Positions 1 to 64,000 are shown, counted from the stretch's first letter. The stretch: DNA of 64,000 nt from Thermofilaceae archaeon (GCA_038727095.1 JAVYWK010000001.1:57626-121625); one strand, 5' to 3'. The notes: generated by a model not told the origin, from the letters alone. Program-made: numbers and translations.

Positions 1-464
1 TTCATGTCCTCTCTGTACTGGCTCTCTATGAGGCTGATCGCGTAGGGGGTGCCCGAGCCCGTCGCAGTGAACCTTTCCCGCGTGACAGTGCCGAGCCAGT
101 CGAGGCTGTATAGGGCACCACCCTCATGGTCGACCCCTCCGATCAGCATCTGAACCACTATCATCGGTCTGCTCCTGAAGAGTATCGTTGAAGCCAGGGT
201 AGCAATCGCCTGAACGCTAATCGGTTCTCCCACATTGCTCCGGTAGAGCAGCGCTTCTGCCCTTAACCTTTCAACAAGCCACTGAGCGTCGCCTACGTAG
301 CCGGCTATAGTAGCAGCGACGTGCTCATCGATCTTGTGTATCTTTTCAGCCCTTTTGTGCGCGATGAAGGAGCCGCTGATCGCCCTCCTATCCGCCGCTA
401 AAACTATGAAGTCCTTGAAGGCCATGCCTACGGTTGTTGTACCCTTGAGCGGTTCCACGCTCAA
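1..464 (-). CDS. psmB: Proteasome beta subunit (runs off window start)
   Basis: Manual translation [27 protein letters not shown]...AGYVGDAQ...TATGSG shows an Ntn-hydrolase catalytic Thr after a short propeptide; not in the ORF track. Confidence 0.93.
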
Positions 465-535
465 GTAGGGTTTACCACTTGAAAAGGCAGGTTGCATGGT
501 CTTCCAGCGTACCAGCGCGTCACAGCTTAAAAAAC

Positions 536-988
536 ATGTCGCCACCAGACCTCGTGCCTAAGCTGGCGATGGTTCCAGAGCCCCAAGCGTCCCGCGGCTT
601 CATTTTCAGAGCGGTAATCGATCCTCGGTGCTCCAGGTGTGGCTACTACTCGGTTTGCTCGAAGAATTTGAGGCAAGGATGGCGTTACAAAGTGCTTTCG
701 GTTAGGAGAGTTGCACACGTTTGCCCCATACTGGGCGAAAAAATGTACGTTGTTGAGATAGAGGAAGCTCCTCTTCGAGTGGTTGTCGATAGTAAGGTGG
801 CGGTAGCAGGGTTGAAGCTTCGATACAAGCGGGTTGCTTGCGACGAGAGAAAGTGCACTATCCGGAGTTACTGCGCCCAAGCGCCGCTTCTCGACGGAGA
901 GAACGTAAGGGTGGCTGGGGTGCTTAACCGCGTTGAGTGCCTGCGCGGGTTTCATCTGGCCCTTGTCGAGCTCGTCCCTGCGGAGTAA
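536..988 (+). CDS. UPF0179 family protein
   Basis: CxxC...C motifs, [14 protein letters not shown]...HVCPI, archaeal UPF0179 pattern; start uncertain. Confidence 0.75.
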
Positions 989-1038
989 AAGCTCTTATAC
1001 GTCAACAGGCTTGGGCTTCTGTGTCAACAGGGGAGAGA

Positions 1039-1179
1039 ATGTACAAGTGCGCTAAGTGCGGCAAGGAGTTCTCCAAGTCCGATATGGAGATACTGCCGGG
1101 TGTCAAGTGTCCCTTCTGCGGCTGGCGGATAGTGATAAAGCTTCGGGCACCTGCGATTAGGAAGATTAGAGCTGTTTAA
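1039..1179 (+). CDS. rpoP: DNA-directed RNA polymerase subunit P (Rpo12)
   Basis: MYKCAKCGKEF...VKCPFCGWRIVIKLR zinc ribbon, 46 aa. Confidence 0.93.
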   Translation: MYKCAKCGKEFSKSDMEILPGVKCPFCGWRIVIKLRAPAIRKIRAV

Positions 1180-2048
1180 CTCTGGGTCAAGAGGATTAGG
1201 CATCTCATTAGGAGCTTCGCTGCAATACGGCTGGTCAGGTCGTTTACATCCACGAGAGGGTTGACTTCGACCACATCGAGGCCCGCCACTCCCCCTTCGA
1301 ATACCGGCGAGAGGATGTCCAGTATCTGGTAGTAGTTTAAACCGCCCGGTTCCGGACACCCGACGCCTGGAGCTACTGATGGGTCAAGGACGTCGATATC
1401 GATGCTCACGTAGAATGGCCTGCTCAACGTGCTCAACGCGGCTTCGATCTCGCTTCTCCCAGCCCACGGGTGTAGAACAGTGACTCTGTCGTCCAGGGAT
1501 AGCGCTTCGACCTCCTCCTTCGAGAAAGCGCGTGCACCTATGACTACCGCCTCCTTCACCAGCACCTCTCTAGCCCGCCTCAGCACGGTTGCATGACTGA
1601 GCCTATCTCCACGTGGATACTCGTTACGGTAATCTAAGTGCGCATCGAACACCACCATCGAAATGGGATGCTTCATGCCGCTGAGCACCCCCAGCGTTAC
1701 GGTGTGGTCGCCGCCGAGGCACGCAACCAACTTTCCCCTCTCGAGCAGCCCTTCAACAACCTTCGATACATCCTTGATCATTACTTCGGGGTTCAGGGAT
1801 GTCACAACGTCCCCCACATCGGCTACCGGAAGCTCCTCGACGTTAACCCTCAATTGAGGATCAAAGGCTTCAAGCGCGTGAGACACTTCCCTCACTCGCG
1901 CTGGAGCGTAGCGGCAGCCAGGTGCGCAGGTTGAGCTGCTGTCGTAGGGGACGCCCAGTATAACCACCTTGGCGCTCGCTGGGTCGCTCGAGAAGCCGAG
2001 GAAGGTCGGCCTTCTCGGCTCAACCAGGAAACTATGGTAATCTTCCAT
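1176..2048 (-). CDS. speB: Agmatinase (ureohydrolase family)
   Basis: GGDH, FDAHLD, SIDIDVLDP, PEPGG motifs. Confidence 0.9.
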   Translation of the reverse strand: MEDYHSFLVEPRRPTFLGFSSDPASAKVVILGVPYDSSSTCAPGCRYAPARVREVSHALEAFDPQLRVNVEELPVADVGDVVTSLNPEVMIKDVSKVVEGLLERGKLVACLGGDHTVTLGVLSGMKHPISMVVFDAHLDYRNEYPRGDRLSHATVLRRAREVLVKEAVVIGARAFSKEEVEALSLDDRVTVLHPWAGRSEIEAALSTLSRPFYVSIDIDVLDPSVAPGVGCPEPGGLNYYQILDILSPVFEGGVAGLDVVEVNPLVDVNDLTSRIAAKLLMRCLILLTQS

Positions 2049-3375
2049 CGGCTCTCATCCTTTTGACAAAAGAGAGGATGATCTCTGCGAGCCTCCCAGG
2101 CTCGTTTATCTCGAATCGGACCCTAGCAACCGGCTTGTTGAGCTTCATATACCTAGAAAGATCGCTGGGGGTTCCAAGAACCACAGCGTCCGCCGGTACG
2201 CTGTTAATCGCTGTTTCTAGCTCCTTCATCTGCGAGGGCCCATACCCCATAGCAGGGAGCACGGGGCCTATGTGCGCGTACTCCTCGTACACTTTCCTCA
2301 GGCTTCCCACGACGTAGGGCCGCGGATCCACAGGGATTCCTCCGAACTTCACCGCTGCCACGTATCCGGCACCATAGGGCATGTGCCCGTGCGTAACCGA
2401 AGGCCCATCCTCTACTACTAGAACCCTTCTGCTCTTCACGAGCTCAGGGTTGCTGATGTAGACCTCTGATGAAGCCTGAACGATCTCAGCAGAGGGATTG
2501 AGCTTCGTGATCCTTCTGATAGTCGCCTCAACTGCTTCTCGGTCAACCACGTTAACCTTGTTCACAACGATCACGTCCGCTAGAAGTATATTCACTAGAC
2601 CGGGAAAGGAGAGTTCGTGGCCTTGCCGCGTGGGATCCGCAACCGTCACGTAGAGGTCCGGCTTGATAAAGGGCCAGTCGTTGTTCCCACCATCCCAAAC
2701 TATGACGTCGTAAGGCCCCTCCTCAATCTCCCGCAGGATCCCTGCGTAATCAACCCCTGCGTAAACCGTCGTCCCCTCGACGACGTGCTGCTCGTACTCC
2801 TCCCTCTCCTCGATGGTAAACGTGTGGGCGTCCAGATCCTCTAACCGGCTGAACTTCTGGACCTTCATCGCTTCTAAGTCGCCGTACGCCATTGGGTGCC
2901 TTACTACAGCGGGTCTGAGGTTCGCCCGCTTTAGCACCCTCACGATGTAGCGGGAGGTAGTGCTCTTCCCGGCTCCCGTCCGCGTAGCTGTGACCGCGAT
3001 GACCGGTTTCGAGGCCTTCAGCATCGTTTCTCTAGGTCCCAGCACTCTGAAGCTGGCGCCGGCTGCTAACACTCTGCTTAGCTTCACGAGGACATCTTCG
3101 CATGTGAGATCGCTGTATGCTAAGACAACCTCATCTACTCGCAACTCTTGAATTAGCCTTGGAAGATCATCCTCGCTGTAGATTGGTACCCCCTTCGGGT
3201 ACAGTGAACCCGCCAGTTCCGGGGGGTAAACCCGCCCTTCGATATTTGGGATCTGAGCGGCCGTAAAAGCCACAACCTCGTAATCGGGGTTCCCTCGGAA
3301 GAAGATGTTAAAGTTGTGAAAATCGCGACCCCCCGCCCCCATGATGATAACTCTCCTCCGTCGACCCCCCGGCAT
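2032..3375 (-). CDS. Cyclic 2,3-diphosphoglycerate synthetase-like P-loop protein, probable arginine synthetase (ArcE type)
   Basis: GAGGRDFHNFN...FTAAQIPNIEGRVYPPELAG N-terminus, ATRTGAGKST Walker A, RHPMAYGDL, WDGGNND, VEDGPSVTHG. Confidence 0.8.
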   Translation of the reverse strand: MPGGRRRRVIIMGAGGRDFHNFNIFFRGNPDYEVVAFTAAQIPNIEGRVYPPELAGSLYPKGVPIYSEDDLPRLIQELRVDEVVLAYSDLTCEDVLVKLSRVLAAGASFRVLGPRETMLKASKPVIAVTATRTGAGKSTTSRYIVRVLKRANLRPAVVRHPMAYGDLEAMKVQKFSRLEDLDAHTFTIEEREEYEQHVVEGTTVYAGVDYAGILREIEEGPYDVIVWDGGNNDWPFIKPDLYVTVADPTRQGHELSFPGLVNILLADVIVVNKVNVVDREAVEATIRRITKLNPSAEIVQASSEVYISNPELVKSRRVLVVEDGPSVTHGHMPYGAGYVAAVKFGGIPVDPRPYVVGSLRKVYEEYAHIGPVLPAMGYGPSQMKELETAINSVPADAVVLGTPSDLSRYMKLNKPVARVRFEINEPGRLAEIILSFVKRMRADGRLP

Positions 3376-3523
3376 CTTGACCCTCTTACGCCAATCACTA
3401 TAAATTTCGCCATCAAATGAGGTTCCACACATTCTAGCAGTAGAGCGAAGCAATGGTTAACCTGCCACTGAGGATTTGAACGGAAGTTTTTAGCGCAGGC
3501 AGTTCTCCAATTGAAGACTCGCA

Positions 3524-3922
3524 ATGCCCGAGAAAAAGGTGGTTGTGATTGATTCGAGCGCGATAATCGCATGCTTAGAGGATAGGAGGGATCTCTTCGA
3601 AGCACTGAGAGACACTTTCGAAGGGGGTGTGGAAGTCGCCGTGCCCAACGCCGTGCTGGAGGAACTAAAGAAGCTAGCCACGCAGAGTGGGCGCAGGAAG
3701 CTAGCGGCTAAATCAGCGCTACAGCTCCTACAAAGAGGCTCGGATGACATAGTTGTCCGCGTGATTGATGTGGACGCAAAGAGCACTGATGAAGCCCTCC
3801 TGAAACTGTCCATGGAACTGAACGCGTGCCTTATCACTCTTGACAGAGAGCTGCGTAAAACAGCTGAAGCCAAAGGCATAACGGCTCTCACCTACCTCCG
3901 CTCCAAAAAGAGGTTTGGGTGA
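3524..3922 (+). CDS. PIN-domain nuclease (Fcf1/Utp24-like)
   Basis: VIDSS, VLEEL, TDEALL, ITLDRELR acidic PIN motifs. Confidence 0.85.
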   Translation: MPEKKVVVIDSSAIIACLEDRRDLFEALRDTFEGGVEVAVPNAVLEELKKLATQSGRRKLAAKSALQLLQRGSDDIVVRVIDVDAKSTDEALLKLSMELNACLITLDRELRKTAEAKGITALTYLRSKKRFG

Positions 3923-4015
3923 ACAAATGTGCAAAGTCGCGTGCTCGATTTGATAATCCACCAACCGAGCCGCAACAGAAGGTAGAAATACTCCGACTCA
4001 GCTTTGCACGGCGAT

Positions 4016-4903
4016 ATGAACGCCCAATTCCGTGAAAAATCGCGGAATACTTCGCTCGAGGGCGATAGAAACAGGAGTGCAGGTTGGCGTAAATTCCACG
4101 AAAGGATAACCTCCATTGATTACGCATCCGTGGAGAGAAGAATTGCCAGCTACTTGCGGGAGTACCTTGAAGGGACAGGAGCTGGCTGTTACGTCCTAGG
4201 GCTCAGCGGCGGCATAGACTCGTCGGTTGCGGCCACCCTCGCGGCACGAGCTGTAGAGCCGGAGCGGGTTGTCGCGCTGATAATGCCCGATTCAACCTCC
4301 ACGCCCGGTGAGGATCTGGAGGACGCCAGGTGGCTGGTCCGCCACTTGAGCATCAGGTTCCACGAGGCTCCAATCGACACTCTCGTAGCGGCTGCGTCTA
4401 CGAGCGTGCCTCTCTTCGACCGGACCGATTTGAAGGCGCTGGGTAATCTGAAGGCTAGGATCCGCATGCTGATGCTGTACTACGTTGCTAACAGGCTGGG
4501 GGGGATCGTGCTCGGCAGCGGCGACCGCAGCGAGCTCCTGCTCGGCTACTTCACTAAGTACGGCGATGGGGCTGCCGACCTTCTACCCATCGGAGACCTC
4601 TACAAGAGTCAAGTTCGAGGGCTCGCTAAGCACTTGGGGCTGCCCGACCGGATCGCCCTGAAGCCGAGTAGCCCGAGGCTGTGGCCCGGGCAAATGGCGG
4701 AAAGCGAGTTGGGGTTCACTTACGACGTGGCGGACGTGGTGTTGTACGCCGTTTTCGACCTCGGCTACGCTCCTGAGCGCGTTGTTGAGGAGACGGGAAT
4801 CCCCTTTGAGAAGGTGAGGAGCATCCTGTCCAGGGTGGAGAGCTCAGCCCATAAGCGCCGTTTACCGCCCGTTGTTGAGCTGAAGGGGGTGGCGCACCCG
4901 TAG
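4016..4903 (+). CDS. nadE: NH3-dependent NAD+ synthetase
   Basis: LSGGIDSS PP-loop, GNLKARIRM, GYFTKYGDG, KPSSPRLW. Confidence 0.95.
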   Translation: MNAQFREKSRNTSLEGDRNRSAGWRKFHERITSIDYASVERRIASYLREYLEGTGAGCYVLGLSGGIDSSVAATLAARAVEPERVVALIMPDSTSTPGEDLEDARWLVRHLSIRFHEAPIDTLVAAASTSVPLFDRTDLKALGNLKARIRMLMLYYVANRLGGIVLGSGDRSELLLGYFTKYGDGAADLLPIGDLYKSQVRGLAKHLGLPDRIALKPSSPRLWPGQMAESELGFTYDVADVVLYAVFDLGYAPERVVEETGIPFEKVRSILSRVESSAHKRRLPPVVELKGVAHP

Positions 4904-4904
4904 C

Positions 4905-6185
4905 CTACGCCCGAAGCCAGTAACCCCTCACATCAAGGTCCATCTGCCCGTTGACCTCGCTCTTCGCTAACCGCTCTCCCGACAACACATCCAACAGCGC
5001 TGGGTAGATCGTTTCGACGGCGAGCTCGCGGAGGCTCCTTCCACTGAAGACCTCCTCTACCGGGATGTAGACGTCTATGATGCTGGCCAGCTTAGCGTAG
5101 GTCTCCCTGTTTGCGGTCACCTTCAGGACAGGGCTCACAACGGACCCCGCCGGCGTTCCTAAACCCGTGGTGAAAATGACCGCGTGAGCCCCACCTGCCA
5201 CCATCCCCGTTATCGCTGGGATGTCCTCACCCGGCGAGTCCATCAGGAAGAGGCCGCCCCTCCCCCGCGGGACTTGACGAGCGTACGGGAGGACATCGAG
5301 GATCTTCACGTTTGCGTCGCTGCCGATCTTCAGCACGCTACCGAGAGACTTCTCAGCGAGAGTTGAGATGCCGCTCGCGATGTTGCCGGGGGTCGGGTCC
5401 GTCTCCAACGTGTACTCCGATAGCGCCTCCTTCACAGCGTAGGCTGCCTCGAGCAGCCTCTTCAGCTTCCTGGCTACAGTCTCGTCAGCTACCCTGCTCA
5501 ATAGTAGGCCCTCGCTACCCAGAACCTCAGTTGTTTGACAGAAAACCACGCTGACCCCCTCTCTAACCAGCTTCTCAACGACGTACCCAACAGCCGGGTT
5601 GGCGAAAAGACCCGAAGTTGGGTCAGATGCTCCGTTACCAACCCCTATCACTACGCGCTTGAGCGGGGCGTCTGTCCTCTTCAACGAGCTGGCGCTCTCC
5701 AGCATCCCCCTCACGAACTTCCTGCCGAGTTCTACGACTCTTTCGAAACCGTCCACTGACTCGGGCCACGGCTCCTGTAGGTTCACCCAGCGTACTTCAA
5801 CCCCCCTCTTCACAAGCCTCTCGTAGAGCTTGAACGAGAGGAGGTTCTCCAGCCTACTTTCACCGGAGCCGAGGGGTCTTTTACAAAGCTGCCCGCAGCC
5901 CAGGCTGACGAGCAGTACCCCGTAAACGTTTGGGTGCGAAGCTATGCCGAGCAGGGTTTCGAATGCTACGTCCAGATCGAAGCCGACGTGGCAGCAGCCC
6001 GCGTTGTGGCGCGCCAGGACAACCCTGTTCTCCCCGTGCTCCCCCCACCTCTCACCCTTGAACTCCTCGTACACGAGCTCCGCCAACCTGTTCACGCAGG
6101 GCGTCGTCGGTAGGATTAGGACGTGGTTCCTAACTCCAAACACCTTCCTAGACTCCCTGTAGTAGGCCTGCACCGCTTCGGCCAT
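4905..6185 (-). CDS. UxaA/GarD/SuyB family dehydratase or lyase, large subunit (divergent)
   Basis: GVRNHVLILPT, HNAGCC, VSLGC, GNIASGISTLAEKSLG, MDSPG, FTTGLGTP. Confidence 0.85.
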   Translation of the reverse strand: MAEAVQAYYRESRKVFGVRNHVLILPTTPCVNRLAELVYEEFKGERWGEHGENRVVLARHNAGCCHVGFDLDVAFETLLGIASHPNVYGVLLVSLGCGQLCKRPLGSGESRLENLLSFKLYERLVKRGVEVRWVNLQEPWPESVDGFERVVELGRKFVRGMLESASSLKRTDAPLKRVVIGVGNGASDPTSGLFANPAVGYVVEKLVREGVSVVFCQTTEVLGSEGLLLSRVADETVARKLKRLLEAAYAVKEALSEYTLETDPTPGNIASGISTLAEKSLGSVLKIGSDANVKILDVLPYARQVPRGRGGLFLMDSPGEDIPAITGMVAGGAHAVIFTTGLGTPAGSVVSPVLKVTANRETYAKLASIIDVYIPVEEVFSGRSLRELAVETIYPALLDVLSGERLAKSEVNGQMDLDVRGYWLRA

Positions 6186-6796
6186 CACACCTGCACCCTG
6201 GCGAACTCGATGAAGCTCGAGCGGAGAAACCTGTAGAAGTCCTTCACGAGCCTAACGTATCGCTCGTTGAGCCGGACGCCCGGTGGCGGCTCAACGATGT
6301 TACCCAGCCTTAGGGTGCCCCCCTCTCGAACGGGCGCCACAGCGACCCCCACCTTCGTGCGCGGGGGGAGCTGCCTGAAGAGCGGGTGTGTAGGTCTGAA
6401 GTTCACTCCGACGCGCACGAAATCCCCCCTTTCGAGCCGCGAAGTAGCAGTCCCAAGCACGAAGCCGCCCCTGAGAGCCTTCGGGAGATCGAAGGCAGGG
6501 TCGAGCAGGACGTTCGTGACGTGGACAACGAAGCCCACATCGATGTTGCAGGCGCAGATCCCTATCACGTGGCCGAACTTTCGAACCTCGCTCCCTTCCT
6601 CCAGCTTTTCCAGCGCAACCTTGTGCCACTGAGGGATCGGCACGATCGGCCTAACGCTCCCAACGATGCCTCTGCCCTCCTCGTAAACTGGGTACTCAAC
6701 CCCCTCAGCGAGCGGGGCTAGAGCTGTTCCCACGTTGTCGCGGGCATCAGCCTTGTACACGACCTGTGGTAGAGCCACGTGCGTAAGCTGAGCCAC
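6185..6796 (-). CDS. SAF-domain protein (UxaA/SuyA small-subunit-like, with a second degenerate SAF-like repeat)
   Basis: DNVGTALAPL...IPQWHKVAL...GSEVRKFGHVIG...GFVVHVTNV SAF signature; start uncertain. Confidence 0.8.
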   Translation of the reverse strand: MAQLTHVALPQVVYKADARDNVGTALAPLAEGVEYPVYEEGRGIVGSVRPIVPIPQWHKVALEKLEEGSEVRKFGHVIGICACNIDVGFVVHVTNVLLDPAFDLPKALRGGFVLGTATSRLERGDFVRVGVNFRPTHPLFRQLPPRTKVGVAVAPVREGGTLRLGNIVEPPPGVRLNERYVRLVKDFYRFLRSSFIEFARVQV

Positions 6797-6809
6797 GGGT
6801 AATAACTGT

Positions 6810-8165
6810 TCACTCCAGCTCGAGGCCGAGATCCGCAACGTGCTCTCGCACCCTCCTGTATACGCTGGCCCACCAGGGGGCCGGCTCCCTCCTCTCCAAG
6901 TCGTAGAGCTCGCCGAAGGGGACTCCCGGGTTAGGGTTGCGGAGGCTGCTCTCGTAGAAGCGCAGGAACTCGCCCGCCAGCTCTGCTGCGTGGCTGGGCT
7001 TGAGTGCTGCGGCTGCTGCTCCCACCTCGGCCATGAACATCGCCTCTAAGCCGGAGCCGTGCGGCTTCTCACCGTTAGCCGGTGCAGGTCCCAGCAGGTT
7101 GAGGCCGCAGGAGGCCGCGACAATGGAGTTGGCGGCGATTTCGTACAGCATCTCCGCGCAACCGCCCCCGTTCGCCGGCCACACGTCGCCGACGAGGGGT
7201 ACGCCGAGCCTCTCACCAGCTAAGCCCAGAACCGCCTCAACCCAGAGGCACTCCCTCGCGCTCGTAGCCTTGAGGTGGATGTGGTAGGGGTGCACCAGAA
7301 CGTACGAGGCCCCGTAGGCAACCATCGACGTCAGCGCCTCGGCTACCGCGCAGATCGCTGTGCCGGCCGCCCCCCTAGCGAAGCCGCCGACTATCGGATC
7401 TACCAGAGCCGCGTTGTGAACGCTGTACAGGCGGCCGGTGTGCGCCTTCAGCAGCTGGTCGTAACCCACCTTCATCTCGTTGAGGATCGGGATCAGCTGT
7501 GCATCGCTCCTACGCAGCAGCCCAGAGGCCATAGCGGCAGCGTTGGCTACCGCGCTCGTGCTGCTCTCGCAGGCGAGCAGGTGCAGGCCCGGCCTGCCAG
7601 CCTCCTCGATTGCTTCCCTCAGTAGCCGGATCTCGAGGAGCGTCGCTTCAACTTCGCTGGGGGCCGAGCGGGCAAGGCTTAAGCCAGCCACGCTCGTTAG
7701 ACTGCCGTGGTCGAGAGCGTCGACGAGGGGCTCAAGCGCGTAGCTGAGCGCGCTCGGTTTGAAGATTTCCTCCGGTGTCGGAGTGCCGGCGTAGCCGCCG
7801 AAGACGAAGGGCTTGCCTCCAGAGGCTGGCTTCCTCACGCTGAGAACCCTCGAATCGGCACCTACCCCTAGCCTCACCTCACTCTTGGCCGAGCTTAAAG
7901 CGCCCCGGACTTCCTCCTCGCTCACCCTAGCAGCGCTGCCCAGCTCAACGATGTAGATGCCTATCTCCAGAAGAAGCTGCAAACTAGCCTCAAAAACGTC
8001 TTTAACCATTGAGGGGTCGCTAGGCACCATCTCCCCCGGGTGGTAGACTACCTGGTACTCCCTTTCGAGGTTGGCAATTGCCCGGGAGAGGGATAGGTCG
8101 AAGGCGCGCTGCTCGAGGCGGGAGGCTTGACGCGCCCTCCTCTCAAGCTCGAGGGGTGGTATCAC
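6810..8165 (-). CDS. Monomethylamine:corrinoid methyltransferase MtmB homologue without pyrrolysine
   Basis: AGRPG, LNEMK, PIVGGFARG, HIH, PANG..CAEML, GLEAMFMAEV align to MtmB; open frame with Leu (CTC, 7575-7577) where the amber codon is expected. Confidence 0.85.
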   Translation of the reverse strand: MIPPLELERRARQASRLEQRAFDLSLSRAIANLEREYQVVYHPGEMVPSDPSMVKDVFEASLQLLLEIGIYIVELGSAARVSEEEVRGALSSAKSEVRLGVGADSRVLSVRKPASGGKPFVFGGYAGTPTPEEIFKPSALSYALEPLVDALDHGSLTSVAGLSLARSAPSEVEATLLEIRLLREAIEEAGRPGLHLLACESSTSAVANAAAMASGLLRRSDAQLIPILNEMKVGYDQLLKAHTGRLYSVHNAALVDPIVGGFARGAAGTAICAVAEALTSMVAYGASYVLVHPYHIHLKATSARECLWVEAVLGLAGERLGVPLVGDVWPANGGGCAEMLYEIAANSIVAASCGLNLLGPAPANGEKPHGSGLEAMFMAEVGAAAAALKPSHAAELAGEFLRFYESSLRNPNPGVPFGELYDLERREPAPWWASVYRRVREHVADLGLELE

Positions 8166-8172
8166 GCTCCGC

Positions 8173-10437
8173 CTATGCTTCTCCAGTTATTATAGCTTCG
8201 GCCAGCTCGCCCAGCAGCACGCGTACACCGTAGCTGCGGAAGGGGCTGGGGGGTTCGAACGTGAGGGCGGAGGCTTTCCAGAGGGCCTCCTTACCCGACC
8301 TCCTGGGATCGATTATGTACGTGCGCTCGTACGTGGTGACGACGATCGTCCCATCCAGCGAGAGGAGGGCTGTGGGAGCAACGTCCAGCTCGATGAGACC
8401 CTCGTCGCTCTCCAGCTTCACTGTAGCCCCCATGCGTACCCCCCTACCTCCTACGGGGATCACGTCGATTAGTCGGGCGATTGTCAGCTTGTGCTCCTTA
8501 ATCAGGTGCTTAGCTACGGCGAGCCTGGAGGCCTCGTCGAGCAGAGTCCAGTCCCTGATGATGAGCGGCTCGTCCGGGTTCCTGTAGAGAAGGAGCACGC
8601 GCGGGTTGCTGAGGGGGAAGGGCAGCCTGGCTCTAAGCTCCTTCAACCTCGCGCCGTCCAGCTCCGCCTCCAGCCACGCGCCCCTATCGATCACGCGAAT
8701 TTCGCCGGCATCGATCACTCTCAGGAGAGGGGGAGGATCAGGCCGCTCCCCGAGACCCCCTCTATCCTCGCCCAGCACGCGGCCGTCGCTCATCAGGATT
8801 GTCCGGTTCACGAACTTGTTCAATGTCGGCCTGTGCGATATCGCGACGACGGTCGTGTCCCTCAGGTAGCCGAGGAGCCTCGTTAGGATGACCTCCTCCA
8901 GCTCCACGTGGACGTTGCTCGTCGCTTCGTCGAGGATCAGAACCTTCGGCTTCAGCATCGCGGCTCTCGCTAGGCAGATGAGCTGGCGCTGGCCTCCAGA
9001 GAGGTACTTGCCCTGCTCGCCTACGTCGCTGTCGTAAGCGAGGGGGAGCTCAATGATGAACCGGTGCGCGCCGCACAGCCAGGCCGCGTAGATCATCGAG
9101 ATGGGGTCGGGGTCGTCAACGCCGTAGACGATGTTGTAGGCTACGCTGCCCGGCAGGAGCTGCGGCTCCTGGGGGACGAGAATGATCTGGCCCCTCAAGC
9201 TCGAGAGCTTCACCTTGCGAAGGTCGACCCCGTCGTAGAGCACCCTGCCGCTCGTCGGGTCGAAGAGCCTCACGAGCAGCCTGACCAGGGTCGTCTTACC
9301 CGACCCGTTGGGGCCGACGATCCCGACGACGTCGCCTGGCTTGATCGTGAGGTTGACGCCCTTCAGCACGGGCCTGCCGGGCGTGTACTCGAACCAAACG
9401 TCCTCGATCTCAATTCCGCCCCTAACCTCTAGCTCCACGGCGTCAGGGGCTTCGGAGACCTTCGGCTTTGCCTCGAGGATCTCGGCCAGCTTCTCGTAGG
9501 CTGCTTCAGCCTCGGCCAGCTGGGGGATAAGGCCGGCGATCGCCTGGACCGGGCCGTAAACCTGCCACACGTAGGCTAGGAAGGCGGTCAGGGTGCCGAA
9601 GGTCAGCTCGCCCCGCGTGATTAAGAGCCCGCCCACGAACGTTACTCCGACGGACGCCAGCTGGAGGAGGAAGCCGAGCCAGGGGAAGATCCTACTCGTG
9701 AGCCTGGCCACTTCAACCTCAGCCTCATAGACGTCGCCAGCCATGCTCCCGAAGCGGCGGGCCTCCTCCCTCTCCCTCCCCGTCAGCTTGACTAGGAGGA
9801 CCGCGTTGAAAAGCGAGGATACGTAGGCGGACATCCTGCTCACCCTGCTCCACCTCTTCGTGAAGAGCGTCCGCATCCTGGGTTGGTACCGGATGAGACC
9901 GTAGATGTAGAGAGGGAGGGGTAGCAGCATGATGAGCGCGAGCTTCCAGCTGAGCGCGAAAACCACGACGAGCATGGCAGCCAGCTGGATCGAGTTGAGC
10001 AGAATTGTGGAGAAGCTGTCGAGCACGAACCTCTGCACCCTATCCACGTACCCGTACAGGCGTGTCACAAGGTCCCCCACCTGGGTGGACTGGTACAGCT
10101 CCATGCCGAGCTCCATGGACTTGGAGAACACCATCGAGCGCAGGTCGAGCGCGAACCGGCCGCTTAAGACCTGCTGGTAGTAGCCCCTAAACGCGCCCAG
10201 CGCCGTGGCCACCGCCAGGATCAGAACGAGGACCCCCGAGTAGGCCACGATAACCCCGAAGTCCCCCCTCATGACGCCCTGGTCTATGATGGCCCTCGTA
10301 ACCAGCGGACTAACGATGCCCAAGCTCATGGAGATCAGGGAGAGTAGGAGGACTGCGACAAGCAGCCACCGATGCCGGAACAGTAGGTAGTAGAGGTTAA
10401 TGAACCTGTAGCGCTTCAGAAGCTTGGAGCTGAGCAC
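8173..10437 (-). CDS. ABC exporter (TMD+NBD) with C-terminal DUF1854-like extension
   Basis: Six-TM N-domain, GPNGSGKT, LSGGQRQ, ILDEATS, ISHR; tail ARLPFPLSNP...IRDWTLLDEASR resembles DUF1854. Confidence 0.88.
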   Translation of the reverse strand: MLSSKLLKRYRFINLYYLLFRHRWLLVAVLLLSLISMSLGIVSPLVTRAIIDQGVMRGDFGVIVAYSGVLVLILAVATALGAFRGYYQQVLSGRFALDLRSMVFSKSMELGMELYQSTQVGDLVTRLYGYVDRVQRFVLDSFSTILLNSIQLAAMLVVVFALSWKLALIMLLPLPLYIYGLIRYQPRMRTLFTKRWSRVSRMSAYVSSLFNAVLLVKLTGREREEARRFGSMAGDVYEAEVEVARLTSRIFPWLGFLLQLASVGVTFVGGLLITRGELTFGTLTAFLAYVWQVYGPVQAIAGLIPQLAEAEAAYEKLAEILEAKPKVSEAPDAVELEVRGGIEIEDVWFEYTPGRPVLKGVNLTIKPGDVVGIVGPNGSGKTTLVRLLVRLFDPTSGRVLYDGVDLRKVKLSSLRGQIILVPQEPQLLPGSVAYNIVYGVDDPDPISMIYAAWLCGAHRFIIELPLAYDSDVGEQGKYLSGGQRQLICLARAAMLKPKVLILDEATSNVHVELEEVILTRLLGYLRDTTVVAISHRPTLNKFVNRTILMSDGRVLGEDRGGLGERPDPPPLLRVIDAGEIRVIDRGAWLEAELDGARLKELRARLPFPLSNPRVLLLYRNPDEPLIIRDWTLLDEASRLAVAKHLIKEHKLTIARLIDVIPVGGRGVRMGATVKLESDEGLIELDVAPTALLSLDGTIVVTTYERTYIIDPRRSGKEALWKASALTFEPPSPFRSYGVRVLLGELAEAIITGEA

Positions 10438-10454
10438 GACGTTATAGCGTAAAC

Positions 10455-10470
10455 CGGTTATTTAAACTTC
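10455..10470 (-). promoter_or_regulatory. TATA box for the ABC-MtmB-SAF-UxaA unit
   Basis: Minus strand GAAGTTTAAATAACC about 25 nt upstream of the GTG start, consistent with a leaderless transcript. Confidence 0.55.
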
Positions 10471-10589
10471 ATCTCTAAAGAAAGTTAGTTATGATTGAGG
10501 GCTTTAGGCGCGTATAAAAGAGCTGGATAAGGAGAAGGTAGGCGCCGCTCATAGTTCGGCAGTGTTTACGCCCGAGCGAGTACGAACTC

Positions 10590-13676
<3,087 letters not shown>

Positions 13677-13842
13677 TCGCCCGTACTCGCTCGGTTAGCG
13701 TCACCGCCGAACTATGGGCGGCGCTCACAGCGACCAAGCTGGGCGAGCTTGGCCGCTCAGCCCTTCACCCGAGAGACTCCAGTCTCCCGGGTTGCATGTG
13801 AGAGAGCGAGGTTCGGCGCGGCACCCAAGGTTGAGGTTGGAA

Positions 13843-15352
<1,510 letters not shown>

Positions 15353-15545
15353 CGCAAGGCGGGGGAGCTTTATCAACCTTAGGTGCCGCGCCGAACCTCT
15401 CTTAGACCCGAACCTCCAAGCCCCCCTCGCCGAGGGCTTGGTTTGTTCGGGCCCGCACGTTGTCACCGCGGCTGGAGGCCACGCCTTCACGGGGAGAGGG
15501 CACTCCTCTCCCATTATCCGGGTGAGCCGCCGAAGCCGCGGCGCA

Positions 15546-16265
15546 TTATACCTGGCGTAACGCGGACTTAAATATTTTACTCCCGTTGAGCACCTTGGTT
15601 AGCCCGAGTAGAGCTCTCACAGTGGCGTTACATAAGGTTGGTGAGGAGAGCAGGGCCCATTCCACCACTTCCCTCGCTCGGGATCTCTCAAACAGGATTC
15701 GCCCCTCTCGCGCAACCGATGGGAAGAGCTGGAAAAGCTCACTGAAGCTAACTGCACCAAGCGGGTAAGCGACCCTGTATTGCGTGTCCAGCTTTATCCC
15801 CCTACGATCCCCGAGGAAGACTTCACCCAATGCATAAGCTGCCAAATCCTCTACCGTGTCGGGGAGTACCACAAGAGCGTCCTTGTAGCCGCTTATGTGG
15901 GGTAGAACTGATAAACGGAAACCAGTGTAGGTTTCGTAGTTTGCTTCATAGAACTCGTAATCCAGCTTTAGAGTCGTACATCTGCCTTGAAGAACTGGGC
16001 GCGCACCCACCTCGATGACCCGGATGGTCACATCGTAACCCTTCTCTACACTCGTTACGAGCTCTAGTGCCGCTAGCGATTGCGCATCGCTTCTACCCAC
16101 CAGTAGGATGCTATCTCTGGGGTGGGGGGAGGCCATCCTGAGCCATCGGAGAACCCTGCCTACCACCGATCTCTTCAGGCAGCCTTGGCACAGCGCTGCT
16201 CCGTACATATCCACGCAGCACGCCCGTTTACCGCAGCGTTCGCACAGCCTGTTCGCAGGAAGCAT
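15546..16265 (-). CDS. Degenerate TtcA/TtuA/Ncs6-like protein (zinc finger retained, PP-loop lost)
   Basis: CERC...LCQGC N-terminus; LPDTVEDLAAYALGEVFLGD resembles the GHNLDD...NFLRG motif; no SGGKDS. Confidence 0.55.
   Translation of the reverse strand: MLPANRLCERCGKRACCVDMYGAALCQGCLKRSVVGRVLRWLRMASPHPRDSILLVGRSDAQSLAALELVTSVEKGYDVTIRVIEVGARPVLQGRCTTLKLDYEFYEANYETYTGFRLSVLPHISGYKDALVVLPDTVEDLAAYALGEVFLGDRRGIKLDTQYRVAYPLGAVSFSELFQLFPSVAREGRILFERSRAREVVEWALLSSPTLCNATVRALLGLTKVLNGSKIFKSALRQV
15565..15580 (-). promoter_or_regulatory. Putative rRNA operon promoter (BRE/TATA)
   Basis: Minus strand GTAAAATATTTAAG just upstream of the GC-rich structured leader. Confidence 0.55.
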
Positions 16266-16424
16266 GGTGTGTGGAACCGGCTATACAGTGCACCTAAAGC
16301 TTTCTCTCGATGCTCAGCAGTCGCCGCACGTAGATTCATGAGCGAGGCGGCAACTGTACCGGGCTTTCAGCAGGTTTCATCGCAGGCGTAGAGCATATTA
16401 CTCGCTATCCACTGTAGGGCCTGG

Positions 16425-16778
16425 ATGCGTTTCTACAAGCTGAGTAACCCGGGAGGATTGCAAGCTGTGAAAGCGGCGCTAGAGGCCCTTGACTCGTGGG
16501 TGCAAGCGGACTCCGAAGGAGGGGTTAGGGTTGTAAAGATCGAGCGCATCAGGACGACCCCGGGGATGCTTGAAGCACTCGTCAGGATCTCGTATAAGGC
16601 CCGTTCACGCCGCGCGTGGAGCGACCTCTTCATGCTAGAGGCTCAGCAGGTTGGACTGGAGTTGTTTCTCGAGGTTCATAGGATTAGTGGAATAGGGCGC
16701 ACAGATCCCGACTTCCTGGTCGACAGCCTAGCTAAGCGGTTGGCTCTTCAAGCAGTAGATGATACCGGCGTCAACTAG
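16425..16778 (+). CDS. Hypothetical protein
   Basis: 117-aa ATG ORF filling the gap, convergent overlap with the UbiD gene. Confidence 0.65.
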   Translation: MRFYKLSNPGGLQAVKAALEALDSWVQADSEGGVRVVKIERIRTTPGMLEALVRISYKARSRRAWSDLFMLEAQQVGLELFLEVHRISGIGRTDPDFLVDSLAKRLALQAVDDTGVN

Positions 16779-18081
16779 GATAGGGTATGCGAGCGCGTAG
16801 GAAAGCTTTCTTGTCCCTCGTGAGGGGTATTGTAGCGTCGATACCCAACTTCGAAGTGGTCAAGTCCTCCGGATCGGCTGTAGGGTCGAGGCTCGAACCC
16901 CTGAATCCTTGAAGCACGATTAAGTCCTCAGCTGGCTGCATGCGCGTCGTTATGGCCCATAAGAGCTCGTTCGGATCATCGACGTTCACATCCTCGTCCA
17001 CCACTATCGCGATCTTTAGGGAGGGATGTGCGGCGAACGCCGCCAGCAAAGCGTTCTTGGCGTCCCCATCGGCGCTCTTCGATATTGATACTGCTGCCAT
17101 AAGCCAGCCCCCGCCAGCCTCTAGCAGTCTGACAGCTTTGACTCGGGGAACCACCTTTCTGACGCTGTCCCAAATCAAAGCCTCCCTGTAAAAGCCCATT
17201 AGTAGCGCGTGCTCGCGCCCCCCTTGGAGTATCGCATAGTAGAGAGCATCCTCTCTCACCAGCACTTCCTTCACTTCGAGGACTGGCTGCACTCTCACAG
17301 CATCAAGAGTTCCTAGAACATCGACGAAAGGACCTTCGGGGGCGCTCACATCTGTCCTGAGCTCGCCGATAATGATTATTTCGGATTCCAGCGGGACGGG
17401 AATACCGTTTTCGGTTTCGAACGCCCTAAGCTTACCTTCCATCATGGCGTTCGCAACCTCGAGTTCGAATACCCCGTAGGGAGGTGATGATGCCGCGGCC
17501 ACGTACACTTCTGGCGGAGATCCGATAACGACAGCGACGGGGAAGTTTACGCCAGCCTTCCGGGCTTTCTCAAGGATGTAGTAGAGGTGGCGGGGAACAA
17601 CTCTTACGGCCAAGTGCCTTCCATCTATCACTAGCATGCGATGTATGCTGGCGTTGAGCACCTCCCCTCCTGGCTCCCTCGCGATGATTATTGCAGAGGT
17701 GATGTAGGGGCCCGCTTCGCCTTCGTAGCTGCGCAGCACGGGCAATCGCTCGATGCCGCTGAACCTCTTGAATCCCCCGGGTGCTCCCTCAATCTTCAGC
17801 GGTAAAGGGTTGTTAACGGCTCTGAGGAGCTTAGAGAATGCCTGCTCATCTCCCGTTGCGTTCAGAAGCTTATAGAGTACGCTGCGATTGGTGATGACGT
17901 TGCCGACGATTGGTATCTCGTAGCCCTTAGGCTTCTCGAAGAGGACGCCTTTGGAGCCGTCAAACACCTTTAACCAGTACGCGCACTCGTAATCCGTTGA
18001 CACCGGCTGAAGGATGCGATGCAGCAAACCCTCTGCTTCTAACCGTTCCACGAAGCCCCTGAGCCTTACCAACTCCGACAC
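16771..18081 (-). CDS. UbiD family (de)carboxylase, possibly anhydromevalonate phosphate decarboxylase
   Basis: NASIHRM, PEGPFVD, VVDEDV, GSSLDP, KLGIDAT. Confidence 0.9.
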   Translation of the reverse strand: MSELVRLRGFVERLEAEGLLHRILQPVSTDYECAYWLKVFDGSKGVLFEKPKGYEIPIVGNVITNRSVLYKLLNATGDEQAFSKLLRAVNNPLPLKIEGAPGGFKRFSGIERLPVLRSYEGEAGPYITSAIIIAREPGGEVLNASIHRMLVIDGRHLAVRVVPRHLYYILEKARKAGVNFPVAVVIGSPPEVYVAAASSPPYGVFELEVANAMMEGKLRAFETENGIPVPLESEIIIIGELRTDVSAPEGPFVDVLGTLDAVRVQPVLEVKEVLVREDALYYAILQGGREHALLMGFYREALIWDSVRKVVPRVKAVRLLEAGGGWLMAAVSISKSADGDAKNALLAAFAAHPSLKIAIVVDEDVNVDDPNELLWAITTRMQPAEDLIVLQGFRGSSLDPTADPEDLTTSKLGIDATIPLTRDKKAFLRARIPYPS

Positions 18082-18549
18082 CTACCGGCTAGCTCTTTCC
18101 TCCCTGAGCGGCCTAACGTAATCGGCGCTTATCGTAATGGGCAGCGGGTATGCAGCTTCGGTGACTTCCACTTTCACTTCACCCCGGCTCTTATCTACCT
18201 CCAGCACCCGCCCCCTCATGCCTAGGAAGGGACCCCCTGTGATTTCGACTAGATCTCCAACCTGAATCACCTCGATCATGGGCCTCGGAGCTATGAGCCG
18301 CTCAAGCTCCTGGAACTCCATGCTACCCCTCATAAGCCCGCGCACATGCTTCAGACCTGCAGACATTCTCTGAACGACATGTGATCCTTCCGCTTCCGCC
18401 ACTATGACTCCCCGCAAGCCGGGTAGTATGCACAGCGACAGCACTGGCAGATGAGCCAGTTTTACACGCTCCTCCATTAGAAGGGCCATCATCACCTCTT
18501 GCCCCTGCGTAACTCGGATGCCGTAGAAGCGAAACCGTCTAGCGCTCAC
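18082..18549 (-). CDS. spt5: Transcription elongation factor Spt5 (NusG)
   Basis: NGN domain plus KOW GDLVEITGGPFLG. Confidence 0.93.
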   Translation of the reverse strand: MSARRFRFYGIRVTQGQEVMMALLMEERVKLAHLPVLSLCILPGLRGVIVAEAEGSHVVQRMSAGLKHVRGLMRGSMEFQELERLIAPRPMIEVIQVGDLVEITGGPFLGMRGRVLEVDKSRGEVKVEVTEAAYPLPITISADYVRPLREERASR

Positions 18550-18584
18550 GGAGTTCCTATCGCCCCCCTATGAAAAGCTATTCG

Positions 18585-18842
18585 CTAGTACCGCCGGCGC
18601 AGATATAGAACCACAGCGAGTGTAACAGCGGCTACCACTGCTAAAACTACAACTAGAACATCACCAGAGATGGGGGATACGCTCACCATCCGGAGCGCAG
18701 AGCCTGCGAGCTGAAACACGTACCCTATGGCCCCCAGTAGGGACAAGCCGAGCGCTACGATTCTAAGCGAGGCACGGTAAGTTTTCTTATCGGGTCGTTT
18801 AGTGATCCTCAACGTACGCACGAAATTTTTTACGAAGCTCAT
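18585..18842 (-). CDS. secE: Protein translocase SecE/Sec61 gamma with an extra TM helix
   Basis: RTLRITKRPDKKTY...GLSLLGAIGY; position between ftsY and spt5. Confidence 0.85.
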   Translation of the reverse strand: MSFVKNFVRTLRITKRPDKKTYRASLRIVALGLSLLGAIGYVFQLAGSALRMVSVSPISGDVLVVVLAVVAAVTLAVVLYLRRRY

Positions 18843-18867
18843 GGCTGTGCTCAGGCCTGCGAGTGTT

Positions 18868-19803
18868 TTAAGCTTTCAAGTTTTCGGTTAGAAGGAACCT
18901 GAGTACAGCCTTTGCGGAGTGCAACCTGTTTTCAGCCTGGTCGAAGACGATCGAGTAAGGCCCTTCGATCACTTCATCCTCTACCTCCTCCCCTCTCCGG
19001 GCGGGTAGGCAGTGCATGAAGACCGCATCGCTCCTCGCGCTTTTCATCAGCTCAGGAGTGACCCTGTACCCCGGTAGGAATGCTTTCAATCGGTCCTCCC
19101 GTTCAGCTTCCTGCCCCATGGAGACGAAAACGTCAGTGTACACAACGTGGGCTCCCTTGACGGCTTCGAACGGGTCTTCATACACTTCAATACTGCCTCT
19201 AACCTCCTTTGCAGCCCGTATGAGCGCGGGAACATCGGGCTGGTACTGAGGGGGGCTAGCTACCCGAATCTCGCTGCCGAGCTTCAAGCCCGCTACAGCC
19301 AAGGAGGTGAAGACGTTATCGCGACCATCACCGATGAAAGCTATCCTCACGTCGTCTACGCGACCGAACTTCTCGAAGATCGTCGCGTAATCTGCTATCG
19401 CTTGCAGAGGGTGCTCCTTATCGCTGAGCAGATTGATCACCGGAACGCTGGAGAAACGAGTAAACTCTTCCAACACCTCGTGCTTGTAAACGCGCGCGGC
19501 TATAGCGTCGTGATACCTTGACAGCACTCTGGCGGTATCCTTCACCGGCTCCCCTCGAGCGAGCTGCAGTTCCTCACGGGTATACACTATAGGTAAGCCA
19601 CCCATCTCGTAGACAGCTACTGCGAAGGAAGCCCGAGTCCGGGTCGAGGGTTTTTCAAAGAGCATGGCAACACTCCGCCCCTGCAGCTCTCCTGTGAGCC
19701 TAACCCCCCTTGCCCTAAGCCTCTTGTACTCGAGGGAGAGCTCAATAATGCGAAGGATCCCCTCCCTCGTGAGATCGCTAATGCTGATGAGATGCCGAGC
19801 CAC
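18868..19803 (-). CDS. argF: Ornithine carbamoyltransferase
   Basis: STRTR, HPLQ, SMG, HCLP, QAENR. Confidence 0.95.
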   Translation of the reverse strand: MARHLISISDLTREGILRIIELSLEYKRLRARGVRLTGELQGRSVAMLFEKPSTRTRASFAVAVYEMGGLPIVYTREELQLARGEPVKDTARVLSRYHDAIAARVYKHEVLEEFTRFSSVPVINLLSDKEHPLQAIADYATIFEKFGRVDDVRIAFIGDGRDNVFTSLAVAGLKLGSEIRVASPPQYQPDVPALIRAAKEVRGSIEVYEDPFEAVKGAHVVYTDVFVSMGQEAEREDRLKAFLPGYRVTPELMKSARSDAVFMHCLPARRGEEVEDEVIEGPYSIVFDQAENRLHSAKAVLRFLLTENLKA

Positions 19804-19833
19804 GGCGGGAGGATGCCCCCCGCTCTTTAGGTG

Positions 19834-20742
19834 TTACGCTTGCAAGATTCTTTCCAGGAACCAGTCCACTGAGAAAGGCGTTAAATCGGAGTACGCTTGC
19901 CCGGTCCCCAGGTACAGTATTGGCTTGCCCGTAGCGTATACAAAGCTCAGCGCAGCGCCGCCCTTCGTGTCGGCATCCACCTTCGTCAGTATGCCCCCAT
20001 CTACTCCAACGTACTGGTTGAACTTGAGCGCTTGATCAAGTGCGTCGTTGCCCGTTAAAGCATCACCAACAAAAATCTTGTAGTGAGGCTTAACGACTCG
20101 CGCTATCTTCGCCATCTCTTCCATCAAGTTTATGTCGGTCTGCAGACGCCCAGCAGTATCGATGAGCACCAGATCCAGGCCGCGCTTTCGAGCGTAGGCT
20201 ACAGCATCGTAAGCTACTGCCGCGGGATCAGACCCGTAACCGTGCTCCACGATGTCCGCTCCAACAGCCCTAGCGTGAGCTCTCAACTGCTCGATCGCCC
20301 CCGCTCTCCACGTATCTGCTGCCGCGAAAACCACCGAGTATCCCTTCGTCTTGAACCTGTACCCGAGCTTCGCCAGTGTGGTTGTCTTCCCGTGTCCGTT
20401 AGGTCCCAGGAACAGTATCCTAATGACTTCACCTGAGGAGCGCAGCCTTGCAACCTCTTGCTCTAAATCGAACCACTCGGCTCTTTCAAAAATCTTCAGC
20501 AGTGCGTTGCGGAGCAGTTCTCTCACAAGCTTCTCTCGATCCCCTGCCCTAGGCACTCGCAGCTGACCCGCTTCACTTCTCACATGCTGGGCGACTTCTT
20601 CAGCCGCCTCGAGGGCCACGTCGCACTCTAAAAGCTTGTACACAGTGATGGATTCGATCTCCTCCAATTCCTCTTCAGATAGCTTAGAAGTGGTAATCCT
20701 CGTAGCGATTTGATGCAAGACGCTTTTTAACCCCTCAAGCAT
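19834..20742 (-). CDS. ftsY: SRP receptor FtsY
   Basis: GPNGHGKTTT, DTWRAGA, DTAGR, TKVD, GTGQ. Confidence 0.95.
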   Translation of the reverse strand: MLEGLKSVLHQIATRITTSKLSEEELEEIESITVYKLLECDVALEAAEEVAQHVRSEAGQLRVPRAGDREKLVRELLRNALLKIFERAEWFDLEQEVARLRSSGEVIRILFLGPNGHGKTTTLAKLGYRFKTKGYSVVFAAADTWRAGAIEQLRAHARAVGADIVEHGYGSDPAAVAYDAVAYARKRGLDLVLIDTAGRLQTDINLMEEMAKIARVVKPHYKIFVGDALTGNDALDQALKFNQYVGVDGGILTKVDADTKGGAALSFVYATGKPILYLGTGQAYSDLTPFSVDWFLERILQA

Positions 20743-20815
20743 GTAATACCCCTCCCTTGTTTCTTTCTTTCGCGGGGGATCTTGCTTCCGGTCCTTTGAG
20801 CATGGAGAGCCAATA

Positions 20816-21226
20816 CTACCTGCTCATGCTCCGTATCTGCTGCTCAAGCTCTTGCAATCGGTTGAGCAACGCTTGGTACTCAGCCATGCTCCTCTGCAGA
20901 GCGTCTCTAATCTGCTGTTCCCTGCTTCCGACAATCTTTAGGGCTTCATCCACGTTTTTCTCTATCATTATGTTGGCTCCGATTGTCACCACCACACTAC
21001 TCTTATTCGCGAGCTTCACGCGTACAAAAACCCCAGCACCAAGGGGTACCAGCAGCTCGTCACCCTCGTTGAGATTCTGGGTTTCCTCTAGCGCTCGTCT
21101 CGCTGCTGCAATCTCGTTTATGCTCGCGTTCAAAAGCTCAATCCTCTTCCTCATTTCCTCGGCAAGTTGGCTCACCAGCGTGTACTCGGCTACCAGCTGC
21201 TCCCTTTGAGCGCCAGCTTCAGCCAT
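20816..21226 (-). CDS. pfdA: Prefoldin alpha subunit
   Basis: Coiled coil with LVPLGAGVFV...VTIGAN hairpins. Confidence 0.93.
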   Translation of the reverse strand: MAEAGAQREQLVAEYTLVSQLAEEMRKRIELLNASINEIAAARRALEETQNLNEGDELLVPLGAGVFVRVKLANKSSVVVTIGANIMIEKNVDEALKIVGSREQQIRDALQRSMAEYQALLNRLQELEQQIRSMSR

Positions 21227-21236
21227 GACTTACACC

Positions 21237-21494
21237 TTAAGCCACAACCCTATCCAGGTTCAGTAGGCTTGCCACATGTGGCTTGCTGATCTCACTCTCC
21301 TGTATCTCGCGGGCTTCGACTATTTCTATGTGAGATCTTTTCAGTTTGTGGCGGGAGCCGAGCTCACTTAGCACTCGTTCAATAGCGTGTTCGAGCTTCA
21401 AAGCAGGCACCTCTGCCACGAACTTCCTCCTCTCGCCAACCCTGTACAACTTCATGAAGCCAACAATTCTAAACACCTTAACCTCTCGAGCCAT
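21237..21494 (-). CDS. rpl18a: 50S ribosomal protein L18Ae (LX)
   Basis: VKVFRIVG...ELGSRHKLKRSHIEI. Confidence 0.92.
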   Translation of the reverse strand: MAREVKVFRIVGFMKLYRVGERRKFVAEVPALKLEHAIERVLSELGSRHKLKRSHIEIVEAREIQESEISKPHVASLLNLDRVVA

Positions 21495-21580
21495 TGCAGG
21501 TAACCCCATAGAGATATGTTTAAGGTCTTTTCCCTCGACTAGTGCCCCTTCGAGTAGTATGGAAGTGCTAAGTTTAGCGA

Positions 21581-21706
21581 TGGTGCGGGGGCCGGGATTC
21601 GAACCCGGGCAGGCCTACGCCAGCGGAGATCCCATCCGCAGTCTGCTGATCCTGAGTCTGGGCCTTAGGGTGACCGCCCCCTTTGACCTAGCTCGGGCAC
21701 CCCCGC
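21581..21706 (-). tRNA. tRNA-Leu(CAG) with two introns (16 nt near position 30, about 21658-21673; 22 nt at 37/38, 21629-21650), CCA encoded
   Basis: GCGGGGG acceptor, long variable arm TGGCGTAGGCCT, T loop TTCGAAT; anticodon arm GCGGA-CTCAGGC-TCCGC rebuilt after intron removal; BHB helix CTCA/TGGG. Confidence 0.88.
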
Positions 21707-21758
21707 TAGAGTGAGTGGCTCAACAGTGGTTTAAAAGCCTCGCGTTAATGTGCGCACG

Positions 21759-22601
21759 ATGCTTGTCATAGCGGGCTTAGGGATATACGGTTTAAGGGAT
21801 CTCACGTTGGGCACTCTCGAGTACTTAAAGCGCGCTGACGCGGTCTACGTAGAGTCTTACACTAGCTTAATCCCGGACTTCAACGTGCGAGATCTGGAGG
21901 GCCTAGTGGGAAGGAATGCGGTAGTTATTGGGCGTAACGTCATTGAAGGGGAAAAGCTCTATGAAATAATCGAGATGGCCAGGGAGAAGCTGGTAGTTCT
22001 ACTGGCCCCCGGAGACCCCTTTATTGCGACTACACACATCGTCATTAAGCTGGAAGCCATCAAGAGGGGGGTTGAGGTCCAATACCTGCCGGCACCCTCC
22101 GTAGTGAACGCGATCAGCGCAGCTACCGGTCTCGACTTCTACAAGTTCTGTCAACCTGTAACCATCGTCAGCCCGCGCCCCAGCTACTTCCCTCTGACCC
22201 CCTACTACGTCTTAATGGAGAACCTTAAGAGGGGACTACACACCCTCTTCCTTCTAGAACTTGACGTGGAGCGGGGATACGCGATGCGCGCGGAGGAGGC
22301 CGCCCAGCTACTGCGGCGCATGGAGGAGCGTGTGGGAAAGGGGATTATCGACTGCGAAGAAACCCTCTTCGTATCGGTTGCGCGAGCTTCGAGCCCCAGT
22401 CAGATCGTGAAGGCGTTCAAACTCACCTCCACGCCGGACTTTGGTCCTCCACCACATGTCCTCATAGTGCCCGGTCTACTGAATCCCGTCGAGAAGGAAG
22501 CTCTACAGCTGATAGCTGGCGCCTCCCCCCTCGATGTCGAAAAGTGGCATAGTAGGGTGAAAGCACTCATGAAAGAAAAAACGAGTTATTGCGTACAATA
22601 G
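21759..22601 (+). CDS. dph5: Diphthine synthase
   Basis: GLG, ESYTS, GDPFIATTH, GLHTLFLLE, GPPPH. Confidence 0.93.
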   Translation: MLVIAGLGIYGLRDLTLGTLEYLKRADAVYVESYTSLIPDFNVRDLEGLVGRNAVVIGRNVIEGEKLYEIIEMAREKLVVLLAPGDPFIATTHIVIKLEAIKRGVEVQYLPAPSVVNAISAATGLDFYKFCQPVTIVSPRPSYFPLTPYYVLMENLKRGLHTLFLLELDVERGYAMRAEEAAQLLRRMEERVGKGIIDCEETLFVSVARASSPSQIVKAFKLTSTPDFGPPPHVLIVPGLLNPVEKEALQLIAGASPLDVEKWHSRVKALMKEKTSYCVQ

Positions 22602-22635
22602 CGCAATAAGCTAGGCCTGTGAGGAGGGTAAGGCT

Positions 22636-23307
22636 ATGGAATCTCTTGAAAGAGCCAGAAGGTACATTGAGAACCTCCGCGCAGCTCTAGTTGACTTGGA
22701 GGAGAAGGATCTCGGAGTTGCTACGCGGGTCGTTGAGCAGGCTCGAAGCTACCTATCTGATGCGGAGTTCTACCTAGAAAAGGGGGATGCAATCACCAGC
22801 ATAGCGTGCTCGTCCTATGCTGAGGGGCTTCTTGACGCGCTGAACTTGCTTAGCGTGGCTAGAATCGAGTGGCCACGCAAGCCCAGACCGAGGGTCATCG
22901 TTGGGGGGGCCTTTGAGATTCTGCACCCTGGCCATCTACACCTCCTTCGACGGGCTAGGGAGCTGGGCAGGGTCATTGTGATCGTGGCCCGGGACTCCAC
23001 GATCCAGAAGCTGAAGGGGAGGCCACCTATAGTTCCTGAGCAGCAACGTTTGGAGGTTGTCAAGAGCATTAGATACGTTGATGAGGCCTACCTAGGTAGC
23101 GACCCCCTCGATGTTGAAGGAGTACTGCTGAAATTAAGGCCAGATGTCGTCCTACTGGGCCCTGACCAGCACTACCTGGAGAAGCTGGTTAGAGAAGCGA
23201 TCTCCCGATTGAACTTAAGCACAAACGTTATGAAGCTCGAGAATAGGGTGGGCACTGAGAGTTTCTCTAGCAGCGCGATTATCAGAAAACTTTCCGAGCA
23301 TACTTAG
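22636..23307 (+). CDS. DUF357 domain fused to FAD synthetase-like cytidylyltransferase (RibL)
   Basis: YLSDAEFY...YAEGLLDAL then GGAFEILHPGH, VARD, LGPDQ, SSS. Confidence 0.85.
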   Translation: MESLERARRYIENLRAALVDLEEKDLGVATRVVEQARSYLSDAEFYLEKGDAITSIACSSYAEGLLDALNLLSVARIEWPRKPRPRVIVGGAFEILHPGHLHLLRRARELGRVIVIVARDSTIQKLKGRPPIVPEQQRLEVVKSIRYVDEAYLGSDPLDVEGVLLKLRPDVVLLGPDQHYLEKLVREAISRLNLSTNVMKLENRVGTESFSSSAIIRKLSEHT

Positions 23308-23926
23308 TGGCAGTCTCGTGTGCCAGCCTGAGGGGCTCTGGGAGGCGAGCCCCTTTCCTTGTGAGCTTCGAGACGAGGGCAACAGCTGTGAGTAGGGAGA
23401 CCTTGTGCCCCACACTCACGTAGATGGGCTTGAATGATGTACGCAAAGCAACCCCTACGACCTTGCCTGATAAAAGGACGGGCGCTTCTCGCCCACTCCA
23501 CTCGCCAACCTCGCCGCATAGCAGCTTTTTGGCCACCCCTATCGTCGGCTTGTCTACGGCGAGGCCTACTTGGCAGGCTATCCCGGCGCCTAGAGGGTGG
23601 AGCCTTCCATTCCCATCAACTATCAGTACGTCGGGCTCCAAGTCTAGCTTGCGCAGTGCAGCTATCATAGGGCCCGCTTCCCTGAAAGCGAGAAGCGTGG
23701 GAATGTAGGGTACATGCACCTCCAGTTCGACAACGCTGCTTGTGACAAACCTGAGCGTGCGTGTATCAACTACGGCAGCAGCCGCGATCGCGCGTGGCCC
23801 AGAGTATGTGACATCAACTCCAGCAACGTACCTGACCTCGCTGGGAAGAGCATCGCTTTCTAACACCCTAGACGCTATCGCGCGTTGAGCGAACCTGGCC
23901 CTCTCTACACTAAACACCACGCCCAT
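23282..23926 (-). CDS. nfi: Endonuclease V
   Basis: AGVDV, PYIPTLLAFRE, DGNGRLHP, GVAK, SVGH, PEPLRLAH. Confidence 0.95.
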   Translation of the reverse strand: MGVVFSVERARFAQRAIASRVLESDALPSEVRYVAGVDVTYSGPRAIAAAAVVDTRTLRFVTSSVVELEVHVPYIPTLLAFREAGPMIAALRKLDLEPDVLIVDGNGRLHPLGAGIACQVGLAVDKPTIGVAKKLLCGEVGEWSGREAPVLLSGKVVGVALRTSFKPIYVSVGHKVSLLTAVALVSKLTRKGARLPEPLRLAHETATKYARKVF

Positions 23927-24566
23927 GCAGCTCGCCTAGGAGCGCCTTTACCGCTCGCTCCAGGTTGTTGCTTGTCAGGGAGTAGTGGAAGTCCCGGACC
24001 GAGCTCTCGATCAACGCTCTAAGCACGTCTATCTTGCGCCTTAAGCCTGGAACGAGAGCCTCGGGGACGGCGATTGAAACCAGTGCTCTGTAGATTTCCT
24101 CCATGAGTTTGAGCTCCCGCGCGGCGGACGCGTAGTCGCCGCTGCTGAGATGCCTCAACAGCAGCCTCCTTAGCTCCCCTGTGAAGTCCGCCAAACCCAG
24201 TAGGAAGTGAACTGGTTCAACGCGTAGAGCCTCATACCCCTGCATTTCTTCCCCTTTAAGGTAGCTGTATAGCGCGTTGGCCTCAACGTACTCAGCCAGA
24301 GCAGCCGTTACGGACCCACCGTAGTACAGCCGTGGACTCGACTCTTTAAAAGCTAGAAGCTCCTCCACTATAGCGCGCAGATGCTCCAGGAGGCTTTCGG
24401 CTGCAGCGAGATCCCCGTCGTGAAGCTTGAATATAGTCTGGCGCGAAAGCCTGACGATTTCGCGCGTGAGCGTTAGCAGCTTCTCTCGAGCTTTATCCTC
24501 GGCTTCCAGCACACCCCGAGCCCGCTCTACGGAGTCTAGCAACGCACTTACACCACGCTCCGCCAT
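23910..24566 (-). CDS. Translin/TRAX (C3PO) family protein
   Basis: RE...SR...IF.LH, EYVEA, LLGLADFTGELRR, LRRKID. Confidence 0.88.
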   Translation of the reverse strand: MAERGVSALLDSVERARGVLEAEDKAREKLLTLTREIVRLSRQTIFKLHDGDLAAAESLLEHLRAIVEELLAFKESSPRLYYGGSVTAALAEYVEANALYSYLKGEEMQGYEALRVEPVHFLLGLADFTGELRRLLLRHLSSGDYASAARELKLMEEIYRALVSIAVPEALVPGLRRKIDVLRALIESSVRDFHYSLTSNNLERAVKALLGELHGRGV

Positions 24567-24658
24567 TACCAAACGCATCGTTAAACTCGTTTTTAATCGT
24601 TTTCCACGAAGTTAAGCTCTTATCAGCACGTGAAAGAGCACCAGCAGGAGAAAGAGAG

Positions 24659-25564
24659 ATGGAGGAGTTGGAGAGGTGGCTCGCAGCTGGAGAAGCCGTC
24701 AGAGAGGCTCTTTCAAAGGCTTTCGACATGGTTAAGGAAGGGGTCAGTTTGCTGGAGTTAGCTGAGAGACTCGAAGCTGAAGTAGCACGAAGAGGGGCGC
24801 AGCCGGCCTTTCCAGCAAACATTTCGATCAATGAAGTAGCTGCACACTACTCTCCAGGCGTGGAGGATAGGACAGTCGTCCCGGAGAAAGGGGTGGTGAA
24901 GGTTGACCTCGGTGCTCACGTTGACGGGTGCATTGCTGATGCCGCAGTAACGATCGCGCTGGACCGCCGGTACGAACCTCTCGTTGACACAGCGATGCAA
25001 GCGCTGCGGGCAGCGCTTAGCGCTTTGAAGCCCTCCATTGATTTATGTGAGATAGGGTACGTCGTTGAGTCGACTGTTAGAGCGCGAGGTCTAAAGCCAA
25101 TCTCAAACCTCTCCGGGCACTCGATGCAACGGTACGTGCTTCACGCTGGGAAACACGTGCCAAACGTCCGTTCTGACCCGTGCGGAAAGGCCTCTATTGG
25201 GGAGATCTACGCGATTGAACCCTTCGTAACCGACGGGGCCGGTTTTGTTGTAGAGGAGGAGCGGGGGACGATCTATAGGTTGGTAAGCAACAAGAGCCTC
25301 GGCGAACCTTGGCTCGACCAACAATTGAGGAGATTGTGGTCCAGGTACAGGAATCTGCCTTTCTCTGAGAGATGGGTGTACGCGGAAGAAGGTCAACAGG
25401 GGCTTAAAGGCCTGATAAGGCTCATCGAGCAGCGCCGAGTTTACCGTTACCCGGTACTCGTCGAAGCGAGGAGGGGGATGGTCTCCCAGTTCGAAGATAC
25501 CGTGTTCGTGCAACACGGGAGGAACATCAATACGACGCGTGTGCTAGAGCTGGTACGCGCGTAG
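24659..25564 (+). CDS. map: Methionine aminopeptidase type II
   Basis: AAHYSP, DLGAHVDG.IAD, NLSGH, AIEPF, SQFEDT. Confidence 0.95.
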   Translation: MEELERWLAAGEAVREALSKAFDMVKEGVSLLELAERLEAEVARRGAQPAFPANISINEVAAHYSPGVEDRTVVPEKGVVKVDLGAHVDGCIADAAVTIALDRRYEPLVDTAMQALRAALSALKPSIDLCEIGYVVESTVRARGLKPISNLSGHSMQRYVLHAGKHVPNVRSDPCGKASIGEIYAIEPFVTDGAGFVVEEERGTIYRLVSNKSLGEPWLDQQLRRLWSRYRNLPFSERWVYAEEGQQGLKGLIRLIEQRRVYRYPVLVEARRGMVSQFEDTVFVQHGRNINTTRVLELVRA

Positions 25565-25573
25565 CATCCTCTT

Positions 25574-26689
25574 TCAATTACCCACGCCTAAGGTGTTGCC
25601 AACGCCCACTACAACCGCAGTTCCCCCCGGCTGGACATGCTCGAGTATTAACGCTTTAACGCGATCCCTAGCCTTAAGGCATGCGTTATAGAGGTCCTTG
25701 CTCATGGGCATCATGGCCTCCTCAGCCGACATCTTGATCAGGAGAGCGTAAGACTTCAACCCGTACTCCGCTAGAACCTCCTCGATCTCATACTTTTCAG
25801 CTCCCGTACCACCGATAGCGACCCCGAAACCTTCGACTATGGATCCACTAACCTCGCCTTCCAGCTTTACCATAGCGTCAATCGTCACGACGAATGACAC
25901 GTGATCACCCCACATAATTAACGCCCGTCTGAGGGCTTCATCAATCCTCCCCACGTTGCTGCCGGGACCGTCCGCTTTGATCAGGATGATTCTTCTACCA
26001 TCGAGATCCGCTAGATAGACCCTCGTATCGGGAACTCTTATGTCAATGTACTCGGCCTTAAGCTCCCTAGCTAAGGTGGATAGGACAAGGGGTCCGACGG
26101 AATCGCCTATGGGCACCTGCCTTAGCAAAGCTTCGAGTGCACCTTCGTAAGACTTCACGGTTTCAGCTATGAATGGCAGCAGGGCTTGGAGCTGAAGGAG
26201 CAGCCAGTAGCTCTTGAACCTTCTTGCTAACGTATAGTCGTGGTTGAGCGCCTTGTAAAGGAAATTCAGGCTCCTGGCAACGTGCACCAGTGAAGCGAGA
26301 GTATCTACGTCGCTCTTCTCGGCGTTTGGCGCGATCCTCCTTATCTCCCCTTCGAGGGATTTATCCACATTTAGCATCATGTACTTAACCTTCTTCACCA
26401 CAGCGAAGGGATCCATGCTCTCAACCGGTATCACAACTAGCTCGATCAACTCGTTCACCCTCGACTCCAGCTCGCTCAAGTTTACGCGCAACTTCATCTT
26501 CGATACCAGCTCCCCAAGTTTCCTGACCACAGAGGAAGCAGCCTTGTCCCGAGACGCCTTGAAAAGCCTCAAGTGTAGCTCGATCTCACTCGATATACGG
26601 TAAACCTCAAGCTCCCTGGAGATGTAAGATAGGAGCATCAGCACCGCTATGAACGTTATAAAGTCAACAGCGCCTCCGCCATACATCAT
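25574..26689 (-). CDS. DUF1512 family protein
   Basis: PIGDSVGPLV, KADGPG, IDAMVKLEGE.SG, GVGNTLGV. Confidence 0.82.
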   Translation of the reverse strand: MMYGGGAVDFITFIAVLMLLSYISRELEVYRISSEIELHLRLFKASRDKAASSVVRKLGELVSKMKLRVNLSELESRVNELIELVVIPVESMDPFAVVKKVKYMMLNVDKSLEGEIRRIAPNAEKSDVDTLASLVHVARSLNFLYKALNHDYTLARRFKSYWLLLQLQALLPFIAETVKSYEGALEALLRQVPIGDSVGPLVLSTLARELKAEYIDIRVPDTRVYLADLDGRRIILIKADGPGSNVGRIDEALRRALIMWGDHVSFVVTIDAMVKLEGEVSGSIVEGFGVAIGGTGAEKYEIEEVLAEYGLKSYALLIKMSAEEAMMPMSKDLYNACLKARDRVKALILEHVQPGGTAVVVGVGNTLGVGN

Positions 26690-26703
26690 CCAGGACTCCT
26701 CGC

Positions 26704-27171
26704 ATGGCTTTTAAGCCATACTCTAAAGCAGTTGCCGTGGCTGGCGGTTTCGCGCATTTACCACATACTGCAGACGTGCTGATCGAAGCTTGGGGCAGCA
26801 CGCTAGAGGAAGCGTTCGAGTACGCCGCCTTGGGCGTGCTCGAAGTGATGACAGACACTTCGAAAGTCCAACCAAAGGTAGAGGTAACAATCATAGCCAG
26901 AGGGATTGACCTAGAAGCTCTTCTCTACGACTGGATCGAGCAGCTGATAGTTGTTTTCGATACAAGACACCTGCTGCTCTCCCAATTCAAAGTCCTGGAG
27001 ATCAGCAGAGATCAGGACGGGGTGTTCCATCTATGCGCGAGAGCATGGGGGGAGGAGTACGACCCGGAGCGGCATGAATCTAGGACGCTCGTCAAGGCCA
27101 TGACATACCACTCCATGGAGATCGTTCAAGGGCCTGAGCGTACTACGCTGCGCTTCGTAGTTGATATTTAA
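26704..27171 (+). CDS. Archease
   Basis: HTADV, KAMTYH, FVVDI C-terminus. Confidence 0.93.
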   Translation: MAFKPYSKAVAVAGGFAHLPHTADVLIEAWGSTLEEAFEYAALGVLEVMTDTSKVQPKVEVTIIARGIDLEALLYDWIEQLIVVFDTRHLLLSQFKVLEISRDQDGVFHLCARAWGEEYDPERHESRTLVKAMTYHSMEIVQGPERTTLRFVVDI

Positions 27172-27180
27172 GCATGGTTT

Positions 27181-27579
27181 CTATAGCACGAAGAGAAGCT
27201 CCTCCAACAGCAGGCGAGGTATAGTGTGCCTACCGTGTTTCTCGAAGCGCACCGCCCCATAGCGCTGCAGGAACTTCAGGTCGGTGTAGACGTTGGAGGG
27301 CGAGCGCCCCAGCACCCTCGCTATCTCACTTACGCTCAGTTCCCTTCCCTGCTTCAAGAGGGCTAGTAGCTCGCACATCCGTTCTGAAAGGATTCGACGC
27401 GCCACTTTGATCGGAACCTCTTCTTCCTCCATATACCCCAGTTCACCTTCTTCTTCGTAGTACATCAAGTGCTCGCTTAGCAGGCGTTTGAGATCCTCAT
27501 GCCTACCGTGAACCTCAAGCTCAGCCACTCTACTAAGGAGCTCTTCTGGAGTTACCCTCCTGATTATGTATGCTTTCAC
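27181..27579 (-). CDS. Winged-helix DNA-binding protein (ArsR/HVO_A0114-like)
   Basis: LSVSEIARVLGRSPSNVYTDLKFL...G HTH. Confidence 0.8.
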   Translation of the reverse strand: MKAYIIRRVTPEELLSRVAELEVHGRHEDLKRLLSEHLMYYEEEGELGYMEEEEVPIKVARRILSERMCELLALLKQGRELSVSEIARVLGRSPSNVYTDLKFLQRYGAVRFEKHGRHTIPRLLLEELLFVL

Positions 27580-27600
27580 AATTACATATATGATAAAAGA

Positions 27601-27616
27601 ATAAAAAGCTTTTTAT
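27601..27616. promoter_or_regulatory. Perfect 16-bp palindrome overlapping divergent TATA elements
   Basis: ATAAAAAGCTTTTTAT is its own reverse complement and lies between the HTH and rtcB starts. Confidence 0.6.
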
Positions 27617-27639
27617 GCTTTGATCAACAGGAAACGGCG

Positions 27640-29085
27640 ATGGTCACCCTTAAAAAAATCGAGGATGTCGTCTGGGAGATACCTCAGACTTACAAGCGCG
27701 GGATGAGAGTACCAGCCCGCGTCTTCGCCGACGAGTACCTGCTGCAGAAGATGCAAATGGATCTGACTCTGGAGCAAGCTGCTAATGTCTCCATCCTACC
27801 TGGCATCTATAAATACTCCATTGTTCTGCCCGATGGGCATCAGGGTTACGGCTTCCCCATCGGAGGGGTAGCTGCTTTCGATTACAATGAGGGAGTACTG
27901 AGCCCGGGCGGCGTCGGATACGATATTAACTGCGGCGTCAGAATCCTTAGGACAAACCTCCGCTACGAGGACTTGAAGGATAAGCTGCGAGAGCTCTCTG
28001 ACTTGCTCTTTAGGTATATCCCTTCAGGCTTAGGTAGTAGAGGCCGTGTGAGCCTTAGTAAGGTGGAGCTGGATAGAGTACTCGCGGACGGGGTTCTCTG
28101 GGCCGTGGGCAAAGGGTACGGCTGGTCTGAGGATCCAGAGTACATCGAAGAGAGAGGGGCTATGGAGGGGGCTGACCCCTCAAAGGTGTCTGATGTTGCG
28201 AAAGAGAGGGGTAGGGAGCAGCTCGGGACTTTAGGTAGCGGTAACCATTTCTTGGAGATCCAGGTCGTCGATAGGATCTACGACCCGAAAGCCGCGGCTA
28301 CTATGGGCATCGAGGAGGTCGGGCAGATAGCAGTCATGATTCACACGGGGTCCAGGGGGCTCGGCCACCAAGTTTGCAGCGACTACCTTAGAGTGATGGA
28401 AGTGGCCGTCAGAAGGTACAACATGCCGCTCCCCGATCGTGAGCTCGTTTCCGTGCCCGCGACCAGTAGGGAAGCGGAGGATTACTTTGCCGCTATGAAA
28501 GCGGCAGCCAACTTCGCTTGGGCTAACAGGCAGTTAATCACGCACTGGGTGAGAGAAGTCTTCTCTCAAGTTTTCAGGAAATCTGCAGACGAGCTTGATC
28601 TCCACATAGTGTACGATGTTGCGCACAACATCGCTAAACTGGAGGAGCACGTTGTAGATGGTGCGAGAAGGAAGGTTTACGTGCATAGGAAGGGTGCTAC
28701 TAGGGCTTTCCCGCCTGGACACCCCTTGGTCCCGCGCAAGTATCAAAGCATCGGGCAACCAGTCCTAATACCCGGCTCAATGGGTACAGCATCTTACATC
28801 TTAGTTGGCACACAGAAGGCAATGGAGATAACCTTCGGGTCAGCGCCCCACGGAGCTGGACGAGTGCTCAGCCGCGAGGAGGCTAAACGTAGGTATAGGG
28901 GTAGCGAGATAAGGGATCGACTTGAAAACAGGGGCATCGTTGTTCGCGCAGCTAGCATGGCCGTCGTAGCGGAGGAGGCGCCTGACGCGTATAAAGATGT
29001 GGACAGGGTTGCTAATGTGGCTGATAGAGCTGGGATGGCAAAGAAGGTTGTTCGGCTGGTACCGATAGCCGTAGTGAAAGGGTAG
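27640..29085 (+). CDS. rtcB: RNA-splicing ligase RtcB
   Basis: PDGHQGYGFPIG, GYDINCG, GSGNHFLE, HTGSRG, HNIAK, HRKGAT, HGAGR. Confidence 0.97.
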   Translation: MVTLKKIEDVVWEIPQTYKRGMRVPARVFADEYLLQKMQMDLTLEQAANVSILPGIYKYSIVLPDGHQGYGFPIGGVAAFDYNEGVLSPGGVGYDINCGVRILRTNLRYEDLKDKLRELSDLLFRYIPSGLGSRGRVSLSKVELDRVLADGVLWAVGKGYGWSEDPEYIEERGAMEGADPSKVSDVAKERGREQLGTLGSGNHFLEIQVVDRIYDPKAAATMGIEEVGQIAVMIHTGSRGLGHQVCSDYLRVMEVAVRRYNMPLPDRELVSVPATSREAEDYFAAMKAAANFAWANRQLITHWVREVFSQVFRKSADELDLHIVYDVAHNIAKLEEHVVDGARRKVYVHRKGATRAFPPGHPLVPRKYQSIGQPVLIPGSMGTASYILVGTQKAMEITFGSAPHGAGRVLSREEAKRRYRGSEIRDRLENRGIVVRAASMAVVAEEAPDAYKDVDRVANVADRAGMAKKVVRLVPIAVVKG

Positions 29086-29090
29086 TTCTC

Positions 29091-29687
29091 CTACCTGGCC
29101 GCCAGAGCTATTCTTTCTATCTCCTCTTTCCTCCTTAATGCGTAGCTGCCAGCCTCGCCGTATGCAGCCGCGATAATCTCATCGGCAAGACACTCCTCAA
29201 TCGGCTTGGGGTTGTTAAAGGCTGCGAGCCTAGCTCCTTCGCAGATGTGGCGGAGCGCTAGATCTACGCGCCTCTGGGGCGAAACGTCCACGGATACGTG
29301 ATAGAGAATTCCACCGTAAACAACTCGAGTCGTCTCCTCCCTGGGAGAGGCGTTCTCTATCGCCCATACGAGAACTTGGATCGGGTTCTGACCCGTCTTC
29401 ACCTCTACAATCTCCAAAGCCTTCTTAACGATGTTCGTAGCCAGAAACTTCTTTCCAGCGTTCCTTCCCGGCCTCATGACCACGTTAATCATGCGTTCGA
29501 TTATTGAGACATTGGCCTTAGCAAAGCGTTTCTTGGCGTGCAACCCACTTGAATGAGGTGCAAGCACTGGCTTGAGACACACGTAGGGCTCTAAACTCCT
29601 ATCCCTGACCTTCACCTCCTCTAAGTCCCACTTACCGAACACCAGTATTTTCCTCCCGTCTAGCGCTCTAAGGGCACTACCAGACAT
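29091..29687 (-). CDS. rps7: 30S ribosomal protein S7
   Basis: [29 protein letters not shown]. Confidence 0.96.
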
Positions 29688-29920
29688 GCACTGAGCGCGC
29701 ACAAGCAGACTTTTTTAGCTTTGCGCAAGAGTCGGAGAATGCATTTATGCCGCTCATTTGATGCTTAACCTCTGAGTTACACCTGGCATAGCTAGTTCTG
29801 ACGCCTATTCATCGTCCGATTCTCCTGCTTCAGTTACCTTCGAGAAAAGCACTACAGGCGTACGATCATGAGGCACATCCTTACACGTGGCTGGCACATT
29901 AATGGAGAAACGCTACATGA

Positions 29921-30011
29921 TGGGCCCGCCGGGATTCGAACCCGGGACCTCCCGCGCTCTAAGCCGCACGGGCTCGTCAGGCGGGCATCCTAGCCGCTAG
30001 ACCACGGGCCC
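29921..30011 (-). tRNA. tRNA-Val(GAC) with an 18-nt canonical intron (29957-29974), CCA not encoded
   Basis: GGGCCCG acceptor, CCCGC-CTGACG|C-GCGGG, BHB helix CTGA/TTAG. Confidence 0.9.
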
Positions 30012-30096
30012 TTTGAAGGGATTTCAGCGGGGCATTATATTGTTTGCCTCACAACCATTACGATAAGCTTTTAGCAGTTATTGTGCCTATGAGTAC

Positions 30097-30154
30097 GGCA
30101 GATGAAGAGCCTGACCTGCACTGAGATGTGAAGAAATGCACCTCATCTGATGCC
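30097..30154 (+). ncRNA. C/D-box guide sRNA targeting 16S rRNA
   Basis: GGCA stem, C ATGAAGA, guide GCCTGACCTGCA, D' CTGA, C' GTGAAGA, guide AATGCACCTCAT, D CTGA, TGCC stem. Confidence 0.85.
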
Positions 30155-30266
30155 CAGCGTTTAGAGCTCCGTCTAGTTTAAGGCGGAAGGGGTACACATC
30201 GTAGTTGAGGGACGTGACATAATCATAACTCTAAACAGAACTAAAATTAATATTTTAGTAAAATAA

Positions 30267-31469
30267 TTATTGTAATTTTATGATATCATCTAAAGTTTTT
30301 AGAATAAGCCCATCGGGGATTCGTAAGACATCTCCTATTCGTGCACCTATGAGAGCCTTTACTCCCTTAGCTGCCGATGTATCTATTAAACGCTGTGTAA
30401 TTATGCCGTCGAAAACAACGTAGGACGCATTTTCTGTTTCTCCGATCTCTTTCACTAGGTCTCTGACGGGGATCCGTTTGATAAACTTCCATTCGGGATC
30501 GTAAAGTATGGCTTCAAGTGTACCCCGAAGCTCTTTCGCCTCACTTACTACGTGTGGGGGAAGTTGAAATTCCTCAACTGCTCGCGGCTGCACGAGAGCT
30601 TGCTCAACCTTAGCTGCACTTACCTCCTCCGTTTTTTCAACCGGCTTTATTGATTCGAGAAACTCTTTAACACTCATCTTATTTTTTAAGGCCTTAGCAA
30701 TCTCTTTTCCCGCTAATTCCTCCACCTCTCTTCCCGGTGGCGCGCGAGCAATCGATTCGATATTTACCGCGCTGATAACGTTTCGAGCAATTAGTTCACC
30801 ACCTCTATCACCATCTACAAAGAGGATCAGTTTCTTCTTTTTCGCAAGCTCTGCGATGGTTTTAGGTATCGTGGCCCCGCCCAATGCTATGACATTTTTA
30901 TACCCGTGTTTGAGCAGATTAATGACATCAGCCCTACCCTCTACAACTATGACGGTGTCCGAGGTATCGATTTCGGGGCCTGCGGGGAGCCCCTCCGGCC
31001 CGTAATGCACTATCTCTGCGATTTTTAACGACTCTGCTATCTCCTCGATGAGCTCCCTACTTTCCGGAGCTTCTTCCTCCATCGTTCGTAAAAGCTCCTT
31101 CGCTCTCTCAACTATACGCTTGCGCTTCTCAGCACGAATATCCTCAATCCGGATAACCTCAACCTTGGCTGCGTAAGGCCCCACTCTATCGATCGTTTCG
31201 AGGGCAGCTGCTATAAGAGCGGTCTCAATCTTGCTCAAGTTAGACGGCACTTTCACTATACCTCGCATCTTGTTATCGGCTTTACTGGTTGTCACCTCAA
31301 TCCTACCTATTCGACCGTTGTTCTGCAATTCCCTCAGATCCAAATCTGAGCCTAGTAAACCCTCCGTCTGTCCGAATAGAGCTCCTATGATGTCTGATTT
31401 GTCGACTAGCCCCTCCACCTCCATCTTCGCGTGAATCACGTACTTGGCGTTGACTGGTACACCAACCAC
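30267..31469 (-). CDS. dnaG: Archaeal DnaG-like protein (exosome-associated)
   Basis: GALFGQTEGLLG, GRIGRI, VVEGRADV, DGDRGG TOPRIM. Confidence 0.95.
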   Translation of the reverse strand: MVGVPVNAKYVIHAKMEVEGLVDKSDIIGALFGQTEGLLGSDLDLRELQNNGRIGRIEVTTSKADNKMRGIVKVPSNLSKIETALIAAALETIDRVGPYAAKVEVIRIEDIRAEKRKRIVERAKELLRTMEEEAPESRELIEEIAESLKIAEIVHYGPEGLPAGPEIDTSDTVIVVEGRADVINLLKHGYKNVIALGGATIPKTIAELAKKKKLILFVDGDRGGELIARNVISAVNIESIARAPPGREVEELAGKEIAKALKNKMSVKEFLESIKPVEKTEEVSAAKVEQALVQPRAVEEFQLPPHVVSEAKELRGTLEAILYDPEWKFIKRIPVRDLVKEIGETENASYVVFDGIITQRLIDTSAAKGVKALIGARIGDVLRIPDGLILKTLDDIIKLQ

Positions 31470-31598
31470 ATTTATCCACCCTACTGAAGCTTGACTTTAC
31501 TAAGCTTTTATACGGTTTGCTGCCGCCCACAAGCCGTATTTAATCATCTCTTCAGCAAAAGTCCTAGGAACCAAGGATCGGCCTACTAGACCCGAGCA

Positions 31599-31701
31599 GC
31601 GGGGCACTGTAGCCGCCCGTTAACACGCAGGTTCATAGCTTCGACGGTACAACGTCGGCCCTCCATACGCTCTCTGAGCGGGCGGCCTGAGCGTGCCCCG
31701 C
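31599..31701 (+). ncRNA. Candidate structured non-coding RNA of unknown class
   Basis: Nested helices GCGGGGCAC/GTGCCCCGC, GCCGCCCG/CGGGCGGC and TCGACG/CGTCGG in a GC-rich intergenic stretch. Confidence 0.5.
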
Positions 31702-31802
31702 CTTCGCACTTTTCTCGACATCCAAGTTTTGAGCTTTTCGTTCGCAGCCCCTCCCCTAAAGTTGACACCATGCGTTAAGGGGTTTAGCAGTTTGCTATCA
31801 CC

Positions 31803-32426
31803 ATGTACACGTGCCCCGAGTGCGGGGGGCGAGCGGTTGAGACAACCGAGTTCCTCGTCTGCGGGAGCTGCGGGCTTGTCTTGAGCCCGCTCGTCGAAAA
31901 CGGCTACTATGGGCCTAACTTGACGTGGGTTTTGTTTGAGGCTGCTGAGCACTTCGGGCTCACCTTTGATGAGTGCTTACGGCTGTACCGGACCGCGAAG
32001 TCCGAGAGAGTGATGGAGGGGGCAGCCCTAGCCGTAGCCATATACGCAGCTTTGAGAGGGAGGGGGGAGCATGTACCTCTGAGGAGGGTCTGCGAGTGGC
32101 TGGAGGCTCGCGGTATTAACGTGAGTTACAAGCAGGCTGCGAAGGGGCTTCTGAGGATTAGCCGCTACCTCGATCGATTATCGCCCTTTTCAAGCGTTAA
32201 GGTTTACGCTAGGAAACTCAATCTCGACGAAAACCTTGTTAAGCGCGCAGAGGAAGTACTGTTGAAAGCGAAGTATTTAGGGGGTAGGGACCCCTACTTG
32301 ATAGCCATCGCCGCCATATACTTAGCGGCTGGAGGCCAACTTACGTACTACAAGCTGGCTAAGATAACAGGCAGATCCGCTTCAAGGATATGGGCTGCCG
32401 TCAACTACTTGAGAAAATCAGTATGA
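31803..32426 (+). CDS. Short TFB-like protein (zinc ribbon plus cyclin-like repeats)
   Basis: CPECG...LVCGSCGLV; AVAIYAALR; GRDPYLIAIAAIYLA...LAKITG. Confidence 0.75.
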   Translation: MYTCPECGGRAVETTEFLVCGSCGLVLSPLVENGYYGPNLTWVLFEAAEHFGLTFDECLRLYRTAKSERVMEGAALAVAIYAALRGRGEHVPLRRVCEWLEARGINVSYKQAAKGLLRISRYLDRLSPFSSVKVYARKLNLDENLVKRAEEVLLKAKYLGGRDPYLIAIAAIYLAAGGQLTYYKLAKITGRSASRIWAAVNYLRKSV

Positions 32427-32520
32427 ACGCATTGTTAAATTTTATAAATTATTATCATAAAAGCTTCGCATTATCCAGATAATGTACTGGGACCGAATAC
32501 ACTTTCATAACTTAAATACA

Positions 32521-32620
32521 TGGTGCGGCCGCCGGGATTCGAACCCGGGTCGTCCGTGCGGCTGGTGCCGCGCTCCGGCGCGGGGGGCCGGCGCCCTAGT
32601 CCAGACTAGGCGACGGCCGC
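32521..32620 (-). tRNA. tRNA-Gly(CCC) with a 21-nt intron at 45/46 (32552-32572), C33, CCA encoded
   Basis: GCGGCCG acceptor, CCGGC-CCCCCGC-GCCGG anticodon arm, relaxed BHB in the variable loop. Confidence 0.88.
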
Positions 32621-32958
32621 TAGAATCAGGGTAAGTCTGAGAACTTATATGGGTTACGCTGTGGAGGCAGTACAGAAGTGCTCCAATCGGATTTATAAGG
32701 CTGGTGGAATATGCAAGGGTCAGCTATACTCATCGTGATTCATGCCCCATCTGCCGGATACGAAGGGGTAGCAGAAGTTGTAGTGTAAGGGCTCAGATCG
32801 TATTTTTAGCTCTGAGCGAAACACTATTGAGTCAATCGATACCGAGCATAGTTTTTAGCAGACAGTATCACCTACGTGATACCGGCATTTTGCTACTGAA
32901 CTCTCTAGATCGTGATTGGCTCACCCTATTATACTTTAGGAGAACCTTAAATCAGCGT

Positions 32959-33624
32959 ATGCTTCAGTTCAAGAACCTTGCTGATGTATCGGGCAAGGAG
33001 GCTTTTAGGAAGCTTCTAGGCGCGAAAGTCTACAGCTTGAATGGTGAGTACGTTGGCTACCTTAAGAGGATCTACGTTGAGAAGAAGAAAGGAAAAGCTA
33101 CGAAAATCGTGATCAGACTGTTAAACGGAGGTCTACTCGTCCTTGATCCAAGTATTGCTATGATAGGCCCTGACGGCAGGATTACGCTGAAGACGGACGT
33201 TAAGGTGGAGGTTAAAATCATTGGTAAAGAGCTAGCCAAGCTTCAGACAACGGTATCTGAACTACGCAGCGTGAGGGAACGCCTACTGGAGCTCGATGAA
33301 GCCTTTATCTCCGGTGAACTCACCAAGGAAACCTACCAGCGTTTTAGAGCTGCCCTTGAGCAAAAAAGACAGAAGATCGTTTCTGAAATTAAGAGACTTG
33401 TAGAAGAGCTAGAGCCATACACGCATAGACTAGATGAGGAGAGGAAAAAACTGCTGAGCCAAATGAGTTCGGCCGAGGGCGAAAAGAGTACACAGATCCT
33501 AAAGAAGCTAAGGGAGCTACGTGAATTATTAGCAAGAGTTAACGAACTTATCGATAATGCTGTACATGAACTTTCATTCGAAATGGAGCTAGACGAGTTC
33601 ATCGATCGCTATCTTAGAGACTGA
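32959..33624 (+). CDS. PRC-barrel plus coiled-coil protein, CdvA-like
   Basis: LLGAKVYSLNGEYVGYLKRIY PRC barrel; LDEAFISGELTKETYQRFRAALE helical motif. Confidence 0.7.
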   Translation: MLQFKNLADVSGKEAFRKLLGAKVYSLNGEYVGYLKRIYVEKKKGKATKIVIRLLNGGLLVLDPSIAMIGPDGRITLKTDVKVEVKIIGKELAKLQTTVSELRSVRERLLELDEAFISGELTKETYQRFRAALEQKRQKIVSEIKRLVEELEPYTHRLDEERKKLLSQMSSAEGEKSTQILKKLRELRELLARVNELIDNAVHELSFEMELDEFIDRYLRD

Positions 33625-33778
33625 TAGTTTCATCACTCACTCCGAGCACACGATGGGGTCTCGTAGCTCTGCAGCTTTTGCAGTACACGTGAAGCTGTTT
33701 AAACTCGCTCAAATCGAATCCCACATCAAGCGTTCTCTTCTCGCCGCAGACCATGCACTGAAGAACCCATTTTGTCAT
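33614..33778 (-). CDS. Small zinc-ribbon protein (54 aa), absent from the ORF track
   Basis: MTKWVLQCMVCGEKRTLDVGFDLSEFKQLHVYCKSCRATRPHRVLGVSDETISL; AAGGAG upstream of the ATG. Confidence 0.8.
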   Translation of the reverse strand: MTKWVLQCMVCGEKRTLDVGFDLSEFKQLHVYCKSCRATRPHRVLGVSDETISL

Positions 33779-33842
33779 TAGGTGCTCCTTGGCTCTCTAT
33801 TCATAAATCTGTTTTGAAAGCGGAAAGACGTAATTGGTCGGG

Positions 33843-33903
33843 GGAGCTCCGAGGCTGCTCGCTTCATCAGGATCAGACCGTAATGCGACATCTTCATTGC
33901 TCC
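33843..33903 (-). ncRNA. C/D-box guide sRNA; D guide predicted to direct 23S Um2552 (E. coli numbering)
   Basis: GGAGC stem, C ATGAAGA, D' CTGA, C' TGATGA, guide AGCGAGCAGCCT, variant D CGGA, GCTCC stem. Confidence 0.8.
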
Positions 33904-33947
33904 TTGAAAATGGCTCGTGCAGCGCCTAAAAACGTAGCGCACTTAGT

Positions 33948-34970
33948 TCATAGAGACGTCACGATGAAGGCATTCAGCGCTGAAAGTGTTGCAACCATTA
34001 GAGCGCCAATTCGCTCATCCAGCGGTGCGTTAAACGGGGCTGCGAGAGCGAGAGCGTACGATTTAGGAGCTGCGAAATCCACGAGGCCGCACGCACCCTT
34101 TCCGTACCCGACACCTTCACTAGCACTGCTCAACCCTTGCTTCTTGATTAGCTCTGGATCAGCGACGCTCACCCCTCTTCTGACGACCTGATCTAGGACT
34201 AGGTAGAGGATTGTGCTTTCAGCGCTCGAGGGAGGATCGCTCGTAATTGCGTAAAAACCGGGACATTTAGTTTCGTGCAGGTCAATAACCAAGCCCAGCT
34301 CCTGCTTCTCGATAAACTCTCGGAGGAGAGCAACCTCAGGTATTTCGGCACGCTCCAAATCATCATACGTCAAGACTTCGCCGTTCTGAACCACTACCGT
34401 CAAGAAACGGTTAAGGCTACCCACCCCCTCAACCTGAGGGAGCTGTGAAGCTATGAGTATCCTGTAGCCCTCCAGCGCATCGCTTAATTCTTCCTTGTGA
34501 AGTCTCAACCGAAGATTGCTTAACACCTCGTAGGCGTCCATTTGCGATCCCACAGCGATTCCCACCCCCTTCAAGAGGGCTAGGAAAAGCTCACCATCGT
34601 CTATCAAGGTTTCCACCCCACTATCTTTCAGAACTCTCCTGATATCATCGAGCGATTGGACCTCAACTTGGGCTCCGAGCATTCGGCTTAAGATGAAAGA
34701 GGCTTCGTGCAAACCAGTTGGGTCCCGCGAAGGTAGAATGTAAGTCGTCCTCTCTATATCGACCTGAACTAGCAGCTCTAAGGCGGCGTAAACGCCCGCG
34801 ACTTCCACACCAGAGGCACCCGCTGTTACCAGTACAGCCGGCTCCTCCTTACCACCTACCCGGAATACTGTGATCGGCAACCCTAGCCAATCGTTAGTAG
34901 AGGCTGCGACCTTAAACGTCCTCTTCATAGCTTCAATCGTATTGAGGTACTCGCTCGTCCTCAGCGACAT
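33948..34970 (-). CDS. M14 / succinylglutamate desuccinylase-like protein
   Basis: VLVTAGASGVE, PSRDPTG, VIDLHE; first zinc-ligand His appears replaced. Confidence 0.6.
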   Translation of the reverse strand: MSLRTSEYLNTIEAMKRTFKVAASTNDWLGLPITVFRVGGKEEPAVLVTAGASGVEVAGVYAALELLVQVDIERTTYILPSRDPTGLHEASFILSRMLGAQVEVQSLDDIRRVLKDSGVETLIDDGELFLALLKGVGIAVGSQMDAYEVLSNLRLRLHKEELSDALEGYRILIASQLPQVEGVGSLNRFLTVVVQNGEVLTYDDLERAEIPEVALLREFIEKQELGLVIDLHETKCPGFYAITSDPPSSAESTILYLVLDQVVRRGVSVADPELIKKQGLSSASEGVGYGKGACGLVDFAAPKSYALALAAPFNAPLDERIGALMVATLSALNAFIVTSL

Positions 34971-35118
34971 ACGTGCGTCGGTCACCCTCGTTCTAAAATA
35001 TGTTGTGTCCGCCTGTCCCCGAGCCCCACTTTCACTCCTCCATTTTGCCTTAAAGATAAAGAGAACCCTCCGCACGTAGCCATGTGGCGTTCGAGGAGGA
35101 GATCCCAAACGTGAGAGG

Positions 35119-35585
35119 CGAATTCGGAGAGTTGAATCGGAGATCCAGGGCTTAAACGAGATTCTAAACAATGAAATACTGTATCGCAATGTTGTCCTCC
35201 CCTCAGGAGGGCCGGGAACGGGAAAAAGCATCTTCGGCCAGCAATTCCGCTATCATGGTTTAACAAAGGGGGGCCAGGTGCCTTAGCACTCGAAGAGCAT
35301 CCTACGCAGACAATCGTGAAAATGATAAATTTCGGCTGGGATGTGTGCAAGTACGAGGCGAAGGGGCACTTCGCCATCGTCAATGCGTTCACGGAGAGCA
35401 TAGGCGAGTACGCCAAGCGTGAGAAGTACGTAGTGAAAGGCGTAGACGACATCCCCTCCTTCATTGATGTAGTTAGAGACGCTATCAAGGATCTCAAAGC
35501 GCAGCGGGTAGTCATAGACTCCGTCACAACACTCTACCTGACGAAGCCCGCTGTAGCACGCTCGGTTGCAATGACCCTGAACTAG
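35119..35585 (+). pseudogene. KaiC/RAD55-like ATPase (UPF0273-like) pseudogene, frameshifted and truncated
   Basis: Frame 1 has GLNEIL...[15 protein letters not shown] then a stop; another frame continues ALEEHP...FGWD...RVVIDSVTTLYL and stops early. Confidence 0.8.
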
Positions 35586-35674
35586 AGCGTCGAGTAGCTG
35601 AGCTTGAATCTACTGTGAGAGATTTAGAAGCAGCTGAAAAGGCTTTAGAGGAGCTATTGAAGGAGCTGTCATGA

Positions 35675-36550
35675 ATGACGCTGAACTGCTTTGTTTACTG
35701 CCCTAAGCTCGGATACGCGTTAAGCTTTAGTGAGATCAAGGGGATACTGCTTAGAAGAGAGGGAGAGGGGCGTTTCAACCAAAGCGTCAACCTTGGTAAA
35801 AATCTAATCGAAGCTGCGATCGAGGGAGGCGAAGTAAGGTTAGGCCCCTTCTCGGTATCCCTCGAGGAGGTGGAAAAAGCTGCCGCCTCGGGAGATGCGA
35901 CGCATGTGTTCTTCCTGTCAAAGGAGGGCCTTGAGAAGATCGCCTTTTACCGCGAGGGGCGTTACTACAAGCTCAGAAATGTGGGTGAAGGTAAGGCGCC
36001 CACACTCGAGATATCTGGGATACACATGCACAACATTGAGAGTACAGACCCGTGGAGTGATGCAAAACGCAAGGTCGACAAGTTGAGAATACGAAGCGGA
36101 AGCGTAGTTCTCGATGTATGCACGGGCTTAGGGTACACCGCGTCCCACGCGGCGCTTCGCGGTGCAACCGTTGTCACGATTGAGAAGGACCCTGCTGTGC
36201 TTCAGATTGCAGAATTTAACCCCTGGAGCCACCTACTTGCTAGCCCCAGCATAACGATAATTCTCGGAGACGCTTTCGAGGTCCTTGAAGAGCTACCTGA
36301 GAACTTTTTCGACGCCGCCGTCCACGATCCACCACGGTTCTCTCTCGCCGGAGAACTTTACAGCCTCGAATTCTACAGAAGATTGCGCCGAGTGCTGAAA
36401 AAAGGGGCTAGAGTCTTCCACTTCACAGGTTGGCCGGGAAAGCATCGGGGGTTGAACATACAAGCGGGTGTTGTACGTAGATTAAGAGCGGCCGGATTCG
36501 AAACGATAGAAATTGTGAAAGGATACGGCGTGGTAGCTCAGTCAGTATAA
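35675..36550 (+). CDS. Class I SAM-dependent methyltransferase (archaeal COG2521-like)
   Basis: PTLEISGIHMH, VLDVCTGLGYTA, HDPPRFS.AGELYS. Confidence 0.85.
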   Translation: MTLNCFVYCPKLGYALSFSEIKGILLRREGEGRFNQSVNLGKNLIEAAIEGGEVRLGPFSVSLEEVEKAAASGDATHVFFLSKEGLEKIAFYREGRYYKLRNVGEGKAPTLEISGIHMHNIESTDPWSDAKRKVDKLRIRSGSVVLDVCTGLGYTASHAALRGATVVTIEKDPAVLQIAEFNPWSHLLASPSITIILGDAFEVLEELPENFFDAAVHDPPRFSLAGELYSLEFYRRLRRVLKKGARVFHFTGWPGKHRGLNIQAGVVRRLRAAGFETIEIVKGYGVVAQSV

Positions 36551-36584
36551 CGGCGGAGCGAATCAATGCTGCACACATGCTAAA

Positions 36585-36780
36585 GAGCCAATCTAGGAAA
36601 GGGGAATAAAAGGTGAAGAAATAGTAAAGTGCTCCGCATCCCGGCTCGCTCGACGACCGGGGCTATGCAGGCTTTCGGGCCAGCCTCCCTTCAACTGAAG
36701 TACTATCGTGAGGCAGCCCCCTAAAGGCGTCGGGAAGTGGGCGAGTAAGCTGCCGCCCTAAAGCGCGGTTGGCTCCATGA
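36585..36780. repeat. Dispersed degenerate repeat, copy A (internally deleted)
   Basis: Aligns by eye with 44235-44370 and 44550-44601. Confidence 0.8.
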
Positions 36781-36807
36781 TCTTCCAAGGACAAAAGTTG
36801 GGACCAA

Positions 36808-37263
36808 CTACGTGTGGGCTGTTTTCCTTGACTTAAGCTCGAGCATCACTTTCCTTTTCCATCCAGAGCTCTCGATTTTCCGCACAACTCTTGATAACGC
36901 GCCTGGCGAGAATGTCGCTAATGCTGCATACTTTACGATTTGTGGTGATCCACTACTGTACAGGGAACATAGGATCGTCCTTCCCTTAAATTTGAGAAGT
37001 AATCTTTCTTCATAGAATTTTTCCGGATTGAAACCTAACATTTTAAGTGTATTACTTATAACTTGAAATTGTCTTTCATATCTCTTATAAACTTTAGCGT
37101 GATCGATGGCTTTTATGCCAGCTATAAATAGGTCTATCATTGTAACAGCTGGATCTTTACCAACCTCAAGCACAGCGACTCCCGTGGGGGGTCTGTACAG
37201 GTGAACTCCTCGCATTCGGAATGCCTCTGCACAGCTCTTTAAAAAGCTCGCGTGTATAGAAAC
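36808..37263 (-). CDS. Hypothetical protein
   Basis: ORF of about 150 aa divergent from tRNA-Gly(TCC); start uncertain. Confidence 0.65.
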   Translation of the reverse strand, partial: VSIHASFLKSCAEAFRMRGVHLYRPPTGVAVLEVGKDPAVTMIDLFIAGIKAIDHAKVYKRYERQFQVISNTLKMLGFNPEKFYEERLLLKFKGRTILCSLYSSGSPQIVKYAALATFSPGALSRVVRKIESSGWKRKVMLELKSRKTAHT

Positions 37264-37322
37264 CATAGAGAGCCCCTCTTGCACAGTAACCCATTTAAGC
37301 TCTAGACGGGACCCTGATTCTA

Positions 37323-37422
37323 GCGGCCGTCGCCTAGTCTGGACTAGGGCGCCGGCCCTCCGCGCCGGAGCGCGGCACCAGCCGCACGGACGACCCGGGT
37401 TCGAATCCCGGCGGCCGCACCA
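37323..37422 (+). tRNA. tRNA-Gly(TCC) with a 21-nt intron at 45/46 (37371-37391), C33, CCA encoded
   Basis: Identical to the 32521-32620 gene except at position 34. Confidence 0.88.
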
Positions 37423-37566
37423 TTCTCACGTAGCTGTCTCTAGACCCAAGGAATAAAATGTAGAAGGATAACACATGTTTGTGGGATGGTAGCCGACAGG
37501 GGAATCATGAAAATGAAGCGTAATGTCGGTAGGCAGGCAGAGTGAAGAAGCCGTTAAAGCTAGTCT

Positions 37567-38256
37567 CTAGCGTGGGATTATTCTGGTACCGATACGTTCT
37601 CCCTTTAATGCCCGTAGGATGTTGGTTGGAGGTTTCCCTGAGATAACAAAAGTGGTAACTCTGCTTCTCCTTATGATCGAGAGGGTCATGGGGTCTAGGA
37701 GACGGTACCCGCCGGCCACGAGATTCCCGGCAAAAATCCCCTCGATGTCGCTTACCGTAACCTCATCGAACTTTCTCGCATGGGGGTTCCTTTTAGGATC
37801 ATCGTCGTATACGCCGTCCACGTCGGTGGCGATAACTAGCTTCTCCGCGTTTAAAGCCTCGGCTAGGAGAGCAGCTACTGTCGTCGTTGACTGTGCCGGC
37901 TGGAGCCCACCGATAAAGATCACCTTCCAGACTGGTAACGCTGCCACAGCCTCGTGCAGGGAGGAGGGTATTTGGGGGGGCGCGACGTTATGAAAGTAAG
38001 CCCATAATAATGCAGCATTGACCGCTGCCAATCTGAGTCCAATGACATCGAGAGTTGACTCGTTCAACCCGAGGCTTCGACCCCAGCCAATGTACTTGCG
38101 GGCGATTTCGCCGCCGCCGACAGTAACGGCGATACAATCGTAGAGCTGTAGAGCCTCGTTCAGAACTTCCTTAAGGCCGCGAAGGTAATCCAAGTTAAGC
38201 TCCATTCCGTCGAAGAGGACGTGACCCCCTAGTTTCACCACCGTGCTACGGAACAT
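37567..38256 (-). CDS. pyrH: Uridylate kinase
   Basis: VVKLGG, VGGGEIARKY, QSTTTVA, TDVDGVY..DP. Confidence 0.93.
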   Translation of the reverse strand: MFRSTVVKLGGHVLFDGMELNLDYLRGLKEVLNEALQLYDCIAVTVGGGEIARKYIGWGRSLGLNESTLDVIGLRLAAVNAALLWAYFHNVAPPQIPSSLHEAVAALPVWKVIFIGGLQPAQSTTTVAALLAEALNAEKLVIATDVDGVYDDDPKRNPHARKFDEVTVSDIEGIFAGNLVAGGYRLLDPMTLSIIRRSRVTTFVISGKPPTNILRALKGERIGTRIIPR

Positions 38257-38367
38257 ACCGAAGTGGCTTTACGATTCTACCTTTTAAGGATTCGCGCAGC
38301 TAGAGGAAGATCGGCTAAAAAGCAGGTTTAAAAACATGAGCTGGCACACTAGCGCAGGCGATAGGTG

Positions 38368-39582
38368 ATGCGAGGCTATCTCGTTTACACTCCAGCGGCC
38401 TTTGCTTTACTGGATGAAAGTGGAAAAGTTCTGACCTTTGAGAGGCTCCCAGAAGATCCGGATTCGGCTGCAGAAGAGCTCCTTGCAATCGAGGAGGGTG
38501 GTGTTCCACTGAGGCTCGAGGCACTACTAAAGAGGGCTGGTGAGCTGGGAGTAAGCGAGCTTGTTGTAGAAGACCCTGATCAAGCTCAAAGGCTGAGCGA
38601 GGTGCTAAAAGCTACCGTAAGAGTGGAACCAAACAACGCGGTTACCAGGAGATTTAGGGAACGTCTTACGGAGTACCTCACAGAGCTTCGCTTAGACAAA
38701 GCTACGTACAACGAGCAGGCGCATAAAGTCTCCATAGCTTTAACACGAAGAAAGGTTAAGAAAGCTGCAGAGAAAAGGGATCTCTTCATCGCACAGGCTA
38801 TCTCGGCCCTCGATGACATAAATAAGACCCTGAACCTCTTTGCTTCACGGGTAAGAGAGTGGTACGGTTTACACTTCCCCGAGCTTGATGAGCTGCTGGA
38901 GGAGCACGAAGACTACGTGAAGCTTGTATCTAGGATTGGTAGCAGGGATAGAATAAGATACGAGGATCTAGTAAAGCAAGGTTTTAATCAGGATGTCGCT
39001 AAGAAGATAATTGACTCGGCTAGAGCTAGCATGGGAGCCGACTTAACCGATTTTGATCTCAACGCTATAAGATTATTGTCTGATGTAACTCTTGAGCTGT
39101 TCGAGATAAGGAGGAAACTCGAGAAGTACGTCGATGAAGCCATGATGGAAGTCGCACCGAACATCCGCGGGCTGGTGGGATCGTTGCTCGGAGCCCGCCT
39201 CATCGCGCTCGCTGGTGGACTACAAAAGCTGGCTACGCTACCCGCCAGCACGATCCAAGTTTTGGGGGCCGAAAAAGCCCTTTTCAGGGCTTTAAGGACT
39301 GGTGGTAAACCACCGAAGCACGGTGTGATTTTCCAATACCCGTCAATCCACAGATCCCCGAAGTGGCAGCGGGGTAAGATAGCCAGGGCGCTTGCGGCAA
39401 AGCTAGCTATAGCCGCAAGAATCGATGCTTTCACCGGCGAGTATAAAGCTGACGAGTTAAGGGAACAGTTGGAAAAGAGGATACAAGAGATAAAGACACT
39501 CTACGCTAAACCGCCTAAGCGAGTAGCTCCGCCGAGAGAGGCACGAAAAGAGAAGAAGCCTGGTGAGCGGAGGAGAAGGTGA
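38368..39582 (+). CDS. nop5: C/D RNP protein Nop5 (Nop56/58)
   Basis: REWYGLHFPEL, QVLGAEKALFRAL, PKHGVIFQ. Confidence 0.96.
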   Translation: MRGYLVYTPAAFALLDESGKVLTFERLPEDPDSAAEELLAIEEGGVPLRLEALLKRAGELGVSELVVEDPDQAQRLSEVLKATVRVEPNNAVTRRFRERLTEYLTELRLDKATYNEQAHKVSIALTRRKVKKAAEKRDLFIAQAISALDDINKTLNLFASRVREWYGLHFPELDELLEEHEDYVKLVSRIGSRDRIRYEDLVKQGFNQDVAKKIIDSARASMGADLTDFDLNAIRLLSDVTLELFEIRRKLEKYVDEAMMEVAPNIRGLVGSLLGARLIALAGGLQKLATLPASTIQVLGAEKALFRALRTGGKPPKHGVIFQYPSIHRSPKWQRGKIARALAAKLAIAARIDAFTGEYKADELREQLEKRIQEIKTLYAKPPKRVAPPREARKEKKPGERRRR

Positions 39583-39591
39583 GGTGGTGAT

Positions 39592-40296
39592 ATGGTAGCC
39601 ACGGTCGGTTACAGGGCTCACGAGAGCATTGAGCAAGTTTACTGGGTTGAGTTTGAGGATGGTTCAAGCAAGCTTGCGACAGTAAACCTAGCGCCGGGTG
39701 TCAGAGTGTACGGTGAACAGCTCGTGAAAATCGGTGGACGTGAATTCCGTGTGTGGAACCCGTACAGGAGCAAGCTCGCTGGTGCGATACTAAAAGGGAT
39801 CAAGCTTGTACCGATTGGGGCTGGCACCAAGGTGCTCTACCTGGGAACGGCTGCGGGTACAACCCCCAGCCACGTTTCTGACATTATCGGAGAGGAGGGA
39901 ATTCTCTACGGGGTAGAATTCGCTCCTAGAGTCATGAGAGAGTTCATCGAGCGGGTAGCCGCCTACAGGAGGAACGTAATCCCAATACTAGCCGACGCGC
40001 GATTCCCACACAAGTATGCCGCAATCGTGACTGAGATGGTTGACGTAGTATACGCCGATATAGCTCAACCCTTCCAGAGTAAAATCGTGGCCGATAATGC
40101 TGAGTATTTCCTGAAGTCCGGCGGCTATGTTGTTCAGGCGATTAAAGCGATGAGCATAGATGTTACTAAAGAACCCTCTGAAACTTACAAGAGGGAAATC
40201 AATCACCTTGAAGAGAGGGGGTTCGAGATCGTCGATGTTGTTCACTTAGAGCCATACGATATTGCGCACGCGTTCGTAGTTGCACGTTACCGCTAA
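39592..40296 (+). CDS. flpA: Fibrillarin-like 2'-O-methyltransferase
   Basis: [29 protein letters not shown]. Confidence 0.96.
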
Positions 40297-40335
40297 AAAC
40301 ATTAACCCTTTCTTAGATTATAGTAGCACGAGGCC

Positions 40336-41241
40336 GTGGGGCTAGAAGAGAAACTGAAGGCTTCAGGGTTCGAAGTTGCAGGGGAAGAGGGTAGCTCATA
40401 CTCATTTGACATAATCGCGGTCAAGGACGAGAACGCTTTCGCAATCAAAGTTTTAGAGAGCCCGGAGATCGAGAACATCAAGAAGTATGTTACAGATTTA
40501 AAGAGGATATCGATACCCCTTGACTTAACACCGCTTTTGGTTTGCGAGGAGGGTCCTCCTGATGATGTGCTTCTTACATTTGAAGGGGTTCCTTCGATAA
40601 CAGCTCCAACTCTTCTTAAATTGACCAGTGATGCTCAGCCACCGTTTGTCTACGTCAGTCGAGGGGGAGTGTACGTAAAGGTGAAGGGAGAGTATATCAG
40701 AAAGCGCAGGCTTGACCAGGGAATGTCGCTGGGCGATCTTTCGCTCCTTTTAGGAGTGACGAGGAGGATGGTCTACGAGTACGAAACGGGGCGCTCAGAC
40801 GTAACAGCAGAAGTAGCGAAAAAAATGCTACGCGTGTTTGGTGAGGAAGTCTTCGAGCAATTATCGTTGAACGGAATAAGAGAGCATTTTAAGAAAAGCA
40901 GAGTTGCCGAGCAGACCCCCACTGGTAGGATACGCGATCCCATGTTAAGGAGAATCCATGGTAAGCTTCTCACAGCGGGGTTTGTTGGGCTAGCAATTGA
41001 GAGAGCTCCGTTTCAGTTAGCCGCAAAAAGAGAGAAGGAGAGTGCAAGCACAAAACTCGTCATAAGGAAAAGCTATGAAGAGGAGGAGTTTGAGGAGCAA
41101 CTCACACTGGAAGTGGCAAAACTTTGCAGATCTTACGCGCTGTTCGTCACAGGGGATAAGGTTAGAGTTATTGGCAGACAAGTAGTGGAAGCACGTACCG
41201 AGGAGCTAGAGGAATGCTTAAGGGACTCCATCTCTCCATGA
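40336..41241 (+). CDS. HTH transcriptional regulator (COG1395-like)
   Basis: SFDIIA, RGGVYVK, MSLGDLS..LGVTRRMVYEYE. Confidence 0.85.
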   Translation: MGLEEKLKASGFEVAGEEGSSYSFDIIAVKDENAFAIKVLESPEIENIKKYVTDLKRISIPLDLTPLLVCEEGPPDDVLLTFEGVPSITAPTLLKLTSDAQPPFVYVSRGGVYVKVKGEYIRKRRLDQGMSLGDLSLLLGVTRRMVYEYETGRSDVTAEVAKKMLRVFGEEVFEQLSLNGIREHFKKSRVAEQTPTGRIRDPMLRRIHGKLLTAGFVGLAIERAPFQLAAKREKESASTKLVIRKSYEEEEFEEQLTLEVAKLCRSYALFVTGDKVRVIGRQVVEARTEELEECLRDSISP

Positions 41242-42425
41242 CTGGTAGTATCAGGCTCGTCGAAATCAGTGAAGGGCTTGTCAGAATCCTTGTACCAGAC
41301 CTTGAGTACTACTCTAGCAGCTCAGCCAGGATAGAGCCAGCGTGGGCTCCCGTTTTCTACAACCCCCGTATGAGGATTTCACGTGATTTAAGCGTGGCCA
41401 TAATATCCGCGTTTGTAAAGGCCTTTGGGCGCAGCAAGATCAAGGTTTGTGAACCCTTAAGCGCTACAGGCGTTCGAGGTCTCCGCTACGCTGCCGAGAT
41501 TGAAGGGATTGAAGAAGTTTTAATAAATGATAAGAGCGCGCTCGCGTACGAGCTGGGAGTCCAGAACGTTATGCGTAATAAACTTAATGATAAAATTAGA
41601 ATATATAACAGAGAAGCTAGGGCTTTACTGCTTGAATTTGCAGAAAAAGGCGAAAAATTCGACATAGTTGACATAGATCCTTTCGGTTCGCCGGCACCTT
41701 TTGTTGAAAGTGGCTTACTCGCGCTTAAACACAACGGCCTCCTATTGGTTACCGCTACGGATCTTGCCCCTCTCTTCGGCGTTGCACCAGGTTCTTGCAA
41801 AAGAAAGTATTTTTCGACACCTATGAGAACCGAGTTCTCGAAGGAAGTTGGGGCTCGCATTTTAGCAGCTTTTGTAGTACGTGAAGCGGCTAAGTTAGGC
41901 CTCGCAGCAGAGCCTATCTACACGTTCCTCGCGAACCACTCTTTAAGAATAGCTTTCATAGTAAAAAGAAGTAAAAGTTTAGCTAAAAAGTTCTTGGATC
42001 TGTTAGGAGGAGCCATTTATTGCTACAAGTGCTTCTATAGATCGCTCACCAGCTATTCGCCCTCAGAGCGCTCGTGCCCAAATTGCGGTTCACCCCTTAT
42101 GATCGGAGGACCTTTGTGGACGGGTGAATTGTGGAACCCGAACTTCGCTCTGAATGTACTCGAGCACTATAGCGAGCGGAGCTACCTCAGCAGCACTGGA
42201 ATGCGTATCGTAAAGCTGATAGCTTCAGAAGCGGGCAAGCCTGCCCTGTATTCAACTTCAACTAGTTTAGCTAAACTGGCGGGCCTAGGCGACGAACCCT
42301 CACTCAAGAGAATCGCGGAGATTGCTGGGAAGCTAGGTGTCGAGTTCTCTCCAACACACTTTGATGCAAAGGGTTTTCGGATAGATATCCAGCTTTACGA
42401 GCTGGCTAATTACTTTCGTGGCTGA
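41238..42425 (+). CDS. trm1: tRNA (guanine-26 N2) dimethyltransferase
   Basis: VFYNP.M..SRD, ATGVRGLRY, DIDPFGSP, GPLWTG, THF. Confidence 0.95.
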   Translation: MTGSIRLVEISEGLVRILVPDLEYYSSSSARIEPAWAPVFYNPRMRISRDLSVAIISAFVKAFGRSKIKVCEPLSATGVRGLRYAAEIEGIEEVLINDKSALAYELGVQNVMRNKLNDKIRIYNREARALLLEFAEKGEKFDIVDIDPFGSPAPFVESGLLALKHNGLLLVTATDLAPLFGVAPGSCKRKYFSTPMRTEFSKEVGARILAAFVVREAAKLGLAAEPIYTFLANHSLRIAFIVKRSKSLAKKFLDLLGGAIYCYKCFYRSLTSYSPSERSCPNCGSPLMIGGPLWTGELWNPNFALNVLEHYSERSYLSSTGMRIVKLIASEAGKPALYSTSTSLAKLAGLGDEPSLKRIAEIAGKLGVEFSPTHFDAKGFRIDIQLYELANYFRG

Positions 42426-42434
42426 AAAAGTCTG

Positions 42435-43463
42435 TTATTCAATTCTCACGGCTTTCCCCGTTCTCGCCGACTCGAGTGCAGCAATCACGCACTTTAGCGC
42501 CCTGTATCCATCCTCCCAGCTAACGATTGGTTTATCTCTCCGTAGGACACACTGTAGGAAGTTCATGTCCTCCAAAAGAAGGGGTTCTCTCTTTATGCCT
42601 AGAAGGCTCCAACTTTCTCTAACCTTCGATGTATAGGCTGAGACCAACTGGCTATACTCCCCCATGGAGCGGTGCTCGACAAGGCCTTTCTCCATCGTCA
42701 TGGTTTGCAGGATGTAGTCAACCTCGTAGAGCTTGTCCCGCAGCTGTACGCTTAAAATACGCCTCTTGAAGTTGGACCCGCTTCTCCAGCTTGCTCTAAA
42801 GTCGCCGGCAACATTTATGCTATCAAACGAGAAAAACGCTGAGATGTCTACCTCTAACCCTGAGACTTTATCCCAACAGGCCCTAGCCATCACCCATTCG
42901 GGCGTAGCTCCTAAGAGATAGCATACCACATCGACATCATGGATGAGAAGATCATGAGCCGCACCCAAATTCAGCGTGTAACCACTGGGCGGACCAGGGC
43001 CAATTCTCTGCGCTGATACGTGAACAATCTCGTCTTCCTCCTTCATCAGTTGCTCCTTCAGCGCCATAACCACCGGGTTAAAACGCTCGATGTGCCCCAC
43101 TGCTAGAAGCCTGCCCTCCCTCTCAGCCACCTTACCCATTTCTTCGGCTTCTTTAAGGTCAGCCGCGATCGGTTTCTCGACTAGTAGATCCATGTGCGGT
43201 AGAAGCTTCATTGCCACATCGTAGTGGTACACTGTCGGTACCGCCACGATAGCGGCGTCGACCCTCATCTTAAGCAACTCCGTTAGATCACTAGTCCAGG
43301 AAGCCCCATACACGCGAGCAACTTTCTCTGCCCGTCCGGCATCCTTGTCCACTACGACGAGCTCATCTATGCTCAACCCCTCCGGGCCCATCTTCTTGAT
43401 CTCGTTTAGAACGCGGACGTGGTTCACCCCCCATCTGCCGACACCAATGACAGCAACCTTCAC
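42435..43463 (-). CDS. Gfo/Idh/MocA family oxidoreductase
   Basis: GVGRWG, VEKPIA, GHIERFNP, DLLIHD. Confidence 0.9.
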   Translation of the reverse strand: MKVAVIGVGRWGVNHVRVLNEIKKMGPEGLSIDELVVVDKDAGRAEKVARVYGASWTSDLTELLKMRVDAAIVAVPTVYHYDVAMKLLPHMDLLVEKPIAADLKEAEEMGKVAEREGRLLAVGHIERFNPVVMALKEQLMKEEDEIVHVSAQRIGPGPPSGYTLNLGAAHDLLIHDVDVVCYLLGATPEWVMARACWDKVSGLEVDISAFFSFDSINVAGDFRASWRSGSNFKRRILSVQLRDKLYEVDYILQTMTMEKGLVEHRSMGEYSQLVSAYTSKVRESWSLLGIKREPLLLEDMNFLQCVLRRDKPIVSWEDGYRALKCVIAALESARTGKAVRIE

Positions 43464-43521
43464 AAGCTGACTTCAAAACTACTTCTTAAAAAGCATATGA
43501 ATGATACTGCCAGGAGTTCGT

Positions 43522-44136
43522 ATGCGCTGCGCAATACTGGTGACAGGAATGCCGGGCAGCGGAAAGACGCTGTTCTCCGAGGCTGCAGCAAAACTCGGTC
43601 TCCCTGTAGTATCCATGGGTGATGCTGTTAGGTCTGAAGCCATTCGCAGAGGGTTAGATATTAACGCTAACACACTTGCCCAACTATCATTGGAGCTGCG
43701 GGAGAAGAGGGGGCCGGCCGCCGTATCGGAGTTAACGTTGGCTCAAGTACCTATCGAACCAATCGTGGTAATAGAGGGAGTTAGGAGCCTAGCCGAGGTG
43801 GAGAACTTCCGCCGCCACTTCGATAGAGTCTTCGTGGTAGCCATTCATTCCTCGCCGACCACCAGGTATCAACGGTTATCCAGCAGAGGGCGGAGTGATG
43901 ACCCGAAGCATTGGGAGGATTTCGCCGAAAGGGATAGGAGGGAGCTATCCTTCGGTATCGGTGAGGTAATCGCTCTAGCGGATTTCATGCTTGTCAATGA
44001 GGAAATTAGTAAAGAAGGATTCATTGATTTATGCATGTCCGTACTAGTTGATATCCTGCGAATGTGCCATCAGATGGATGATCGGAGTTCCTTAACCCTT
44101 GATAGCTCTACCCGAAGGAATAACGCTTGTTCATAA
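43522..44136 (+). CDS. UPF0200 nucleotide kinase-like protein
   Basis: TGMPGSGKT, MGDAVR, EGVRS, RGRSDD, RDRREL. Confidence 0.85.
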   Translation: MRCAILVTGMPGSGKTLFSEAAAKLGLPVVSMGDAVRSEAIRRGLDINANTLAQLSLELREKRGPAAVSELTLAQVPIEPIVVIEGVRSLAEVENFRRHFDRVFVVAIHSSPTTRYQRLSSRGRSDDPKHWEDFAERDRRELSFGIGEVIALADFMLVNEEISKEGFIDLCMSVLVDILRMCHQMDDRSSLTLDSSTRRNNACS

Positions 44137-44152
44137 TTTCGCTTGAGCGCTC

Positions 44153-44651
44153 CCTTTTCCCCGGCTGTGCGCTTCTGGCCCCTCCCTCCGCTCCCCATAT
44201 CTGCGCTCTACCCGCTTTTCTCGCGGCTTGGGAGGAGCCAAGCGAGAAAAGGGGAATAAAAATGAAATGAGAATGAGAAAGAGTTTCAGCTCCCTGGCTC
44301 ACTCGACAACTGGGGCTATGTAGGCTTTCAGCCATCCTTCCCTCAGCTGGAATATCGTGAGGCGGCCCCTTGCCACAGGCGCGAACCCCATACTTCCAGG
44401 CCCCAACCCCGCGATCCTGAAAGCCCTCAAAGCGTCAGCTAGCGTCCTCAACCTCAAGGTCACCCTGAGCCCCCCGCGCGTCCCGGCAGCAGAGCGAAGA
44501 ACTACTGACCGCGCGCGAAGATGTGGTCTATCGATAGACACATCGGCGACAAGGCGCTGAAAGGCGAGTGAGCAGGCCGCTCTAAGCAGCCGGCCTCATG
44601 ACGCCCGCTCCGGTCGCCCGCGGCCCAAAACTGCAAAGGCCGGGGAACAGG
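44153..44651. repeat. Dispersed degenerate repeat, copy B; possible non-autonomous mobile element or viral remnant
   Basis: Homology to 36585-36780; 13-bp inverted repeat with one mismatch (CCTTTTCCCCGGC / GCCGGGGAACAGG); internal hairpins. Confidence 0.65.
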
Positions 44652-44687
44652 CCCCTGGAGGCCGAAAAACTATGTAGGGGGGATGAG

Positions 44688-45185
44688 CTATGGCGCGGAC
44701 CTATGGTGGAGCTTCGATACCGTGCGGAGCAAATAAAGGGCGATAGCTACCATTCCCGTGGATCCAACGTCTTCCTCAATACCGTCAGGGTACACAGCAA
44801 TCCCCATCTCGAGCTCTTTCTTCGATAAACCGGGGTCGGACCCTCCGAAAACTGCAAGAAGCCTACCAGCCGCAGTGTTAACGACCTCCGATAGGGGCCT
44901 CTGTGCGTACCTCTTCGGTACAAACAGGAGGACCATATCAGGCTTCAGCACTTCAATCGCGTCGGGTAAATCGGGGAGGCACATGAAGGCCCTCCCCATC
45001 TTCAATGCCAGCTTTTGCGCTTCTGGAACACCCGCTTGAGCCGCGCTGCCACTGGCTTTCGTAACGATGAACGCGTGGTACCCTAATCCGTAAGCGATCC
45101 GTGCTGCTTCAACAACCCTCTGCTGCGAGTAGGCGTTGTGAAGGACTGGTAGCACTTCAACACCTGACACTTCAGCCACGTACAA
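44688..45185 (-). CDS. SPOUT-like protein (DUF2122/COG4080, often labelled RecB-family nuclease)
   Basis: LHNAYS, KASGSAAQAGVPEAQK, DLPDAIE, FGGSDPG. Confidence 0.75.
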   Translation of the reverse strand: MYVAEVSGVEVLPVLHNAYSQQRVVEAARIAYGLGYHAFIVTKASGSAAQAGVPEAQKLALKMGRAFMCLPDLPDAIEVLKPDMVLLFVPKRYAQRPLSEVVNTAAGRLLAVFGGSDPGLSKKELEMGIAVYPDGIEEDVGSTGMVAIALYLLRTVSKLHHRSAP

Positions 45186-45215
45186 GCCGTGTAGCAGTTT
45201 CCCTTAAAAGTTGCC

Positions 45216-46181
45216 CTACATCCCCATCTCTACAGCCTTCTTTACTTCCCGCGCTATCGCTCTGCTTAAGGGTGGGGGAACTGCTTCACCCACCTGATCA
45301 AACTGCAGATCACGACTGCCAAGGAAGGTATGGTCGTCTGGGAAGCCCATCAGCCTGGCTTGTTCCCGAACTGTCAACAGCCTGTCCTCGAAGGGGTGGA
45401 TAAAGCGCGAGGACCCCATTACTGTCGGGGCAAGATGGTACGGGTGTAAACGAACGTAATTGGAGAGGACCCTCCCGTTCGCGCCAGCGTAGCGTATTAA
45501 CGCTTCGCCCCATTTCAATTTCGCAATCCTCCTCTGTTTGCGCGGAGAGAGGGGGACTAGTTCGTGATTCGGCACCTCGTGCGGAGCCTGCGGCGGGGGG
45601 AGATCTCCAATCGCTTCGATCACTGTTACACACTTATGCAGAGGGGGCGGTTTAATGCGTATGTTTGAAACGAACAGCCTGAGCCTGTGTGAGGGAGTCC
45701 CGTACTCCTCGGCTTTAAGTAAGTTAAAGTAGATCGCTGGGTAACCGACACGAGCGAACTCCTTCCGTAGAGCTTCTCGAAGGGGGCCCTCGATCAATGC
45801 TGGGACGTTCTCCATCACAAAGATCTTTGGTTTCAGGTCGCCCACTATCCTGATGAAGTGTAGGACTAACCTGCCGATAGGATCTTCGTAGAGCCTATCC
45901 ATGGGGTTGGGCTTACGCAGCGGGTTGGCTCCAGTGAAAGGTTCGCAGGGTGGACTACCGATAACCACGTCAACGTGCCCCACGAGGGACGCGAGGTCCT
46001 CGCTCCTAAGGCTCCCAACGTCTTCGACCAAGACCTCAGCGCTCGGAAAGTTGACCTTGAAGGTTTTAGCGACCACTTCCACGTTGTCCACGCCTAAGGT
46101 GATTTCGAATCCCTCATCTCTGAAACCCCTTGCGAAGCCTCCGGCGCCGCAGAAGAGATCCATCACTCTTAACCTACTCAT
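45216..46181 (-). CDS. C5 cytosine methyltransferase (orphan)
   Basis: DLFCGAGG, GSPPC, MENV, R.RLF, REQARLMGFP, QVGEAV. Confidence 0.92.
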   Translation of the reverse strand: MSRLRVMDLFCGAGGFARGFRDEGFEITLGVDNVEVVAKTFKVNFPSAEVLVEDVGSLRSEDLASLVGHVDVVIGSPPCEPFTGANPLRKPNPMDRLYEDPIGRLVLHFIRIVGDLKPKIFVMENVPALIEGPLREALRKEFARVGYPAIYFNLLKAEEYGTPSHRLRLFVSNIRIKPPPLHKCVTVIEAIGDLPPPQAPHEVPNHELVPLSPRKQRRIAKLKWGEALIRYAGANGRVLSNYVRLHPYHLAPTVMGSSRFIHPFEDRLLTVREQARLMGFPDDHTFLGSRDLQFDQVGEAVPPPLSRAIAREVKKAVEMGM

Positions 46182-46207
46182 ATCTCAAACTGAGCAGGAA
46201 ACAGAAC

Positions 46208-48394
46208 TTAAAAGTACTGATCCAGCCCGACTCGACCTACGAAATCCTGATCGAGCACTAATCTCCCGCTTGTCACAGCCTCCTTCAACCTCTTCGCTAA
46301 GGTAGGACCTATACCAGGGATTTCCGCTAATTCGCTCTCCGCAGCTCTAGCAATATCGGCCAAGCTCCTGTAGCCACGAGAGTACAGAGCACGAGCCCTA
46401 ACCCGTCCAATACCTTTGATGCTTGTAAGCTCTAAAAGCTCAGGTTTCACACCGTGCTTAATCCGCTCTCGAAGTAAAGCTAGCTTCTTGTGATGATGCA
46501 TGTACCCTAATAGTTTTGAAAGTTCAGACGCCGCGTAGGTTAGCCACTCAGCTGTCTGTGTAATCGCGTAGAGGTCCCCCGGCCCTACATCGTACTTATC
46601 GTAGAGGTAGTCATCGGGTTTCTCCTCTATCCATTCAAGCAAGAGCGTCGCTACCTTAACCTCAGCTAGGAACATCTCGTACTCATCAGGATCCTCCGGT
46701 GGTGGCACCAGAAGATCTGACACTTTCTGCTCTACGAATTCCTCAAGCCATTCTCTGTCGCCTTTCCTGAGGTACATTTTCGGCATATCGGGTGTGAGGG
46801 CTAGCAGATGCAAGTAGGCTAGGTCAGATATAGTCGCATCACCCGAGAGGTACTTGATCACCAAACTGGCTGTGCGGGGATCGAGGTATAATTCGGCCAC
46901 GCGGCGCCCTAGGGGGGTTGCTTCCAGCTTGTTGTCCGATGCTTCCACGAAACCCTCTCTTTGCAGCTCCTTCAGAGCACTTTCAGCTAGCCTCAGAAGG
47001 TAGTTTATATCCCCCTGGACGGCGAAGAGGGAAATGCTTAAGGTCTTTCTCAACTCATGCACGCTTAACGCTAGACCGCTAGCTACTTCTGCTAGGATCT
47101 GGCTCCTGAGCGCGCGTTCAGAGGACAGTTTAGACGTTACCCGCTCCGGTTGAGCCTTCACGTACTCTTCCAGCAGGTACTCCGCCTCATCTAACGTGCG
47201 GGCTATCAGCACAGCCTCGCCGACTCTGTCGTACTTTGGCCGACCAGCTCTTCCAGCCATCTGCTTGTACTCCATCACGCTGATTTCCTCGTAGACGCCA
47301 AGCTCGACATTGTACCTGTGTCTATCCGCGATTACCACACGCCTGGCTGGCAGATTGACGCCGGCTGCAAGCGTAGGCGTGGCGACAACGACCTTCAGAA
47401 GATTGCTTCTGAAAGCATCCTCTATCATTTTCCTGACGGGGTGGCTTAAACCCGCGTGATGGAAGGCAACTCCCTTAGCCATGACTGAGGCGAGCTTCTC
47501 AGTCACTATATTCCGTTCCCGTGAGAGGAGCTGGGAGCACAGCGCTTGTAAATGCTGCCTTTCAGATCTGCTTAGAAACTTCTCGACGGGAAACGCCAGC
47601 CGGGAAGCCGTATTGACAGCGCCTCGCCTCCTGAAGTTGAATATCAATACTTGTCCCCCCTCTCTGAGCGTGTCTCCAGTTAGATCGAGGAGCGGTTCCT
47701 CGAATCTGCTATCAACGCTCCTTGACGACCCGTCGGAGAACTCGATCATGCCGTCGTAGTATACACCTTCTTTGAGGGGGACAGGCCTCCAATCGCATAC
47801 CACGGGCTTCGCGCTCAGCCAAGCGGCGATCTCTTCCACGTTTCTTATCGTGGCACTTAAACCTAGCAATTGCGCGTTGGGTACAACCCTCCTTATACGG
47901 GAAAGAAGCAGCTCGAGAGTTGGACCACGGTTCGCTTCTCCGACCAGATGTATTTCATCAGCTACCACGAGCGATACTTCCCTGAGCCAGGGTGCTCGGT
48001 GCCTCAGTAGGCTATCAGCCTTTTCATTTGTTGTTACGATGACGTTGTAGCGCTCTAACCACTCGTCAGTAGAGTCGTAATCGCCGATGCTGAGCGCCAC
48101 CTTAAAGCCGTGCGGCTCAAAAAAGCTTGAGAAATCTTCGTACTTCTCGGAAGCGAGTGAGCGGAGAGGCGTAAGGTAAAGCACTTTTCCTGCTTCACTC
48201 ATCAGGTGTTTTGCCGCCGCTAGTATGGCGATCAGGGTTTTTCCCGATGCTGTAGGAGCGGCGACAACAAGGCTCACGCCTTCAAGTAGTCCGGCTTTTA
48301 CCGCCATCTGTTGAGGAGGAAAGAGCTCTGTGATACCCTGCTTAGCTAGCGCTTCTATGATACCGGGGGGTAGGTTGAGCTCCTCTATCTTCAT
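46208..48394 (-). CDS. hel308: Hel308/Hjm helicase
   Basis: PTASGKT, DEIH, FHHAGL, QMAGRAGRP, GIGRVRAR. Confidence 0.95.
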   Translation of the reverse strand: MKIEELNLPPGIIEALAKQGITELFPPQQMAVKAGLLEGVSLVVAAPTASGKTLIAILAAAKHLMSEAGKVLYLTPLRSLASEKYEDFSSFFEPHGFKVALSIGDYDSTDEWLERYNVIVTTNEKADSLLRHRAPWLREVSLVVADEIHLVGEANRGPTLELLLSRIRRVVPNAQLLGLSATIRNVEEIAAWLSAKPVVCDWRPVPLKEGVYYDGMIEFSDGSSRSVDSRFEEPLLDLTGDTLREGGQVLIFNFRRRGAVNTASRLAFPVEKFLSRSERQHLQALCSQLLSRERNIVTEKLASVMAKGVAFHHAGLSHPVRKMIEDAFRSNLLKVVVATPTLAAGVNLPARRVVIADRHRYNVELGVYEEISVMEYKQMAGRAGRPKYDRVGEAVLIARTLDEAEYLLEEYVKAQPERVTSKLSSERALRSQILAEVASGLALSVHELRKTLSISLFAVQGDINYLLRLAESALKELQREGFVEASDNKLEATPLGRRVAELYLDPRTASLVIKYLSGDATISDLAYLHLLALTPDMPKMYLRKGDREWLEEFVEQKVSDLLVPPPEDPDEYEMFLAEVKVATLLLEWIEEKPDDYLYDKYDVGPGDLYAITQTAEWLTYAASELSKLLGYMHHHKKLALLRERIKHGVKPELLELTSIKGIGRVRARALYSRGYRSLADIARAAESELAEIPGIGPTLAKRLKEAVTSGRLVLDQDFVGRVGLDQYF

Positions 48395-48398
48395 TACT

Positions 48399-50504
48399 TT
48401 ACCCCGCGCGCAAGAGCAGTATGTAGCCTGGCTTTGGCTCTATAATTTCTCCGCTGTTGTAAAGCCTCTCGAGGACTTTCCTCACGAACTGCTCCTCCAG
48501 CCCCTTCTCAACGGCTCTCGCAACGAAATCCTCACGCTTTACAGCCTCTCCCCCCGCCTCCTCGACCATCTCCCTGAGAAGCTTGATGACTTGCAAAACC
48601 TTATCTCTTTGAGACTTTGGCTGCCCGGTCATGACTAGATCGATGTCGAAAGTTTTCGTTTCCACGTCGTATCCGACGCTTTTCAGGAATACCATCATCA
48701 GCTCTATAGCAGCTTCCGCATCCTTCTCTGTAACAACGTCGTTCAACGCCATCTTCGCGTGTGCTTCAGCCAGCCTAATCAAGGCCTCGAGCTGCCTCGG
48801 CGTGATCGCAATGGGAGAATCCGCCCCTTGGCTTTTCGACCGCATTTCCACGTAGAAGCTGATCAGCTTCGCTTTCGCCTCCTCGGTCAGCCTGGGCCTG
48901 ACGTACCTCCTCGCGTACGCTATGTACTTCCTTAATAGGTCTCTGGGCAGGACGTACTCGAGAGACTCTGGATAGTGCTGCCTGTGGAAGTCCAGCACGT
49001 ACTCCGCCAAAGCTTTGTCCCGCTCCGCGTTAGGCACATCGGTGATCACGAAGATCAAGTCGAAGCGGGAGAGAATCGTGGGCGGAAGGTCTATGTTCTC
49101 CGTCACCGGCCTCCCGTGCAGGTAGCGGCCGAAGGCGGGGTTTGCGGCCGCAAGAACGGATGCTCGCGCATTAAGGGTGGCGACGATACCTGCCTTAGCG
49201 ATGCTGACTGTCTGCTGCTCCATCGCCTCGTGGATGCTGACCCTATCCTTGGGGTCCATCTTATCGAACTCGTCGATACACGCGATACCGCCGTCCGCTA
49301 TCACCAGCGCGCCCGCCTCCAAGTAGAAGTCGCCCGACGCTTTCTCTCTCACGACTGCCGCCGTCAACCCAGCGGCAGTAGATCCTTTCCCACTCGTGTA
49401 GATGCCCCTAGGGGCAATTGAAGCCACGTACCTCAGGAGCTGAGATTTAGCGGTCCCAGGGTCGCCGATCAGTAGTATGTGGACATCCCCCCTAACTCTA
49501 ACACCGTCGGGGTGCAGTTTTTGGACACCGCCGAATAGGAGAAGCGCGATGGCCTTCTTCACCTCTTTGTAGCCGTAGATTGAGGGGGCGATGGAGTTCA
49601 CGATGAGATCACGGACGTCGCCCCGCCTCGAAAGTTCCAGTATCCTTTTCTCATCCTCCGGCGTAATCTCCACGTCAAGGTCTTCCTTCGATGCGACTTC
49701 TACGTTATTCGCCTCTAGGTACATCTGGAAGATCGGAGGTTGACCTTTTAAACTTCGTTCAGGAGCAACGGCAAGAATACCAGTTACAACAGCGCGATCT
49801 CCCGGCCTGACGATGTCCACTAGATCGTGAGAAGCGACTACCTCAATAGAGCGGGGAAGCTGCCCTGAAGGAAGCTCTTCAGGCCTCTCCTGCAGCACGA
49901 ACCTCTGCCAATCAATAAACTTACATTTCTCTAGAACCAGCTCGAAACTTCCTCTTTTCTGACCACCAGCTGCGCAGCCCGGACACTGAATCGGTTTTTC
50001 AAGCTTTTCGCCAGTTTGAACTACGGCAACCTCCTCACCGCACTCCCTACAGCGATACACAGCCTCCAAGAGAAGCTGCTTGACAGGAGAGAGCTTAGTC
50101 ACTATTCCCTCTACGGCGATTAACTTGCCCAGGTGGGTAGCCCTGGCCTTCCTAATCGGTACTTTAAGGCTCTCGGGTAACCTACGAACCCTAACGAAGA
50201 GATCCGTCACGCGCGTTAGGTACTCAGCGTTCTCAACCTTCATCACCTCCTTCAACCCGTCAACTGAGGCTTTGATAGTTAAACGCGGGTTCTCTACAAG
50301 TCTTTCAGCCAGTGATGGATCAAACGAGAGAAGATCGTCGAAGTCTACGATTAGCGACAAACTCCCTTCAAGAGCCATCCTAGCTATCCGAGCCCTGTAC
50401 TTGTAGTCACCTTTTTCATCCTTAAACGAGCGGAAGAACTCCGCGAACCTCTCTGACAGGTTAACCCCTTCAACGATGGTTAAGCTTTCAACCAAGCGGG
50501 TCAC
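48399..50504 (-). CDS. mcm: Replicative helicase MCM (no intein)
   Basis: GDPGTAKS, IDEFDKM, SRFD, zinc finger. Confidence 0.97.
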   Translation of the reverse strand: MTRLVESLTIVEGVNLSERFAEFFRSFKDEKGDYKYRARIARMALEGSLSLIVDFDDLLSFDPSLAERLVENPRLTIKASVDGLKEVMKVENAEYLTRVTDLFVRVRRLPESLKVPIRKARATHLGKLIAVEGIVTKLSPVKQLLLEAVYRCRECGEEVAVVQTGEKLEKPIQCPGCAAGGQKRGSFELVLEKCKFIDWQRFVLQERPEELPSGQLPRSIEVVASHDLVDIVRPGDRAVVTGILAVAPERSLKGQPPIFQMYLEANNVEVASKEDLDVEITPEDEKRILELSRRGDVRDLIVNSIAPSIYGYKEVKKAIALLLFGGVQKLHPDGVRVRGDVHILLIGDPGTAKSQLLRYVASIAPRGIYTSGKGSTAAGLTAAVVREKASGDFYLEAGALVIADGGIACIDEFDKMDPKDRVSIHEAMEQQTVSIAKAGIVATLNARASVLAAANPAFGRYLHGRPVTENIDLPPTILSRFDLIFVITDVPNAERDKALAEYVLDFHRQHYPESLEYVLPRDLLRKYIAYARRYVRPRLTEEAKAKLISFYVEMRSKSQGADSPIAITPRQLEALIRLAEAHAKMALNDVVTEKDAEAAIELMMVFLKSVGYDVETKTFDIDLVMTGQPKSQRDKVLQVIKLLREMVEEAGGEAVKREDFVARAVEKGLEEQFVRKVLERLYNSGEIIEPKPGYILLLRAG

Positions 50505-51042
50505 CCCTTTCCAAAAACTGCTTCATCGAGGAATACCAGTCACTCACCACCTTGCAGAGGTGTGCGTAGAGGGCACGCTCCTCTATTGTCAATCTCTCAG
50601 CAAAGTCCCTGCTAAACTCCGGGTTGACTAGAACAGCTCTCAGGATTTTCTGTAATCGGAGCCTCACGATGTCTACCAACATGGTTTTTGCAACATCTGC
50701 TTTCTTGCTCTCCTCAGAGCTCTTCTCTAAGAGTTGTAGGGTCAATCGAGCCTTTAGATAGAAATCACCAGCTAGTTGTTGAGGAGCTGAGAGATCTCTG
50801 CTTTCTATCCATCGTATTTTGTTGAGTTCCTGCCAGCTGTAGAGTCTCTCCGGATCGAGCGTGAGCACTCCTTTCTTTATGAGGGGGAGCGCTTCGCGCA
50901 GCGAAAGATCGAGACGCGCACCCCTTCTCAATAATTGCTCTCCCGAGCTGGTTTTAACGGGTACTTTGGCATCACTTACCACCACGACTGGGATCTGCGC
51001 ATCCACTATGACCAATGTTTTTGATAATTCGCTGGCGACCAT
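50488..51042 (-). CDS. GINS subunit (Gins23-like)
   Basis: Directly upstream of mcm; B-domain then helical A-domain (DFYLK...RLQKI...LTIEER). Confidence 0.75.
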   Translation of the reverse strand: MVASELSKTLVIVDAQIPVVVVSDAKVPVKTSSGEQLLRRGARLDLSLREALPLIKKGVLTLDPERLYSWQELNKIRWIESRDLSAPQQLAGDFYLKARLTLQLLEKSSEESKKADVAKTMLVDIVRLRLQKILRAVLVNPEFSRDFAERLTIEERALYAHLCKVVSDWYSSMKQFLERGDPLG

Positions 51043-51160
51043 GGTCGGTCTCTCTCACTATAGTAAGTGATATTCCCTTGCTATGAAATATTGAAAGAAC
51101 TTACGTTGATAATGCGTCGAAAGTACTGAAGTAAAGTTACGCTATTACTTCCGTACGAAC

Positions 51161-51406
51161 TTACCTCGCTGTAATCTTCCTAGCTTCGCGCTCCGTCTCT
51201 CTCAGAAGAACTATATCGCCCAACCTTACCGGCCCTTTGACGTTCCTGGTCAATATTCTCCCTTTATCGGGCCCTTCGAGCACTCGAACCCTGACTTGCG
51301 TTACCTCTCCTGTCACACCCGTCCTGCCTACTATCTGGATTACCTCCGCGGGAATCGCGTCGCTCCACAGGTCAGCTGGCTGAGCGTATTTCTGCCTCGA
51401 GCTCAT
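51161..51406 (-). CDS. rps28e: 30S ribosomal protein S28e
   Basis: [12 protein letters not shown]...[10 protein letters not shown]. Confidence 0.96.
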
Positions 51407-51461
51407 ACCGCGAGCTTAAGAGAACGCTTTATCAGCATTTCGCCAGTGATTTCAGATTTGC

Positions 51462-51854
51462 CTATGCAGTCTTTTTACTTTTTATTTCGTTAACAGCTTT
51501 GATTACCTCGTTCATGAGGGCAGTCGCGTCGCCTGGCTCAATTATGCACGCTGATGCAGCTGCTACCCGAAGTCCACACGCGGTTCCAAGCTTGGCTTTC
51601 GATGGAACGTATACGTAGGGTACTCCCTTTTCTTCGCAAAGGAGCGGTAGATGAGCTACAATCTCCGGCGGATCGACATCCTCTGCGATCAATACCAGCT
51701 TGGCGAGACCTCTTTCAACGGCCTTTGTTGTTTCGTTTGTTCCCTTCTTAATCGCTCCTCCGCGCTCCACTGCCATGCGAATAGCTTCGTAAGCCTTCTC
51801 AGCCAGTTCTGGTGGAACTTCAAACCTCACGTAAAACGGCTTCTCACCCGACAT
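51462..51854 (-). CDS. rpl7ae: 50S ribosomal protein L7Ae
   Basis: [29 protein letters not shown]. Confidence 0.97.
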
Positions 51855-52009
51855 ATCGCTCACCTTTCATCGCTCATCTTTCAAGGAGGGTGCAGCTTCT
51901 CTCCTTTTAAACCCTTCTGAGGAAGTTCGCAACAGTCCACCTAAAGCGCCAGTACGCCTTAGATGTTATACCAAGGTAAGATAATAACCGTGCCCCTATC
52001 TTCAATCTC

Positions 52010-52780
52010 GTGGACGACTGTCTGGTTAGAGAAGGAGATTTTGTGCTTCTCAGCGGAGCAAAGCGCAGCTACCTCGTAAAGGTATCAAAAGGGAAACGCT
52101 TCAGCTTCAACGAGGGGATTATCGATTCTGAGGAGATAATCGGAAGGCAGTATGGAGAGGAGGTGACAACGCATCTGGGAGTCCACCTCAGGCTCGTTCA
52201 TCCCACTCTACTGGATATCGTTTACCGCGGTTTCACGCGGCGTACCCAAGTAATCTACCCCAAGGATGCCGCTCTGATTATTTTACGGTGCGGTGTTGGT
52301 CCGGGTTCGCGTGTCGTTGAGGCAGGAACCGGTTCTGGATGCTTAACGGCTCTTCTAGCACACTTCGTACGGCCAACCGGTACGGTATACACTTATGAAG
52401 TCAGGCGTGAGTTCATCGATATCGCGCGTGAGAACCTAGCAGCCGTGGGCCTCCTGGACTACGTCGTCATAAAAGAAAAGGATGTTAGGGAGGGTATCGA
52501 GGAGAAAGAGGTCGATGCAGTGATCCTCGATATGGCGGATCCGTGGCATGTGATAGAGCATGCCCACCGCGCGCTCCGCTGTGGCGGTACGCTCACGTGC
52601 TTCCTGCCAACAATTAACCAGGTGGAGAGGGTCGTGGATGAAGCCATTGCAAAAGGTTTCATAATGGTTGAAACCGTCGAACTACTGTTAAGGAACTTTA
52701 AGGTTAAACGGGGTGAAACTAGACCCGAGGTTCGCATGATCGGTCATACTGGGTACATTGTTTTTGCCCGTAAGCCATAG
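52010..52780 (+). CDS. trmI: tRNA (adenine-57/58 N1) methyltransferase
   Basis: QVIYPKD, EAGTGSG, LDMADPW, HTGY. Confidence 0.95.
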   Translation: MDDCLVREGDFVLLSGAKRSYLVKVSKGKRFSFNEGIIDSEEIIGRQYGEEVTTHLGVHLRLVHPTLLDIVYRGFTRRTQVIYPKDAALIILRCGVGPGSRVVEAGTGSGCLTALLAHFVRPTGTVYTYEVRREFIDIARENLAAVGLLDYVVIKEKDVREGIEEKEVDAVILDMADPWHVIEHAHRALRCGGTLTCFLPTINQVERVVDEAIAKGFIMVETVELLLRNFKVKRGETRPEVRMIGHTGYIVFARKP

Positions 52781-52970
52781 CTGAAGGACTTATTTAGATC
52801 GTTGCTAAGCCCTTACAGCAAGATTCTTTACTCCTCTGTGTTCCGACCGATGTTTCACGAAACTGTTTGTCGTCTACTCGAACGTAATACAGCGGGTGTA
52901 AGCGCTCCTGTGAACAATTTCCATTAAGGTAGAAATGGTTTTAAAGATGTGAATCGACAAGTACCCTCTG

Positions 52971-53945
52971 ATGTCGCGAATACATGAGGCTTTTCTAGAT
53001 ATTGGGGAGTTCAAGGTCTACAGCTCAACAGATGCGACATTTCGTGCTCTTCATGCGGTACAAGAAGTATTTGAGCAAGCATCCAGCACGCGGGAGGCCC
53101 TCGAGGATTTGCTGGCGGCGTTAAAGTACGTCGCTGATAGGAGGCCAACTTCGATAATGTTGTTCAACGTGATGAAGAGAATGCTGGACTATATTGAGAG
53201 TGGCATGAGGATGGGGGCTTCGAAAAGCGAGGTGGCAAAGATGGTTGAGGAGGGGGTTGGCGCCATGAGAAGAGAGATAGAAAACGCGATAAGCCTGGCT
53301 GCTACACTGGGTGCCCGGCGCGTGCGCGAGAACGCATCTCTGTTAACCTGCTCCTACAGCAGAGTGGTAAAGATGCTCTTTTCCCGGCTGAAATCGGAGG
53401 GAAAGCGAGTACGCGCTTTCGTCACTGAGTCAAGGCCCGGTGGTGAGGGCATTCGATTGGCGCAAGAGTTGAGCGAGATGGGCATTGAAACTGAGCTGAT
53501 CGTGGACTCGTCGGTGAGGCACTTCATGAAGGAGATGGATATGGTGGTAACAGGTGCTGAAGCAATAGCGGCCAACGGCGCTGTCGTGAACAAGGTAGGA
53601 ACATCGTTGATCGCTCTCGCCGCCAATGAAGCTCGAGTTAGAACCTTCGTACTCACCACGACGCACAAGTTCTCCGCAGAGACGATCTTCGGGGAGCTTG
53701 TAAAACTCCCCGTAATGAGGGATGTGAGCCTTTTACCAGGGCTCGAAAAGAGGAGGGATCTGAACGTGTGCTACCCACTTTTCGATGTGACACCACCCCG
53801 GTACGTCGATGCCATAATCACTGAGAAAGGCGTAGTGGCTCCAGAGGCAGTGATCCTGCTTGTACGCGAACTTCACGGATGGCCTACCGAAGTTCACGAT
53901 TTGATTTCTCGTCTCGAAAAATTAGTGGAGGTGGTAGGAGGGTGA
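52971..53945 (+). CDS. eIF2B alpha/beta/delta-family paralogue with altered catalytic motifs
   Basis: RPTS, TCSYS, TESRP, GAE, NKVGT, FDVTPP. Confidence 0.85.
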   Translation: MSRIHEAFLDIGEFKVYSSTDATFRALHAVQEVFEQASSTREALEDLLAALKYVADRRPTSIMLFNVMKRMLDYIESGMRMGASKSEVAKMVEEGVGAMRREIENAISLAATLGARRVRENASLLTCSYSRVVKMLFSRLKSEGKRVRAFVTESRPGGEGIRLAQELSEMGIETELIVDSSVRHFMKEMDMVVTGAEAIAANGAVVNKVGTSLIALAANEARVRTFVLTTTHKFSAETIFGELVKLPVMRDVSLLPGLEKRRDLNVCYPLFDVTPPRYVDAIITEKGVVAPEAVILLVRELHGWPTEVHDLISRLEKLVEVVGG

Positions 53946-54931
53946 AAGCATCGCCTAAAGTCCTAAAGATAGCACAGTTGATCAGGGACATGCGCGTGAG
54001 AGGAGCGGGTAGGATCGCGAGAGCAGCGGCTTACGCGATGAAGGTAGCGGCGCTAGAGTACCAGGGGTCATCCCTAGACGACTACCTCACGTACATGAGG
54101 CATAGCGCTCAGATACTAACCTCTACTAGGCCCACCGCGGTATCCCTCCATAACGCGGTTAGATACGTGATGAACAAAGTCCGTAGAGCGAGCAGCTGTG
54201 AAGAAGGGGTTGAGTTAGCCGTGAAAGCTGCAGACAACTTCATAGATTCGTCCCTTAACGCGGTTAGAATCATAGGGGAGATCGGCTCTCGTCTCATCGA
54301 GGACGGAGACACTGTTTTAACGCACTGCAACAGTTCGGCGGCCCTGTCCATCATAAAGACGGCGTACAGAAAGGGGAAAAATATCGTAGCCTACGCTACA
54401 GAGACACGCCCGAAGTTCCAGGGATTGCTGAGTTATCGAGAGTTGGTTGACGCGGGAGTCCCCACCACTCTCATCCCGGATTCGGCCGTGAGATACTTCA
54501 TCAGGGACGTCGACAAAGTTGTGGTTGGTGCTGACACGGTTACGGCTAACGGTGCTGTAGTGAACAAGATCGGGACGTCACTGATCGCTCTCGCCGCATA
54601 TGAAGCAGGAGTCAAGCTCTACGTGGCCACTGAAACGTACAAGTTCAGTCCAGCAACGATCCTTGGGGAGCTGGTAGAGATAGAGGAAAGAGGTGCAGAA
54701 GAGGTTCTGCCTACGTATACACTGTTAAAGCTTACCAATCTTAAGGTTCGTAACCCGGCCTTTGATGTTACCCCACCTGAATACATAGACGCCATTATCA
54801 CCGAGCGGGGGATTATACCGCCGAAAGCCGCAGCGCTCATTCTCCTAGAAGATTACGGGACAGAAGTAGCAGAGGAGTTAACAAAAGTAACGATAGATCT
54901 TGAAGAGAGTACCCCCCCTTTACTCGACTGA
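53942..54931 (+). CDS. Ribose-1,5-bisphosphate isomerase
   Basis: VRGAGRIA, RPTAVSL, THCNS, ETRP..QG, GAD, NKIGT, NPAFDVTP. Confidence 0.9.
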   Translation: MKASPKVLKIAQLIRDMRVRGAGRIARAAAYAMKVAALEYQGSSLDDYLTYMRHSAQILTSTRPTAVSLHNAVRYVMNKVRRASSCEEGVELAVKAADNFIDSSLNAVRIIGEIGSRLIEDGDTVLTHCNSSAALSIIKTAYRKGKNIVAYATETRPKFQGLLSYRELVDAGVPTTLIPDSAVRYFIRDVDKVVVGADTVTANGAVVNKIGTSLIALAAYEAGVKLYVATETYKFSPATILGELVEIEERGAEEVLPTYTLLKLTNLKVRNPAFDVTPPEYIDAIITERGIIPPKAAALILLEDYGTEVAEELTKVTIDLEESTPPLLD

Positions 54932-55057
54932 CTGAAAAAGAAAACTGCCGGTTGAGAATTAACATACGAAAGCTCTGGTATAATCGTTCACCCCTTTTCC
55001 TAATATTAGTTGAAACCTTTAAGCGCCAGCGGCAACGGAGGGAGCATAGGGGAGGGA

Positions 55058-55172
55058 TGGCGCCCCGGCCGGGATTTGAACCCGGGTTTTCCGTGCGGTT
55101 TCCCGCTCTCCGGCTCGACAGGCCGGCAATCCAGCTAATGTGGGTTACTGGGCCAGACTATACGACCGGGGC
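55058..55172 (-). tRNA. tRNA-Asp(GTC) with two introns (17 nt at 24/25, 55129-55145; 19 nt at 45/46, 55089-55107), CCA encoded
   Basis: GCCCCGG acceptor, CCGGC-CTGTCGA-GCCGG, G73; BHB-like CCAG/CTGG and CCGG/ACGG. Confidence 0.88.
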
Positions 55173-55212
55173 TGAAAGGGTGTTCGTGCAAGCCTTTAAT
55201 ACCTTTTGTGCT

Positions 55213-55425
55213 CTATGAGTGCAAGGCGGTTCTTCGAAGCTCGCTCTTTTTGCCATAAAGCGCAGTCCATTTAAGCTTAGAGGGATCCTTTCGCAGCTTA
55301 ATCGCATACTTGAAGCACCTGCTTGAGCAGAAACGCAGTATAACCCCATCGTTTCTCACGTACCATAGGCCTGTGCCTGGCCGTATTTCATGCCCACAGA
55401 AGCTGCAGGTATACACCCGCACCAT
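55213..55425 (-). CDS. rpl24e: 50S ribosomal protein L24e
   Basis: CSFCG.EI.PGTG, FCSSRC, LKWT. Confidence 0.96.
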   Translation of the reverse strand: MVRVYTCSFCGHEIRPGTGLWYVRNDGVILRFCSSRCFKYAIKLRKDPSKLKWTALYGKKSELRRTALHS

Positions 55426-55476
55426 CGTATCGCACCTTCCAGCCGTGTGAGCTTTGTCTTTTAAATTTGATTCTAC

Positions 55477-57885
55477 TCAATGAGCTTCGTTGGACGCATG
55501 CCGTTGGTACAAGTCTACGACCTTCGCTAGCCGCGCGATTTCATCTGCAACGCTTCTGCTTTGAGTAGTCAATATAACCTGGACATCTGGGCTGAACTTT
55601 AGTAATGTTTTAGCTAGCACTACATGAGTGCTTTCATCAACGTTTGGAACTGGATCATCTAAAACGAGGAAGGCCAAGTTTCCAAGCTTAAGCAACCTAG
55701 CGGCGAGGAAAAGGGATAGAGCGAAGATGGATTTCTGGCCGTCGCTTAAGCGTGTCGCAACAGGAACTATCTTCCCATCAGTTCGCCTTTTTACAAATGC
55801 AACGTACCTACCCCTCCCGCTTTGAGCCCAGTGGCTCTCAACGCTTATGAGCACCGCATCGTACTGCATACTCAGATCAAGCTCGACAAAAAACTTCGAT
55901 ATAATACTTGAGAGTTTTTCGGCTAGGCTTCGACGCAAAGTTACGTGCGTATCGGAGAGAGCCCTCTTGATACGTTCAAGACGGTTGTAAACCAGCTCTA
56001 GCCTCCCCCGTTTGTCGCGTAACTCCTTTAACTTAGCACTAACGAGTTCGTACTCCCTCATCCTCCGAGCCATTTCGCTTTCTTGACGATCGAGCTCCTT
56101 CAGCAACTCTCTGTTTGCAGAAATAGCTTCTTTGATTTTGACGAGATCCTCAGCAACTTTTCGCACTCTCGCTTCTTCGTATCCCAGCTCTCTCAACCGG
56201 TTCTCAACTTTCCTTAGCATTTCCCTAAGCTCAAAGTAGCGGAGACTTCTGTAAAGATTTTCTAATTGATTATAACCTTTTGTCAATTCTACTAATTTGT
56301 TTCTCAATATACTCATACGCTCTTCGAGCTCATCCAAGTTCATTCTCAATTCCCCCAGCTCATCAAGCGCCTTCTCTAGCTCACTCTCCAACTCGTTTCT
56401 CCTCTTTTCATAATCTGACAGCAGCCTAAGCCTATACTCGAGCTCCCTTAGCTTCCGCTCTACATCTCTCAGCTCGTCTAAAGATCTCTCCAACTTTTCA
56501 CGCTGAAGACTTACGCTCTCAGGCGGAGCTATTTCAGGAAGCGAACTAAAACTAATGACTTCACTTCCACATACAGGGCATTTAACAACATTTTGCGTTT
56601 TCAAGCTCTCCATTACCTCCTCTTGAATCGCATGTATGCATTGTGATTTACTCTCTTCGCGTTGAATGGCTTTTAGTTTAATTTCAAGTTGGGCTATTTT
56701 TCTAACTATTGTAGAAATATCACCGTACTTTTCTATTAATTTTTCATATTCTATTTGTGAATTTTTCATTTTTTCAATTTTAGATTCAAAACTCCCCAAA
56801 TCATCTTCTAGCTTTTTTATATAATTCTCCATATAGTTTATTCTATACCTTATATTATGAATATCATAATTTAATCGTAAAATACACTCCTCGTTGATCT
56901 TTGCTACGAAACGCTTAAACATCTCGATAAAAGATGCAATGTTATTTATCGATACTTCGAAACTTCGGACCAGGTTCGCCTCTTCTCCAAGAAAACATTC
57001 TTCAAGCAGACTGCATAAATTAGTCTTCATACTCTCTGCTAACTCTAAGACGTAGTCGTGGTCGACTTCGATAAACTTGACTGGCTTCTCGCTTTCGAAG
57101 ACTTTCAGTTGCTCTCTAAGTTTTTCAGCCTCTAATCGAAGCTTCTCCACCTCTTTGCTGCTAGCTTGGAGCGCGCTGTACTCCTCTTCAAGCAGCCTCT
57201 TCTTCGCTTCAAGCTTATCTAACTCCGCCTGTAACTCATCCCTCCTTTTGATCAGTTCAGCATACTTACTTTTCAACCTTGGCAGCTCTTCAAGAATTGA
57301 TTCACTACCCAACCTACGCTCCTCTTCCTCTAAACTTTTTAGAGCATCTTTAACATCCTTTAAACTGATCTCTCTGTGGAGTTTTTCTAGCTCGCTGATT
57401 CCCAGCAGAACATCGAACAGCCTTCCTTGCTCAGCTGGTGGAGCGTGAAGAAGTGTGTATAGTTCCTGGTAGCCTAGCGAATACTCGGTTACGAACTCAT
57501 CGAATGAGCAACCGAGCTTCGACTGCAAGTACCTCTCCGCCACGTCATCGTGAAACTCGTTGTTACCAACAGTAACAACGAGAGAAGTTCGTCCAGTTCT
57601 ACCGAGTGTTCTTGTTATGCGGATATCTGTGCTTCCATCTGTGAGAACTGCTCGAACTTTCGCTTCTTCACAGAAGTCATTGATCAAATCCTCTTTCCTG
57701 AGATTTCTCGATGGTAATTCTCGAGTCATCCCGAAAAGAGCAAATTCCAAGGCTCTCACAAGTGAGGTTTTACCAGACCCGGGAGGACCGAAAATTACCG
57801 TAAGATCATCACTAAGTTCGATTGAAATCCTACGGTCAAAGGCTCTGAAACCCTCAACTTCTAGGTTCTTAAGCTTCAGAGGCAC
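55477..57885 (-). CDS. SMC/Rad50-like ATPase (arcadin-4)
   Basis: GPPGSGKT, long coiled coils, CPVC hook, LSDGQ, LVLDDP; last gene of the crenactin operon. Confidence 0.88.
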   Translation of the reverse strand: MPLKLKNLEVEGFRAFDRRISIELSDDLTVIFGPPGSGKTSLVRALEFALFGMTRELPSRNLRKEDLINDFCEEAKVRAVLTDGSTDIRITRTLGRTGRTSLVVTVGNNEFHDDVAERYLQSKLGCSFDEFVTEYSLGYQELYTLLHAPPAEQGRLFDVLLGISELEKLHREISLKDVKDALKSLEEEERRLGSESILEELPRLKSKYAELIKRRDELQAELDKLEAKKRLLEEEYSALQASSKEVEKLRLEAEKLREQLKVFESEKPVKFIEVDHDYVLELAESMKTNLCSLLEECFLGEEANLVRSFEVSINNIASFIEMFKRFVAKINEECILRLNYDIHNIRYRINYMENYIKKLEDDLGSFESKIEKMKNSQIEYEKLIEKYGDISTIVRKIAQLEIKLKAIQREESKSQCIHAIQEEVMESLKTQNVVKCPVCGSEVISFSSLPEIAPPESVSLQREKLERSLDELRDVERKLRELEYRLRLLSDYEKRRNELESELEKALDELGELRMNLDELEERMSILRNKLVELTKGYNQLENLYRSLRYFELREMLRKVENRLRELGYEEARVRKVAEDLVKIKEAISANRELLKELDRQESEMARRMREYELVSAKLKELRDKRGRLELVYNRLERIKRALSDTHVTLRRSLAEKLSSIISKFFVELDLSMQYDAVLISVESHWAQSGRGRYVAFVKRRTDGKIVPVATRLSDGQKSIFALSLFLAARLLKLGNLAFLVLDDPVPNVDESTHVVLAKTLLKFSPDVQVILTTQSRSVADEIARLAKVVDLYQRHASNEAH

Positions 57886-58072
57886 TACTCAACACCTCAG
57901 CAACCAATTTTCTAATTTCCTCTCTGATGCCTCGGGGTCCCTGATCCCTGTAGGCCTTTACCAGTTTTTCAGCAAGCTCGTAGGTCTCAGGACTCTCTTT
58001 CAACGCGTCTCTTAATAAACGGAGAAGCTCATCGTAAATAATGATCTCCGTCGACCCTCTCCTTTCAGTCAT
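57869..58072 (-). CDS. Small protein, probable arcadin-3
   Basis: 67 aa between arcadin-2 and the SMC-like gene; overlaps the latter. Confidence 0.6.
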   Translation of the reverse strand: MTERRGSTEIIIYDELLRLLRDALKESPETYELAEKLVKAYRDQGPRGIREEIRKLVAEVLSSASEA

Positions 58073-58090
58073 GCGCCGATTCCCCGAGGG

Positions 58091-58795
58091 TTACTCGCCT
58101 CCTCTTTTCATTAACTCTACAAGCCACGGGTTTCCCTTAAGAAAATCCACGTCCTGGAGTGCAGTACCCTCTCGAAAGCCAGAATCGGTGTAGTCTCTGC
58201 CTCTATCTCCATTCTGTACTTTGGATTTCGCAACCTGAGATTCTGAGGAAACCTCGAGGGGAATGGTAGTAGCCTGTACCTTCCTGGTCAAGTGCTCAGT
58301 TATCTTCTGTTCTATCAGCTCTACTACTTTTCTCTCAAGTTCCTTGTACAGAATCTCCTCTGGAAACGATAAGACGGTTGCTGGAGTGCCATCCCTTCTG
58401 GCGGGAAGTCTACCTCGCTCCGTTAAGCCGCTTACATCCTCAAAAGGTCTAGCAGGTACGGCTACCTCAATCCTACCCTCCAAAACCTTCAGTAGACCGA
58501 TCCCACTTTCCTTGAATTCCTCAAATCGGGGCAGGTGGCTATACCGTATCTCCTCTGTGGCGAAGAAAATCTCATCGCATGGCTTCTCCCTCAGCAGACG
58601 ATACATAAAGCTTCTAATCGCCTTCTGATCCTTTACGGGGTTGCTCGAGTAAGACAATAGCTTCACTCCGACTGTTCTTCGGCCGCTCGCGAAGACCAAG
58701 TCTAAGCCCTCTAAGGGCGTTGTTTCACTATATCCCTTTTCTTGAAAGTACTTCCTGAGAAAGTCGATTAGAAGTGAACGCCTCTCTTGAACCAT
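58091..58795 (-). CDS. Arcadin-2-like crenactin regulator
   Basis: Follows crenactin; C-terminal amphipathic helix FLKGNPWLVELMKR. Confidence 0.75.
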   Translation of the reverse strand: MVQERRSLLIDFLRKYFQEKGYSETTPLEGLDLVFASGRRTVGVKLLSYSSNPVKDQKAIRSFMYRLLREKPCDEIFFATEEIRYSHLPRFEEFKESGIGLLKVLEGRIEVAVPARPFEDVSGLTERGRLPARRDGTPATVLSFPEEILYKELERKVVELIEQKITEHLTRKVQATTIPLEVSSESQVAKSKVQNGDRGRDYTDSGFREGTALQDVDFLKGNPWLVELMKRGGE

Positions 58796-60060
58796 CCCTC
58801 ACCCCTCCTTTCGTTCCATAGGTAATTATCGGGTAGCGCCAAGCTCCACACCACGCAGCCTTTCCAAACGGAGAACTGTGGATCCTGCGTTAAGCGCACG
58901 TCGACGCTAATCGTGCTGCCGAGCCGCTCAGTCAGGAGTCGCTTTACCTTTACTGGTGAGGGGACGGCCACGTCCCTTAAGTTCTCAGGGGCTTTCCACT
59001 GAAAGTTTCCACCGCTGAGAATCATCTTGCTGAGGAGCGTGTCGTGTAGTGACGTAGGCGTTTTACGAATGGACCTTACGATAGCTTCATCCAGCGGGAG
59101 AGAGCCCTCAATCGTCTCGTCGCCAAGCCTGGCATCCCTTATGTTGAGTACACCCCTCTTTCTATAACTTTCGTAAACCTCGTGTGATGGATTAAACACC
59201 ACTTCTCCAATGAGGAACCTGAACCACCCTTTATCCTCCATATCGATCTCGGTGAGCGCTGATAGCCTTACTTTACACCTAAACCTCTCCGGATCCTCCT
59301 TCGCTTTCTTCACGGCGGAGTTTAAATCCGCAGGAATAAGCCCGGCTTCCTCCTTAAACTTCCTCACTACAGCTTCATCACTCGCTAAGTCACCGTAGCC
59401 AAGATCTTTCAGCACTTCAGCTGATATAGCGTCCGCCTCAGCGCCTCCCCTGTACAGCGCGACAACAGCTTCTCTTAGAGGGTAGGTATGGATCGGCGTG
59501 ATTTGGGTGTTACCGTGTCCCGATTCTATGACTACGCAGGATATCTCCTTCTCGGCTATTGCGACAGCCAGGGGCTGCGGTATCACTGTGAAAGCCTTAA
59601 TGAGCCCCGTCTCCCGATCAACCCTACCATGTATGCTGAGCAGCTTTTCACTCATGTACTCTGGCGCTATCGCGGAGAGGGCGGCTGTGACGTAAAAGCC
59701 GTCAAAACCCTCTTTTTCTTTTAATTCCCCGAACTGATCAAATCCTTTTTTAGTGAGCTCCGCTATAACTGCCCAGCCTCGTTCATCATCCCTCTTGACC
59801 TCACCGTCCGTAAGAGGGTAGACGAGATTGCGTGCGACAGTGCTCTTAGCTCCTAGGAACTTCTTCACCTCATCGCCCACTACAAGCTGCTTCTCAACTC
59901 CGTACATCTTCAAAAGGTGGCTCTCCTCGAGGAACAAACCGACACTTTCCATTATGCGCGGTTTGCGCTCCATTAACGGTCCGTACTTAAAGTAGCGGGT
60001 ACCGTAGTCTTCGCCGTACGCGGATAACGCCCTTCTCGGATCGAGCGTGGTCCCCGCCAT
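58768..60060 (-). CDS. Crenactin (archaeal actin)
   Basis: GEDYGTRYFKYG, YPLTDG, IESGHGNTQITPI, RGG, LSGG, SVWKG. Confidence 0.93.
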   Translation of the reverse strand: MAGTTLDPRRALSAYGEDYGTRYFKYGPLMERKPRIMESVGLFLEESHLLKMYGVEKQLVVGDEVKKFLGAKSTVARNLVYPLTDGEVKRDDERGWAVIAELTKKGFDQFGELKEKEGFDGFYVTAALSAIAPEYMSEKLLSIHGRVDRETGLIKAFTVIPQPLAVAIAEKEISCVVIESGHGNTQITPIHTYPLREAVVALYRGGAEADAISAEVLKDLGYGDLASDEAVVRKFKEEAGLIPADLNSAVKKAKEDPERFRCKVRLSALTEIDMEDKGWFRFLIGEVVFNPSHEVYESYRKRGVLNIRDARLGDETIEGSLPLDEAIVRSIRKTPTSLHDTLLSKMILSGGNFQWKAPENLRDVAVPSPVKVKRLLTERLGSTISVDVRLTQDPQFSVWKGCVVWSLALPDNYLWNERRGEGWFKRGVHF

Positions 60061-60128
60061 GCTAGACCTATAATTAAAATGGGGGGAGTATTTAAAGCGG
60101 ATTGCATGAGATATAGGTGAAAGTAATC

Positions 60129-60356
60129 CTAGAAGCCTCCACCAACGATGAATCGCAACTGTGCTATTCTATCCATAACCTCGATGAATTCCCTTTCCAG
60201 CTTCACCCTAAGTTCTTCAAACTGTTCCTCCCCTATCTCGCCACGCTCGCGTCTTTTTATGAGGGATTCCAACTCCTTCTCAAGCTCGGCCCGCCTCTTT
60301 TCAAGTGCCTTTAGCGCGTCACGTGGATCCTTAAAATCGGATAGAGAAATTCCCAT
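60129..60356 (-). CDS. Small coiled-coil protein
   Basis: 75 aa, RGEIGEEQFEELR helical-hairpin motif. Confidence 0.75.
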   Translation of the reverse strand: MGISLSDFKDPRDALKALEKRRAELEKELESLIKRRERGEIGEEQFEELRVKLEREFIEVMDRIAQLRFIVGGGF

Positions 60357-60441
60357 GCGGTAGGAGAGGGATCCCAACGTTAATAAACTTGCTGGTGGGC
60401 GGAATCGTTTAAAAATACCTGCTCGTATATCCTCATGCGTT

Positions 60442-60837
60442 ATGTCCAACCTACGCATAACTGTGAAAAGGTTGAACGGTTCAACTGTAGTAGAAGCCGA
60501 AGTCTACCGTGATTGGGCCCCACTTAATTTTGAGATCATATCTGCGATTCTCCCAGCGAAGGCTAGAGCCTACACTCTTGATTCATACGCTGTATACTTT
60601 ACATTAGGAGTTAGAGTTCTCCTCGAAGACCTTTACGTATCGGCTAAGCAGGGCGATGTTATCGTAATACCCTACACAAACAGCATCGCTGTCGTGCTAA
60701 ACGACGTGGAGAAAATACGTTTCAAGTCGACCTTAATCGGTAAAGTTACTAGCCATCTTGATAACCTTAAGGGCTTAAAGAAGGGTGAGCCAGTCGTCAT
60801 TGATAAACTCCCACCCAGGTCAAGGGTGTCGCAATGA
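60442..60837 (+). CDS. Cyclophilin-like fold protein
   Basis: APLN...ILP...VYF...GDV...IG pattern. Confidence 0.6.
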   Translation: MSNLRITVKRLNGSTVVEAEVYRDWAPLNFEIISAILPAKARAYTLDSYAVYFTLGVRVLLEDLYVSAKQGDVIVIPYTNSIAVVLNDVEKIRFKSTLIGKVTSHLDNLKGLKKGEPVVIDKLPPRSRVSQ

Positions 60838-61184
60838 TTGGCGAGAAAGCTGTGTGCATAAAGTTAAGTAGTATATCGGACTTGGCCAGGTTAGCCTCAG
60901 CGTTGGTGACAATGACCAGCTCCGTGTATCTCATCCACTTTAACCATAACGGTAAGCACTACTACGGTCTTTTCGCTACTTTCAGAGATTACTACAGATA
61001 CTATGGGATACCTATCCTCTACTACGTGGAGCAGGACGTGCCGCTGAAAGGCAAGTATCTTGCCATCAAAGTTGATGAAAATGGGGAGAGAGTTGAGAGC
61101 CTCATAGGGGTTAGGGCCGGGTGGATATGCGTCCCTATCGTATCGCTTGATCGAAAACCAGATTTTATCGACATGGAGGTGTGA
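60834..61184 (+). CDS. Conserved crenarchaeal hypothetical protein
   Basis: DLARL...FRDYYRYYGIPILYY; overlaps the upstream stop. Confidence 0.75.
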   Translation: MIGEKAVCIKLSSISDLARLASALVTMTSSVYLIHFNHNGKHYYGLFATFRDYYRYYGIPILYYVEQDVPLKGKYLAIKVDENGERVESLIGVRAGWICVPIVSLDRKPDFIDMEV

Positions 61185-61187
61185 GCG

Positions 61188-61460
61188 GTGAGCCTCGTCG
61201 AACTCATACCTCTACTCAACTCAGTTGCGTGTCTAACACTTACGATTGCTATCGTAGTGGCGTTTAGGGATCGTGGGTTAAAGCAGCAGCTTAGAGCTTT
61301 GAGAATACTTGTCAGCTACATTACAATGACGCTCTTAATGAATCTATACATGGTGAGTGTCAGCGGGACAAACCTTCAGCAGATCTCATTGGTTCTTTCC
61401 GGCGCAACTATTATCCTACTTTGGATAACTGTTTATAAACTATGGGCGAAAGGAGAGTAA
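61188..61460 (+). CDS. Small membrane protein
   Basis: Three hydrophobic segments; GGAGGTG RBS upstream. Confidence 0.7.
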   Translation: MSLVELIPLLNSVACLTLTIAIVVAFRDRGLKQQLRALRILVSYITMTLLMNLYMVSVSGTNLQQISLVLSGATIILLWITVYKLWAKGE

Positions 61461-61524
61461 AATATTCAAGCACTCCTAAAATAATGAATTAAAATAAATG
61501 TTTTTGGTTGGCTATGTTTACTTC

Positions 61525-61803
61525 TTAGAGCTTCCTTTCAAGCACTATCTCGATCGTTGACACGATTCTTTCCTTGCCTGGTTCGCCGACTTTTTCGCTG
61601 CCTATCTTGATAGCGGAGATGTCGACCTGCCCCGCAAGAAACCGGGTTCTCACGATTTCGGCCGCATCGACAGCCTTCGATATCGTTCTCCCTCTAGCTT
61701 TGAGAGAAACGCGCTTAGCTCCCTGGTTGAACTGTATCACGGTTGCTAGTACGTAGTTCATAACCGACTTCTGCCCTATCAAGATGCTGCTTTCTTCGGC
61801 CAT
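61525..61803 (-). CDS. albA: Chromatin protein Alba
   Basis: [30 protein letters not shown]. Confidence 0.96.
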
Positions 61804-61929
61804 TCACCGGCACCTCTGGTTTTTGGCAGGCCCTCCTCTACCCTATTCTTTTATCCTTTACGGAGCAGAATGAAAAGTCGTACAAAATAAAAACTATTTT
61901 ATGCTTTATTAGTTTTTTAATGTTAGAAA

Positions 61930-62439
61930 TTATTCTATTTTCACTTTTACTCCTGATGGTTTCTTACCTTTTTCCACTTTTTCTACGGTAATTGTTAGCA
62001 CACCATTCTTGTAGCTAGCTTTTGCCGTTTCTGGGCGAATCCTAGCAGGTAGTTTAACTGACTTAAAGTATTTTCGTTCACCTCTTTCAGCAGAGATTCT
62101 GATCTCTGTCTCAGTGACCTCTACGGATATATCCTCTTTCTCCACGCCCGGGATGTCTACGATTACGCGTACAATGTCTTCTTCCTCGATCACATCCGTG
62201 AATGGCTCAATAGATTCCGCTATGCGAGGCCGGACGCCAGGTCTAATGTTTCCCCACTCCCTGACGCGTGGGACTCCGTCAGGGCCAATCGTAACGGAGA
62301 AGCCGTAGTAGTAGGGTCCAATCACCCTCCTTCCGCTCTTGAAGGTTTCGAAGCTCTCCTTCATCATTTCGTCTATTAGCCTGTCCATCTCCTCGAATAG
62401 CCTTCTTGTTCTGCGTAACCATTCATCAAATTCCGACAT
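61930..62439 (-). CDS. hsp20: Small heat shock protein Hsp20
   Basis: YYGFSVTIGPDG, DIPGV.KEDI, ASYKNGVL. Confidence 0.94.
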   Translation of the reverse strand: MSEFDEWLRRTRRLFEEMDRLIDEMMKESFETFKSGRRVIGPYYYGFSVTIGPDGVPRVREWGNIRPGVRPRIAESIEPFTDVIEEEDIVRVIVDIPGVEKEDISVEVTETEIRISAERGERKYFKSVKLPARIRPETAKASYKNGVLTITVEKVEKGKKPSGVKVKIE

Positions 62440-62526
62440 GCAGATCTCGTCAAAAAGCAACCTAGCTTTAAATATTTTTTCAAATACGAGTGAGAATACA
62501 TTTAAGCGGATAAGAACTGAAGACCC

Positions 62527-62883
62527 GTGGCAGAAGGCTCGAGCGTGCGCTTTAGGGCGATCGTGACGAATATTTCAATAGTTGATACACCGTGGGGGGA
62601 GAGAGTAGTTAAGGTGGATTTGACGGAGGAGCGAGAAACGCCAGGGGCTGTAGTAGCAACAACTGATCAATCCGAAATTGCGCGAGAGCTGGCCCCCATC
62701 GTTTCTCAGATACTTCGCGCTATGCCGTTTTTCGGCGTAGCCGGGAAAGCACGGTTGCCACGTCTTTCCCTTTACTTGACGGAGGAGGAATGGGAACGCT
62801 TGATAGATCGTCCTACGATAGGCGATCTAATGGAAGTAGAGATAGCTAAAGGAATACTTAGGATCAGAAAGGAACCTATCTGA
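62527..62883 (+). CDS. Arcadin-1-like protein
   Basis: [13 protein letters not shown]...[11 protein letters not shown]...[11 protein letters not shown]...IGD matches the arcadin-1 pattern as recalled. Confidence 0.78.
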
Positions 62884-63133
62884 TTTCAAGATAGCTAAGG
62901 GGGATGTCCTGGTAATCTCCGCTTAAGGTCCACCTCCTAATCACCATCGGTAGAAACTTTAACTTAAGCTCCAATGCAGCGATCTCGATGGGGTCTTTTA
63001 GCCCTAACTCTTCCACTGGAACTAGCGGTGGCGCTCCCAGTGACAACTGTAGGGCTCTCGCGCCTATGATTCGAGCTTTCTCGTATCTTGTGAGCCAGGG
63101 AGGTCCTATCCGGATCGAAAAACCCGTTGGCAC
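62876..63133 (-). CDS. rpoK: RNA polymerase subunit K (Rpo6)
   Basis: [22 protein letters not shown]; start inferred. Confidence 0.93.
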
Positions 63134-63194
63134 ACTCGGCGCGGGTGAAAGGGGGATATAAAAACCTTCATAATTTATAGCGGAGGGGAAGGAT

Positions 63195-64000
63195 CTAATC
63201 AAAGCCGCTAGTTCCTGATTCCTCTTCCTCTCTCTCTTTCTTCTCTTCACCCTTCTTCTCTTTTGGCGGAGCTGCTGCAATGATGTCATCGATTCTCATG
63301 ATCATTACCGCTGCTTCAGTAGCTGACTTTACGACCTGCTTCTTAACCAATACCGATTCTATAATGTTCAGCTTGAACATGTCCGCAATCTTGCTGTTTA
63401 TCACGTCGACGCCCACCCATTTCTCACCTTCGCTGTGCCGCTTCTTAAGCTCCGTAATTACATCGACCGGTTCCATGCCCGCCGTCTGAGCCAGTATAGC
63501 GGGGATCACTTCAAGAGCCTCTGCATACTTAAGAACAGCTAGCTGCTCTTTACTCGGTAGCTTGCGGGCGAATTCCGCCAACCTGAGGGCCAGCTCAATC
63601 TCCACCGCTCCACCTCCAGCAACTATCTTGGGCTCCCTGATCACGTTCCTAACGACGCTTAGAGCATCGTGTACAGCTCGCTCAGCTTCATCTACAATGT
63701 GCTCAGCGCCCCCTCTGACTAGGATGCTGACGGCTTTGGGGTTGGGGCAGCCTTCGACGAAAACCATCTTCTCGTCAGCCACCTTCCTCTCCTCAACCAG
63801 CTCCGCGTAACCCAGCACATCGGGGCTAATATCGTCAACATTGGTTACGATCTTGCCTCCGGTGGCTCGCGCTAGCTTTTCCATGTCGCTCTTCTTCACT
63901 CTCCTAACTGCTAGGATGCCAGCCTTCGCCAAGTAGTACTGAGCCAAGTCGTCAATACCCTTCTGGCAGATCACCACATTCGCACCAGCAGCCTTAATCT
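63195..64000 (-). CDS. ths: Thermosome subunit (3' part)
   Basis: [29 protein letters not shown]. Confidence 0.96.

Follow-up and report, generated by a model that had tools for sequence, protein, structure and literature searches.

The four clustered genes analyzed here probably represent three separable functions that have been brought together, with the SAF–UxaA pair as a proposed threonine-type dehydratase, rather than one pathway. The genes lie in a 64,000-nucleotide stretch of DNA from a Thermofilaceae archaeon of hot-spring origin (this whole stretch is referred to as the window) and encode an ABC exporter, an MtmB-family methyltransferase lacking pyrrolysine, and the small and large subunits of a divergent enzyme of the UxaA/GarD family. 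The original prediction had read them as a single route of demethylation followed by elimination. In most genomes the parts are separate, and a member of the same genus carries ABC–SAF–UxaA without MtmB, which argues against that route.

Organization of the cluster

The layout is as originally described: four co-oriented genes downstream of the rRNA operon and behind a TATA-like box (Table 1). The 23S rRNA gene ends at position 10589, and the cluster starts 151 nt downstream of it. The ABC and MtmB ORFs are joined by a TAG stop, 7 nt, and the GTG start of MtmB, and the MtmB and SAF ORFs by a TGA stop, 31 nt, and a GTG. The longest SAF ORF would overlap MtmB by 29 nt; the GTG at 6778 is the likely start, as suggested by the starts of the orthologs. 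The last junction is a 4-nt overlap (GTGA) between SAF and UxaA.

Table 1. Positions of the clustered genes and the upstream promoter-like element in the window
Feature	Position	Strand	Size	Remark
TATA-like box TTTAAATA	10466–10459	minus		21 nt upstream of the ABC start codon
ABC exporter-type ORF	10437–8173	minus	754 aa	
MtmB-family ORF	8165–6810	minus	451 aa	
SAF-type small subunit	6778–6185	minus	196 aa	likely start
SAF-type small subunit	6838–6185	minus	217 aa	longest ORF
UxaA/GarD-family large subunit	6188–4905	minus	427 aa	

The spacing between the TATA-like box and the ABC start codon fits a leaderless or near-leaderless transcript. A minus-strand scan of positions 4800–10600 gave one other TATA-like hexamer (10518–10513) and none internal to the cluster. 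The tight spacing of the genes, together with a single suitably placed box and none internal, makes co-transcription, and hence some co-regulation, possible. In a stranded metatranscriptome run (X4; 40 reads placed), approximately 38 reads fell on the ABC and MtmB genes and none on SAF–UxaA, and among the records listed for X1, a contig bridges the ABC/MtmB junction only. The GC content of the four genes (0.60–0.645) is above that of their neighbors, as had been noted, but corresponds to the 62nd–92nd percentile of the 1347 ORFs in the genome, and the genes are therefore not GC outliers.

Properties of the encoded proteins

The ABC protein consists of a transmembrane domain (ABC_membrane, 5e-40, 138.3 bits), an ATPase (ABC_tran, 2e-33, 116.4 bits), and a conserved tail of some 190 residues at the C terminus. 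With its Walker A motif (GPNGSGKT), it has the features of a type I ABC exporter half-transporter. The tail had been labeled DUF1854, a label that could not be sustained because the match to this family (PF08909; 15 bits, E = 0.022, 59 residues) is below the cut-off of 26.8. The model of the tail has a pLDDT of 89, and its best fold match is to the DUF1285 structure 2RE3 (Z = 4.2); profile searches, and fold searches with nothing above this Z value, provided no confident family or fold. In clusters for cyanophycin-like polymers, an ABC exporter and a DUF1854-like domain are fused in a few genomes (bioRxiv 10.1101/072470). The present protein resembles the DUF1854-associated exporters in combining an exporter core with a C-terminal domain similar to DUF1854 and differs from them in the sub-threshold DUF1854 match, in scoring only 324 bits for NF052233 (cut-off 880), and in its context, in which no cyanophycin synthetase was seen.

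The second ORF matches the MtmB family over nearly the whole profile (PF05369; positions 8–450 of 450, 1e-79, 268.9 bits vs. a cut-off of 25), occurs once in the genome, and contains no in-frame stop or TAG. Alignment with MtmB from Methanosarcina barkeri (1L2Q; phmmer, 3e-56 over residues 10–448) places a Leu opposite X202. With a Leu at this position and no UAG codon, a pyrrolysine-dependent MtmB proper was ruled out. The Leu is invariant among the 26 related sequences listed, out of 37 aligned, and the active-site stretch is kept across all groups aligned. Compared with M. barkeri MtmB1 (PDB 1L2Q/1NTH), the protein is homologous over its full length, and the genes of its relatives likewise adjoin one for a cognate corrinoid protein; the differences are the Leu, the separation of mtmB in the window from its corrinoid partner gene, and a non-methanogen host in which MtrH was not found. 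The closest named relative is a Thermofilum sp. MAG, in agreement with the context first proposed. The proposed gene identities hold.

MtmB is a putative MT1 that would methylate a corrinoid protein. A corrinoid protein with a GDLHDIGK motif is encoded on another contig (C12), followed by a gene for a 571-residue RACo; this adjacency occurs in all eight clade genomes examined and also in G012. Profile searches of this genome gave 10 URO-D-type methyltransferase matches over the cut-off and nothing over the cut-off for MtrH, Pterin_bind, and MetE. The gene set of a corrinoid-dependent system (a DxHxxG-containing corrinoid protein, an activator, and MT2 candidates) is complete, and the corrinoid partner assumed in the original prediction is indeed encoded. 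The corrinoid protein was found in 31 of 41 genomes, many of which lack MtmB, and is therefore not a dedicated partner of MtmB.

Most non-pyrrolysine MtmBs in a published tree are labeled “of unknown function,” and according to that paper (PMC13044021) the only one with a demonstrated function is MtqB of Methanococcoides methylutens Q3c, a tetramethylammonium/choline methyltransferase, the substrates being quaternary amines. The paper describes conserved Met, Cys, and aromatic site residues for the MtqB branch. The window protein resembles MtqB in being a pyrrolysine-free family member that would work with a corrinoid protein. Its nearest relatives found outside Thermofilaceae share only about 40% identity with it.

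The third ORF had no Pfam match, Pfam's SAF model included, and matched the N terminus of galactarate dehydratase (TIGR03248, 3.6e-8). Its predicted structure (pLDDT 88.8) matches 3K3S, an N-terminal fragment of altronate hydrolase (Z = 15.2, RMSD = 1.6, 85 residues), and GarD 6U7L (Z = 14.1); a Foldseek search gave a supporting match at 8e-6. Because the model matches 3K3S despite the missing Pfam match, the SAF label given to this ORF is right by fold. The model comprises a β-clip N-domain, an inserted second β-clip-like segment, and a C-terminal helix. The N-terminal SAF/β-clip domain of the UxaA/GarD superfamily (COG2721) is thus supplied by a separate small subunit.

The large subunit contains both GD_AH_second (9e-23, 81.3 bits) and GD_AH_C (2e-60, 204.9 bits), each over its cut-off, and aligns to residues 10–410 of Escherichia coli GarD (6U7L). 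The divergent motifs GNGASD and QTTE, already recognized in the original prediction, stand opposite QCGGSD and SEVTE, respectively; among 151 family representatives, the first motif column holds Cys in 138 and Asn in 12, and the second holds Glu in 139 and Gln in 11. Four conserved cysteines have been proposed as iron ligands in the superfamily (PMC6336799). Three are kept (C31, C65, and C98), and the canonical set is incomplete, the fourth Cys (that of CGGSD) being replaced by Asn185, which is invariant in a subfamily of 28 sequences. By sequence, SAF–UxaA is a small, uncharacterized subfamily with an altered set of predicted metal-binding cysteines. The pair shares both Pfam domains and the N-domain fold with the UxaA/GarD dehydratases (altronate, galactarate, D-arabinonate, and idonate; GarD 6U7L) and differs from them in being split into two genes, in its small subunit of about 195 residues with an inserted segment, in Asn for the fourth Cys and Gln (Gln218) for the Glu of E-x-x-E, and in two extra cysteines (Cys66 and Cys102). 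SuyAB, the (2R)-sulfolactate sulfo-lyase of the same superfamily, is similar in having small and large subunits encoded by two genes and in departing from the Cys set, the conserved cysteines being absent according to the same paper. No sulfonate-related neighbors were seen.

Possible association of SAF–UxaA with threonine metabolism

Across the class (120 genomes), the UxaA variant occurs in 12 genomes, and the IlvA-type threonine ammonia-lyase (TIGR01127) occurs in none of these 12 and in 89 of the 108 others; 19 of the 120 genomes have neither. This complementary pattern comes from three separate lineages only (f1, f5, and f12). On contig C41 of the genome studied here, ridA follows pfkB after 25 nt at a locus that reads pfkB–ilvA–ridA in relatives, and the same clean gap is found in G009 and G011. 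Genes for ThrRS and/or Sua5 lie within 3.4 kb in 16 of the 23 subfamily loci that are more distant, with differing gene orders and two ThrRS architectures. Together, the complementarity with IlvA, the ilvA gap, and the ThrRS/Sua5 neighbors suggest that SAF–UxaA is a candidate PLP-independent threonine dehydratase replacing IlvA. The likeness to the PLP-dependent IlvA/TdcB-type enzyme would lie in the proposed role only, the pfkB–ridA locus being retained; the two are unrelated in sequence and fold, and the chemistry of SAF–UxaA would need a metal rather than PLP. To our knowledge, no UxaA/GarD member acts on an amino acid.

A less probable reading, which we nevertheless take seriously, is that SAF–UxaA is a conventional enzyme of its family, that is, a sugar-acid or 2,3-dihydroxy-acid dehydratase or a SuyAB-like sulfo-lyase, and that the IlvA pattern and the ThrRS/Sua5 neighbors are coincidental or due to shared ancestry. 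The Pfam domains and fold are canonical, SuyAB is likewise split and, according to PMC6336799, devoid of the conserved cysteines, and all characterized members act on hydroxy acids or sulfolactate (PMC6336799). The small number of independent lineages behind the IlvA pattern also speaks for this reading. The gene preceding SAF in G346 scores 269 bits as threonine 3-dehydrogenase and 232 bits as idonate 5-dehydrogenase and also resembles inosose dehydrogenases; since the two scores are similar and both below their cut-offs, they leave room for a sugar-acid role. Against this reading stand the absence of IlvA from every genome with the variant, the deletion of ilvA in place with ridA kept, and the recurrence of ThrRS or Sua5 in several gene orders. 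In addition, we noticed no genes for sugar-acid catabolism next to SAF–UxaA in the loci inspected, and its fixed metal and acid residues are not those of the canonical family.

Separate occurrence of the genes and relocation of mtmB

The distribution of the genes was assessed in 41 genomes, namely, the genome containing the window (G000) and 40 relatives. MtmB is present in 19 and the UxaA variant in 11; MtmB occurs without the variant in 11 genomes, and in genus g7, where MtmB orthologs are at work, none of the eight genomes yielded the variant. Conversely, SAF–UxaA occurs without an MtmB match in G012, G026, and G033, and also in G346. Full-length ABC orthologs also occur in G027 and G029, two genomes that yielded no MtmB and no UxaA variant. 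In G004, which belongs to the same genus as the window, ABC–SAF–UxaA are contiguous, and MtmB is split and on another contig; in G011, the ABC gene and MtmB are divergently oriented.

MtmB adjoins SAF–UxaA in seven genomes of three genera (G000–G003, G009, G011, and G014). The corrinoid gene adjoins MtmB in G010, G015, G017–G020, and G024, with two genes between them in G007, and all 17 outgroup loci read Corr–MtmB–MtmB2. Among 35 UxaA-subfamily loci from metagenomes, 12 have MtmB, all with UxaA at least 69% identical to that of the window; MtmB is absent from the 21 loci at or below 68% identity, 15 of which extend at least 2 kb upstream. In a quick tree, the 11 MtmBs that lie beside UxaA group together as one clade (SH-aLRT 100) nested among the corrinoid-adjacent MtmBs. 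The linkage between MtmB and UxaA, expected from the original prediction to recur across relatives, is thus one event in one clade, and the parts mostly occur apart. The branch leading to this clade is long (0.47), and the clade has its own Cys two residues after the pyrrolysine-equivalent Leu (10/10 sequences), features that could reflect a substrate change after the move.

The single pathway originally proposed would comprise transport of a substrate, N-demethylation by MtmB via the corrinoid protein, and β-elimination on the product by SAF–UxaA. The compact co-oriented layout behind one suitably placed TATA-like box would suit it, as would the presence of the corrinoid protein, activator, and MT2 candidates in the genome and the distinctive Cys and long stem branch of the relocated MtmB. 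Adjacency retained in three genera and 12 metagenome loci also counts against separable functions; however, synteny in the same genomes extends into NadE, a CobW-like gene, and an arginase-family gene, and the conserved adjacency is therefore no specific evidence of coupling. Given that MtmB occurs without the UxaA variant, SAF–UxaA without MtmB (also in the 21 metagenome loci), and ABC orthologs without either, that the arrangement differs in G004 and G011, that the adjacency arose only once, and that the reads of run X4 fell on one half of the cluster, we consider a single pathway improbable. No characterized pathway had been known to join these enzymes, and we likewise found no paper that links a monomethylamine methyltransferase to an altronate dehydratase. 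The suggestion that the elimination acts on an amino acid may hold for threonine, given the IlvA pattern and the ThrRS/Sua5 neighbors, but not for a demethylated product. Very improbable is a looser coupling, in which mtmB was recruited beside SAF–UxaA for shared regulation in amino-acid or osmolyte catabolism (e.g., an N-methylated hydroxy amino acid yielding threonine) and the enzymes are independent in other lineages: the short gaps over three genera, the threonine link, and the action on quaternary amines of the first non-pyrrolysine MtmB with a shown function (PMC13044021) would fit, but the arrangement goes back to a single event, was lost in G004, and shows unequal read coverage of its two halves.

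We thus favor three functions brought together, the first being the ABC exporter with its C-terminal tail. The data show what the genes encode, that they are separable, that mtmB relocated once, and that the variant and IlvA are distributed in a complementary way; all substrates and any co-transcription are inferred. The pyrrolysine-free MtmB would most likely move a methyl group from a methylated substrate onto the single corrinoid protein encoded on C12, which the RACo-type activator encoded next to it would keep active and one of the ten URO-D-type methyltransferases would unload. The mtmB gene moved once, in an ancestor of the three Thermofilaceae genera, from the side of the corrinoid gene to a spot between the ABC gene and SAF–UxaA. 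The split SAF–UxaA lyase would depend on iron instead of PLP and dehydrate L-threonine or a closely related β-hydroxy acid, with 2-oxobutanoate as the proposed product, and would replace the IlvA-type threonine ammonia-lyase lost from these genomes. If this is true, SAF–UxaA would stand in for the usual threonine-degrading enzyme as a new, iron-dependent replacement.

The four-gene cluster

The window corresponds to C1:57626–121625 (C, contig) of the source genome, G000, an assembly of 1.86 Mb that is 92% complete. The source is archaeal; judged by its MtmB gene, the nearest relative with a name is a MAG of Thermofilum sp. (80% identity). The four co-oriented genes of the original prediction, encoding an ABC exporter, MtmB, SAF (small subunit), and UxaA (large subunit), were confirmed downstream of the rRNA operon, on the same strand as the 16S and 23S rRNA genes and directly after them. 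ABC and MtmB are separated by a 7-nt gap and MtmB and SAF by a 31-nt gap, when GTG 6778, chosen from orthologues, is taken as the SAF start; SAF and UxaA overlap by 4 nt.

Positions of the rRNA genes and the cluster genes in the window
Feature	Position	Strand	Size	Domain evidence
16S rRNA gene	15352–13842	minus		
23S rRNA gene	13677–10589	minus		
ABC gene	10437–8173	minus	754 aa	ABC_membrane and ABC_tran
MtmB	8165–6810	minus	451 aa	PF05369 (1e-79); internal stop absent
SAF small subunit	6838 or 6778–6185	minus		galactarate dehydratase N-terminus (3.6e-8); Pfam match absent
UxaA large subunit	6188–4905	minus	427 aa	GD_AH_second and GD_AH_C

A TATA-like box, TTTAAATA, is located 21 nt 5′ of the ABC start codon, and a sequence scan of the interior of the cluster revealed no TATA-like hexamer. 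The cluster may be cotranscribed from one promoter. The high GC content ascribed to these genes (0.60–0.645) does exceed that of their local neighbors but lies inside the genome range, at the 62nd to 92nd percentile of 1347 ORFs; because this holds for all four genes, horizontal transfer was rejected as the source of the higher GC content.

A stranded hot-spring metatranscriptome (X4), of which about 5% was sampled, yielded 40 matching reads. Approximately 38 of these fell on ABC and MtmB, oriented as expected for minus-strand RNA, and two, oppositely oriented, fell on NadE. None of the 40 matched SAF–UxaA (5020–6811), a hint that the two halves of the cluster occur at unequal RNA levels, although the numbers are small and the coverage of ABC–MtmB is itself patchy. 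The cluster's transcribed strand has a single five-T run (7992–7996), located inside the MtmB coding region, and X4 depth is zero in the bin that follows it (7484–7931) and then resumes, at read numbers too small to interpret. Runs X2 and X3 gave no matching reads and so carry no weight either way. Run X1 consists of contigs of a related strain (95–99% identity) and carries no transcript information.

Distribution and origin of the gene order

Among 41 genomes (G000 and 40 relatives), 19 gave an MtmB match and 11 contain the UxaA variant, that is, UxaA of the N/Q subfamily, with Asn185 for the fourth conserved Cys and Gln218 for Glu. The order MtmB–SAF–UxaA occurs in seven genomes (G000–G003, G009, G011, where the ABC gene is divergent, and G014). 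Eight genomes have a corrinoid gene beside or near MtmB (G010, G015, G017–G020, G024, and, with two genes between, G007), and in the remaining four MtmB genomes (G004, G005, G006, and G021) contexts differ or contigs are too short to tell. SAF–UxaA occurs without an MtmB match in G012, G026, and G033. G004, a member of the window's genus, has the order ABC–SAF–UxaA–NadE–CobW-like–arginase, with MtmB absent from between. Its MtmB is found on a separate contig (L058; G004:C148:4924–6218), broken into two ORFs (161 and 258 residues) in different frames, at a contig coverage of approximately 3x that makes an assembly error possible; the split gene overlaps by 4 nt with the end of an upstream gene for a 562-residue double ABC ATPase.

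MtmB homologues were detected in 56 of 401 genomes sampled from the phylum, and all 17 loci examined outside the family show the order Corr–MtmB–MtmB2 (Corr, corrinoid gene). When metagenomes were searched with a profile of the UxaA subfamily, 35 subfamily loci emerged: MtmB is located 5′ of SAF in 12, all with a UxaA at least 69% identical to that of the window; two are of the G004 type; and 21 are without MtmB, 15 of these with 2 kb or more of sequence on the upstream side. In a quick maximum-likelihood tree, the 11 MtmBs adjacent to UxaA group as a single clade (SH-aLRT 100) that lies within the corrinoid-adjacent MtmBs, and for the former RACo, in place of MtmB, comes after the corrinoid gene. 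The simplest history is a single relocation of mtmB. In genomes with the adjacency, synteny continues through NadE, the CobW-like gene, and the arginase-family gene, and since gene order is kept that far, the adjacency reflects general synteny and is no sign of a common pathway. Our preferred reading of the cluster is that of three modules brought together by one relocation, and we are confident that these modules are separable.

The assignment of the ABC tail to DUF1854 did not hold, the match being below threshold (15 bits versus 26.8). Foldseek and VIA-align on a model of the tail gave nothing better than E 0.016 or Z 4.2; no new fold is claimed. G027 and G029 also have full-length ABC orthologues, but neither MtmB nor the UxaA variant was found in these two genomes. 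A paralogous ABC exporter outside the window (G000:C1:31254–32900; 35% identity over the core) has an open frame of about 750 residues and hence a long C-terminal tail as well; the long-tailed architecture recurs across the order, and the paralogue is present in many relatives.

MtmB and the corrinoid system

Alignment places a Leu opposite the pyrrolysine of M. barkeri MtmB, and all the related sequences listed share this Leu. Pyrrolysine-free MtmB homologues with a hydrophobic residue at this site were noted already in a 2010 review, and PMC13044021 presents MtqB (tetramethylammonium, choline) as the only such MtmB with a demonstrated function. The literature listed on corrinoid methyltransferases and Thermofilum included nothing specific, and the mlp gene-cluster preprint (PMC10418091) mentions neither MtmB, UxaA, nor Thermofilum. 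Two residues past the Leu, the window's MtmB has a Cys (in LLACESS; 7563–7565) that is present in 10 of 10 relocated-clade MtmBs and is replaced by Ala or Gly in corrinoid-adjacent and outgroup sequences. Apart from this active-site-near Cys, fixed differences between the relocated and corrinoid-adjacent clades are confined to positions 125 and 251. These are too few to support a new function, and we therefore claim none.

G000 encodes a single corrinoid protein (216 residues, with GDLHDIGK) on C12, directly followed by a 571-residue RACo-type activator, and contains 10 URO-D-family matches over the cut-off; in the same genome, a profile search gave no MtrH, pterin-binding domain, or MetE over the cut-off. 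Of the 41 related genomes, 31 yielded the corrinoid protein, many of them without MtmB. This protein probably also serves the URO-D enzymes. The ten URO-D (MtaA/MtbA-like) genes are spread over ten contigs (e.g., C34:8542–9588, C33:15643–16413, and C1:19999–20739) of this 1.86-Mb non-methanogen, which has just one corrinoid protein and one RACo. The Thermofilaceae non-Pyl MtmB is thereby set in a wider corrinoid methyl-transfer system, in which ten URO-D paralogues stand alongside the one corrinoid protein and its one activator.

The original prediction proposed one pathway, in which demethylation by MtmB is followed by elimination by SAF–UxaA. The corrinoid partner that this requires is indeed encoded, with RACo and URO-D genes, which leaves the idea unrefuted on that point; with an MtmB–SAF–UxaA linkage that is derived and local, however, the single pathway is unsupported and we regard it as very improbable.

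Elsewhere in the phylum, family f22 (L069–L084; genomes of 1–1.5 Mb) has Corr–MtmB–MtmB2 loci with two tandem pyrrolysine-free MtmB paralogues, and three f22 genomes carry an additional MtmB copy with one in-frame TAG. At locus L032 (G007:C21:5849–12159), the two genes between the corrinoid gene and MtmB, read by eye, are a 162-residue ORF with a GCGDG motif, typical of SAM-dependent methyltransferases, and a 355-residue ORF. Further on are a convergent RACo gene and a 328-residue ORF whose N-terminus resembles MetE, by eye only.

The UxaA variant and threonine

Two things are new here: a small UxaA subfamily, so far uncharacterized, and the link between this subfamily and threonine. The predicted GNGASD and QTTE motifs are present in the window's UxaA and align to QCGGSD and SEVTE of GarD. 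Among 151 family representatives, Asn replaces the Cys of CGGSD in 12 and Gln replaces the first Glu of E-x-x-E in 11; the N/Q sequences also carry GCC and LGCGQxC. In 28 subfamily sequences, C31, C65, C98, N185, Q218, and E221 are invariant, with C66 and C102 conserved to 90% or more. Watanabe et al. (PMC6336799) describe four Cys, proposed as ligands of one iron, that the superfamily retains throughout, SuyAB excepted; in contrast, the fourth is Asn in the window's UxaA. The model of the small subunit (pLDDT 88.8) matches the N-terminal domain of altronate hydrolase (Z 15.2) and GarD (Z 14.1), and contains an inserted segment that, in the model, bears a weak likeness to a second β-clip.

Named N/Q members come from Thermofilaceae, "Thermoprotei," and Korarchaeota, plus one partial Planctomycetota protein, and carry no annotation beyond UxaA family or hypothetical. 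In a tblastn search with the large subunit, the 60 of 469 plasmid matches listed are named UxaA/altronate, galactarate, or galactonate dehydratase or "dehydratase," or are unannotated; the name sulfolactate sulfo-lyase is absent among these 60.

ThrRS and/or Sua5, the latter being threonylcarbamoyl-AMP synthase, lie at most 3.4 kb away in 16 (L054, L055, L102, L104, L106–L114, L116, L117, and L119) of the 23 subfamily loci that are at most 63% identical to the window. ThrRS is immediately 5′ on the same strand in two locus groups, with differing architectures (tRNA-Thr_ED versus tRNA_SAD); further arrangements are Sua5–ThrRS–SAF–UxaA, ThrRS–Sua5–SAF–UxaA, ThrRS 3′ of SAF–UxaA, and a convergent Sua5. 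In G000 itself, ThrRS is on C3 and Sua5 on C6. Among the papers listed, none connects UxaA or altronate dehydratase to ThrRS or Sua5.

All 120 available genomes of the class were searched for IlvA-type proteins (PLP-dependent threonine ammonia-lyase; TIGR01127, E ≤ 1e-50). None was found in the 12 genomes with the UxaA variant, versus 89 of the 108 genomes where the variant was not found (19 gave no IlvA-type match). A Fisher test on these counts gives 1.3e-8 when kin are counted as if independent. Since they are not, the honest count is three lineages, namely, a sub-clade of family f1, both f5 genomes, and one of four f12 genomes, the other three having IlvA; three out of three against the background of 19/108 corresponds to approximately 0.005.

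In relatives, the gene order is pfkB–ilvA–ridA. On C41 of G000 (C41:2589–3909, outside the window), pfkB ends at 3515 and ridA starts at 3541, with 25 nt between them and flanks as in G006. The same clean gap occurs in G009 and G011, the gap in G012 is 288 nt, G026 keeps ridA, and no ridA was found in G346. The loss of ilvA is thus real and no assembly gap: the gene has been cleanly removed, and the enamine/imine deaminase gene ridA retained. The best residual TIGR01127 match in G000 is to a protein resembling threonine synthase. Neither IlvC nor IlvD was found in G000 (92% complete), for which reason isoleucine biosynthesis was rejected as the role of the dehydratase and the lost IlvA function was probably catabolic.

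The SAF–UxaA variant would stand in place of IlvA as a non-orthologous replacement. Distribution and context suggest that it most likely supplies the threonine dehydratase step or a near-equivalent route to 2-oxobutanoate. We know of no UxaA/GarD enzyme with an amino acid as substrate. In G346, a zinc-dependent dehydrogenase gene lies directly 5′ of SAF (L179; G346:C20, 5457–6500); its product scores best as L-threonine 3-dehydrogenase (269 bits, cut-off 458), with inosose and idonate dehydrogenases nearly equal, so that its assignment among the three is ambiguous.

Taken whole, separate modules plus a threonine role form an explanation that we moderately favor. That the variant is itself a threonine dehydratase has, in our estimate, slightly less than an even chance. 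More tentative still is the fuller proposal that N/Q SAF–UxaA is a threonine dehydratase using iron, not PLP, on a sugar-acid dehydratase fold with a rebuilt Cys site. Among hyperthermophilic archaea it would have taken the place of IlvA on three or more occasions, and in other lineages it would accompany ThrRS and Sua5. In its boldest version, the proposal has the single relocation of mtmB in this clade link the SAF–UxaA dehydratase to an N-methylated hydroxy amino acid, which would be demethylated in a corrinoid-dependent step.

The cluster provides a natural example of tight, co-oriented, operon-like spacing that does not amount to one pathway. Among serine dehydratases, iron–sulfur and PLP types coexist. 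If the threonine role is true, a sugar-acid dehydratase family would have acquired an amino-acid substrate, and a central catabolic step would have a second, PLP-independent solution.
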